From: Escherichia phage welsh | Sequence record: NC_073078.1 | Reading direction: 5' to 3' (one strand) | DNA: 45,207 nt | In this document: positions 1 through 45,207 of the stretch, piece by piece | Layout of the letters: each line of letters begins with the position of its first letter | Position numbering within the stretch: position 1 is the first letter of the stretch | Program-made: the position numbers and the translations under genes | The notes under the pieces: generated by a model | What the model was told of the DNA's origin: nothing | What the model saw: the letters and a program-made list of their open reading frames with translations, nothing else | Database searches by the model: none

Positions 1-64
1 CTACCGTAAGGATCTGGTCGAGGCATTGTCTTGATTTGGTCGCTTAAATAGCGAGTGATAATAT

Positions 65-88
65 GGGGCCAGCACGGCCCCTTTTTTA
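65..88 (+). terminator. Rho-independent terminator candidate after the major tail gene
   Basis: GC hairpin GGGGCC-agcac-GGCCCC followed by TTTTTT; lies just before the chaperone RBS GGAGAA. Confidence 0.55.
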
Positions 89-103
89 TTGGAGAATACT
101 ACA

Positions 104-466
104 ATGGCTAAAGCACCACTCTTTACACTTGACCCTAAGCCGACCTTTAAGCTGCCGATTGAGATCCCGCGCCCTGGTGAGAACGAGCCGGGGAAGATGA
201 CTTTCACCGTCCGCCACCGCCCTATCGACGAATTTTCGCAGACCATGCAGGACACTGAGCGCAAATTGTCGGAATATGACGACAATGACCCGGACGGCTT
301 TAACGTTATGGTCGAGGCCATCATGCACGTCGCAGAAGGCTGGAATCTGCCGGACGAATTTAACGCGGAGAACGTCCGCCGCCTGGTGGTCAACTATCCA
401 CGCGCGTTCGGTGTGTTCCACACGTCGTACTATCTCGAACTGATGGGGTTGCGTGAAAAAAACTAA
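104..466 (+). CDS. Tail assembly chaperone (lambda gpG-like)
   Basis: ATG at 104 with GGAGAA RBS 7 nt upstream (track ORF 89..466 begins at an in-frame TTG). Acidic about 120 aa protein upstream of the tape measure gene; ends in a slippery site. Confidence 0.7.
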   Translation: MAKAPLFTLDPKPTFKLPIEIPRPGENEPGKMTFTVRHRPIDEFSQTMQDTERKLSEYDDNDPDGFNVMVEAIMHVAEGWNLPDEFNAENVRRLVVNYPRAFGVFHTSYYLELMGLREKN

Positions 467-780
467 TTGAGGCGGCGCGACGCTTTTATGGCCCGCCGCC
501 ACCCTCCGAAGATTTAGCCGCAAGTTTATGGGGCGCGGCCCCCGAAGATGTTTGTCCACCTGTTGCGCTGTGGCCCGACAACGCGAAGGTAGTCGCAGTC
601 TTCACAGATTGCTCCACGCAATGGCGCACCGGATTTGGTGGCGCATACGGCATCGACTACGGCGTGCTGGAGTGGTTATTTAAGATGCACGGTATCGAAA
701 ACGAACAGCGCGCGTTTAAAGATATCAAGCTAATGGAACGAATAGCGCTTGATGAGATGGCGCAGCAGAACCCCGCATAA
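104..780 (+). CDS. Tail assembly chaperone fusion made by -1 programmed frameshift (lambda gpGT-like)
   Basis: The -1 frame is open from about 457 to TAA at 778-780 and encodes about 105 aa of non-repetitive sequence (KKLIEAARRFYGPPPPSEDL...MAQQNPA). Heptamer A_AAA_AAC sits at the end of the G frame. Confidence 0.6.
455..465 (+). other. Slippery heptanucleotide A AAA AAC (about 457-463) for -1 ribosomal frameshift
   Basis: Run of 7 A then C directly before the G stop codon (464-466); matches the X XXY YYZ pattern; -1 frame stays open downstream. Confidence 0.6.
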
Positions 781-1100
781 TGAAGCGGGACGTCCCGCTT
801 TGTCCCGCCCTGTAAAACCGCATATCTAATCACTTTCATTGCATAAACTCAAAGCGGGACAGGCGGGACGTCCCGTTTTGTCCCACCCATGAAATGTGCA
901 TACCTATTCGAATTTCGTGCATAAAACAAGCGGGACAGAAAGCGGGACAGACAAGGGGCGGGACAAAGCGGGACAGCACCCCGTCCCCACCAGTGCTGCC
1001 GCGGTTTTTAGCCGATCGGGACAGCGGGACAGCACCCCAGTCTTTCAGACTAGACGGGGGTCAATGGCCCCCCTCGTCTGAGACTGAATAAGGTTTGTTT
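781..1100. repeat. Non-coding array of GCGGGAC(A) boxes, copy A, with a hairpin-rich 3' module
   Basis: At least 10 direct or inverted GCGGGAC boxes, including the perfect 18-bp palindrome AAGCGGGACGTCCCGCTT (about 783-800). The last 85 bp or so are near-identical to about 29393-29477. The unit TGCATAAA...AAGCGGGACAG recurs. Confidence 0.8.
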
Positions 1101-1154
1101 TGAAATCGCTGATACAATATCCATCGGCAACTGCATAAAAAAGGGGACTGCATA

Positions 1155-3797
1155 ATGGCAGATCAGGCAGCAGGCATCACGCTAAAGGCTGATGTTGCAC
1201 AAATCAGAACGGCAAATACTGTGCTGGACTCCTTCGCACAGAAATCCGAGAACACAGAAAACAAGGTTAAGAAATTAAACGACACCCTCGGCAAATCCAA
1301 AAAGGTGACGAGTGACGCCGCGGGCGGAATGGAAAAGCTGGCAAACGAATCGCAGCGCGCCGCCGATGGCATGACGAAACAGGAGCGACTCGCCAACAGG
1401 TTAGGGATGTCGACTAAAAACCTGGGCTTTGCCTCGCGTAACGCCGCATTCCAGCTACAGGATATTGCGGTAACGCTTGAGATGGGGATGCCGGTTCACC
1501 GCGTCATGCTTCAGCAGTTACCGCAGCTAACTGGGGCGTTCGGTGGACTGGGTAACACGCTGCGTTATGTTGCGGGCTTCCTCGGCCCAGTAGGGATCGG
1601 CCTCGCCGCCGTAACGGCAACGTTAGGCGTGGGCGTGGCAATTACGTCCCGCGCAGAGAACCAGGTCGCCGCGCTTAACAAGACGCTGGCGCTGTCAGGT
1701 AACATTTCCGGCCTCACTGCAAACCAGATCCTGGTGTTATCCGAGAACGCCGAGCGCATGGGCGGATCATTCCGCAAGACGCGTGACACAATCCAGGCGC
1801 TGGCGGCGGCGGGTGTGAAAGCGGGTGGTGACTTCGGCGCATTGGCTAAGGTAGTTAATGACTTTGCGAAGGTGTCCAGCCAGCCGATCGAGGATGTGGT
1901 AGCGGCGGTGGCGAAGCTGTCAACCGACCCCGTTGGCGGACTGCGTGCGCTGGCGGATAAGTATCACGTCGTAAACGAAGCGCAGATCCAGCAGGTGCAG
2001 TCACTAGTGACGGCTGGTCGCGAAACCGAAGCGGTGGCGCTGGCTAACAAAACAGCCGCAGCGTCGTTTACCACTATGACCAATGAGATCAAGTCCAACA
2101 TGGGTACGCTTGAGCGGTCGATGAACGTCGTTACATCGGCAGCTAAATCTATGTGGGATGCCATCCTGGATGTCGGGCGCGCGCAGTCCTCGAATGAGTC
2201 AGAGATGAAAGCGCGTGAATCATTGCAGCGACTGACCACGGCTTACTATGCCGAGATGAAAGCGGTAAACGCTGCCGGTGGGGTGATGACCGAAGCGCAG
2301 AAAGCGCGTATTAACATGCTTTACAGCGAACTGGTAGCCCAGGAAAAAGTAGTGGCGTCGCTCACCCTGCGCAACCGTGCAGAGCGAGACAACGCAAGTG
2401 CCGCTGACGAAGCAGCAAAGGCGAACGAAGAGGCAAACCGCACCGCCCGCGACCGCGCTGCGTTTGAGAAGGAGTACGCAACCAACGCGAAGAGGCGCGC
2501 CGACGAGATCGCCCGCCTCAATTTGCTTAATAAGCGCGGCGTGATTGACGAGAAAGAGCTTGCCGAGGCGGTGAAGCAGGTAAACGAGCGTTACAAAGAC
2601 CCCGCCCCGAAGAAGGCCGCCGCTGTTCGAGTCGATGCCGGGCTGAAAATGCTGGAGGTCGCACGGAGCGAACTGGCACAGCTTCGAGAATCAGGCAAGC
2701 AGATCGAAGCCAACGCATCGACGCAGACCCGCACGCAACGCGCTCAAGCGGCCCTAAACAAGCTGATCGCGGATAATGAGCAGTTAATCGCCGCAAGCAA
2801 AGAAAGAGCACTAACGGCAGCGGAAAAGCAGCAATTAGTCGAGTTCGGGCGCGTGAAGGAAGTCCGCGAGCAGATCGTCGAAGAAGCTAAATTGCTGGAC
2901 GCGAAAGAGAAGCAGGTCAAGGCGCACGCGCAGATCGACGCCTTCGTTAAGAACCAGAACGCCGAGCTAAAAGCAACCGCGGCGGGATATGCGCTTTCCA
3001 CTCGCGAAGCGGCTAACCTGCGCGAAGAATTGCAGCTAATTGACCGCCTGAAGCGGGTGGGCGCTAACGATACCGATATTGATCTGGCGGTGTCTAAGCT
3101 GCGCGAAGTGCAGGAAGCACAGACCGGTGCTAACGCCTCGCTATGGGATGGCTTCAGCCGCGGGCTTAAGGATAGCGTGGATGAAATGGGTAACGGCTAT
3201 ACGCAGATGACGTCACTCACAAAATTCACGTTCGGCGCTATGCAGGACACGATGAACAAGTTTTTCGAGACTGGCAAGCTGAACGCAAAGGATATGGTTA
3301 AATCCATCCTTAGCGAATTAATCAAGCTGGCTACATCGCAGGCGTTCAAGTCCATCGTTAGCGCTTTCGGTGGCGACGGCGGCAAAAACGGATTGTTCGG
3401 CGCTATCTTCTCGGGCCTCACTAAGAATGCGGACGGCGGAGCGTACGCAGGAGGCAATCTCGCGGCCTATTCGGGTAAAGTGGTAAGCCAGCCTACCTTT
3501 TTCAGTTATGGCGTCCAGGCGTTCGCTAAGGGCGCTGGGTTGATGGGTGAGGCTGGACCCGAGGCCATCATGCCACTGAAGCGCGGGCCGGACGGGAAAC
3601 TGGGCGTTGCCGCGTCTGGCGCAGGCGGTGGTATGGTCGTGACGACTAACGTTTACACGGGGACCGGTAAGACGGACACCAGTGTTAGCGGGCCAGACCC
3701 ACGTACCGCGCAGGCGTTCGGCAAGCAAATCACCGAGGCGGTGAAGTCCGAGATCGTGAAAGCGACTAAACCAGGTGGTGTACTTTACAAACGATGA
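1155..3797 (+). CDS. Tail tape measure protein
   Basis: 880 aa, Ala/Gln-rich coiled-coil character, hydrophobic Gly-rich C-terminal region, positioned after the chaperone gene; RBS AAGGGGA. Confidence 0.85.
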   Translation: MADQAAGITLKADVAQIRTANTVLDSFAQKSENTENKVKKLNDTLGKSKKVTSDAAGGMEKLANESQRAADGMTKQERLANRLGMSTKNLGFASRNAAFQLQDIAVTLEMGMPVHRVMLQQLPQLTGAFGGLGNTLRYVAGFLGPVGIGLAAVTATLGVGVAITSRAENQVAALNKTLALSGNISGLTANQILVLSENAERMGGSFRKTRDTIQALAAAGVKAGGDFGALAKVVNDFAKVSSQPIEDVVAAVAKLSTDPVGGLRALADKYHVVNEAQIQQVQSLVTAGRETEAVALANKTAAASFTTMTNEIKSNMGTLERSMNVVTSAAKSMWDAILDVGRAQSSNESEMKARESLQRLTTAYYAEMKAVNAAGGVMTEAQKARINMLYSELVAQEKVVASLTLRNRAERDNASAADEAAKANEEANRTARDRAAFEKEYATNAKRRADEIARLNLLNKRGVIDEKELAEAVKQVNERYKDPAPKKAAAVRVDAGLKMLEVARSELAQLRESGKQIEANASTQTRTQRAQAALNKLIADNEQLIAASKERALTAAEKQQLVEFGRVKEVREQIVEEAKLLDAKEKQVKAHAQIDAFVKNQNAELKATAAGYALSTREAANLREELQLIDRLKRVGANDTDIDLAVSKLREVQEAQTGANASLWDGFSRGLKDSVDEMGNGYTQMTSLTKFTFGAMQDTMNKFFETGKLNAKDMVKSILSELIKLATSQAFKSIVSAFGGDGGKNGLFGAIFSGLTKNADGGAYAGGNLAAYSGKVVSQPTFFSYGVQAFAKGAGLMGEAGPEAIMPLKRGPDGKLGVAASGAGGGMVVTTNVYTGTGKTDTSVSGPDPRTAQAFGKQITEAVKSEIVKATKPGGVLYKR

Positions 3798-3831
3798 TAA
3801 AATGGCCCTCACTACAACGTGGGGGCTTTTT

Positions 3832-4431
3832 ATGTCACAAGGTACAATCACACTAACGAAAGGAAGTAAGACCGTCACGGGCGCGGGAACGGCGTTCCTT
3901 AGCGAGATCGGGAAGGTACTCGTATTCGCCCGCATCGACGGCAACGACTACACCGGCAAAATTGCGGCATTCAACTCGAACACGGTCATTACGCTGAAAG
4001 ATAACTGGGCTGGGCCAACGAAATCCGGTGCGGCATATGAGCTAATCGAAGCACACGACCCGCGATCAAACGAATGGCCCTATTACTGGCACATGCAATT
4101 GCAGGGCGGTGGCGACGTGCAGTTAGCTTTCCGGTCCGAGGAATTGCAATTCGGTAATGGCTACGGGCAGAACATCGCGGACGGCCCGAACGCCGAAACT
4201 AAACAGTTCCCCGTGCAATTCATAGGGCTGACTACTGACAAGTGGTGCAACCCTAAACTGGTTTACAACTTCCTTCGCGGGCACTTCGTCAAGCCGTTTG
4301 TCGTCACCGCGCCGGATGGCGAAACAGGTTTATTCGTGGTCGAGCGTTCGAGCTTGTCGTACACGGACAACGGACACCTCACGGCAACCGTATCCGCCAC
4401 CCTTAAGACTGCTATTGGATTCGTAAGATGA
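3832..4431 (+). CDS. Minor tail protein (lambda gpM-like position)
   Basis: ATG 3832 with GGGGG 6 nt upstream; track ORF begins at GTG 3775, which overlaps the tape measure stop, so the start is uncertain. First gene after the tape measure. Confidence 0.5.
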   Translation: MSQGTITLTKGSKTVTGAGTAFLSEIGKVLVFARIDGNDYTGKIAAFNSNTVITLKDNWAGPTKSGAAYELIEAHDPRSNEWPYYWHMQLQGGGDVQLAFRSEELQFGNGYGQNIADGPNAETKQFPVQFIGLTTDKWCNPKLVYNFLRGHFVKPFVVTAPDGETGLFVVERSSLSYTDNGHLTATVSATLKTAIGFVR

Positions 4432-5216
4432 ATAAACTTTATCGCGAGGCGACGCGCTTTGACCCATCGGGTCGCGTTCGCCTGATTCACATTGACGCGC
4501 AGGACGTGGAACCAGGCGACGGTGCGATCGGCGCGGGCCATCACTATTTCCACTACTGCTTTATTCCGCACACTGCCGAGGATATTGCTGCCGCCGGTGG
4601 TGACGAGGATAAGCTAAAACCTAAATCCATCTTCTTCGGCGGGCAGGAGTTCGAATTTTGGCCCTTCGATTTGTCCGGCCTTAACTTCTCCACATCGACG
4701 GCGGCAGAACCGCAACTAACAATCGTCGATATTGGCGGCATAATAACCCGGCTGTCGCTGAACCACGACCAGCTACTTGGCGCGAAGGTTGAGATCATTG
4801 ATACGTTCGCGAAGTTCCTGGACAACGGGGCAGATCCAGACCCGACGCAGAAACGAGTTCAGGAGTATTACATCGACTCGCAGGTCGGGCGCAATCCGGG
4901 CAAGCAAATTACCTTCGCACTATCCTCGCCTGCGGATATGGAAGGGCAGGTCGTTCCCCGTCGCCAAATCATGAATATGTGCGAGTGGGCGCTCAACGGG
5001 AAGTACGCCAGCGGGGACGGGTGCACCTGGAACCTTGTGAAGCCTGGTATAAAGTATTATGACGAGCGGGGTAATGAAGTCATTGCGATGAATATGGACC
5101 GATGTGGCGGCTGTTTGTCCGACTGTTATCTTCGATTTGGGCAAGGGCTTGCGGACCCGAAAGCGGCGGTGCTGGACTTCGGCGGCTTTCCTGGGTCCAG
5201 ATTAATTAAGGGGTAG
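4428..5216 (+). CDS. Minor tail protein L-like
   Basis: C-terminal Cys cluster (CTWN...CGGCLSDC) as in lambda gpL; start overlaps the previous stop (ATGA). Confidence 0.75.
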   Translation: MNKLYREATRFDPSGRVRLIHIDAQDVEPGDGAIGAGHHYFHYCFIPHTAEDIAAAGGDEDKLKPKSIFFGGQEFEFWPFDLSGLNFSTSTAAEPQLTIVDIGGIITRLSLNHDQLLGAKVEIIDTFAKFLDNGADPDPTQKRVQEYYIDSQVGRNPGKQITFALSSPADMEGQVVPRRQIMNMCEWALNGKYASGDGCTWNLVKPGIKYYDERGNEVIAMNMDRCGGCLSDCYLRFGQGLADPKAAVLDFGGFPGSRLIKG

Positions 5217-5218
5217 CC

Positions 5219-5959
5219 ATGTTAACGAAAAAGGTTAAAAGCGATATCGCCGCGCACGTTGCGGCGTGTCTGCCAGAAGAAGCCTGCGGCCTGGTGGTCA
5301 TGGTGGGTCGTAAGCAAGTGTTCGTCCCATGTCTGAACGTATTTGAAGACCCGACCGGCGTGCGCTCACGCAAAGACGCGTTTACTATTAGTGATATGGC
5401 CTGGATGGATGCCGAGGATATGGGCGACGTCGTGCGCGTAGTCCACTCGCATCCGGGCCAGCGCGAGCTTACCCCATCACTGGGAGACGTTAACGGATGC
5501 AACGGCAGCGGCGTAGTCTGGACCATCACTAACGAATATGGCGACTTTATCGAGATCGACCCTGAAGACCCGCCGCTGGTAGGCCGCCGATTTGTTCTCG
5601 GAATTACAGATTGTTATGGCCTCGTCATGGACTGGCACAAAAAGCAGAGCGTAAACCTGCCAGACTTCCGCGTGCCGTATAACTGGTGGGAGACAGGCGA
5701 AAATCTGTATATGGATAACTGGTACGGCGCGGGCTTCAGGGAATGCGAGGAGAATACGCCGGGGGCGATGGTTATCATGCAGATTAGCGCGCCAGTGCCT
5801 AACCACGCTGGGATATTCCTTCCGGGCAACCAACTACTACACCATATCTACGGCAGTCTGTCGAGCGTAGTCCCCTTCCGGGCAGGATTTTTCCGCGACA
5901 ATGTGGTTAAATGGGTCCGTCATAAAGACCTACCGGGGAATATCACAGAATGGCAATGA
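5219..5959 (+). CDS. Tail assembly protein K-like (JAMM/MPN plus NlpC/P60-like)
   Basis: HSHPGQRELTPSLGDVNG fits a JAMM metalloprotease motif; C-terminal ITDCYG fits an NlpC/P60-type catalytic Cys; gene order L-K-I-J. Confidence 0.8.
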   Translation: MLTKKVKSDIAAHVAACLPEEACGLVVMVGRKQVFVPCLNVFEDPTGVRSRKDAFTISDMAWMDAEDMGDVVRVVHSHPGQRELTPSLGDVNGCNGSGVVWTITNEYGDFIEIDPEDPPLVGRRFVLGITDCYGLVMDWHKKQSVNLPDFRVPYNWWETGENLYMDNWYGAGFRECEENTPGAMVIMQISAPVPNHAGIFLPGNQLLHHIYGSLSSVVPFRAGFFRDNVVKWVRHKDLPGNITEWQ

Positions 5960-6567
5960 CAACGTTTAAATTGTACGGCGTCTTAGGGCGTCGATTCGGT
6001 AAAGTTCATAAGCTGGACTGCTTCACTCCGGGCGAGGGTATTACCGGCCTGTGCGTGAAGTTACCCGGCTTACAGGACTTTCTAATGTCAGCCCACCTGG
6101 ACAATATGATGTTCAAGGTGCGCAAAGGCGACCACACGATGACCGGCTATGATGAGCTGGGTGAGTTCCACGGCAACCGCGTCGTCACCATCGCGCCGGT
6201 TATGACTGGCGCAAAAAGAGGGTTGGGACAATTGCTGGCGGGTGTCGCGATCGTAGTGGCGTCGTTCTATACGGGCGGACTTGCTACTGCCGCTTTCGGG
6301 GCTTCGGCTGCAACCGCTGCCGCTATCGGGACGGCGACGTTTTCGTTCGGGATGTCGATGGCGCTGGGTGGCGTTATGCAATTGCTGTCGCCACAACCGA
6401 AGGGATTGCAGACAAGGCAGGACGTGGATAACAAGGCGTCGTATGCGTTCGGCGGCCCAGTAAACACTACCGCGCAAGGCACGGCTCTTGGTGTATTATG
6501 GGGCGAGCGTGAGATCGGCGGCGCTATTATTTCAGCCGGAATCGTAACCGAGGACTTGAACGAATGA
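5950..6567 (+). CDS. Tail assembly protein I-like
   Basis: About 200 aa between K and J; Gly/Ala-rich hydrophobic C-terminal half. Confidence 0.65.
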   Translation: MAMTTFKLYGVLGRRFGKVHKLDCFTPGEGITGLCVKLPGLQDFLMSAHLDNMMFKVRKGDHTMTGYDELGEFHGNRVVTIAPVMTGAKRGLGQLLAGVAIVVASFYTGGLATAAFGASAATAAAIGTATFSFGMSMALGGVMQLLSPQPKGLQTRQDVDNKASYAFGGPVNTTAQGTALGVLWGEREIGGAIISAGIVTEDLNE

Positions 6568-9500
6568 CGATTATCTACGACGTCACAGGGCATAAAGGCG
6601 GCGGCGGCAAACAGCACACCCCACAGGAGACGCCAGATAGCCTGCATTCGCTGGCTAAAATCCGCATCTTGCTTGCACTGGGCGAGGGTGAATTCGAAAG
6701 TATTACCAGCGCCAGCGAATTGCGGCAGCGTGTTTACCTGGACGGAACACCGATCCAGAACGCTGACCTGTCCGAAAACTTCCCTGGCGCGCGTGTGGAG
6801 TTCCGCCCCGGCACACAGCACCAGGATGTGATCCACGGATTTTCAGCGGTGGAAAGTGAGCAATCTGTCGGCGTAAAACTGGAAAACGGCACGCCGTGGG
6901 TGCGCCAGATTAACGATACCAGTCTGGACGCTGTTCGCATTCGCATCGGCATTCCAGCCCTGTACACTAACGAAGATAATGGCGACCTGGTGGGCGGGCG
7001 CATCGACTATAAGATAGTTGTGTATACGGATAACGCCGACCCGCGTGAGTTCAGATTCGCCGCCGTTGGTAAAACAATGTCGCTATATGAGCGCGACCAC
7101 CGCATCGAATTACCTCCGAACGTTAACACCGGCTGGCGCGTGGAGGTGCACCGCATAACGGCAGACTCCACATCGGCGAAAGTGGTTAATGATATCCGGG
7201 TGCAGTCCATCACTGAGATTATTGACGCCCGCCTGCGTTACCCGCTAACCGCGCTGTTGTTTGTGGAGTTCGACGCCAAAGCGTTCCAGAACATCCCGCG
7301 CGTGTCCATCAAGTGCAAAGGCCGTAAAGTTCTAATACCGAACAACTACGACCCGATTAATCATACCTATTCCGGGGACTGGGACGGCACGTTTAAACGC
7401 GCATGGACGGATAACCCTGCGTGGCACTGGTACGATATTTGTATTACTGAGCGCTTCGGCCTCGGTCGGCGTATCAAACCGCAAATGTTAAACCGGTACG
7501 CGCTCTACCAGATTGCGCAGCGCTGCGATCAGTTGGTCAGCGACGGCAACGGTGGTCGAGAAATCCGCTTTAAGAATGATATGTACATCCAGTCGCAGAC
7601 AGACGCCTGGACCGTGCTTAAGGATTTGGCGGCCATCTTCGCCGGAATGACCTGGTGGGGTAACCAGATGTTGAATATCGTCAGTGACCAACCGGTCGCG
7701 GCGGTGTCGCACACTATCACCAACGCCTCGGTAATTGATGGGCGATTCGACTACGCATCTGGTAGCCAGAAAACGCGCTATTCCACATTCGCGGTAGCAT
7801 ACGGCAATCCGAAAAACCACTATGAAGATGCTATCGCAACGGGGCAACGTGTCGAACTGGTACGCCGCCATAAGATTAACCGTCTTGATATTACGGCGAT
7901 CGGCTGTACGCGTGAATCTGAAGCGCAACGCCGGGGGCACTGGGCGCTAATCTCAAACCAGCTTGACCAGCAAGTTAGTTTTAAGGTGGGCATGGAGGGG
8001 TTATTCTTTATCCCCGGTAGCGTAGTTGCGATCGCAGATACTAATATTTCTGGCGGATTCGAGACTCGTGGCGGTCGCCTGTTGTCGGACCCTGGAACGC
8101 GTACCGTGCTGAACACGGACAGCGAAATCACATTCCGCCCTGGCGATAAGTTCCTGGTACGCACCGATAGCGGTAATGTGGAGACTCGCGAGATCGCCAG
8201 CGTCAACGGCAACAAGGTTACGCTAAAAACCGCACTTGATGCCGACCCGATTCCAGACCAGCCGTTTTGCGTTGATGGCGACGATATCCAGTTGCAAAAA
8301 TTCCGCATCACCGACCTGGAATATGACGACTCTACGAGCACTTTCTCGGTGCGCGGGATTGAATACAACGATAGCAAGTATGATGCCGTTGATAATGGCG
8401 CTCGCCTTGACCCTGGCATCTTTACGCAAGTGCCTGACGGTGTAATGAAGGGGCCGGAATCCGTGACCATCACCCCGTCGCAGATTTCATCGCAAGGCCA
8501 GCTAATCACCAACGTGGATATTGTATTCCCTCCGGTGAAGGATGCCGTGGTGTATGAAATCCAGTGGCGACGTACCAGCTTGCAGAATATGGAAATCCAG
8601 TGGGGTAACGACTGGGTGAATATCCCACGCACGGCGTCGAACGGCGCGCACATCCCCAACGTGTTCTCCGGTAACTATCAGGCACGCGTCCGCGCGATCG
8701 GTATGGGCGAGATTTCATCTCCGTGGGTGTCGTCCGCCATCACGCCGGTGGAAGGTCGTCTCGGTGGGCTTAACGCACCAATCATCACCAACGCTATTTC
8801 GGGCCTTCACCAGATCTTGTGGAAGTGGAACCACAACAACGCCGCTACTGATATCTCGTACACCGAGCTTGAAGTGCGCAAGACCGGTGAGACTGAATGG
8901 AAATTCCTTACCAACGTCCCATATCCGGGGGCGGAGTATGCGCAAACATCGCTGGAGTTCGGAATTTACCAGCAGTTGCGCGCCCGTGTAGCGGATAAAA
9001 TCGGCAACCTGTCGGACTGGTCGGCCCCGTTTGAAGGGCAGGTGAGTGACAAAGTTGACGAGTACATGAAGGGGCTTGATGACGAGTTCTTGACTTCCGA
9101 GGATGGTAAACGCTTCCAGGAAGCAATCAACACGATCCCGCAGGGTATTTACGAGGCGATGCTCACCGACGCGCAGCAATTGTTCAATGCCCGCGCCGAG
9201 TATAAAGGGATTTATGCGGAAATCACGGTGGCGTATAACGTGGCGGCGGACGCGCATAAAGCCGTAGCGCAACTGGAAACGTTGATCGGCACGCGCCTTG
9301 ATGACGCTGAAGCATCAATCCACACGTTGCAGACTGCGCAAAGCACACATGAACAAGCGTTCGCCCAGTACCAGCAAACTGTTGCCGCTAAGTTTTCGGA
9401 ACAGGAAGCAGCCATCCAGCAGGTACAAACGGCAACGGCGGACGTGGCGGGCGCGCTGGCAGAGTATAAGACCCAGGTCGCGGCGCAGTTCGGACAGCAG

Positions 9501-9983
9501 TCCGCAGCTATCGAGCAGAAGATGACGTCTTCGTTTAACCATGCTGGTGGCAGCGCCACGTACAGTCTTAAGGCTGGCGTGACGTATAACGGGACTTACT
9601 ATGACGCCGGTATGCAGCTTTCAGTTGTGACGTCTGGCAACGCGGTTAAATCCCGCATCGCATTCAAGGCGGACCAGTTCTACATCATGCATCCGTCCAA
9701 TGGGACGCTGTCGTCTGCGTTTATTGTGGACGGTGGCGAGGTGTATATCGACACGGCACGCATCAAGAACGCGTCCATCAACTTCGCGCAGATAACAGAC
9801 ACGCTGCAATCGAATAACTACGACGGCAGCACGCGCGGCTGGCGCTTAGGGAAAGATGGAACGTTTATCAACCTGGGCACCGGTAGCGGCGGCGGGATGA
9901 AACAGACGAACACAAGAATAAGCGTGAAGGACGGAAACGGCGTTCTCCGCGTGCAGATTGGTGAGCTTACTGGTAGCTGGTAG
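6564..9983 (+). CDS. Central tail fibre / host specificity protein J-like
   Basis: 1139 aa, directly after I with overlapping start, as for lambda gpJ. Confidence 0.85.
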   Translation: MTIIYDVTGHKGGGGKQHTPQETPDSLHSLAKIRILLALGEGEFESITSASELRQRVYLDGTPIQNADLSENFPGARVEFRPGTQHQDVIHGFSAVESEQSVGVKLENGTPWVRQINDTSLDAVRIRIGIPALYTNEDNGDLVGGRIDYKIVVYTDNADPREFRFAAVGKTMSLYERDHRIELPPNVNTGWRVEVHRITADSTSAKVVNDIRVQSITEIIDARLRYPLTALLFVEFDAKAFQNIPRVSIKCKGRKVLIPNNYDPINHTYSGDWDGTFKRAWTDNPAWHWYDICITERFGLGRRIKPQMLNRYALYQIAQRCDQLVSDGNGGREIRFKNDMYIQSQTDAWTVLKDLAAIFAGMTWWGNQMLNIVSDQPVAAVSHTITNASVIDGRFDYASGSQKTRYSTFAVAYGNPKNHYEDAIATGQRVELVRRHKINRLDITAIGCTRESEAQRRGHWALISNQLDQQVSFKVGMEGLFFIPGSVVAIADTNISGGFETRGGRLLSDPGTRTVLNTDSEITFRPGDKFLVRTDSGNVETREIASVNGNKVTLKTALDADPIPDQPFCVDGDDIQLQKFRITDLEYDDSTSTFSVRGIEYNDSKYDAVDNGARLDPGIFTQVPDGVMKGPESVTITPSQISSQGQLITNVDIVFPPVKDAVVYEIQWRRTSLQNMEIQWGNDWVNIPRTASNGAHIPNVFSGNYQARVRAIGMGEISSPWVSSAITPVEGRLGGLNAPIITNAISGLHQILWKWNHNNAATDISYTELEVRKTGETEWKFLTNVPYPGAEYAQTSLEFGIYQQLRARVADKIGNLSDWSAPFEGQVSDKVDEYMKGLDDEFLTSEDGKRFQEAINTIPQGIYEAMLTDAQQLFNARAEYKGIYAEITVAYNVAADAHKAVAQLETLIGTRLDDAEASIHTLQTAQSTHEQAFAQYQQTVAAKFSEQEAAIQQVQTATADVAGALAEYKTQVAAQFGQQSAAIEQKMTSSFNHAGGSATYSLKAGVTYNGTYYDAGMQLSVVTSGNAVKSRIAFKADQFYIMHPSNGTLSSAFIVDGGEVYIDTARIKNASINFAQITDTLQSNNYDGSTRGWRLGKDGTFINLGTGSGGGMKQTNTRISVKDGNGVLRVQIGELTGSW

Positions 9984-9987
9984 TATA

Positions 9988-10007
9988 GGGGCTTCGGCCC
10001 CTTTTTA
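9988..10007 (+). terminator. Rho-independent terminator candidate after the J-like gene
   Basis: GGGGC-ttcg-GCCCC followed by TTTTT. Confidence 0.6.
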
Positions 10008-10019
10008 ACGAGGTTATTT

Positions 10020-10322
10020 ATGGCATTCGGTATCGCAACGTGGGACGCGCAAGGACGCCCAAACAACTACGGCATTAAACCGGTAAGCGTGATCGGAAGG
10101 ATTCATCTTGCGGAAGGACAAAAATCAGGCGCATGGTCATTCCCTGTACCGGCGGGGATGAAGGTCGGATACGTGGTCGCACTGGATGAAGGCGCGGTCG
10201 GGCCAGGCCGCAGAATAACCGCCAGCGGGAACACTATCACGGTTTCCGCGGCAAGTGCGGTAGGTGGCGGGGTTTACTCCGCATCTGAATGTGACGTTAT
10301 TGTTTTTGTGGAGCGAGCATAA
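10020..10322 (+). CDS. Hypothetical protein (tail-associated by position)
   Basis: 100 aa ORF with RBS GAGG upstream; no recognisable motif. Confidence 0.4.
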   Translation: MAFGIATWDAQGRPNNYGIKPVSVIGRIHLAEGQKSGAWSFPVPAGMKVGYVVALDEGAVGPGRRITASGNTITVSAASAVGGGVYSASECDVIVFVERA

Positions 10323-10996
10323 TGGCTAATTACGGCGCGTTGATTGACTTACCAAACGGCAACCCGTTTATCACGCCAGAATCGACGCCGTTTTGTCTAT
10401 TCCGCCGTGTGGTTGTTGGGTCTTCGGCAAACGGCACTGCGCAGTCGGCGGCTGCCGATATTAATTTGGGTGGTGACTACCCGGCAATAGCGTTTGTGAA
10501 AACTACGCACACCGCCCAGCCGACCGTCGTAGGGTCTTCTCGCGTTGGTAATGTGGTGAAGGTGAGAGCCAGCAATCCATTCGGGCGAGGCTTCACGATG
10601 ACGGCTTACATCTTTGCCATATTCCCACAGACCCTTCCGCGGTGGGGCTTCGCTATTTGGGATAAGACGGGGAAGCTAGTACTTACTAATGAGAGTCGCG
10701 TACTAAGCGATTTAGTTACCGTCGGATCTCCTGGCGCTAACGGGGGGATTAACATTGACCAGACGCTAAATGGCAGCTACGCCGTCGCTCCGGGCATATT
10801 GGGGTCTACGCTGATCCGGTTTTTTGTGCAGGGCCAGCCGCAAGTAATATCGGTAACGGCGTACACGGGGGCCAGATTTGATGGGTCGCGAACGCGTATA
10901 TCAGCAGCGTCGTCGGGGAACGCCACGGGGGATGTGGTGGGGTATACTAACAACGGCAACGCGATTATGGCGATTAACACGGCCAATTATGATTGA
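10322..10996 (+). CDS. Hypothetical protein (tail-associated by position)
   Basis: 224 aa ORF, start overlaps the previous stop; Gly/Thr-rich, likely beta-rich. Confidence 0.4.
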   Translation: MANYGALIDLPNGNPFITPESTPFCLFRRVVVGSSANGTAQSAAADINLGGDYPAIAFVKTTHTAQPTVVGSSRVGNVVKVRASNPFGRGFTMTAYIFAIFPQTLPRWGFAIWDKTGKLVLTNESRVLSDLVTVGSPGANGGINIDQTLNGSYAVAPGILGSTLIRFFVQGQPQVISVTAYTGARFDGSRTRISAASSGNATGDVVGYTNNGNAIMAINTANYD

Positions 10997-11015
10997 AGAA
11001 AGCCCCGAAAGGGGC

Positions 11016-11234
11016 TTATTTGCAGGTGGTGCTTTTGAAGTGGTCGACCGACACATACTGGAAGTTGAACGGATACCCCGCCTTGAGCATTTTGTGCCCG
11101 CTAAAGTCGGCGACACCGAACACTGGTACAGAATACTCCATACCGCTATTCATATATGTCGCGTCGCAGATTTTAGACGGCATACCGGCACAACCGGACA
11201 GAAGAACCGCACAAATCATAATTAAAGTTTTCAT
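11016..11234 (-). CDS. Small lipoprotein, candidate receptor-blocking superinfection exclusion protein
   Basis: Internal ATG at 11234 with AGGAGA RBS; MKTLIMICAVLLSGC is a signal peptide with lipobox LSGC; 72 aa; opposite strand, between tail genes. Confidence 0.55.
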   Translation of the reverse strand: MKTLIMICAVLLSGCAGMPSKICDATYMNSGMEYSVPVFGVADFSGHKMLKAGYPFNFQYVSVDHFKSTTCK

Positions 11235-11313
11235 GTTATCATCTCCTATATTTGGTTGAGTTTTAGTATTACACCTCTCAACCAGGATTGCAACCAATTA
11301 CGAGGATTTAGCT

Positions 11314-13740
11314 ATGGCAGCGGGCACACTATCCGTAACGAATAACAGCAAGGCGGTTGTCGGGGTAGGCACGACGTTTACCGCGTTTAAAGCCGGAGAC
11401 TTCTTAACGCTGGTGGTGGGCCAAGTACCCTACACCGTAGCGATCGCGTCCGTTGAAAGTGCAACCGCGCTAACGCTGGTGCTGCCGTTCGACGGCCCAA
11501 CGGCAACCGGCCTCGCGTGGGATGGCGTTAAGCGCGATACCATGTCGCTGGCAACGATGGGCGTTACCGTACAGGCACAGAAAGCGTTGCGCTTGATGAT
11601 CGCAGATGAAAACAACTGGCGCGCTATCTTCGGCGAAGAAGAAGAAATCTCGGTCACGCTACCGAACGGTCAAGTGGTGCAGGGTATGTCGTGGGGCTAC
11701 CTGTCAAAACTGCTTAAAGACGTAGATCCTGTTGAATTGCAGGCTATCGCGGACCAGACCATCACGGCTAAAAACCAGGCGCAAGGATTCCGTAACGAGG
11801 CGGAAGGATTCAAGAACACCGCGAATACCGCGAAAGAGGCCGCAGTAGCTGCGAAGACCGCGGCTGAAACGGCGCAGGGTAAAGCCGAGACAGCTACTGC
11901 GGCAGCGGAGTCCGCGAAGACTGCCGCCGAAACAGCTAAATCGCAGGCCGTAACCGCTAAAGACCAGGCAAAAGGATTCCGTGACGAGGCAGAAGGCTTT
12001 GCGAACAGCGCGGACGCCTCGCAGAAAGTGCCGTATGCGGGCGTAACCGTAAACCCTCCTACTGGCGTGAGGGATATGCTAAAGCGGTTGCGCGATTCGG
12101 TCAAAGGCGGATTCTGGCGCGTTGATGATATTTCGCAGTTCCAAGCGGGGGATATGACCCCTTTCAGATACGGACCTGGCGTATGTGGCGGCGCAGGGGA
12201 CACATTCTTTGCAATCAACGTTGACTGGCGAACCTCGCGCGTTAAAGTTTTCTCGGGAAACAACAACGCGATCAACGGGTCGTCGGGCAGTGTGAGCGCC
12301 ATTGAGCTTGCGAAGCTGGGGGCGAACGGGGGCGTGGCGATCGCGGACGGCGGGACCGGTGCATCGGACGACCAGGGCGCGAGAAAAAACCTTCAGGCAA
12401 TGCACGAGCGACAGGCATCGTTGAATACTGAAGATCTTAACGTCCTTCAGGGTGATAAGGCTGGGTTTTATTATCAGTCCATGTCGGCTGACGCCACCCC
12501 AGAGCGTAACTATCCTATTAACATGGCGGGTTGTTTACTGGTGCAAAGATCCGGTGCTAACGATCCGAAGAGTTGCGTACAGACGTACACCGCATACGGC
12601 AACGGGCGGCGTTGGATTCGATGGCTAGGCAACGCGACGACTGGCCCATGGTCGCAGTGGTACGAATTATATAACGCAGGGTCGTCGCCGACTTTTTCAG
12701 GGGTGGTCGCTGGTTCTTCGGTGGAGGCTAGAGGGAACGAAAAGCGCGCAGTTCTTCGCACCTGGCCTAATGATGTATCTGTTTCCAACTCGGCATCTAA
12801 TAAATTCTTGCAATTAAGGGACAATGGTGAGCTTGCATACGACAACAAGCTGATTGCCTATGACGGCCTTGCGGCCAGTGGCACTTTTGCTATGACCGTC
12901 CCTAGCATTAAAGTTACAACAGCCAATGGCGGATTTCGTATCGACGGCACCACCGCCACAAACAACCAGCCACTTCACGTAACAGGCTACAACTCCGCAG
13001 GCACGCGTCTTTGGTTTTTAGGGAAGGACACCGGGACGAACGCGCTATTCCTGAACGATGTTACATCGTCTAAGGTTGAGCTGATCACAGACGGCGTTGT
13101 GCTTGGTACAAAGGATTTTGCGGGCAAGGCATACGTCCAGGCCGCAAGTTTAGAGATCGACCGACCGAGCGGCAAGTATTTCAAAATGCTGAACGACGGC
13201 AACTCGTCGCACCCGGCAACCTTCAAATTATGGGGTAACGGGTCTGATAGGGCGTCGGTTATTGAGTGTGGTTTTGATAACGGCCCTGGGTGGGTGTTTT
13301 ACGCCCAGTATAACGGCGACGGCACGCGCCAGATGAACGTTAACGGAACGGTAAACTGTACGACGGTAAACCAGTCGTCTGACCGCGAGTTGAAGGATAA
13401 CATCAAGCCGATCGAGAACGCTCGCGCTGGCCTTGCTAAGATGGGTGGCTATACCTACACCCTGAAGAAAGACGGTATGCCGTACGCTGGGGTGATTGCA
13501 CAGGAAGTAATGGACGTTGTGCCGGAAGCGGTGAGCACTTTTGAGGACTACGAATACCTGGCAGGGCCAACGAAAGACGGCGAGGAACTGGTAGGGCGTC
13601 AGCGCTTCTTCCAGGTGGATTATGGTGCTATTGCTGCATACGCGGTGCAAGTGTGTAAAGAACAGGAAGAGGAACTGGTGTCATTGCGTAGCGAACTGGA
13701 GGAATTGAAAGCTGCCGTAGCGGCATTGACTAAAGCATAA
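11314..13740 (+). CDS. Tail fibre protein with C-terminal intramolecular chaperone (peptidase S74-like) domain
   Basis: C-terminal about 130 aa (SDRELKDNIKPIENARAGLAKMGGYTYTLKKDGMPYAGVIAQEV...) resembles the self-cleaving chaperone domain of phage fibres and endosialidases. N-terminal Ala/Lys-rich region has an internal duplication (GFRNEAEGF / GFRDEAEGF). Confidence 0.8.
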   Translation: MAAGTLSVTNNSKAVVGVGTTFTAFKAGDFLTLVVGQVPYTVAIASVESATALTLVLPFDGPTATGLAWDGVKRDTMSLATMGVTVQAQKALRLMIADENNWRAIFGEEEEISVTLPNGQVVQGMSWGYLSKLLKDVDPVELQAIADQTITAKNQAQGFRNEAEGFKNTANTAKEAAVAAKTAAETAQGKAETATAAAESAKTAAETAKSQAVTAKDQAKGFRDEAEGFANSADASQKVPYAGVTVNPPTGVRDMLKRLRDSVKGGFWRVDDISQFQAGDMTPFRYGPGVCGGAGDTFFAINVDWRTSRVKVFSGNNNAINGSSGSVSAIELAKLGANGGVAIADGGTGASDDQGARKNLQAMHERQASLNTEDLNVLQGDKAGFYYQSMSADATPERNYPINMAGCLLVQRSGANDPKSCVQTYTAYGNGRRWIRWLGNATTGPWSQWYELYNAGSSPTFSGVVAGSSVEARGNEKRAVLRTWPNDVSVSNSASNKFLQLRDNGELAYDNKLIAYDGLAASGTFAMTVPSIKVTTANGGFRIDGTTATNNQPLHVTGYNSAGTRLWFLGKDTGTNALFLNDVTSSKVELITDGVVLGTKDFAGKAYVQAASLEIDRPSGKYFKMLNDGNSSHPATFKLWGNGSDRASVIECGFDNGPGWVFYAQYNGDGTRQMNVNGTVNCTTVNQSSDRELKDNIKPIENARAGLAKMGGYTYTLKKDGMPYAGVIAQEVMDVVPEAVSTFEDYEYLAGPTKDGEELVGRQRFFQVDYGAIAAYAVQVCKEQEEELVSLRSELEELKAAVAALTKA

Positions 13741-13746
13741 CGAGAA

Positions 13747-13769
13747 GGGGCCATCCGGCCCCTTTTTTA
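13747..13769. terminator. Bidirectional terminator between the tail fibre gene and the end of the leftward operon
   Basis: GGGGCC-atcc-GGCCCC followed by TTTTTT on the + strand; genes converge here. Confidence 0.6.
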
Positions 13770-14342
13770 GTTTGAGTTTTCCCAGTCCATTTTGCGCCGC
13801 ACCAGCGGGCTTTCGTAATATTCCTTGCCTTCCACTTCCACCAGAGGCCAGTCGTTCACAATCACGTATGGCTCTGCGATATCCTCGATCACGCCGTGCG
13901 CGCTTTGCGGCCCTAACGATACACCCACCAGGATAACACCGGCAACGCGACGTGACAGATACTCGCGAGCGCAACGCGCCTCTACCAGCCCGCGACGGAT
14001 GCCGCTGGTGGCTTTAACCTCGTAAGTCCAAACGGCATCGATCACATGCTCGCGGAAGTCGGGGCCGGATTTAACCTTGCGCTTACCGACCATAATAATA
14101 TCGCCGCGGTCAATGGTATTGGCGCTAAACAGGCCGGTACGCATGAGCAAGCCTTGCGGTATGCAACTACGCCCGCCCGCCTGCCCCTCAAGGTACATAC
14201 CGGCAAACATCTCGCCCAAAACACCGACAAGACGGCTTTGCTTGCACGCGTCAGACTTTAAGCGCCACTGGTCAAACTCGATGCTTGCTATCATCGCCGC
14301 AAGGTGGAATTGTTTACCGGATATTTCATATTCGCCGTACAT
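13767..14342 (-). CDS. Hypothetical protein, possible PD-(D/E)XK-type nuclease
   Basis: 191 aa; RBS GAGGA before ATG; segment HVIDAVWTYEVKAT fits a D...ExK nuclease signature. The product call is weak. Confidence 0.35.
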   Translation of the reverse strand: MYGEYEISGKQFHLAAMIASIEFDQWRLKSDACKQSRLVGVLGEMFAGMYLEGQAGGRSCIPQGLLMRTGLFSANTIDRGDIIMVGKRKVKSGPDFREHVIDAVWTYEVKATSGIRRGLVEARCAREYLSRRVAGVILVGVSLGPQSAHGVIEDIAEPYVIVNDWPLVEVEGKEYYESPLVRRKMDWENSN

Positions 14343-14384
14343 CGTGTGGTCCTCATTGATGCGGGCCGAAGCCCGCGATTAGAA

Positions 14385-14939
14385 TTATTTCAGTGCGCTA
14401 CGTACCAGTGTTTTTTCCATGTTGCGGAAGTCTTCCGGCGTCATGAGGGTTTTGGATCCGTCTTCGCCAGTTAGAACTACCATAGGCTGGACGTCCTGGG
14501 CTACAACTCCGAAATTGGCAGCTTTAACGGTCTTCCCTAACGAGGCCGCCATATCCTCGGTAACGCGCATTGCACTGTTATACGCATTAATCTCGCCATC
14601 AAGACGCACGGACAGACCTTTGAGGCTTTCAAACTGTTCTGCCGTTGTATCGATCTGAATCTCGTCATGCACGGTCATGTAAGACTCGCCCAGCAGGGCG
14701 GCATACGCTACCAGGTCCACGATGTTATCTTCCTGGTGTTTACGGTGCTGGCGTACCAGCTTTAGGCAGATCAAGAAGGTCCAGGCTTCTTGCTCGGTCA
14801 GGTCGCGACCGGTAAGCGCGTTAAACACGGCGGCAATTTGTTTCGCGCTGCGTTCCTCTTTCGCGTTGTCATAGCCGTTTTCTTTTCCGCGCTGTTCCAT
14901 AGTGGTGGCGGCGTTTTTGCAGTATTCGTATGCTTTCAT
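14385..14939 (-). CDS. Hypothetical protein
   Basis: 184 aa. N-terminal pattern EQRGKENGY...LTxxDxxxFLICLKLVRxxxK...DNIVDLVAYAALLGE resembles a domain I recall from phage nucleotide-metabolism proteins, but I cannot name the family with confidence. A GGGAGGC-n6-GCCTCCC hairpin sits in the 5' leader. Confidence 0.45.
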   Translation of the reverse strand: MKAYEYCKNAATTMEQRGKENGYDNAKEERSAKQIAAVFNALTGRDLTEQEAWTFLICLKLVRQHRKHQEDNIVDLVAYAALLGESYMTVHDEIQIDTTAEQFESLKGLSVRLDGEINAYNSAMRVTEDMAASLGKTVKAANFGVVAQDVQPMVVLTGEDGSKTLMTPEDFRNMEKTLVRSALK

Positions 14940-15002
14940 GATGTGGTCCTGTTTATGGGAGGCCGTATTGCCTCCCGACGCGTTAACTATAGTGCAACCA
15001 AC

Positions 15003-15473
15003 CTATTGGTTGCAAGTGAATTTTGCAACGTTTATTGCGTAAATTTTCGGGACCAAATCACCACACGCCCGACGAATTGCCGCGATGTTCTTCGGACAGT
15101 CTTCAATGATGACCAGTTCCGACACGTCCGCATAGCAGACCATTTTGAACACGGCGCACGCCTTAAACTCTGGCGGCGGGGTGTCGTCCAGCATGTGGCG
15201 CATAAACAACCTGCCGTTCGGGAATACTTCCAATTGCTCGGCGGTGGTGTCCCAACATTCGCGCTGCCGGTTTGTCAGATACGCGATCTCGAAGCCTTGC
15301 TCTTTGTACATGCGCAACAGCGGCAGCATATCCATGTTCAGGTCTTCGCGTATGTGCGCTTTGTGCCACTTTGCCCAAAATGTTGATTTCGTTTTTATAC
15401 CCGGAACCAGGTCGGCGCGTGCATCACTCGAACCATTAATAACGCCATCAAGATCACAAATCAGTAGTTTCAT
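15003..15473 (-). CDS. HAD-superfamily phosphatase (nucleotidase-like)
   Basis: N-terminal LLICDLDGVI is the HAD motif I (DxDG); 156 aa. Confidence 0.65.
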   Translation of the reverse strand: MKLLICDLDGVINGSSDARADLVPGIKTKSTFWAKWHKAHIREDLNMDMLPLLRMYKEQGFEIAYLTNRQRECWDTTAEQLEVFPNGRLFMRHMLDDTPPPEFKACAVFKMVCYADVSELVIIEDCPKNIAAIRRACGDLVPKIYAINVAKFTCNQ

Positions 15474-15703
15474 TTTAAGCTCTCAATAAGGGTGTATCGG
15501 GCGCTGCGCGCGGTGAAGGAGTTGCACACGAAATGGCAACGCTGAGTCATGACAAGCCAACCGGTGAGGTCAAGGCCCAGGATGTATTCGGGGCGAGACG
15601 CGCGCACCACACGATTGCGTCGCGGGTCGATGTTATAGTCTCTTTGCATTTGGTATACGACCGCGGGGTCGCGGTCAACGATTAAGATATTCATGTAACT
15701 CAC
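15470..15703 (-). CDS. Hypothetical protein
   Basis: 77 aa ORF whose ends overlap neighbouring genes within the operon. Confidence 0.35.
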   Translation of the reverse strand: MSYMNILIVDRDPAVVYQMQRDYNIDPRRNRVVRASRPEYILGLDLTGWLVMTQRCHFVCNSFTARSARYTLIESLK

Positions 15704-16160
15704 TCTCGCTCATTATTTCAATTTGTGCGCTGCCGATGGGCGGCGCTTCGTCAAATATTATCAATTGCTGGCATTTGTTATTGCTCGGCCCTACTTCACC
15801 GGTGACGGCGTGAATGAATCTAATCCGCCAGTCCAGAAGAATTATCAGGTTTGCAGTCTTCCGGGCCAGCCTCGCCCACTTCGTCGACGTGTCCTGATTC
15901 AGCAGCATGACAGTCCGGCGTCCGTGCGCTGCGCACTCTACCCACGGCAGCGGATCGGAATACGGCGGATTGCACCACTTCCACCCTTTCAACTCGGACC
16001 AGTCCACATCAAGCGCGCTGTGTTCCGCCGTGAAGTAACGCGGTAGCAGGTGGTTTGCATCGCTTGCCGCCATATCGTAACGGAATCGGTACTTCCGACG
16101 AAGCGGTTTAAATAAAGCTGGCGGCGTGCGCCAGCTATCTTTTTGCTCACTCTTCTGCAT
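15675..16160 (-). CDS. DNA N6-adenine methyltransferase (phage Dam-type)
   Basis: DSWRTPP near the N-terminus and WCNPPYS (NPPY catalytic motif); 161 aa, typical of the small phage Dam family. Confidence 0.8.
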   Translation of the reverse strand: MQKSEQKDSWRTPPALFKPLRRKYRFRYDMAASDANHLLPRYFTAEHSALDVDWSELKGWKWCNPPYSDPLPWVECAAHGRRTVMLLNQDTSTKWARLARKTANLIILLDWRIRFIHAVTGEVGPSNNKCQQLIIFDEAPPIGSAQIEIMSESELHEYLNR

Positions 16161-16169
16161 GATCTGGGT

Positions 16170-16604
16170 CTATCGCATACAGGGCAATTTTCTTGTCGCT
16201 GGACAGAACGCGCCGGACTCGGGCCATACCGCCGGACCCAGCGGTCGGCTATCGGAATAGTAGCTGCCGTTCGCACGCCACGCTATCAGCACCGGGTCTT
16301 TCCAGTCGATCTTAGACTGGCGGCCCTTCGGGCGCACGTATTCCTCGGCCCGTTTGCAATGCTCGCGCAGACCTTCGGCAGTGATGCGGTTTAGCGAAAC
16401 GCTGGTTGTGTATCCGGTGCGCTGCATAATCCCCATCAATTCGAAAAGCAGTTCGAAGCGCTCCTCTAGCTCCTGGCGCACTTTCTTCTCGCCTTCATAT
16501 AGCGCCTGTTTGGTGTCCGCCAACGCGTTCGCACGTTCGGCCTGTTCGCGGGCTTCGAGGCATTGCGCGGCCCAGTATGCTTTTTCTTCTTGTAAAATTT
16601 TCAT
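16170..16604 (-). CDS. Hypothetical protein
   Basis: 144 aa; N-terminal coiled-coil character; no recognisable motif. Confidence 0.4.
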   Translation of the reverse strand: MKILQEEKAYWAAQCLEAREQAERANALADTKQALYEGEKKVRQELEERFELLFELMGIMQRTGYTTSVSLNRITAEGLREHCKRAEEYVRPKGRQSKIDWKDPVLIAWRANGSYYSDSRPLGPAVWPESGAFCPATRKLPCMR

Positions 16605-16847
16605 TTATTTAATCTCCGTAGTGCGAATCTCTTTGCGTGGAATAAATTTGCCATCCATCTCCACCCAGCAGACTCCGTATCGCCATTGGGTATTACGTCC
16701 CGTTTGCTCGGCATATACGGTCTTGCATCCGTAGCGTTCCGTATAGTAAATAGCCGCGGTAGGTACGAAAATACAAACGGCAAACATGAGGGTGAGTATC
16801 ACCCAAAATCGAAGGTCGCCGTCGTAGTCGAAAAATAATGATCTCAT
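16605..16847 (-). CDS. Small membrane protein
   Basis: Internal ATG 16847 with GGAGA RBS; one transmembrane segment (FWVILTLMFAVCIFVPTAAIYY); 80 aa. Confidence 0.45.
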   Translation of the reverse strand: MRSLFFDYDGDLRFWVILTLMFAVCIFVPTAAIYYTERYGCKTVYAEQTGRNTQWRYGVCWVEMDGKFIPRKEIRTTEIK

Positions 16848-16928
16848 CGTGTTGTCTCCAGGTATTAAAAAGGGCGTCCAAACCGGACACCCTAAATATA
16901 ATGCAACCAATATGATTATGCAACCAAT

Positions 16929-17252
16929 TTACGAATAAAAATTTGGGTCGCGCGCAACGTCTACCAGGTAAAGGTTGCTGATTCGGTTGCCGTAGTGGCC
17001 TGGTGTTCGCTGGCGGCACACAACGGCGAAGCCGGGAGGAATTGTATTGCCGGTCGCGATAATCCACGCCACGCGTGCGCCCGATAGAGTTTTGCCGTTG
17101 CATTCGATGCGCGTGCCGCCATCGGCAGTGTTAAGGTTGCCGATTTTGCAGCCGGTGGACTTCAGACGAATGACGCCGGTTTTGCTGTCGTAGGAGAATA
17201 ACTGGTTAGTCATTGCGACCGAAAAATCAATGGCTTCGAATGTAGTATTCAT
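16929..17252 (-). CDS. HNH-like endonuclease (phage HNH_3-type, possibly degenerate)
   Basis: YDSKTGVIRLK...GGTRIECNGKTLSGARVAWIIATGN...GHYGNRISNLYLV resembles the phage HNH pattern, but the usual first His is replaced. Confidence 0.5.
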   Translation of the reverse strand: MNTTFEAIDFSVAMTNQLFSYDSKTGVIRLKSTGCKIGNLNTADGGTRIECNGKTLSGARVAWIIATGNTIPPGFAVVCRQRTPGHYGNRISNLYLVDVARDPNFYS

Positions 17253-17959
17253 TTTAAATTTTCCTCATTGACTGCTATCGCGAAGCCGCGCGGGGTGAGC
17301 GACCGGATTAATTTTGTGCGTGCTGATTTGCCTCCGAGGCGACTATACTGCTTCGAGTACCCTTTTTCAACGAAAACGGGTTTCTTCTCTGGCATACGGA
17401 AGCCGTTGCCGGTCCATAAGCAGGTCAGCTTCGGATATGAATCGCGGGCGTTGATGTATTCCGGGAACAACGGATGTACGTCATCTTCCGGCAGATAGCC
17501 GCCATACTCCCACGGGTCGAACGAGTGATCCGGCTTGCGCCACTGGGTGGAAAGCACACTGCGCGGATTCTCAATCATATATGGCACTTCGAAGAAGTCA
17601 CCCAGGTAAGCGGCGATCTTCGCGGTGCGCACCGCCTTAAGCTGGAAGGCAGGGTCGCGGGCGCGTTTGCGCGGGAAAGCTGGCGCACCGCTAACCGCCA
17701 GATCCGTACACGGCGGGAATGCATAAATGATATCCGGCGTACCGAAATCGCCATTCATCGCGCGGTCCACGAAGTCCAGATCGATAAACACATTGCGATA
17801 GCGTATTCCGCGACCATAAATCCGGTAGTCAAGGTAAGACCCGTGATCGGCTTCGGAGTAGTTGAAGCAATAACACTTATGCCCCATCTCGGCAGCACGC
17901 TCAATCATCAAGCCGCTGCCGTCAAACAACGACCAGATTGTCATTTTAGCAATAGTCAT
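17249..17959 (-). CDS. DNA cytosine-5 methyltransferase
   Basis: LFDGSG (motif I, AdoMet binding), AFPPCTDLAVSG (catalytic PC motif) and YMIENPRS (ENV-type motif). Confidence 0.8.
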   Translation of the reverse strand: MTIAKMTIWSLFDGSGLMIERAAEMGHKCYCFNYSEADHGSYLDYRIYGRGIRYRNVFIDLDFVDRAMNGDFGTPDIIYAFPPCTDLAVSGAPAFPRKRARDPAFQLKAVRTAKIAAYLGDFFEVPYMIENPRSVLSTQWRKPDHSFDPWEYGGYLPEDDVHPLFPEYINARDSYPKLTCLWTGNGFRMPEKKPVFVEKGYSKQYSRLGGKSARTKLIRSLTPRGFAIAVNEENLK

Positions 17960-19470
17960 TTGCGCGCCTTTTTAGCTTTCATGTATTCCATCAGGTCGTC
18001 CTGGATATCTCGCTTACTGTCGCGACGCTCGGCGACCAATTCGTCCAGTGTCCCGCGCGCCTGGATAATGTAGACGAATACCGGTCGAGGGTGTCCGGCC
18101 TGCATCTGGCGAACCGGCCCGATACGTTCAACGATCTGCGAAAAGTGCTCAAAGTTCCAGGTATCGGAGAATATTGCCAGGTGATGTCCGCCGTCCTGCA
18201 AGTTAAGGCCGTGGCCCGCCGATGCCGGGTGTGCAAACATGATGGGGATCTCGCCCCTGTTCCACGCTTCCATATCCTTATTGCCCTGCTTACCTTTACC
18301 CAACGCAACGCCGTGCGGAAATTTCTTCTTAAGACGTGCCAGGTCATGCTTATACTGATACGCAACGAGCAACGGCGCGCCGTTCAACTCCTCCACGATA
18401 CTTTCCAGCGCGTCCAGTTTGGCGTCGTGAATCTTCACCCACTCGTCGGTCCTTTCGCCGTCTTCGTCCACCTTATACACAGCGCCGGAAGCAAGCTGAA
18501 GGCACTTAATTGTCTTAGATGCCGCGTTCGCCGCTTCCACTGTTCCGCTTTCCAGTTCGGCGAATAGCTCCGCTTCGAACTGGTCATAAATCTTGCGGGC
18601 TTTCTTCGGCAGGTCCACAACAACAGGCGTATAGATTGGCTTGTCGCACCCGAAGTATTCAGCCGCGTCAACGGTGAGGGATACATCTGACAGACGTTGT
18701 TGTATCTCTTTCTCGGAGTTCTTCAGCGGAGCGTGCTGCATAGTGAAGCTGCCAGGCTTAACAGGCTTGCTAATGAACCAGCGGTCGGTAAATGCCTTAT
18801 AGCTACTGCCGAGGCGTTCGCCACCGTCGACAAACCACGTCTGACCCCATAAGTCTTTCAGCCCGTTGGGTGCGGGTGTGCCGGTAAGGTTAATCCAGCG
18901 CTTGACGTGTTTATGTGCAATCGCTGCCAGTGCGCGGGCGCGCTTGCTCCCCTGCTTGCTACGATAGCCTTTCAGCTTAGTTGATTCATCGGCAACAACG
19001 ACCGTAAAGGGCCACGCATCGCCGTAATATTCGACCAGCCACTCAACCACATCGTAGTTAACACAAACCACGTTAGCGTCGCTCTCAAGCGCGGCAATAC
19101 GGTCCTTCTCCGGTCCGGTGCCGTCTACGACCAGCAGGGATGAGAACCGCCATTTCTCCTGTTCCGGGGGCCATGTACCCGACGCAACACGCAGCGGGGC
19201 CAGCACCAGTACGCGGTCCTCATGATGGGACAGGACGCCAGTCTGGAACATTTTATTCAGCGCCCACATTGTCGCGCCGGTTTTACCGGATCCCATTGTC
19301 GCCCATATATTACATCGCTTATGCTTGAGGATGAACGCGGTTATCAACTTCTGATATTCGCGGCGTCGGAATCGTGCCATTTCTTTATTCCGCCTTTTTC
19401 CAGACTTCGGTTTCACTGTTCCAGTTCCTTTTTGTAGCGTCGTAGTTGGTGGCGTGTCCGATGTGCACAC
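17956..19470 (-). CDS. SNF2/DEAD-like superfamily 2 helicase
   Basis: 504 aa; GSGKTG Walker A-like motif near the N-terminus; VVADESTKLK DExx-box variant; GTP..N and helicase C-terminal features; GTG start. Confidence 0.75.
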   Translation of the reverse strand: MCTSDTPPTTTLQKGTGTVKPKSGKRRNKEMARFRRREYQKLITAFILKHKRCNIWATMGSGKTGATMWALNKMFQTGVLSHHEDRVLVLAPLRVASGTWPPEQEKWRFSSLLVVDGTGPEKDRIAALESDANVVCVNYDVVEWLVEYYGDAWPFTVVVADESTKLKGYRSKQGSKRARALAAIAHKHVKRWINLTGTPAPNGLKDLWGQTWFVDGGERLGSSYKAFTDRWFISKPVKPGSFTMQHAPLKNSEKEIQQRLSDVSLTVDAAEYFGCDKPIYTPVVVDLPKKARKIYDQFEAELFAELESGTVEAANAASKTIKCLQLASGAVYKVDEDGERTDEWVKIHDAKLDALESIVEELNGAPLLVAYQYKHDLARLKKKFPHGVALGKGKQGNKDMEAWNRGEIPIMFAHPASAGHGLNLQDGGHHLAIFSDTWNFEHFSQIVERIGPVRQMQAGHPRPVFVYIIQARGTLDELVAERRDSKRDIQDDLMEYMKAKKARK

Positions 19471-19603
19471 CGGTAGCCCGGAAGCTCTTAAATTTTTGCC
19501 AGCACACCGTCAACGGCAGCGGATCATTCATGCCCGCGATAAACCATACGCGATCGCCCGGTTTACATTCGCCCAGCTTGGTGAGTCGGTAATGTTCTTT
19601 CAT
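19385..19603 (-). CDS. Hypothetical protein
   Basis: ATG 19603 with GGGAGA RBS (track ORF extends to TTG 19618); 72 aa. Confidence 0.4.
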   Translation of the reverse strand: MKEHYRLTKLGECKPGDRVWFIAGMNDPLPLTVCWQKFKSFRATGVHIGHATNYDATKRNWNSETEVWKKAE

Positions 19604-19611
19604 CGTCATGT

Positions 19612-19639
19612 CTCCCAAAAATGGCGGGACAAGCCCGCC
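19612..19639 (-). terminator. Minus-strand hairpin with U-tract (attenuator candidate)
   Basis: On the minus strand GGCGGG-cttgt-CCCGCC followed by ATTTTTGGG, immediately upstream of the next RBS. Confidence 0.45.
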
Positions 19640-19646
19640 GTATTAA

Positions 19647-19820
19647 TTATTTTTGTTCTGCACGGTAGCGGCGCTGCCGTTCGCGCTCTTTCTTATTGCG
19701 GCACGATTTGCACTCTGCCCGATACCCGTCTGGACTGCGCGCAGTCTTACCGGTGTATTTGTGGAACTGGGATAGCGGCTTGACACAGCCACAATTACTA
19801 CAACGTTTTTCTTCAATCAT
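19647..19820 (-). CDS. Small zinc-ribbon protein
   Basis: Internal ATG 19820 with GAGGA RBS; 57 aa with CxxC...CxxC (CSNCGC...ECKSC) and a basic C-terminal tail. Confidence 0.4.
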   Translation of the reverse strand: MIEEKRCSNCGCVKPLSQFHKYTGKTARSPDGYRAECKSCRNKKERERQRRYRAEQK

Positions 19821-19860
19821 CTCTAGAATCCTCGATATGGCTAACCGGCACACTATACCG

Positions 19861-20139
19861 CTATGCGACCAATTCAGCAACCAATAAATCGCAGTCGGAT
19901 ATGTTGTCGATAACGCGAACGTCAGCACCGCGGCGGGCCATTCGCTCATGTTCACGTACCTGGTGCGGCTTCGGTTTTCCTCCGGGGCGCTTCACTTCGA
20001 CGAACACTATTTTGCCGTTGATGATAATAATCAGGTCGGGCGCACCTGCGCGCCCCTCCCATGCCAGTTTTCGGCAGAATCCGCCAACATCTTTCACCCG
20101 TCTCATCAGGTGGCTTTGAATCTTGCCTTCTGGTGTCAT
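19861..20139 (-). CDS. VRR-NUC domain nuclease
   Basis: GAPDLIIIINGKIVFVEVKRPGGKPKPHQVREHE matches the VRR-NUC PD-(D/E)XK core; ATG overlaps the polymerase stop. Confidence 0.7.
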   Translation of the reverse strand: MTPEGKIQSHLMRRVKDVGGFCRKLAWEGRAGAPDLIIIINGKIVFVEVKRPGGKPKPHQVREHERMARRGADVRVIDNISDCDLLVAELVA

Positions 20140-22430
20140 TACTTCCTGTACCTGTACATAATGTCGCCTTCGGCGGCAAGTGGGAAGCCTTTCGCCCAAA
20201 TAGGCAGGTCGCACATCAGCGCGCAAAGCTCCTCTGTCGTGTAGTCGTCGGTGTCTGGCACTTCTGTGATCAATTCGTCGTGGACTGACAGGACGATTTC
20301 ATACCCCGCAGCTTCAACGCCAGGCATGGACCATGCGAGAATATCACGGCACAACGCCTGTACTATGTTCTCCGTCAGTTTGCCGCCGTAGGTATACTGG
20401 AAGCCCCACTGGCGCGTCGTCTGATTCTCGCCCTGATATTTAATGCGTGTGCTGGTGCGCTTCTTGCCGGTGTCTTCGTCAATCTCGGTCGTGACGGACA
20501 GCGCGATGCCTGGGTAGCTCATGATGCGCCCCGACGGCAACTCAATTTTCAACCACCAACCGGCGGCGTTCGGGTCGTCGCGCTCCTCGTCGAAGGTTGG
20601 GTCGTGCTTCGCCTTCGTGCGCACAATCTTAAGCGCTTTCCTACCGTCCGGGCGAACGTTCGCGCCAGCCCAGTACGCTTTGCCCGGATTGCGGATCGCA
20701 CATAACACCGCGTCCTCAAGCTCGGCCCAAAAGGCTACCGTCTTCGGGTGAGCCTCGCGCCACATACGTTTGATTGCGTCACAAGTCAGCCATACGTTTT
20801 TCGGCAGTATGTATGTTGGGCGCTCGTCCTTCTTACCAGGCTTCGGCGGGCGCTTCGCTTCGTTAATGCGGGCGTACTCATAGCCGCGTTTCGCCGCTGC
20901 CCAAATGTGATCCGGGAACGTGCCTTTCATCACGTCCGCCATAGTGTAAAGGTCGAGGCCCAGGTTTTTAGCGAACTGCAAGAACGCCGCGACGCCGCCA
21001 CCATAGCCCAGTCCCAATTCGCACGCCTTACCGATCTGGCGTAAGTCCTTGCGGTTGGCTTTAATGTAGTCCGGGTCCAGGCCGAACATCTTACCGGCAG
21101 TCTCACAATAGATATCGCGACCGGCCTTAAACACCATGAGCGCGGTTTTCTCGCCCGCGATCCAGGCAAGCCCACGCCCTTCCACGTTGGAGTAGTCCGC
21201 TACGACAAACTTCTTGCCCTTAGCCGGGATAATGCACCCGCGAACGGTCGAGGCTGTTAGCTTAGATATGTCATACGCCCAGTGCGCGGTCCCGCGTAAC
21301 AGGGAATTGATGCCGTTGGTGAGCATGTGCGTCCGGACCCAAAAAGCAACGTCGCTCTCGCCTTCGCGGCGCTTAATCTTCCCTTCGTGATCGTCGCTAT
21401 ACTCGCCGCGTGCCAGGTTTTGAGGCTGGAAGCCTTTACCGGCCCAGCGTAGCGTGCGCTTTGCCCCACCATACTGAAGACAACCACGGCGGCGACCATC
21501 GGCGGACAGGCCATTGACAAGCGGATTGTACTTAGTCGATGCCGTTGATGACGCACCGAGGCGCATTTCGATAAGCGCTTTGCCTTCGTCGGGGAAGTCC
21601 GGGTCTTCAAGCAGGTCGTTAAGTGTGGATTTCTGCGCGTTGTGGATTGTGAACGCCGGGGCGATATCACGCAGGATTGGCAGGAAGTCATTGCCTGTCA
21701 GTTTACCGCCAAATCGCTCCCAGGCTTCCTCCTTCAATTCTTCCTTATGCGCCTGCACCGCTTTGATCGCGGCGTTCGCCAGGTCAACGTCCACATAGAA
21801 GCCGCGGTCGTTGATCAACTGGTCGATAAGCAGGATTTCATCTTCCTTCGGAGTATTACCCCAGTCCGGTATGCGCCAGTAGACCTCACGCATCGCGATA
21901 ATATCCAGCGCGGCATATCGCAGAAATTTGGCCCATTCTTCAGGGTGAGTCTCGCGAGTGTAGCGGCGGATTTTGTAAGTCTTAGGGGTCGGCTTACAGA
22001 ATCGTTTGATCAGCGCCTTGCCTGCCTTATCCTTCGCGTGCTCTGCGTCAACGCCCAGCACCTGACACTGCATATCGAGGCTACCCGGCAGCGCGTGGCG
22101 AAAGGCCATAATCATTGTGTCTTCGATCTGGCTTACTGGCAGGTCGATGCCCCACTTCTCACGGATAACCAGGCGGTCAAACAGGAGGCCGTTAGCCATC
22201 ACTATTTTTGCTTTCTTGCGGGATACATGGCGGAGCGCCTTGCGCAGTTCACGCGGCATTGTGGGGGATTCAGTGCAATCCCATGTCTGCACGCGGCCCT
22301 CGTCGATGGCGTATGTGCAAATCATAATCTCGGTGGTTGGGTGCTCTGCGTAGGCGTACGCCCCAACCTTCTTTAGGTCCACCCCGCTAAATGTCTCGGT
22401 ATCGAGAAACAGGCGTTCGAAGTCTTTCAT
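20139..22430 (-). CDS. Family A DNA polymerase with 3'-5' exonuclease domain
   Basis: 763 aa; N-terminal FLDTETFSG (exo I-like DxE), central and C-terminal Pol I-like motifs including RQ..K.....YG and VHDE. Confidence 0.9.
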   Translation of the reverse strand: MKDFERLFLDTETFSGVDLKKVGAYAYAEHPTTEIMICTYAIDEGRVQTWDCTESPTMPRELRKALRHVSRKKAKIVMANGLLFDRLVIREKWGIDLPVSQIEDTMIMAFRHALPGSLDMQCQVLGVDAEHAKDKAGKALIKRFCKPTPKTYKIRRYTRETHPEEWAKFLRYAALDIIAMREVYWRIPDWGNTPKEDEILLIDQLINDRGFYVDVDLANAAIKAVQAHKEELKEEAWERFGGKLTGNDFLPILRDIAPAFTIHNAQKSTLNDLLEDPDFPDEGKALIEMRLGASSTASTKYNPLVNGLSADGRRRGCLQYGGAKRTLRWAGKGFQPQNLARGEYSDDHEGKIKRREGESDVAFWVRTHMLTNGINSLLRGTAHWAYDISKLTASTVRGCIIPAKGKKFVVADYSNVEGRGLAWIAGEKTALMVFKAGRDIYCETAGKMFGLDPDYIKANRKDLRQIGKACELGLGYGGGVAAFLQFAKNLGLDLYTMADVMKGTFPDHIWAAAKRGYEYARINEAKRPPKPGKKDERPTYILPKNVWLTCDAIKRMWREAHPKTVAFWAELEDAVLCAIRNPGKAYWAGANVRPDGRKALKIVRTKAKHDPTFDEERDDPNAAGWWLKIELPSGRIMSYPGIALSVTTEIDEDTGKKRTSTRIKYQGENQTTRQWGFQYTYGGKLTENIVQALCRDILAWSMPGVEAAGYEIVLSVHDELITEVPDTDDYTTEELCALMCDLPIWAKGFPLAAEGDIMYRYRK

Positions 22431-22597
22431 TGCTTAATCCTCACTACGGCGTCAGCACTGCCGATCATGGAGAAGATGCCGTCTGACAGGGCGATCTCTT
22501 CGCCGTTGTTGCGAATCTCGGCAACTGTGAAATATTCCCCCAGTAGCTTGGACCATACTTGCATTCCGACTTTTACTTCGCTGGCTTTAATACGCAT
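22427..22597 (-). CDS. Hypothetical small protein
   Basis: Internal ATG 22597 with AGGA RBS directly after the terminator U-tract; the longer track ORF would overlap the SSB gene. Confidence 0.35.
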   Translation of the reverse strand: MRIKASEVKVGMQVWSKLLGEYFTVAEIRNNGEEIALSDGIFSMIGSADAVVRIKQ

Positions 22598-22612
22598 TTT
22601 TCGTTGTCCTAT

Positions 22613-22637
22613 TAAAAAGCCCGCATTAAGCGGGCTT
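22613..22637 (-). terminator. Minus-strand intrinsic terminator/attenuator after the SSB-like gene
   Basis: On the minus strand AGCCCGC-ttaat-GCGGGCT followed by TTTTT. Confidence 0.55.
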
Positions 22638-22655
22638 GAATAGTGGGCTTTGCCC

Positions 22656-23285
22656 TTAACGGCGGCGACGTTTACGAGGTGCTTCGTCTTCGTCGTCGTT
22701 GTCCAGGTCTTCATCGGAGCAAGAAGACCCGCCACCGCCGAAGGCTTCACCGTCATCACGGAAGCGTAAACCCAGCAAGCCAGCACCGAGTCCCTTGCCG
22801 TTGGTGTTGTTCCACGCCCAAATATCAAGGGACACGTTGCAATAACAACCGGAGTAGATCTCCTGGCCTTCAATCTCGTCGCCGTCTATGGTCATACCTT
22901 GTTCAGTCTGCTTCTCGCCGAGTGACGTTTGAATGATTGGTTGTTTGAACGATTTGGCGTTGATATACAACATGCCTTCGAATTCTTCGGTTACTTCATC
23001 GCGCTCGTCGCCGTCGCGCACTGCGCATTCCTTAGAATCCTGGGCGTAGTGGCGGTCCATCCACTTATCGGCATTCTTCTCGGATTTCAGCTTGTCGGTG
23101 AGCACTGCGCGCGCTGCCGCTTCCACTTTGTCCACCTGCGGATCTTCTTTATCCAGAAGAATCACGGCACGGTATGCCGGTTTTTGTCCATCCTGTTTAG
23201 GGGTATCACGTTCCCAAATTTTCAGGAAGCATACGCGCACATTTTTCAGGTTGACTTTAGCCATTTTCCAATTCCTCATTTTCAC
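22656..23285 (-). CDS. Single-stranded DNA-binding protein (DUF2815-like)
   Basis: N-terminal MAKVNLKNVRVCF pattern, acidic C-terminal tail, position next to polymerase and DUF2800-like nuclease. Confidence 0.6.
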   Translation of the reverse strand: MKMRNWKMAKVNLKNVRVCFLKIWERDTPKQDGQKPAYRAVILLDKEDPQVDKVEAAARAVLTDKLKSEKNADKWMDRHYAQDSKECAVRDGDERDEVTEEFEGMLYINAKSFKQPIIQTSLGEKQTEQGMTIDGDEIEGQEIYSGCYCNVSLDIWAWNNTNGKGLGAGLLGLRFRDDGEAFGGGGSSCSDEDLDNDDEDEAPRKRRRR

Positions 23286-23354
23286 ATGTATCGGGGTTAT
23301 TGGAAGCCACCCCGTTCGGCTTGGTTGCTAATCTACTTGGTTGCGCCTGAGCGG

Positions 23355-23597
23355 TCAAGCGTTTTTATTAAAAAGATTTCGTGTCACGTAGTTGGTGGCG
23401 TTCTCGACCCAGCTTAACGGCGGGCGGTCGATGTTCTTCTCCACCCAGTCGACGGCAGCGTCGCTATATCCGTCGTCCAGCCATTGGGTCGGATGGCGAA
23501 TCATCCAGGCCACCATTAACACGCCTTGCACGCAATGCAGGATAAAGCCCAGCGCGCCGAGCAAAAACATCAATAAGATTGCGAATACTTTATTCAT
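23355..23597 (-). CDS. Small membrane protein
   Basis: 80 aa with N-terminal transmembrane helices (VFAILLMFLLGALGFILHCVQGVLMVAWMI). Confidence 0.4.
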   Translation of the reverse strand: MNKVFAILLMFLLGALGFILHCVQGVLMVAWMIRHPTQWLDDGYSDAAVDWVEKNIDRPPLSWVENATNYVTRNLFNKNA

Positions 23598-25020
23598 TAC
23601 TTAAATCCTCGTCGGTAGCTTCGGACCACGCGGGGCGCGGGTCGTCTATAGGGGCTAATACCGGTTTAGCCGGTGCGCGCGTGATTTTATCACACAATTT
23701 CGCCCACACTTTCGGCTTCTCGTCCTTCAATACCTTCTCGGCGTCGGTAGGACTGAGCAATGTTTCTTTGTACATCACGTCGCGCTTGATCCGGGCCTTA
23801 GTGAAGATTGCAATCACTTCGCTCTCGTCCGCCCACTTACGGATCCCTTCCTTACCGGCAACCATCTTGAGGCCCAGCGATTCGCCATCGCCAGCCATGA
23901 CCGCCTTGAATACCGCGGACTCGATAGCCTTGATGTGCTGGCGCATTGCGTCCAGGCCTTCATAAGCCTTGCGCAGTTCCGCAGCGCTCATAGCACCGGG
24001 GGCTGCTTCTTTCTTACCACGCTTCGCTCGTCGTGCCGCCTTCCGCGCTTCGCGGGCCATATTGCGGGCATGGTTGGCGCATTCTTCCTCTGTCGCAATA
24101 CTCACGTCGTCGCCCAGGTCTTCGTCGGTTGCCGTCGGTGGGGTCATCGTGTCGATTGCGGCCTTAGCGCGGGCACTACACTGATCCGCAAATCGGCACC
24201 ACTGGCACGCATCGACGCTGGGCCGGAAGTCCGCGCGGGTGAGTCCCTTCTTGCCGCGGGAATACGCCTCCAGTGCGGCAATAGCGCGCTTGGATGCAAA
24301 CTTCGCGAATATCTCCAGCGCTTCTACCGAAATATCCCACTCCGACGCCCCGCCGCAATACGGCTGGAAGATAACCAGGCGAACGGTCGTAATGTCGTAC
24401 ATAGTTTGCAGCTTGCGTAGCAGGCCGAGCGCGTACAACATAAGCTGTTTGTTTTCTTTCGCCTCGACCTTATGCCGCCCGGTCTTCAGGTCGCCAACAA
24501 TCAGCATGTACGTTCCATCGGTCTTTTTCATGACCATGACCATATCGGCAGTACCGAACGTTTTAATCCTGTTGCCGTCGATCTCGTAGCCTGAGTGAAG
24601 GACGCGGGTCAGATCGGCGCGCATCTCAAGCTGGACAAACTCCGCCACTTCGAGGAGCGGTCGCCAGTGGTCGATGTACGCGTCGCACTGTTTCACCATG
24701 TCGTCGTTGACCAGTACGCCGCCTTTCGGTGCTTTAGGGTGTGCCTTTACTGGCCCCTTGCCTTCGTTCTCGACGTAGCACCCTTTGTACGTTTTCGCGG
24801 TTATCAGCTTCTCACCGGCGATAATGCGGTTAAGCACGACTTCCGATACTGTGTGCATACTCGTACCGTTAATAGCCGCTTGCCCGGATTCGTTCGGGAT
24901 ACCCTGTTCTACCACCAGGGCCGCGGGACACCCCATCCATTTTTTAGCACCGGATGGCCCGAGTAATGAATGTTCCGTATTACTACCGGATTGTGTTTTG
25001 CGCTTCGGTTTAATCGCCAT
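23590..25020 (-). CDS. PD-(D/E)XK nuclease, DUF2800/Cas4-like
   Basis: 476 aa; N-terminal GPSGAKKWMGCPA pattern; sits in the conserved phage trio of nuclease, SSB and PolA; C-terminal Cys cluster CQWCRF..C. Confidence 0.6.
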   Translation of the reverse strand: MAIKPKRKTQSGSNTEHSLLGPSGAKKWMGCPAALVVEQGIPNESGQAAINGTSMHTVSEVVLNRIIAGEKLITAKTYKGCYVENEGKGPVKAHPKAPKGGVLVNDDMVKQCDAYIDHWRPLLEVAEFVQLEMRADLTRVLHSGYEIDGNRIKTFGTADMVMVMKKTDGTYMLIVGDLKTGRHKVEAKENKQLMLYALGLLRKLQTMYDITTVRLVIFQPYCGGASEWDISVEALEIFAKFASKRAIAALEAYSRGKKGLTRADFRPSVDACQWCRFADQCSARAKAAIDTMTPPTATDEDLGDDVSIATEEECANHARNMAREARKAARRAKRGKKEAAPGAMSAAELRKAYEGLDAMRQHIKAIESAVFKAVMAGDGESLGLKMVAGKEGIRKWADESEVIAIFTKARIKRDVMYKETLLSPTDAEKVLKDEKPKVWAKLCDKITRAPAKPVLAPIDDPRPAWSEATDEDLSNE

Positions 25021-25208
25021 TATTCCACCCTTGAAAATTGAGCAATGTAATAATCGTGTTCAACATTGGCCCGCTTCGCGGCATTGTTCATGGTAGCCGC
25101 CAGTCCTCGAGCTTGCATCCAGCAGCAATTCCAGTTTTGATTCATAACAATTTCTGGTTGCTCGTCGCCGGTAATACGGCAACGAAATAAAACAAAGAAT
25201 ATAGCCAT
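25020..25208 (-). CDS. Hypothetical protein
   Basis: 62 aa ORF with start/stop overlaps to neighbours. Confidence 0.35.
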   Translation of the reverse strand: MAIFFVLFRCRITGDEQPEIVMNQNWNCCWMQARGLAATMNNAAKRANVEHDYYIAQFSRVE

Positions 25209-25460
25209 TTATTTTGTCTCCCAGCGGTCAATTGTTTTTGCTTCGGATGCAACTGCGAAGCGAACATATTCCAGATTGGAATCCGCCCAAATATAAAAGT
25301 CGGGGTTAGTAAAGGTGGTGCGCTTAATTTGCGCGGGGGTGTTACGGCGTTTATCTATTACGGCAACGCGTGACTGAAAGCTGCCGATGCGTTCGAATAG
25401 CCAATAATATGGGCGCTGGTCGCGGGAGTCCACCGCCTCGATTAGCGTGAAGCGTGCCAT
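25209..25460 (-). CDS. Hypothetical protein
   Basis: 83 aa; GAGGA RBS; terminator-like hairpin immediately upstream. Confidence 0.4.
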   Translation of the reverse strand: MARFTLIEAVDSRDQRPYYWLFERIGSFQSRVAVIDKRRNTPAQIKRTTFTNPDFYIWADSNLEYVRFAVASEAKTIDRWETK

Positions 25461-25471
25461 TGTCTCGTCCT

Positions 25472-25500
25472 CTAAAAATAGGCCCGCAGATTAGCGGGCC
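25472..25500 (-). terminator. Minus-strand intrinsic terminator/attenuator
   Basis: On the minus strand GGCCCGC-taatct-GCGGGCC followed by TATTTTT. Confidence 0.55.
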
Positions 25501-25508
25501 GGATAATT

Positions 25509-25634
25509 TTAATCTTCACCGCCGAGTTGTCTATAAACCTCGTCCGGGTCGTCGCCTCTTTCTTCGCAGAAGGCGGTGAATGCCGCCCAATTTTCTGCTA
25601 TGAAATCGAGCATGATTCTCATTTCATAGTCCAT
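25509..25634 (-). CDS. Hypothetical small protein (41 aa)
   Basis: ATG with GGAAG upstream; MDYEMRIMLDFIAENWAAF...; below the track size threshold. Confidence 0.3.
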   Translation of the reverse strand: MDYEMRIMLDFIAENWAAFTAFCEERGDDPDEVYRQLGGED

Positions 25635-25638
25635 GATA

Positions 25639-26148
25639 TTAATCTTCCAATTCGAAATAAGTTTCGACGATTTCTTTTAGCTCTTTGTGGAAGTCTTCGA
25701 CGTCGTCATCTTCCAGCTTAGCGATTGATTTGATCTCGAACGATTCCAGCAGGTCGTCGAATTCGTCGTTCGCATCGTCGTCATCGCCACCGGCGATAAT
25801 CGCGGCATACTGTTTGATTTCGTCGCGCATCTCTGCCAGCGGATCGGCATCTTTCTTACCTTTGCCTTTCGCCGGTGCTTTTTTAGATTTAGCCGGTTTT
25901 TCGTCTTCGTCGTCGTCATCTTCTACGACTTCTTTTTTGGCCTTACCCTTCGCCGGTGCTTTTTTAGCTTTAGCCGGTTTTTCGTCTTCGGCGTCATCGT
26001 CGTCATCTTCGACAACTTCTTTTTTGGCCTTAGACGGCTTCTTGTCTTCCTGTTTACCAACGGCAGCGCCAACGGTTTCATAATGCTTTGCAATGGTTTC
26101 CAGTGCTACTACGCCGCGAGTGATCAGGTTTACGATTTGCTCAAACAT
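25639..26148 (-). CDS. Acidic/lysine-rich repeat protein, first gene of the leftward early operon
   Basis: Start chosen at internal ATG 26148 with strong RBS GGAGATATACC. Tandem KPAKAKKAPAKGKAKKEVVEDDDD units and an acidic C-terminal third; the DNA has a tandem duplication of about 85 bp. Confidence 0.6.
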   Translation of the reverse strand: MFEQIVNLITRGVVALETIAKHYETVGAAVGKQEDKKPSKAKKEVVEDDDDDAEDEKPAKAKKAPAKGKAKKEVVEDDDDEDEKPAKSKKAPAKGKGKKDADPLAEMRDEIKQYAAIIAGGDDDDANDEFDDLLESFEIKSIAKLEDDDVEDFHKELKEIVETYFELED

Positions 26149-26344
26149 GGTATATCTCCGATTGGTTAAGTTTAGGTGTCGGCAGTTAACTTCGTCGGTG
26201 GCCTTAACATATTGCCAGGTTACGCGTTCTCCCGTTCGGGTAGTGGACCTGGTTATATAATCACGGTTGGGAATCCTGACACTTCGATCCGGCCCCTGCG
26301 TTGCCCCTCTCCAGTTTGCGTCCTGCATCCTGTCGACGGGGTGA

Positions 26345-26374
26345 ATAATAGATTGGTTGCAGGATGGGTGTCAA
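26345..26374 (-). promoter_or_regulatory. Candidate leftward early promoter
   Basis: On the minus strand TTGACA, 18 nt, TATTAT; an ATTGGTTGCA motif lies in the spacer; about 190 nt upstream of the first leftward gene. Confidence 0.3.
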
Positions 26375-26384
26375 CAACTAATTT

Positions 26385-26419
26385 CAAAAAAAAGCGCCGA
26401 GGCAAAATGCGACGGCGCT
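26385..26419 (-). terminator. Minus-strand hairpin with U8 tract inside the divergent control region
   Basis: On the minus strand AGCGCCG-13 nt loop-CGGCGCT followed by TTTTTTTT. Confidence 0.45.
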
Positions 26420-26488
26420 AACCAATAAGAGACAATGAGACGAGAATTATTATTACACGCGTGCGCGCCCGTTTCAATATCCAAAGGA

Positions 26489-26517
26489 TTTGACACCGTG
26501 CAGTTTTGGGTGTAGTT
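26489..26517 (+). promoter_or_regulatory. Candidate rightward promoter
   Basis: TTGACA, 17 nt, then TAGTTT (weak -10), about 35 nt before the HTH gene. Confidence 0.3.
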
Positions 26518-26549
26518 TCGTTGGTCATTAACCAACTGAGGGCAGAGCA

Positions 26550-26879
26550 ATGAATGTAAACGACGCAATCGAAATGTTAACGAAGACTGTTTGCAGTGAG
26601 ACAAGCCGGTCATGGGCATACACCGATGCCGTGGGGGCTGTGTTATTTGAAATCGAACGACTGCGGCTTACCGAAAAAGAATTGCGCGCCAGGCTGGAAC
26701 TACTCAACGGTACAGCAGCAAGCAAGCTGCAAAAACACAATGAAGAAATGGAAGAATACAAAAAGCAGGTTATCCGTTTGCGCGCCGAGGGCAAATCTTG
26801 GGCGATGATTGCCGAGTTGACCGGAATTAATCAGAGCACAGTGCGCTCCTGGGTACGCAATAATAAAACTTCTAAGTAA
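26550..26879 (+). CDS. HTH DNA-binding protein (possible early regulator)
   Basis: C-terminal GKSWAMIAELTGINQSTVRSWV is helix-turn-helix-like; first gene of the rightward transcript. Confidence 0.45.
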   Translation: MNVNDAIEMLTKTVCSETSRSWAYTDAVGAVLFEIERLRLTEKELRARLELLNGTAASKLQKHNEEMEEYKKQVIRLRAEGKSWAMIAELTGINQSTVRSWVRNNKTSK

Positions 26880-26889
26880 GGCCACGGCA

Positions 26890-29154
26890 ATGAGCTTGAT
26901 TAAATTCGCTGTAACAAAACCCGCTAAAAAAGGCGAAAAAGCCAGGGCGGAAAACTTCCAGATGACGACCGATGAGTTTTTCGAATTTATCAAAGATGCG
27001 AAAGAAATCTCCTCGGTGCATATCAACAAGACGGAAGATAAAGCCGAGTACGCCCGCCGTAAGCGTAAGGCTGATGGCATTGTGGCTTATACCAGTGATG
27101 GGCTGCGCCGCAAGACCAGTGCCGTGGACCGCTCGATCCTGTTCTTCGATATTGACCGCACCGACACCCGCACCCTGCGCCGCTGCCGTAAGGCGTTCAT
27201 CGACGCGGGTCTGGAACACGTATTTCACACCACCACCGGCGACCGCCACCCGCTGAAGGGCGGCACGCGTTGCGCCCGTTTCCTGGTGCTCACTGACAAG
27301 CCTGTACCGGCTGAAGACCTGGGCCGAGTACAGTATGCACTATTACACCAACTGGGTCTGTCAGATGTGGACTTCGATGATTGCACGAAAGACACAAACC
27401 GCCTTATGTACCTGCCTCACCAGCAATCGGTTGTTAAGTGTCACTACGGCAAACGTGCCCGCGTCCGTCGTCTGCTTCGCCTGGCTGATAAGCTGGGAGT
27501 GGAAAAAGAGGAAGTACGCCGCGAACTAACCCAGGGCGATGACGGCGTGGCGGATGGTATTCTGGATTGGTGCTTCCAGGCAGGATTCGAACCGCTGTCA
27601 TCCGGTCGTGGTTATGAAGTGCCGTGCCCGAACGAACACCTGCACAGTGGTGAAGGGTCCACCGCTATCATGGTTAAGGATGGCGAGATCCGTTTCAAGT
27701 GTATGCACACCGGCAACGAGTGTTGCTCGGAACTGAACAGACACCAGCACCTGGCGCTACGTCTCATCGGGATACCGGACCACCTGAACGTCGAACCGCA
27801 CAACATGTCACGTAAGCAAATCGCCGCCATCCTCCCAGGGCTGGACGACGAGGAAGTCGAATCCTTATATGAACATATTGTTGATGCGGTTGGCGACGGC
27901 GAAGAATACGGCGTGTGCACCGATGCGGATCTGGATAACGAGCCGGTTGCGCTGTTCAGTAAGCACGACCCGATTATCGAGGGGTTGGTTAACTTTAAAT
28001 CGACCTGGTATATGGCTGGCGAGTCGAATATTGGTAAATCGTTCTACGTGCTAGGGCAGATGGGTGCGGTTGCCGCGGGTATTCCGTTTGGTGGCGCGAA
28101 GGTCGTCCAGTCCCATTGCTTCTATTTCGACGCGGAAGGTGGCGAAGCCTCTAACCAGCGCAAAGAAGCATTGCAGATTAAATATGAGCACGACCTGGAC
28201 AAGCTGCACATTATCGATCTGCAATCACGCGGCTGGGATATCACCAGCAAATCCGGCTTGCGTGAAGTTATCAGCTTCATCAACCGCACCGCTAACGGCG
28301 AGCCGGTTGGCCTGGTGGCGTTCGACTCACTCAACCAGACTGTTGCGCTGCGGTCCGCAGATGCAAAACCGTTCGACGAGAATAACGCCAGCGATATGGG
28401 TGAAGTGGTCAAAGCGCTGAAGGCCATTGCGGAAAATACAGGCGGCAGTGCGGGCGTCATCCACCACCCGGCGAAGGGTGCAAACGGCAGCAGATCTCCC
28501 CGTGGGTCCGGTGCGCTGCATGGCGCTGTCGATTCTGCGTTCTTCCTGGAGCAACCGGACGACAATCAGCCGGGCCAATTGAACCTGTATCACGAAAAGG
28601 CACGTAACGGCATCAAGCAAGCGCCGCGCGGCTTCGTCCTGCTCAAGTGCAAGGTTAAGGTGGATCTCCGCAAGTCCGAAGCGTTCGAATCACACCAGTC
28701 CACCAGCACCGGGCCAGACTTCGGCGATGTGGTTGCCGGTTGGGACGTCAAGCCAATCGCATCCACGCCACGCGACGAGACTCTTTACCTCGTACCGGTC
28801 GCCCTGGCACCGTTCGCTATTGAACAGGCGAAGGCTGCGGGCAAAGCAGCAGTTAAGGAAGAGAACGCCGCAGGGCCGCGCAACGAAAAAGAGAAAGTGC
28901 TTTATGCAGCACTGGAAAAACTGATGGAAGATAACCCGGACCATACCGGATTCAGCAAATCGGCAATTGTCCGCCAGGCTGGGCTTGCGAAAGGTGGCAC
29001 ATCTACGAAGGCAATCGACGATATGGTCGAGCGCGGCGTACTCGGTTTTTATACCGATCCGCACACTGGGGCCATCTATGGGTCGTCGAATATCGTCATC
29101 AAAACGAATATACCCATCACGCTTTCGGCGACCGATGACGACCTGAAAGATTAA
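26890..29154 (+). CDS. DNA primase/helicase (primase-polymerase-like N-terminus, zinc-binding region, RecA-like ATPase)
   Basis: 754 aa; Cys/His cluster CPNEHLHSGEGS...CMHTGNECC; Walker A GESNIGKS and Walker B-like VAFDSLNQ. Confidence 0.75.
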   Translation: MSLIKFAVTKPAKKGEKARAENFQMTTDEFFEFIKDAKEISSVHINKTEDKAEYARRKRKADGIVAYTSDGLRRKTSAVDRSILFFDIDRTDTRTLRRCRKAFIDAGLEHVFHTTTGDRHPLKGGTRCARFLVLTDKPVPAEDLGRVQYALLHQLGLSDVDFDDCTKDTNRLMYLPHQQSVVKCHYGKRARVRRLLRLADKLGVEKEEVRRELTQGDDGVADGILDWCFQAGFEPLSSGRGYEVPCPNEHLHSGEGSTAIMVKDGEIRFKCMHTGNECCSELNRHQHLALRLIGIPDHLNVEPHNMSRKQIAAILPGLDDEEVESLYEHIVDAVGDGEEYGVCTDADLDNEPVALFSKHDPIIEGLVNFKSTWYMAGESNIGKSFYVLGQMGAVAAGIPFGGAKVVQSHCFYFDAEGGEASNQRKEALQIKYEHDLDKLHIIDLQSRGWDITSKSGLREVISFINRTANGEPVGLVAFDSLNQTVALRSADAKPFDENNASDMGEVVKALKAIAENTGGSAGVIHHPAKGANGSRSPRGSGALHGAVDSAFFLEQPDDNQPGQLNLYHEKARNGIKQAPRGFVLLKCKVKVDLRKSEAFESHQSTSTGPDFGDVVAGWDVKPIASTPRDETLYLVPVALAPFAIEQAKAAGKAAVKEENAAGPRNEKEKVLYAALEKLMEDNPDHTGFSKSAIVRQAGLAKGGTSTKAIDDMVERGVLGFYTDPHTGAIYGSSNIVIKTNIPITLSATDDDLKD

Positions 29155-29229
29155 ATTTTGCGCGCATTGGTTGCCGATATGGGAATTCCCATATCGCTAA
29201 AAGATTAAATTTTGCGCGCGTTGGTTGCC
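29146..29229. repeat. 30-bp direct repeats flanking a perfect 20-bp palindrome
   Basis: AAAGATTAAATTTTGCGCGC(A/G)TTGGTTGCC at about 29146-29175 and 29200-29229 (1 mismatch); GATATGGGAATTCCCATATC at about 29176-29195; the left repeat overlaps the primase stop codon. Confidence 0.8.
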
Positions 29230-29269
29230 ATTTTGGGTGTTTCTATCTGGTCGTATTGGTTGCCGTGTA

Positions 29270-29480
29270 GTGTAAATATAATGAATAGTTATGCAGTTTT
29301 ATTGCATAAAGTAAGCGGGACAAAAAGCGGGACAAACAAGGGGCGGGACAAAGCGGGACAGCACCCCCGTCCCGCCCCGGATGGCGCGGCTTCCAGAGGA
29401 GCGGGACAGCGGGACAGCACCCCAGTCTTTCAGACTAGACGGGGGTCAACGGCCCCCCTCGTCTGAGACTGAATAAAATC
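29270..29480. repeat. GCGGGACA box array, copy B, with the conserved 3' hairpin module
   Basis: Seven or more GCGGGAC boxes. About 29393-29477 is near-identical to copy A (about 1016-1090); the 39-bp stretch between box clusters differs in sequence but is the same length as in copy A. Confidence 0.8.
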
Positions 29481-29626
29481 CGGGGATTGCAAAATACACG
29501 GCAGCATGATGCGAAGCGCGGTCACGGATGAACTAGGCAACCAATGCGAGTTGCAGAATGGTGGGTGAAAAATGCAGTTTGCAGTCACAGCAGATAGCGA
29601 TCAACTTTTTCATGCGCGTGATTAAT

Positions 29627-29662
29627 ATTGGTTGCATTCGGCCTGGCACCTTGCTATATTGG
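29627..29662 (+). promoter_or_regulatory. Candidate promoter overlapping two ATTGGTTGCA motifs
   Basis: TTGCAT, 17 nt, TATATT, about 30 nt before ATG 29689. Confidence 0.35.
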
Positions 29663-29688
29663 TTGCACACCAACATGAGGACTGAACA

Positions 29689-30015
29689 ATGAAAGCGATT
29701 ATCTGGAATTACGCAATGGCTATGGCGAAGGCACAAGAAGCGGCGGAGTTCGCCGGTGAAGGAGCGGAAGCGGTCGAAAGACTATCGGCAGCGTGGTCCG
29801 TTGTTCGCGTCACGCAGCAGGCCATCGCCTGTATGCTGGAGCGCCGCTTCGACACGATGGCAGAGATCCAGCCACTAGCGAACGCAATCCAGGACTACGC
29901 GCTTGCATTTGCCCGTGAGCGCCTGGCGTATCGCTTCGGGATCGGTGAGACGGCAGTGACAAACGTCGCCCGGATTAAAGCCCAGCGCGAGCTATTCGCC
30001 CAGCTTGCGAAATAA
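29689..30015 (+). CDS. Hypothetical protein
   Basis: 108 aa, predicted all-alpha; no recognisable motif. Confidence 0.45.
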   Translation: MKAIIWNYAMAMAKAQEAAEFAGEGAEAVERLSAAWSVVRVTQQAIACMLERRFDTMAEIQPLANAIQDYALAFARERLAYRFGIGETAVTNVARIKAQRELFAQLAK

Positions 30016-30024
30016 GGTGCCAAA

Positions 30025-30297
30025 ATGGACCGCAGACGCGCGAAACAGCTTTCGTGGCATATCCCACTGCATTGCATACGAATATGGGCTAAGAATGCGA
30101 ATGAGGGCGATTCTGTGTTCTGGAGCTATCGCGACGATGTGAAGCCCCTAACGCAGACCCGCTATCTGCACCAGTTCGCCAGGGAGCATGGATTCGCTAT
30201 AAAAACGTCCTTGCAACCAATTGGCATCCGTATTACATTACGCCGGAAGCCCGCCGTTGAGCGGGTAGGCAAACACTGGAGACTGAGCAAATGTTGA
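30025..30297 (+). CDS. Hypothetical protein
   Basis: 90 aa basic protein. Confidence 0.4.
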   Translation: MDRRRAKQLSWHIPLHCIRIWAKNANEGDSVFWSYRDDVKPLTQTRYLHQFAREHGFAIKTSLQPIGIRITLRRKPAVERVGKHWRLSKC

Positions 30298-30425
30298 TAG
30301 GCGGATTCGCGCAGGAGTTTATCTACCTGCATATGTGCGAACTTGACTACAAACAAAACGGCATCGCTACGGTATGCGATGGCGACACGAAGACTATCGA
30401 AGAGATCGAGGAGACAGAGCAATGA
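30291..30425 (+). CDS. Hypothetical small protein (44 aa)
   Basis: GGAGA RBS; start and stop overlap neighbours; below the track size threshold. Confidence 0.25.
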   Translation: MLIGGFAQEFIYLHMCELDYKQNGIATVCDGDTKTIEEIEETEQ

Positions 30426-30979
30426 AATTACTATTCCGCCGTAAGCACGATGGTCGCATCCTGAAGCCGATCCAGACCCTGGATTCCTACGTCCGCTTAC
30501 AAAACGCGGCAGGCAATCGGGTGTGGCGGGCACCGAAACACACGCTGCCGCAGTTCTTCGACGTACTCACTCACGATATCGAGCGCGGCGATGTGCTGCG
30601 GGATATTCGCGACGGGCAATTGTGGGTCGTTGAGCACACCAGCCAGCACGGCTTGCGTATGCAGACCCGCAAGGGCGGCGTAGCGGGTAACGTTCAGAGG
30701 GGTATGACCTACTTCGGGCTGGTCAACTACGTGCGCGTAGGCCGGAACTACACACCTAAGCGCCCTGGTGTAGTGGCGAAAGAGATCACCCGTACGGAAC
30801 ACCCATATACCAAATACGACGAGAGCAAGGTGCGCCAGCGTATCGACAATGCCAGGGCGCTAGCTGCCGCCATGATTCAGGCTGGCAACGATGCCAAACG
30901 ATTTGGGATTGGTGTTATTCTGGTCTACCCCGACGGCAGCATGAAGTCTACCGATCCGCGCGGGGTCATTCAGAAATGA
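30422..30979 (+). CDS. Hypothetical protein
   Basis: ATG 30422 with GAGGAGA RBS (track ORF starts at 30374); 185 aa. Confidence 0.5.
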   Translation: MKLLFRRKHDGRILKPIQTLDSYVRLQNAAGNRVWRAPKHTLPQFFDVLTHDIERGDVLRDIRDGQLWVVEHTSQHGLRMQTRKGGVAGNVQRGMTYFGLVNYVRVGRNYTPKRPGVVAKEITRTEHPYTKYDESKVRQRIDNARALAAAMIQAGNDAKRFGIGVILVYPDGSMKSTDPRGVIQK

Positions 30980-31122
30980 GTGCGACGATCCGGGATATGC
31001 TTCAGCATAACCGCTTTGAGATAGGCGGTCGGGTATTTCGCAATTACTTCGTGGCGCGTGCATGGGCGCGCCATATTGGCAAACCGGAAGGGGCAATTCG
31101 ATGCTATACGTCTTCGCGGTAG
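30976..31122 (+). CDS. Hypothetical small protein (48 aa)
   Basis: ATGA overlap with the upstream gene. Confidence 0.3.
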   Translation: MSATIRDMLQHNRFEIGGRVFRNYFVARAWARHIGKPEGAIRCYTSSR

Positions 31123-31202
31123 TATGTGGCGGTAGTCTGGCGGCCCTGGTGCTGTTGGCGTCGGTTATTAATCTGGTTAAATACCTATGGGGCAGATTAT
31201 GA
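31101..31202 (+). CDS. Small hydrophobic peptide (33 aa)
   Basis: MLYVFAVVCGGSLAALVLLASVINLVKYLWGRL; GGAAGGGG RBS; single predicted transmembrane helix. Confidence 0.3.
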   Translation: MLYVFAVVCGGSLAALVLLASVINLVKYLWGRL

Positions 31203-31486
31203 TTCATGATGTGATTTATTGGTTTGGTATGGCAAGCATATTATGCCTGGTTACGGGAGCGCTGGGCGCGATATGGGTATTCCTGGTATGGCCCGCCGTG
31301 GAAGCCGCCAGCATTACCCGCATGACGTTCGAGGTATACAAGCGCCGTGGAATCACGGAGCACCCGACCAGGTTGCGCATGTGGTGGCTGTGGTATCGGG
31401 ATATGATTGGGGGCCGGATGTTCGAGGCCGTCAGATCGGAAGGATGGGAGTGGAAAGGCGTCGGCAAGTGGTCCGTTTTCGATTAA
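31187..31486 (+). CDS. Membrane protein
   Basis: Transmembrane segment near the N-terminus (WFGMASILCLVTGALGAIWVFLVW); Trp-rich C-terminus; alternative start at 31199. Confidence 0.4.
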   Translation: MGQIMIHDVIYWFGMASILCLVTGALGAIWVFLVWPAVEAASITRMTFEVYKRRGITEHPTRLRMWWLWYRDMIGGRMFEAVRSEGWEWKGVGKWSVFD

Positions 31487-31538
31487 TTATGCAAGCGTGA
31501 TATAGTCACAGTGAGATAAAACTTACTGGGACTTTTTT

Positions 31539-31829
31539 ATGGATAAGCTAAACGAGTGGTTATTCGCCCTTGCGTGTCTTGCTGGTGGCTTCGTAGGCGC
31601 ACGCATTCATGGCGAGGCAACGAAAGGGCCGCTAAATTTTGTGTTGTTTATCGTGGTCGGCTTCTTGTGCGCCGTGTTTGGGGCACCAGCTATTGCCGAG
31701 TGGTTTAATCTAACCGGACCGAGAACTGTCGCTGGTCTTGGCTTCGTAACGGCAATCTTCTGGATGCCGGTCGCCGCCAGAATCCGTGAAGCAATCTCCT
31801 CGTTCCGTCTGCCGGGGAATGCAAAATGA
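31539..31829 (+). CDS. Holin candidate (three transmembrane segments)
   Basis: 96 aa with three hydrophobic segments and a charged C-terminus, directly upstream of the lysozyme. Confidence 0.55.
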   Translation: MDKLNEWLFALACLAGGFVGARIHGEATKGPLNFVLFIVVGFLCAVFGAPAIAEWFNLTGPRTVAGLGFVTAIFWMPVAARIREAISSFRLPGNAK

Positions 31830-32065
31830 TTATCGCCATCCTGTTATTAGTGATCGGGGCTTCGTCGCTGTATAACGTATACGCGCCATCCGTCCAGGAT
31901 GGCATTTGCGGACGGGTGCTCTACCTGCTTACAGCAATGACCTGTATTATTGGCCTGATGCAAACGGGGGACGTATCGAATACAGTCTGGTCCGTGCTAA
32001 TCTGGCTATTCGCATTACGCACACTGCGTAATGCTGTTTTAAATGGGGTAAAACATGCGATTTAG
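31826..32065 (+). CDS. Second small membrane protein of the lysis cassette (holin or antiholin candidate)
   Basis: 79 aa with two or three hydrophobic segments; overlaps both neighbours. Confidence 0.45.
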   Translation: MIIAILLLVIGASSLYNVYAPSVQDGICGRVLYLLTAMTCIIGLMQTGDVSNTVWSVLIWLFALRTLRNAVLNGVKHAI

Positions 32066-32546
32066 TGACAACGGTCTAAGATTTACGGCAGCGTGGGAGT
32101 CGTTCAGCCCAGTGCCGTATTTCGCGACTAAGAAGGAGCAGGCCCGCGGCTTGTACACCTGGGGCTATGGTCACACCGGCACTAATCCGCCACGAAGCAT
32201 TACCCGTGCGGAAGCGCTGGAACTGCTCAAGCGAGATGTGGCGTATGCCGAGGACTGGGTGAACAAATACGCACATCCGAGCATTAACCAGGCGCAATTC
32301 GACGCGCTGGTGGATCTGGTAATCAACGCCGGTCCGGGTCCGATCGTACCGGATGACGTCTCGAACGACTTTGATGATGCGGTGCGACGGGGAGACTGGG
32401 AGAAGGTCCGTGCTATTCTGCCGCAGTTCCGCAAGCAAGGCGGGTCGGTGCTCTTAGGTCTGGTCCGTCGCGCAATTGGCAGACAGGCGCTATTCGATGG
32501 TAAGCAGTGGGACGTTGCCGAGCGAATCGGGCGTAACGCAGCATAA
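32055..32546 (+). CDS. Endolysin, GH24 lysozyme (T4/P22 type)
   Basis: FSDNGLRFTAAWESF...GLYTWGYGHTG and INQAQFDALVDLVINAG match the lysozyme-like catalytic region and conserved helix. Confidence 0.85.
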   Translation: MRFSDNGLRFTAAWESFSPVPYFATKKEQARGLYTWGYGHTGTNPPRSITRAEALELLKRDVAYAEDWVNKYAHPSINQAQFDALVDLVINAGPGPIVPDDVSNDFDDAVRRGDWEKVRAILPQFRKQGGSVLLGLVRRAIGRQALFDGKQWDVAERIGRNAA

Positions 32547-32562
32547 TACGAGGTAACACAGT

Positions 32563-32730
32563 ATGTTAAAAAGCATTCTTGATCATAACGCTGACGCGCT
32601 CGCCGCGCTGGCTAAAACCGAAGACCCTGGCGCACGCGCTATCATCGCGGACACTATCAGCCATGCAGGCGTCTTTGACGCGAAGTTGCCGAGTCCGCCA
32701 CCGCCGGAAGAACCAGGCCCCGCAGCGTAA
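32563..32730 (+). CDS. Hypothetical small protein (55 aa)
   Basis: GAGG RBS; Pro-rich C-terminus; followed by a strong terminator. Confidence 0.4.
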   Translation: MLKSILDHNADALAALAKTEDPGARAIIADTISHAGVFDAKLPSPPPPEEPGPAA

Positions 32731-32736
32731 ACAATC

Positions 32737-32764
32737 AAGCCCGGATAATACCGGGCTTTTTATT
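32737..32764 (+). terminator. Rho-independent terminator after the lysis cassette
   Basis: AGCCCGG-ataata-CCGGGCT followed by TTTTTATT. Confidence 0.7.
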
Positions 32765-32825
32765 GCTTGACTCGCAACCAACACAGGGGCCATACTGCAA
32801 CCAATCAACGAGAGGAGTAATCAAG

Positions 32826-32906
32826 ATGGCACGTAAAGATATTTGGGTATTAGCAATCTGGACCACCGCGGCTTTTATCGGCATGGTTATTTGCGAATTG
32901 ATATAG
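32826..32906 (+). CDS. Small hydrophobic peptide (26 aa)
   Basis: MARKDIWVLAIWTTAAFIGMVICELI; GAGAGGAG RBS; preceded by a promoter-like TTGACT-17-CATACT. Confidence 0.3.
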   Translation: MARKDIWVLAIWTTAAFIGMVICELI

Positions 32907-32967
32907 CCCGCCGCCATACGGACCGTGGTATATTGTCCACGGTCCCATAATCAGGAAGTGGATTAAT

Positions 32968-34110
32968 ATGCACCCGCAAACTAAAATCACCGACGAGCAA
33001 TTGATCGCCGAGTTGCAATCCGGCACTACCGCGAAAGAGATTGCGAAGAAGTACGGCCTTTCCCTACGAAACGTCTACATGCGCAAAGCCCGCCTGTCGA
33101 AGAAAGGTATTGGTCACGGTAACGATGCCGTAATCCGTAAGCGCGTTGCCGATGGATTCGGTGTTAAGCGCGTATCCGCCCTGGTGCGCGGCAATGGCGA
33201 AGAGGTCATGTCGTGGGTCATCACTGAGCAGGACAAGGAGCGCCAACTCGAAGCTATGCGCGCTGTCGTCGAGGGTATGAACAGCGAAATCACACCGGCA
33301 GCACCAGTAAACGCCCCGCCAGTCCCGATCCAGGCGCTCGACTTGCTCAACCTGTACACCGTGTCGGACTTCCACCTGGGGATGTTGGCATGGGGCGAAG
33401 AGACTGGCGAAGATTGGGATATGGCGATCGCCGAAGACCTGTTCTACCGCTGGTTTGTCGAAGCCTTCGCCCGCGCACCGGACGCAGGCACTGCCGTAAT
33501 TAATATCCTCGGTGATATGGCGCACTTTGATAGCCTTGATGCCGTCACCCCCGCCAGCGGACACATACTGGACGCGGATACCCGCTACCAGAAACTGGTC
33601 CGCTACATGATTCGCATGGTGCGCAACGTGGTGGAACTGGCGCTGCAAAAACACCACAAAGTCAAACTGCTAATCGTCCAGGGTAATCATGACGAGTCTG
33701 GCATGATTTGGCTGGCTGAAATGTTCAATACCCTGTACGAGAACGAGCCGCGCGTCGATGTGGACACGTCGCCGGATGTCTACAAAATGGTGCAGCACGG
33801 TAAAACAACGCTGTTCTTCCACCACGGGCACAAAGCGCGCTTCGATGCTATCGAAACCGTCATGATTTCTAAATTCAGACAGGCTTTCGGATCCAGCGAG
33901 TACAGCTACGCGCATGTAGGCCACTTGCACCACCAGAAGATTGTTGAATCCCGCAACATGATTGTTGAACAGCACCGGACGCTCGCAGCGAAAGACGCCT
34001 ACGCCAGCCGTGGCGGATGGATGTCAGGTCGTAGTGCCAACGTCATTACCTACAGCGCCAACTACGGCGAAGTAGCGCGCTTAACCATTAGCCCGGAAAT
34101 GTTGAAGTAA
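32968..34110 (+). CDS. HTH domain fused to a calcineurin-like metallophosphoesterase
   Basis: N-terminal AKEIAKKYGLSLRNVYMRKARL is HTH-like; phosphoesterase motifs DFHLG, GDMAHFD, QGNHDE, HHGH and GHLHH. Confidence 0.65.
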   Translation: MHPQTKITDEQLIAELQSGTTAKEIAKKYGLSLRNVYMRKARLSKKGIGHGNDAVIRKRVADGFGVKRVSALVRGNGEEVMSWVITEQDKERQLEAMRAVVEGMNSEITPAAPVNAPPVPIQALDLLNLYTVSDFHLGMLAWGEETGEDWDMAIAEDLFYRWFVEAFARAPDAGTAVINILGDMAHFDSLDAVTPASGHILDADTRYQKLVRYMIRMVRNVVELALQKHHKVKLLIVQGNHDESGMIWLAEMFNTLYENEPRVDVDTSPDVYKMVQHGKTTLFFHHGHKARFDAIETVMISKFRQAFGSSEYSYAHVGHLHHQKIVESRNMIVEQHRTLAAKDAYASRGGWMSGRSANVITYSANYGEVARLTISPEMLK

Positions 34111-34128
34111 CGGCAACCCATAAGCCTC

Positions 34129-34157
34129 CCAGCCCGCCGATTTGGTGGGCTTTTTTG
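34129..34157 (+). terminator. Rho-independent terminator upstream of the terminase genes
   Basis: AGCCCGCC-gattt-GGTGGGCT followed by TTTTTTG, then an extended -10 like TGTTATAAT. Confidence 0.55.
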
Positions 34158-34219
34158 TGCCTGTTATAATCCCCCTTAGATGGCAGGGCCGTCTCCTATG
34201 TTGCCGAGGGTCGGCGCAT

Positions 34220-34792
34220 ATGAACAAAAGGGCTTATATCATGGCAGAAATCAAAGTTAAGGGCCGACGCGCCAAACTGGACGGACGAGTAGCAGTAACC
34301 CCTCGCCGTAAACCAGGCGAGCAAACCGAGCATACCAATCTCGGACCTGAAATCGAGTACGGCAAGCGCCGTAAAGGCGGCAAATGTGGACGCCCTACTG
34401 ACTACCGATCCGTTTACTGCGACCAGCTTCGCCGCTATTTTGCCGATGCCGACGCCTGGCAGGTCAATTACTCCGATAAAGGCGCTGCGCAAGTAATCCC
34501 CCGCAACAAAATGCCAACCTTCGGTCGATTTGCCGCTGAAATCGGCGTAGGCGTAGCTTGCCTGTACCGCTGGGCGCGAGCACATGAGGAGTTTGCCGAA
34601 GCGATGGCGGACGCAATGGAACTGCAGAAAACTTTCCTGATGGAAGCCGGTGGCGTGACCATCGCGGCAGGCTTCGCTACGTTCCTGCTTAAAGCAAACC
34701 ACGGCGTCCGCGACGATGTACCGCTGGATGACGACGAAGATGATAACGGCGACGTAGTTGTCGAACCTTCCGGCAAAGGTCAGGGTGAATAA
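34220..34792 (+). CDS. Terminase small subunit
   Basis: ATG 34220 with GAGGG RBS; basic N-terminus; directly upstream of and overlapping the large subunit. Confidence 0.55.
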   Translation: MNKRAYIMAEIKVKGRRAKLDGRVAVTPRRKPGEQTEHTNLGPEIEYGKRRKGGKCGRPTDYRSVYCDQLRRYFADADAWQVNYSDKGAAQVIPRNKMPTFGRFAAEIGVGVACLYRWARAHEEFAEAMADAMELQKTFLMEAGGVTIAAGFATFLLKANHGVRDDVPLDDDEDDNGDVVVEPSGKGQGE

Positions 34793-36177
34793 TGCGTAAC
34801 TATGCGGCAGAACACCGCGCACTGGAACGCGCGATCGCAAAGCGTAACCGACCGCCACGCCCGACACGCGTTGCGCAGGCCGTCCGCCTTTACCAGCCAG
34901 ATTGCCTTCCGCACCAGGTCGAACTGCTGCGTGACACGAAGACTAAAATCCTCGGCCTGTGTTCCGGCTTCGGTGGTGGGAAGTCGTGGGTCGCGGCGAG
35001 AAAGGTCATCCAGCTTTTAACACTAAACCCCGGTCATGATGGCATCGTAACAGAACCGACGATTCCCCTCCTGGTTAAAATCATGTATCCGGAATTGGAA
35101 AAGGCATTCGACGAGGCGGGCTTCCGGTGGAAGTTCAATAAGCAGGACAAGATCTATAACGTGCTTGTGAAAGGCAAATGGACCCGCGTTATCTGTGAGT
35201 CAATGGAGAACTATACCCGCCTGATCGGGGTTAATGCCGCGTGGATTGTTGCCGACGAGTTCGATACCACGAAGCAAGACGTCGCGCTGGCGGCGTATCA
35301 CAAATTGCTCGGTCGTCTGCGTGCGGGCTTCGTCCGCCAGTTCGTCATCGTGTCAACGCCTGAAGGCTACCGGGCGATGTATCAAATTTTCGAGGTGGAG
35401 AAGGATAGCCAGAAACGCTTGATCCGGGCGAAGACCACGGACAACCACCATTTACCGGCAGACTTTATCGACACGCTGCGTAGTCAATACCCAGCTAACC
35501 TGATCGACGCGTACCTGAACGGCCTGTTTGTTAACCTTACGTCGGGCGCGGTGTACAAGATGTTCAACCGCGAGGAGAACGCCAGCACCGAAGAAGTGCA
35601 GCCGGAGGACACGCTGATTATCGGTATGGACTTTAACGTCACGAAAATGGCGGCGGTCGTGTACGTCAGACGGCAGCGAGTCACCGAGAACAAGGAGTTC
35701 CGCGACGAGATTCACGCGGTGGATGAATTTGTGGACCTGTTTGATACCCCGGCTATGATTGAGGCGATCGAGGAGCGCTACCCCGATCATTGTGCTGCCG
35801 GTCGTGTTGTCGTTTACCCGGATAGCAGCGGCAAATCCCGCAAGACGGTCAACGCGTCGTCGTCCGATATCGCACAACTGGAAGACGCGGGCTTCGAGGT
35901 GGAGTATGACAGCGTTAACCCACCTGTGAAAGACCGATTGATCGCGATGAATACGATGATGTGCAACTCGAAGGGCGTGCGCCAGTATTTTGTCAACCTG
36001 GATAAATGCCCTACACTAGCGAAATGTCTGGAACAGCAGGTTTACGACCTGAAGAAAGGCGAGCCGGATAAAACCGCCGGGGTGGACCACATGAACGATG
36101 CCGCGGGCTACCCTATTGCGCACTTGTTCCCTGTGATTCGTCCGATCGCCGTTGTTCCAACTGTAGACTTCTACTAA
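34792..36177 (+). CDS. Terminase large subunit
   Basis: Walker A-like GLCSGFGGGKS, Walker B VADEFD, C-terminal nuclease-like acidic residues; 461 aa. Confidence 0.85.
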   Translation: MRNYAAEHRALERAIAKRNRPPRPTRVAQAVRLYQPDCLPHQVELLRDTKTKILGLCSGFGGGKSWVAARKVIQLLTLNPGHDGIVTEPTIPLLVKIMYPELEKAFDEAGFRWKFNKQDKIYNVLVKGKWTRVICESMENYTRLIGVNAAWIVADEFDTTKQDVALAAYHKLLGRLRAGFVRQFVIVSTPEGYRAMYQIFEVEKDSQKRLIRAKTTDNHHLPADFIDTLRSQYPANLIDAYLNGLFVNLTSGAVYKMFNREENASTEEVQPEDTLIIGMDFNVTKMAAVVYVRRQRVTENKEFRDEIHAVDEFVDLFDTPAMIEAIEERYPDHCAAGRVVVYPDSSGKSRKTVNASSSDIAQLEDAGFEVEYDSVNPPVKDRLIAMNTMMCNSKGVRQYFVNLDKCPTLAKCLEQQVYDLKKGEPDKTAGVDHMNDAAGYPIAHLFPVIRPIAVVPTVDFY

Positions 36178-36188
36178 GGAAACCGACC

Positions 36189-37709
36189 ATGACCGTTAAC
36201 GTTGACAACCAGCACCCGCTCTATGCGCGCATCGCGCCAGAGTGGAAAATGATCCGTGACTGCGTAGCAGGGGAGCGCGCCGTGAAGGCGTGCGGGCCAT
36301 TGTACCTGCCACACCCAGCCAGCGGCGACACTACCGACCCGAAATCAAGGGCACGCTATAAGGCCTATAAGCAACGTGCAGTCTTCCTGAACGCCACCGC
36401 CCGCACACTGAATGCACTGTTAGGCGTCGCCTTCGCCAAACCGGTGAGTATGAACCTTTCCGGGGCAATTGCTGACCTGATCGAAGACGTAGACGGCAGC
36501 GGGATGCCCCTGGCGCAACTCCTGCGCGGCGCTATGTCGGAAGTGCTGCAATCAGGCCGTGCCGGGTTTATGGTCGACTACGACCGCCAGGCGAATTTTG
36601 ACGAACTGGGTAACGTAGTACCGCAGACCGCCGCTGAAATGGCAGCACACCGCCCGCTTATCCGCCTGTACACGGCAGAACAGATCATCAACTGGCGGCA
36701 GACCCACGGCGTCGATACGCTAATTGTGCTGAAGGAAACGGACGAAATCAGCACCGAAGACCCGGACGATTTCGCAAACCACGAAGTAACAATCTGGACC
36801 GAGCTTCGCATGATTAACGGTGCGGCACACGCCCGCCGCTGGTACTACAACGCCGACACGTCCGAGGTGCAAATGGACTTGCCGCGTGGATTCACCCGCA
36901 CCGACCTGGTGCCGCTGGTGGATGCCGCCGGTAATGCACTGACTCAACTTCCGTTTTGCTGGTGTGGCGCGGTGGACAACAACGCAACGCCAGACGCCGC
37001 TCCGCTGGCGGATATCGCATCCATCAACATTAAGCACTACAACGCCGAAGCGGACGTCGCCGAGATTGCGCACATCGTGGGCCAGCCTACCCTGGTTGCG
37101 ACGGGCTTGACTCAATCATGGGCTGACAAGAACCTGAAAGGCGGCATCGCGCTCGGAGCTACTAAGGGCGTTATTCTGGGCCAGAACATGGACGCCAAAC
37201 TGATTCAGGCTGAGGAGCGCAACTTGTCTGTTGCACTGTGTGAGCGACGCGAATTGCAAATGGCTAAACTGGGCGCGGCCCTGGTCGAGAAGGGGACCGC
37301 ACCTAAGACGGCAACCGAGGCGGCCTACGATGCGCAGACTGATAACAGTATTCTGTCGCTTATTGCCGGTAACGTTGAGAAGGCTTTCAACCGTGCGCTG
37401 CAAATCGTCCAGCTATTCACGGGCGACACCGCCGACCAGCGCGTAACGCTGAACAAGTTCTACACCGAAATCACGGTTGATGCGCAGCTTATGACCGCGA
37501 TGATGTCGGGGGTGCAGACCGGCACGGTCCGCTTGGCGGATTTCATCAAGTGGATGATGGCGCAGGGCGTCATCGACGACTCGCAAACCGTCGAGCAGGT
37601 GGAAGACGAATTGCGAAATCAGAATCCATTGCCTCAAATGTCCCCCGATGCGGTAGAATCTACCGAAGAAGACCCGGACAAGGTAGCGGACAATGGCGAA
37701 GACAATTAA
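36189..37709 (+). CDS. Portal protein
   Basis: 506 aa directly after the terminase large subunit; acidic C-terminus. Confidence 0.7.
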   Translation: MTVNVDNQHPLYARIAPEWKMIRDCVAGERAVKACGPLYLPHPASGDTTDPKSRARYKAYKQRAVFLNATARTLNALLGVAFAKPVSMNLSGAIADLIEDVDGSGMPLAQLLRGAMSEVLQSGRAGFMVDYDRQANFDELGNVVPQTAAEMAAHRPLIRLYTAEQIINWRQTHGVDTLIVLKETDEISTEDPDDFANHEVTIWTELRMINGAAHARRWYYNADTSEVQMDLPRGFTRTDLVPLVDAAGNALTQLPFCWCGAVDNNATPDAAPLADIASINIKHYNAEADVAEIAHIVGQPTLVATGLTQSWADKNLKGGIALGATKGVILGQNMDAKLIQAEERNLSVALCERRELQMAKLGAALVEKGTAPKTATEAAYDAQTDNSILSLIAGNVEKAFNRALQIVQLFTGDTADQRVTLNKFYTEITVDAQLMTAMMSGVQTGTVRLADFIKWMMAQGVIDDSQTVEQVEDELRNQNPLPQMSPDAVESTEEDPDKVADNGEDN

Positions 37710-38796
37710 TCAATATATGGCGGATCGCATGATCCGCCGTCACATCTTCACCCAGCGCCTGAGCAATGACCAGGCGCGGAGGGTGCTGGCTATGTGGGAG
37801 AAGTTCCGGCCCGCTTTACTGGGTAAGTTGACCGAGTTACTTGATGGTAAAAAGTCCATGAGCAACAAGGCACTTACCACACGTTTAACGCAACTCGACA
37901 AGACCGTCAAAACGGAACTGCGCACCGAGTTTAAGGCGCTGGCTGAAAGCCTTCAGGAGTTCGCCGACACCGAGGCTGATTATCTCGCCGACACATTAAC
38001 GGCAGCGATCCAGCCAGCAGTCGCCGTGCCCGCTGTCGAGGTGGTGGGTGTTGTGACCGGCGCGCAGATCGCAGCGACTGCAATGAAAAACCCGTTCCAG
38101 GGTAATACGATGATGCAATGGCCTGACTCACTCTCTGAGTGGACCAGGACGCAGATCGGCAATCAGGTGCGCGCGGGATTCATCCAGGGCAAGCCGACGA
38201 TGGAAATTATTGCGGACGTGAGGCGCGCGCTAGGCGGTCGTAGTGCGCAAGCAATCTCAAGCGTTGTTAAGTCCGCAGTCAACCACTATGCGGCGACCGC
38301 CCGCGAATTAATGGTGAAAGCTAATGACGATATTCTCGAAGGTCGCCAATGGTTGGCTACATTGGACACTCATACTTCCCCAATGTGCCAGCTACGCGAT
38401 CGCCTGTTTTATCCTGTTGACGTCACTCCCAACACCAAAGGAAAGCGCGGCGGGAAAGTGGTGGCGGGGTCACAATATGGCGCTGGTCCGGGCAAGTTGC
38501 ATTATTGTTGCCGGTCTACGGAGACGTGGAAAGTTAAGGGCATGGAAGATTGGCCCAGTGGTAAGCGTCCGGCACTGAAGGCTGACGCGGGTCGGTTGCT
38601 GAGTGAGCAGGTCGACGCGCAGACTGATTTCTTCTCCTGGGTGCAGCGCCAGCCGCGCCACATCCTGGAGGAATTATATGGGGTGCAGCGCGCGGACCAG
38701 ATTATGCGCGGCGTGAAAGTGCCGAAGATGTTCACTGATACCGGCGAACTAATGACTATTGCACAGCTTAAAAACCGGGGGTTATGGCGTGATTAA
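37693..38796 (+). CDS. Head morphogenesis / minor head protein
   Basis: 367 aa following the portal, overlapping its end; by position resembles the minor head protein that follows portal genes in many phages. Confidence 0.55.
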   Translation: MAKTINQYMADRMIRRHIFTQRLSNDQARRVLAMWEKFRPALLGKLTELLDGKKSMSNKALTTRLTQLDKTVKTELRTEFKALAESLQEFADTEADYLADTLTAAIQPAVAVPAVEVVGVVTGAQIAATAMKNPFQGNTMMQWPDSLSEWTRTQIGNQVRAGFIQGKPTMEIIADVRRALGGRSAQAISSVVKSAVNHYAATARELMVKANDDILEGRQWLATLDTHTSPMCQLRDRLFYPVDVTPNTKGKRGGKVVAGSQYGAGPGKLHYCCRSTETWKVKGMEDWPSGKRPALKADAGRLLSEQVDAQTDFFSWVQRQPRHILEELYGVQRADQIMRGVKVPKMFTDTGELMTIAQLKNRGLWRD

Positions 38797-39097
38797 GTAT
38801 GCAGCGATTGGGCTGGTAATTGGCCTGGCGGTTGGATTCTGGCTGGGTGATTCCTACCGCGCTGGCGTTGTGGCGAGAGCGGCGCAAGAAGCGCAAGCGA
38901 AAGCCCAACGGCAGCAAACTAAGGTTGTCGAGGGGGCAGTGCAGGCCGAACAGGCCCGCGATGTGGAATACCGGACTATCACGAAAGAGGTTGTGAAATA
39001 TGTTACGCGTCCTAACCGTCCTGATTGCAGTTTTGATGCTGAGCGCGTGCGGATCAAGCAAAGCGCCATTGATGCCGCTAACCGAGTCGGTCTATAG
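38789..39097 (+). CDS. i-spanin (Rz-like)
   Basis: GTG 38789 with GGGGG RBS (track ORF starts at TTG 38759); N-terminal transmembrane helix AAIGLVIGLAVGFWL, then a coiled-coil Ala/Gln-rich periplasmic domain. Confidence 0.6.
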   Translation: MIKYAAIGLVIGLAVGFWLGDSYRAGVVARAAQEAQAKAQRQQTKVVEGAVQAEQARDVEYRTITKEVVKYVTRPNRPDCSFDAERVRIKQSAIDAANRVGL

Positions 39098-39230
39098 ACC
39101 TCCTTGCACCTTTGAGAATGCCTCGGCAGATCCAGACGAAGACTTGCTGGTTGATGTTAAGAATATGGAGTGTGGAGCGAAGCTGCGGGCGCAAGTGCTG
39201 GAGTTGCAGAAAATAATTCGGGGGCCGTGA
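39000..39230 (+). CDS. o-spanin (Rz1-like lipoprotein), overlapped architecture
   Basis: Signal peptide with lipobox LSAC, Pro-rich; starts in another frame inside the i-spanin gene and extends beyond it. Confidence 0.65.
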   Translation: MLRVLTVLIAVLMLSACGSSKAPLMPLTESVYRPPCTFENASADPDEDLLVDVKNMECGAKLRAQVLELQKIIRGP

Positions 39231-39245
39231 TGGCCCCCTTTTCGT
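39218..39245. terminator. Bidirectional terminator between the spanins and the minus-strand island
   Basis: GGGGGCC-gtgat-GGCCCCC followed by TTTTCG on the + strand; U-rich also on the minus strand. Confidence 0.6.
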
Positions 39246-40009
39246 TAGCGCGGAATACCGCAAATCTCGTTTAACGTCTTCACGTCCAGCGCCACCGCCG
39301 TGGACTTCGGCTTGTCCGGGTAAGGAATGAACTGCTCCACTTCAGGCCACGCCTTGATCAGCTTCTTATCGGTATTGTGCATATCCAGCACGCCGGTAAC
39401 AGTTAGTTTGAACGCATCATACTTAGCACGCAAATCGCGGCGGGCCTTGTCGTTACGGTCCAGGCGCTTACAGAAATCATGGTCCGCCGGGTAGTCTACG
39501 CGACCGCGAGGAAGATATATCGGCAACGCTTTCCCGTCCTCGTCCACTTCGCACACGGACGCGAGCATTACTTCTTCGTACCCAGGTACGATATCGCCGA
39601 GATCGGGAGATAGCTTATTCATGTATTTATACTCCCAGTATCCGCGATGTACTCGGAATCGGTGTCCGTCCCCGCTCAATGACACGGTACGGACGTTTCC
39701 GCCTGCGTTGATTTCGAAAGTAGCGTCGTAAACGCTGCCTATACCATATGGGCTGTCGGCGTCATGTCTATACGTCGCATTATTGGTGTACACACAGACG
39801 CCGTACATCTGCGACGGGTCATCGCCGATTGCTTCAATGCGCTCACGTAGCTCGGCGAAAGTGCGAATGCCTTCCGGCATACAGTGCAACGTAATGTCAT
39901 ACGCCAGGTCGCGTGAGTCCTTCATGATGGATTTGGCTTCGGTCGCGATTTCATGGTCGCGCAGGATGTTAGCCAGAATCTGGTTTTTAATGTCTTTCGT
40001 CAGTCTCAT
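39245..40009 (-). CDS. Hypothetical protein (254 aa), minus-strand insert in the head module
   Basis: Long ORF with GAGGGC upstream; no motif I can assign. Confidence 0.55.
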   Translation of the reverse strand: MRLTKDIKNQILANILRDHEIATEAKSIMKDSRDLAYDITLHCMPEGIRTFAELRERIEAIGDDPSQMYGVCVYTNNATYRHDADSPYGIGSVYDATFEINAGGNVRTVSLSGDGHRFRVHRGYWEYKYMNKLSPDLGDIVPGYEEVMLASVCEVDEDGKALPIYLPRGRVDYPADHDFCKRLDRNDKARRDLRAKYDAFKLTVTGVLDMHNTDKKLIKAWPEVEQFIPYPDKPKSTAVALDVKTLNEICGIPR

Positions 40010-40048
40010 TTTTGTGCCCTCGTTGTTGGGGCTTTCGCCCCGTTTGGA

Positions 40049-40363
40049 TTAGTTAAACTTGATGTTGCCACCGGTGGAAGTTAAGCGAGCGCATACAGCT
40101 TCAACGGCATCGACGCACATGAAATCGTTAAAGGCTTCGACCAGGGCGTTGATGAATGATGCCGGAACCAGACCGCAAGCCGGATTATCGAAGGTCGCGG
40201 AATTTATTGCAGCCTTCGCTGCTTCATTAGCGTTCATGCTCTGGCACAGATTCAGCGCTTCAGCGTTACGCATTGCGTGAAAGGTAAAGGTATTGGCTAC
40301 GGTAGCTTTATTGAAACGGGTCATTGCTACGTCTACTGGAGTTACTACGGTCATGTTAGTCAT
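40049..40363 (-). CDS. Hypothetical protein (104 aa)
   Basis: ORF upstream of the 254 aa gene on the same strand; its promoter region carries tandem TGCAACCAAT motifs. Confidence 0.5.
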   Translation of the reverse strand: MTNMTVVTPVDVAMTRFNKATVANTFTFHAMRNAEALNLCQSMNANEAAKAAINSATFDNPACGLVPASFINALVEAFNDFMCVDAVEAVCARLTSTGGNIKFN

Positions 40364-40518
40364 TTTGTTTTTCCTTCATATCTCTGTTGGTGTGCAACCA
40401 ATATATGCAACCAATACACGGATTGCAAGCTAATTTTGCGATTATTTTTATCACTGATAATATTAGAGGCGTGAAGTCGAGCGGGTGGCCCGCTCTGCCA
40501 CAATCCCAGGGGGATAGC

Positions 40519-41220
40519 ATGAAACTTACTAAAGCAGAATATGACGCGTTGCCGGAAGGTATGAAGGCGCTTTTTGTTGCCGATGGCGACGGGTATAAAT
40601 CAACTTTCATGACCGCAGAAGAAGTACAGGCGGAAATCAAGGGTCTGAAAGACAACAACGCTAAGCTGGTGAGCGAGAAGAAAGCAGAAGCCGAACGCCG
40701 CGCCGAAGCTGAGCGCCTTGCGAAAGAGAAAGAGGAAGCCGCCGCGCGCAAAAATGGCGACCTTGAAGCGATCGATAAGTCCTGGAAAGATAAGTTTGCG
40801 AAACACGAAGCAGACACATCGGGAAAAATCGAAGCCTACCGCAAGCAGATCCACGATCTAACCATCGGCAGCGCTGCCAAAGACCTGGCATCGAAGCTGT
40901 TCGGTAAGAATGCTGGCATCATGCAACGTCACGTTATGGACCGCCTGACGCTGGAAGACGGCGAAGACGGCAGCTTGAAAGTGCGTGTCTTGCAGGATGG
41001 CAAACCGTCCGCGCTGACTATGGAAGAGCTTGAAAAAGAGTTCCGTAATAACGCCGATTTTGCATCCGTCCTGGCTGGCACGCCAGCCGGTGGCGCGCCT
41101 AGCAAACCGACGCAGGTTGTCGAAGATGTGAAGTCTAAAATTACGATGGGCCATAGCTTCGGTATCACCGATCTCACCAAACAGGCCGGGGATATCATCG
41201 CTAAAATGGGCGACGAGTAA
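40519..41220 (+). CDS. Head scaffolding protein candidate
   Basis: ATG 40519 with GGGGGA RBS; about 233 aa, charged coiled-coil (KEKEEAAARK...), directly upstream of the major capsid gene. Confidence 0.5.
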   Translation: MKLTKAEYDALPEGMKALFVADGDGYKSTFMTAEEVQAEIKGLKDNNAKLVSEKKAEAERRAEAERLAKEKEEAAARKNGDLEAIDKSWKDKFAKHEADTSGKIEAYRKQIHDLTIGSAAKDLASKLFGKNAGIMQRHVMDRLTLEDGEDGSLKVRVLQDGKPSALTMEELEKEFRNNADFASVLAGTPAGGAPSKPTQVVEDVKSKITMGHSFGITDLTKQAGDIIAKMGDE

Positions 41221-41317
41221 GCAGATTGCCCGCGAAAGCGGGCAATTTTGCGAGCGCGTAAAACTAAGGTAACATTAACGTCACTGGGCGAATGCTCACA
41301 ACTCAAAGGATTTAGAT

Positions 41318-42418
41318 ATGTCTTTAACAGTGTTCCAGCGTAAACTCGTTACCGCGGTTACGCAAATGATCCCCGACAACCTGAACGTTTTCAACGCTGC
41401 CGCCAATGGCGCTGTTGTTCTCGGTACTGGAGAAGTGCTGAAGGATGTTGTAGAAAAAATGTCCGTAGGCTTGATCGCCAACCTTGTTACCGACCGTAAC
41501 GCCTATGCCCCTGTAGGTACTCCGGCGACCGCAAAAGTGCTGGCGCGTATGCTGACCAACTCCGTTAACCTTTCCGCGAAAGTGGGTCCGGTGGCAATCA
41601 CTAAGGCCATGATGGCTAAGATCGAAACCAATGTTAACAGCGTTGCGGCTGAGATTGCGGCGCAGGCTACTCAAGCGATTATGCTGCATTACCTGAAAGC
41701 GGGTATCGGTGCGGGTAAAGCGGCGATCGAGAGCAACAACAACGCGGTATACACCCAACCGGCGCGCGTTGATGGCGTTGGCGGTCGTACCTTCCCGACC
41801 CTGGCTGACTTCCCTCTGGCGGCTTCTAAGTTCGGCGATCAGGCGTCTTTGATTAAATCCTGGTTTATGGACGGCGTTACCTGGGCAAACTTCATTGCAT
41901 ACCAGGCGCTCCCGTCTGCCGAGCAGGTATTCGCAATCGGCGATCTTCAGGTAATGGGTGATGGCCTGGGCCGTCGTTTCATTATCTCCGATGCCGCTGC
42001 CGATGCTATGGGTGCTGGTAAAATGCTGGGTCTGGTCCCTGGCGCGGTTGCAGTTACGACCAACGGCCTCGATATGCTGGCGCAGGAAAAAGGCGGCAAC
42101 GAGAACATTGAGCGCTGGTGGCAGGGTGAGTTCGACTTCAACGTGGCGGTTAAAGGCTACCGTCTGAAGGCGTCCGCTCGTACCCCGATCGAAGGCATTC
42201 GCTCGTTCAAGCTGTCAGATATCACCACTAAGGACAACTGGGAGCTTGACCAGGGTCAGGTAGACAACGCACCGGCAACCGTGCAAGACGTTGGCGCTGT
42301 TGGTGATGGCGATACTAAAGGCCGTCGTAAGACCCAGGCAGCACAGGCAGTGCCGACCCGTCACATCAAGGAAACCGCTGGCGTACTGGTTACGCTGACG
42401 GCGACTACCGCGTCTTAA
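41318..42418 (+). CDS. Major capsid protein
   Basis: 366 aa after the scaffold candidate, followed by a strong terminator. Confidence 0.7.
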   Translation: MSLTVFQRKLVTAVTQMIPDNLNVFNAAANGAVVLGTGEVLKDVVEKMSVGLIANLVTDRNAYAPVGTPATAKVLARMLTNSVNLSAKVGPVAITKAMMAKIETNVNSVAAEIAAQATQAIMLHYLKAGIGAGKAAIESNNNAVYTQPARVDGVGGRTFPTLADFPLAASKFGDQASLIKSWFMDGVTWANFIAYQALPSAEQVFAIGDLQVMGDGLGRRFIISDAAADAMGAGKMLGLVPGAVAVTTNGLDMLAQEKGGNENIERWWQGEFDFNVAVKGYRLKASARTPIEGIRSFKLSDITTKDNWELDQGQVDNAPATVQDVGAVGDGDTKGRRKTQAAQAVPTRHIKETAGVLVTLTATTAS

Positions 42419-42436
42419 CGGGCGCACATCCCAAAT

Positions 42437-42462
42437 GGGCGGGCTTATGCCCGCCTTTTTTA
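42437..42462 (+). terminator. Rho-independent terminator after the major capsid gene
   Basis: GGGCGGGC-ttat-GCCCGCC followed by TTTTTT. Confidence 0.7.
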
Positions 42463-42476
42463 TAGGAGCAAATAAG

Positions 42477-42977
42477 ATGTATGGCGACCCGCAAACCTTT
42501 GTCGATTATGCCGCTGCGCGAGGCGTTGAAATTACGCTGGGCGATGCAACTCGACACCTTACCGTCGTTAATGACTTCCTTAACGGCATCAACTGGATCG
42601 GCGAACAAGCGGACCAGACCGGAATCGACGCATGGCCCCGCATCAATTACCCATCGGACGGTAAGCCGGTGCGCGACACGATAACCGAAGTCGTGGCGGT
42701 AGTGCCTGTCGGGCAAATCGTAGACTTTGCATCAATCCCCGTTGCAGTTGAGCAAGCTGTTTACCGGCTGGCGCTGTTGGTGGCGGACGATGTTGATATT
42801 TCTCCGATCGGCGATGGCAAGGAGACTATCCGCGAAACTGTAGGCCCGATCACGATGGAGTATGACCCTGCGTCGATTGGTAGCGGGGTATCGTTCCCGT
42901 GGTGGGATGGCTTGTTAGGGCACTGGGTTGATTCTGGCGGCAACGCCGCAGGCAATTTCGACGTATTCAGGGGGTAA
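42477..42977 (+). CDS. Head-tail connector / head completion protein candidate
   Basis: ATG 42477 with AGGAG RBS; 166 aa; position between capsid and tail genes. Confidence 0.4.
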   Translation: MYGDPQTFVDYAAARGVEITLGDATRHLTVVNDFLNGINWIGEQADQTGIDAWPRINYPSDGKPVRDTITEVVAVVPVGQIVDFASIPVAVEQAVYRLALLVADDVDISPIGDGKETIRETVGPITMEYDPASIGSGVSFPWWDGLLGHWVDSGGNAAGNFDVFRG

Positions 42978-42978
42978 T

Positions 42979-43098
42979 ATGAATCCTGCATTACTCGCGG
43001 CGATAATCGCCGCCAACGCTAAACGGCAACCAGAACAAGAACCGGAGCCAGAACCAGTACCACCGGCACAGGAGAGTGAAGAAGATGGCGGGCTTTAA
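42979..43098 (+). CDS. Hypothetical small protein (39 aa)
   Basis: GGGGG RBS; Ala-rich then PEPEPE acidic tail; below the track size threshold. Confidence 0.25.
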   Translation: MNPALLAAIIAANAKRQPEQEPEPEPVPPAQESEEDGGL

Positions 43099-43438
43099 TT
43101 ACGCAGGATTAAAGCGGAAAGTGAATCCGCTGATTAAAAAATTCGGCATGACCGTTACGGTTACGCGTCCGGGATCGGTTGACCGCGTAGACGGCGACGA
43201 AGTGGTAATCCCGCCAACGTCGTTTGACGTCATCGGTCTTCGCGAGGAGTACAAGCCCAGCGAGATCGACGGAACGCGTATCGTTGCCGGTGATGTGAAG
43301 TTTTTATGTCGGGCGGTTGAGCAATTGCGGGTGGGCGACCTGGTTAACCTGAACGGCACTGACTACCGGGTCGTCAACCCCAACCCCCTGCAACCGGCGG
43401 GCACTACCATGCTGTTTCAACTACAGCTAAGGGGCTAA
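43085..43438 (+). CDS. Head-tail joining protein candidate
   Basis: ATG 43085 with GGAGAG RBS (track ORF begins at GTG 43076); 117 aa. Confidence 0.4.
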   Translation: MAGFNYAGLKRKVNPLIKKFGMTVTVTRPGSVDRVDGDEVVIPPTSFDVIGLREEYKPSEIDGTRIVAGDVKFLCRAVEQLRVGDLVNLNGTDYRVVNPNPLQPAGTTMLFQLQLRG

Positions 43439-43439
43439 C

Positions 43440-44033
43440 GTGGCTGAAGTCTACTCATTCGCCGCCACTATTGCTACGTGGGTGGATAAGACGAAGGAGA
43501 ACAACGACAAGGCGGTGCGGGCGTACGGGATGCAAATACTCGGACGACTGATCGAGATCTCCCCGGTTGGCGACCCTCGCCGGTGGAAAATTAACAGGGC
43601 TTACGCGCTCGCCCGCCAGCACGCGAACAAGGTGAACGCCGCGCAGCGCCGCAAGAATGGCGGCAAACTGAAGCGCGGGCAGAAGAAGCACGCCAGTGTG
43701 CTCATCTCATTCAAGACTAAAAACGGCAATGTAACATTTCGCCAGCGTGGCTGGGCCGCGAAGAATTACACCGGCGGGCGCTTCCGGGGGAACTGGCAGG
43801 TGACATTTGATCGCCCGGCTGTCGGTGCTATTGACCGCGTTGACAAGGCCGGAACGGCAACATTAGCCGCGGGGCGTGAAGTGCTGGCGCATTACGATTC
43901 GAGTGAATACGGGTCGATCTGGTTTACTAACAACGTGCCATACGCGCAGCGACTTGAGTATGGCTGGAGTAAACAAGCTCCCGCGGGGATTGTTCGCGTC
44001 GTAGCGGCAGAAATTAATTCGAAGGTGAAATAA
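43440..44033 (+). CDS. Tail component, HK97 gp10-like
   Basis: GTG start; C-terminal NNVPYAQRLEYGW resembles the conserved gp10-family motif. Confidence 0.45.
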   Translation: MAEVYSFAATIATWVDKTKENNDKAVRAYGMQILGRLIEISPVGDPRRWKINRAYALARQHANKVNAAQRRKNGGKLKRGQKKHASVLISFKTKNGNVTFRQRGWAAKNYTGGRFRGNWQVTFDRPAVGAIDRVDKAGTATLAAGREVLAHYDSSEYGSIWFTNNVPYAQRLEYGWSKQAPAGIVRVVAAEINSKVK

Positions 44034-44455
44034 TGAGCAATACCGCAATCCGCAAAGCGCTTAACAGCGTGGTAGAAGAGTTATCGGTAAGCCTGAGCAC
44101 TAGCCAGCGCCCGATCCAGGTTAACTGGGAGAACGTGAGCGGCGACCACGCAAACGGCAGCGGTGTCTACCTGGAGCCGTACCTGCTACCGGCCCCGACC
44201 CAGTTTGTGGGCTTCCAGCAGAAGGGCCGGATCTATGCTGGCGTATATCAGGTTGCCGTAGTGTTTCCCGCGGGCACTGGTACACAGTATGCGAGCGAAC
44301 TGGCGGACGCCATCGCGACGTCGGATAAATGGCAGGCCGTAAGGATTTCCGGAGCGGCCTTCCAGCTTCAGGACTCGCCATACACCAGTTCGGTGATTGA
44401 GGATGTTGATCGCGCCCGCATCGTGGTTACAGTACCCTACACCTGTTGCGCCTGA
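44033..44455 (+). CDS. Tail completion / terminator protein candidate
   Basis: 140 aa immediately before the major tail gene. Confidence 0.4.
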   Translation: MSNTAIRKALNSVVEELSVSLSTSQRPIQVNWENVSGDHANGSGVYLEPYLLPAPTQFVGFQQKGRIYAGVYQVAVVFPAGTGTQYASELADAIATSDKWQAVRISGAAFQLQDSPYTSSVIEDVDRARIVVTVPYTCCA

Positions 44456-44516
44456 TTTGGCGCAATTCTGCGCGTGCTGTATCATTAAACCGTATATCTA
44501 AACAGGAGCTTTATTA

Positions 44517-45207
44517 TGGGTTATCAACTTCCCAACGGGTCCAGCGTCCAGATCGGGTCCGTATTAGGCAGCGGCATCGCGGTTACGGCAGCTACCAACG
44601 CCGCCGCGTCGATCTCCGACCTTACGCAAGGTTGCGTAATTACCTGCGCGGCTTCGCATGGTCTGGTTGTTGGCGACGTTGTTATGTTCACTAAAACCCC
44701 GTGGGTCCGAGCGCTTAACCGCGCATTCATCGTGGGTAAAGTGGACACCAACGACGTTACGCTGGCGCGCTTCGACACCGAAGACGTCACAAAATACCCG
44801 ACCGGCGCTTTCAGCGTAGGCACTCCGGGCGAAGTGGTTAAGGTGTCGGGCTTTATCGACTTCCCTTTCATTACTAACGTTGCCGTGTCTGGTGGCGACC
44901 AGCAGACGACTACCTTCCAGCCGTTGCAGGTGAACACCGCAATCAGTCTGAACACCACGAAAAACCCGTTGGTACAGACTTACACCTTCACCCACGACGA
45001 AGAAGACCCGATCCGCCCAATCCTGGAAGACCTGGACGACACACAGAAAACCACTGTGATTAAGTTCACTAACCCAGCGGCAGCAAGCGGCAAAGGTGAG
45101 ATTCGTATTTACCCAGCTAAGGTATCTTTCCAGAAGATTCCGTCCGCTGAAGTAAACAACGTGGAAACGGTACAATCCACTCTGACCATGCAGTCTGATA
45201 TGGTTAT
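44517..45207 (+). CDS. Major tail (tube) protein, 3' end outside the window
   Basis: Frame open from ATG 44517 to the window end (about 230 codons, translated by hand); AGGAG RBS; not in the ORF track because no stop lies in the window. Confidence 0.6.

Follow-up and report, generated by a model that had tools for sequence, protein, structure and literature searches.

A probable leftward accessory module of nmad5 and an exchangeable cassette among the head genes of Escherichia phage welsh

Tmn is a membrane NTPase defence that Dhillonviruses evade through the substitution K216E in the protein Nmad5 (PMC11846954). Tmn-escape mutants of two phages, SM_A8 and SM_S22, carried the same Nmad5 substitution, K216E and K296E, respectively (Yamashita et al. 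2025, Commun Biol 8:290; PMC11846954). In the same study, reversion of the substitution in the escape mutants brought Tmn sensitivity back, while deletion of nmad5 was tolerated and gave no escape, the phage being still Tmn-sensitive. Cloning of nmad5 failed, apparently because of toxicity, and the authors read Nmad5 as a modification enzyme (PMC11846954). In phage T2, Tmn is triggered directly by RIIB, an early protein tied to the replisome and the membrane, and T2 escapes Tmn through nonsense mutations in rIIB (PMC13001434).

The family name Nmad5 stems from the thymidine-hypermodification cassette of M6-like phages. The Nmad domains were reportedly defined by Iyer et al. in 2013. In the M6-like phages of Pseudomonas and Bordetella, the Nmad5 genes sit among genes for aGPT-Pplase, 5-hmdU kinase, radical-SAM, PLP, and hydroxymethylase proteins, and welsh lacks all of these. 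The M6 pathway has been rebuilt in vitro from gp51, gp52, gp53, and gp54, in a paper that makes no mention of Nmad5.

The nmad5 gene of phage welsh is the orthologue of SM_A8 CDS7 and SM_S22 CDS6. Its product is 94% identical to SM_A8 CDS7 and has K216. The three phages have this gene in one and the same location (its product likewise has 254 aa in SM_A8), with the same flanking genes and promoter region, but a cassette with a 104-aa gene lies upstream of nmad5 in welsh and SM_A8 and not in SM_S22. The main gene and its link to Tmn are already published. What we add is the cassette architecture of the slot upstream of nmad5, evidence that the two genes are independent and that hypermodification machinery is absent, an annotation artefact in SM_S22, and the finding that Nmad5 has no known fold.

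The locus also resembles the morons of the Hendrix type, which are likewise extra genes in a structural operon with their own promoter and terminator (predicted in welsh), and presence varies among close relatives in both cases. Unlike such morons, nmad5 is carried by almost the whole genus and matches the genome in GC content, and the cargo genes of the slot behave like exchangeable cassettes behind one invariant promoter and not like independent insertions. We consider, with a probability of about 0.6, that the locus is a leftward accessory module in a Dhillonvirus cargo hot spot, in which nmad5 encodes an early binding protein and the 104-aa gene is a swappable cassette.

The leftward locus and its flanking genes

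The window analysed here, 45,207 nucleotides (NC_073078.1), is the complete Dhillonvirus genome of welsh; its length is near that of other Dhillonvirus genomes (about 44-45 kb), and its gene order is common to annotated ones. A megablast search with 2.6 kb around the locus matched 157 phage records, with a query coverage of 80% or more in 133. Almost all are Dhillonviruses of Escherichia or Shigella, with 85-95% identity. An earlier, sequence-only reading had placed two minus-strand ORFs of 104 and 254 aa between the spanin and scaffold genes. Both ORFs are present with ATG starts, and PHROG matches confirm their place. The genes of the locus and its flanks, with the hairpin that closes it, are as follows.

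34792-36177, flank of the locus: large terminase gene
36189-37709, flank of the locus: portal gene
37693-38796, flank of the locus: gene for a Mu-F-like head morphogenesis protein
38759-39230: Rz and Rz1 spanin genes (PHROG matches)
39220-39238, no strand assigned: GC-rich hairpin GGGGGCC-GTGAT-GGCCCCC, predicted to be terminator-like on both strands
39245-40009, minus strand: nmad5, 254 aa, ATG start (PF18757, phrog_1965)
40049-40363, minus strand: 104-aa gene, ATG start (phrog_24635)
40519-41220: scaffold gene (phrog_206)
41318-42418, flank of the locus: major capsid protein gene

The two ORFs lie on the same strand with 39 nt between them, and inspection of the sequence finds a Shine-Dalgarno-like GAGGG 5' of nmad5 and GAAGGA 5' of the 104-aa ORF. 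Median dN/dS over 6-14 relatives was 0.11 for nmad5, 0.08 for the 104-aa gene, and 0.03 for the scaffold gene. Since both ORFs are under purifying selection across relatives, both are real genes. At the protein level, nmad5 changes about 8 times faster than the scaffold gene (dN 0.057 vs 0.007). The hairpin at 39220-39238 (-19.9 and -18.4 kcal/mol on the two strands) lies between the convergent Rz1 and nmad5 genes and overlaps the Rz1 stop codon. It fits the bidirectional terminator proposed earlier at about 39218-39245, and the records of HK578 and PTXU06 have an annotated terminator in this position, too.

Proteins encoded here might be morphogenetic, as an assembly chaperone or a minor head protein. 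The place of nmad5 between the head morphogenesis and scaffold genes is kept even in a 63%-identical lineage, the 104-aa protein has a sub-threshold Pfam match to a tail assembly chaperone (E = 0.059), and a Vibrio myophage carries an Nmad5-like C-terminal domain inside its tail module. However, both genes run against the head genes and have a predicted promoter and terminator of their own, natural genomes without one or both of them exist, Nmad5 is found in early or replication operons in other phages, and the nmad5 deletion is viable (PMC11846954). Mass spectrometry of pelleted particles of the Dhillonvirus EE09 detected 24 phage proteins. Those encoded by the genes that flank the locus on both sides (CDS29, 30, 34, and 35) were among them and EE09_32 (Nmad5) was not, which, coming from one proteome, is weak negative evidence. 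We regard a morphogenetic role as highly improbable and already mostly refuted. The earlier proposal of counter-oriented, non-structural accessory cargo instead agrees with the variable content of the slot, with an Nmad5 that goes undetected in the virion of a relative, and with the published genetics of nmad5, namely its deletability, its apparent toxicity on cloning, and its tie to Tmn. That reading was right in outline, and what it describes was largely already known.

The Nmad5 family and DNA hypermodification

A profile search places the 254-aa protein in the Nmad5 family. It matches Pfam PF18757 with E = 7e-58 (196.5 bits, cut-off 27), its residues 1-253 aligning to profile positions 1-206, that is, over the full length, and it matches phrog_1965 with E = 3.9e-61. 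The earlier view that neither protein has a recognisable motif does not hold for the 254-aa protein, with its full-length Nmad5 domain. Both the N-terminal MRLT and the C-terminal T..KL...WPE ... LN..CG.P are present in the welsh protein, and T213, L217, W221, P222, P229, L246, and N247 are near-invariant among 117 diverse members. The family comprises 857 clusters at 50% identity.

An AF2 model of Nmad5 was built with a 32-sequence alignment, single-sequence AlphaFold having given a pLDDT of 34; its weak stretches are residues 75-89, 116-130, and 234-241. No solved structure matched the predicted fold. Sequence searches of the PDB with Nmad5 and the 104-aa protein, by single sequence and by profile, returned nothing, nor did either protein match the PADLOC and NCBIfam libraries. 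Conserved Cys, Lys, and Thr residues are present in Nmad5, and we found in it neither a known enzyme fold nor invariant residues of a catalytic type.

The M6-like proteins belong to the same Pfam family, keep the C-terminal motif, and share 38% identity over 86 residues with the welsh protein. The PAC5 copy, from an M6-like phage, has 186 aa vs 254 aa in welsh; when shorter relatives are aligned, the additional residues of welsh Nmad5 form a variable segment in its middle part. When the nine proteins of the PAC5 cassette were compared with the window by tblastn, only Nmad5 matched (E = 9e-11); the best E values of the other eight were at least 0.1. Hydroxymethylase, 5-hmdU kinase, aGPT-Pplase, PLP, and radical-SAM partners are all absent from the window, and thymidine-hypermodification enzymes are likewise missing from the annotated Dhillonvirus relatives. 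Nucleotide-modification genes beside nmad5, none of which occur in welsh, are a contextual feature and do not define the family by sequence. In our reading, welsh Nmad5 is not part of a DNA-hypermodification pathway.

The gene contexts of Nmad5 in other phages point the same way. A relative is encoded in 344 phage records, which include about 150 Dhillonviruses and about 63 M6-like phages (54 of Pseudomonas and 9 of Bordetella); among the rest are about 65 Stx-converting or other lambdoid phages and 39 Vibrio phages. Our survey of gene context covers five lineages. In the lambdoid phages, which are temperate, the gene is the first after N in the early leftward (pL) operon, among dispensable early accessory genes. 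Its product (HK542c102; the 207-aa protein of PhiR12_2) is a full-length Nmad5 domain (E = 8.6e-71) with about 24-33% identity to that of welsh and has no known phenotype. In Guernseyvirinae-like phages, Nmad5 is encoded by the second gene of an operon, after an ORF of about 160 aa, and the operon continues with a PD-(D/E)XK exonuclease, a single-strand-binding protein, and DNA polymerase A. On a contig with a 36%-identical Nmad5, the gene converges on a terminase-portal-MuF-spanin block, as in welsh. The recurring context is thus early, replication-linked, or accessory genes, which argues against base modification.

A partial relative occurs in Vibrio phage 1.017.O (4557-5276), where the similarity of a 239-aa protein to Nmad5 is confined to the last 90 residues of the latter. 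Its gene lies inside the myophage tail module, on the same strand as its neighbours, between the gene for a 516-aa protein with transmembrane helices, which we take to be the tape measure, and a DNA-circulation/baseplate gene.

The alternative that Nmad5 is an enzyme, or an essential cofactor, that modifies phage DNA, and that Tmn senses or depends on modified DNA, was put forward with the Tmn genetics (PMC11846954). The Pfam name and the position inside the M6-like cassette favour it, as do DNA methyltransferases adjoining Nmad5 in two other phages, two methyltransferases encoded by the welsh genome, and the conserved Cys, Lys, and Thr, and the missing known fold leaves room for a new enzyme. 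On the other hand, the partner enzymes are missing from the window, the M6 pathway was reconstituted without Nmad5, most Nmad5 genes are in phages without a hypermodification cassette, and neither an enzyme fold nor catalytic-type residues were found. Moreover, the nmad5 deletion leaves Tmn sensitivity unchanged, whereas a modification-sensing model predicts a change. We consider this alternative unlikely and prefer to read Nmad5 as a protein that would act by binding.

Exchangeable cassettes upstream of nmad5

Among about 155 Dhillonvirus records, nmad5 is full-length in 149, and the 104-aa gene is present in 59. The sequence-only reading had treated the two ORFs as one unit, and this part has to be given up: nmad5 is near-universal in the genus, and the 104-aa gene is an optional cassette. 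Most Dhillonviruses lack the 104-aa gene, and in most of those without it the region spans about 300 nt instead of 661. The cassette is absent from relatives with nmad5 alone as a clean indel, seen in the alignment with SECphi18 and a further genome (L021). Unrelated cargo genes have in common a 3' linker hairpin, GGGGCTTTCGCCCC, and are bracketed by repeated GTTGTTGG, and from this shared linker and these brackets the cassette is placed at about 40030-40390. Its features in welsh are two.

40027-40042, minus strand: intercistronic stem-loop GGGGC-GAAA-GCCCC (-11.5 kcal/mol, no U-run on the coding strand)
40030-40390, minus strand: cargo cassette with the 104-aa gene, about 361 nt, with a flanking GTTGG/GTTGTTGG repeat

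The stem-loop is the conserved 3' boundary of the alternative cassettes, and the junction is identical in welsh, PTXU06, and EP23. Given the common hairpin linker and the leader repeat, the cargo genes behave as exchangeable cassettes. Relatives differ in the content of the slot and in the state of nmad5 as follows.

SECphi18 and Envy-like genomes: slot empty, nmad5 only
PTXU06: 135-aa gene
EP23, 1392-1904: 170-aa gene with weak beta-clamp similarity
HK578: 140-aa gene, no nmad5
SO-1, 1274-1792, and TheodorHerzl, 1274-1792: 172-aa gene only
SM_S24: nmad5 truncated
Teewinot: only the first 67 codons of nmad5 kept

The gene nmad5 is absent or truncated in HK578, SO-1, TheodorHerzl, SM_S24, Teewinot, and a metagenomic contig (L011). 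Comparison with related phages, proposed earlier as a check, shows that the flanking genes are unchanged in some relatives that lack the 104-aa gene or an intact nmad5. In SO-1, a Sodalis phage, the 172-aa gene product (gp07) is annotated in its record as a 'possible moron gene product'.

Two further observations concern the cargo of relatives. The 170-172-aa gene of EP23, TheodorHerzl, and SO-1 has a sub-threshold match to the central domain of the DNA polymerase III beta subunit (residues 10-58) and a strong match to a PHROG labelled RusA-like resolvase (E = 5e-55), which conflicts with the clamp annotation. On contig L011 (Logan ERR14075358, 1299-1562, protein P0009), the two genes are merged in frame into an 87-aa ORF, with 45 codons from the start of the 104-aa gene and 42 from the end of nmad5, while the flanking head genes are intact. 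This fusion may have arisen by a genuine deletion or be an artefact of assembly.

The 104-aa protein is soluble, with a pI of 5.1 and no hydrophobic segment. Its family has the invariant core DNPACGLVP...F..AL..AF.DFM.VD.V..VC.RL, in addition to invariant H29, C63, and C91, and forms nine clusters in a large protein collection, all at least 61% identical. Homologues with 56-64% identity occur in the Pantoea Dibbivirus AAM37 and in Ackermannviridae, where they lie among small early genes with no Nmad5 nearby. The GC content of the 104-aa gene is 48.6% (GC3 0.52), vs 53.1% (GC3 0.64) for nmad5 and 54.6% for the genome. Profile comparison found no relationship of the 104-aa family to the cargo genes of HK578 and EP23, nor to the gene upstream of Nmad5 on another contig (L010).

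If the two ORFs worked together as a pair, such as toxin and antidote or the two components of an anti-defence system, their adjacency on one strand, 39 nt apart behind an apparently common promoter and terminator, would be explained, as would the reported toxicity of Nmad5 on cloning. Yet most Dhillonviruses carry nmad5 without the 104-aa gene, its Pantoea and Ackermannviridae homologues have no Nmad5 neighbour, other Nmad5 loci have unrelated neighbours, and relatives replace the cassette with unrelated genes. The obligate co-occurrence expected of a toxin-antitoxin pair is not seen, and we regard a functional pair as very unlikely. The two genes are independent of each other and occur separately.

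Transcription signals, Tmn, and a proposed role for the module

The sequence-only reading had also described a divergent region with tandem motifs and a promoter of the island's own. Both descriptions hold, the promoter as a prediction, and the elements are these.

40364-40518, no strand assigned: divergent regulatory region, 155 nt, nearly invariant across the genus whatever the cargo
40393-40415, plus strand: tandem pair of TGCAACCAAT, 13 nt apart, with exact copies at 40393 and 40406
40428-40400, minus strand: predicted sigma-70-like promoter TTGCAA-17-TATATT for the leftward genes

In an alignment of 11 genomes, most columns of 40364-40518 are invariant. With at most one mismatch, TGCAACCAAT occurs at 17 sites genome-wide vs 3.5 expected, a count reached in 0 of 100 shuffles, and all 17 sites are kept at orthologous positions in Bas85. 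The sites (11289, 14993/15005, 16902/16919, 19864/19876, 26352, 29166-29667, 30212, 32796, and 40393/40406) are often paired, 12-31 nt apart, with one perfect inverted pair at 14993/15005. They occupy gaps between genes of the leftward replication/early operon, the rightward stretch of small genes that follows the helicase-primase gene, the sequences 5' of the DNA-repair exonuclease and tail-fibre genes, and the 40393/40406 region. The -10 and start region of the predicted minus-strand promoter, TATATTGGTTGCACACCAACA, is found again ahead of the rightward gene at 29689. Likewise, the motif copy nearest the 104-aa gene reads ATTGGTTGCACACCAACA on the minus strand, and the same extended sequence precedes the gene at 29689. 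The module is probably transcribed with the non-structural genes and not with the late head genes.

We rejected TGCAACCAAT as a single promoter element, since part of its copies coincide with a -10-like TATATT, whereas a -35-like TTGCA is provided by others; given this mixed placement, we call the motif promoter-associated only. A literature search for the TGCAACCAAT sequence gave nothing relevant.

Other elements were noted near or beside this motif family. A stem-loop, GAGCGGG-TGG-CCCGCTC, lies on the plus strand at 40478-40495, within the scaffold leader and immediately 5' of the ribosome-binding site. Across 11 genomes it hardly varies, apart from a G-U change in some of them, and it might serve the head operon as an attenuator or a processing site. 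Another small patch of non-structural genes, at 10020-11297 between the tail genes and the tail-fibre gene, has the TGCAACCAAT site at 11289 in its divergent region, and relatives annotate its homologues as outer-membrane or membrane-associated moron proteins. The pair at 16902/16919, of the same motif family as that in the nmad5 promoter region, is intergenic and precedes a small gene ahead of a minus-strand ORF at 16150-16604, about 300 nt upstream of that ORF. The ORF product is 78% identical over 125 residues to SM_S22 CDS0035, which is presumably the published anti-Tmn gene ORF35, assuming that the numbering matches.

The published SM_S22 Nmad5 (PP627283, 1506-2510, minus strand) has 334 aa and was described with an N-terminal extension. 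We find that these 80 additional residues come from an annotation that reads through the conserved intergenic region and that the true start is residue 81, MRLTKDIK. Accordingly, K296 of SM_S22 and K216 are the same residue. Dhillonvirus defence papers on KpAvs2/Ksap1 and on RAZR/portal were also considered and concern other genes.

Nmad5 could also be a direct protein trigger seen by Tmn, as RIIB is for T2, with K216E abolishing recognition. Independent escape mutants of two phages changed the same conserved residue, with sensitivity restored by reversion, Nmad5 is tied to replication modules in other phages, and in T2 an early replisome-associated phage protein does trigger Tmn directly (PMC13001434). 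However, the nmad5 deletion phage stays Tmn-sensitive, whereas T2 escapes through rIIB nonsense mutations. Since the deletion gives no escape, Nmad5 is not the sole Tmn trigger, and we judge the direct-trigger explanation improbable. K216E must do something that loss of nmad5 does not, and no model accounts for this difference. In these genetics the missense allele alone alters the outcome with Tmn, and the separate anti-Tmn gene is located elsewhere in the genome. For both wild-type proteins, an anti-defence, superinfection-exclusion, or toxin activity, as proposed earlier, would be hypothetical.

In the accessory module that we favour, two independent parts would lie between the spanin terminator and the scaffold promoter. 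The first, nmad5, would be a gene of the phage-specific Nmad5 family that is close to core in the genus, yet dispensable, and whose product is not part of the virion; it is probably expressed from a host-type promoter with the motif family of replication and early-region genes. Nmad5 may act as a binding protein and not as an enzyme, through a surface formed by the conserved N-terminal MRLT and the C-terminal T-x-x-K-L-x-x-x-W-P-E ... L-N-x-x-C-G-x-P. Its action would be early and host-toxic, at the stage of DNA replication or host takeover. The second part, the 104-aa gene, is a swappable cassette just downstream of the promoter. Unrelated cargo genes take its place in relatives, and the exchange probably proceeds by recombination at the shared hairpin linker and the repeated leader sequence; its product is probably a small accessory or host-interaction protein.

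A bolder form of this model, which we put forward tentatively and hold to be rather doubtful, is that Nmad5 is misnamed: it would be a widespread early binding protein of new fold, active in replication or host takeover, that shapes what Tmn-like membrane defences perceive. One invariant promoter would drive hairpin-bounded exchangeable cassettes, and the 104-aa protein, with its invariant His and Cys residues, would be a host-interaction or anti-defence effector shared with unrelated phage families.

The annotation of the 254-aa gene should read nmad5. Its presence should not be read as a sign that the DNA of Dhillonviruses, which serve as coliphages for therapy and as models, is modified. 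Phage engineering has a ready-made payload site in the slot that separates nmad5 from the invariant promoter, since natural insertions, replacements, and deletions are tolerated there. The Nmad5 family is large and confined to phages, and it has no known fold or activity; K216E against Tmn gives it one clear genetic handle, and a genome without hypermodification genes makes the real function of Nmad5 directly testable. If the bolder form of the model is true, the Dhillonviruses, without such genes, would be a clean system in which to define Nmad5.
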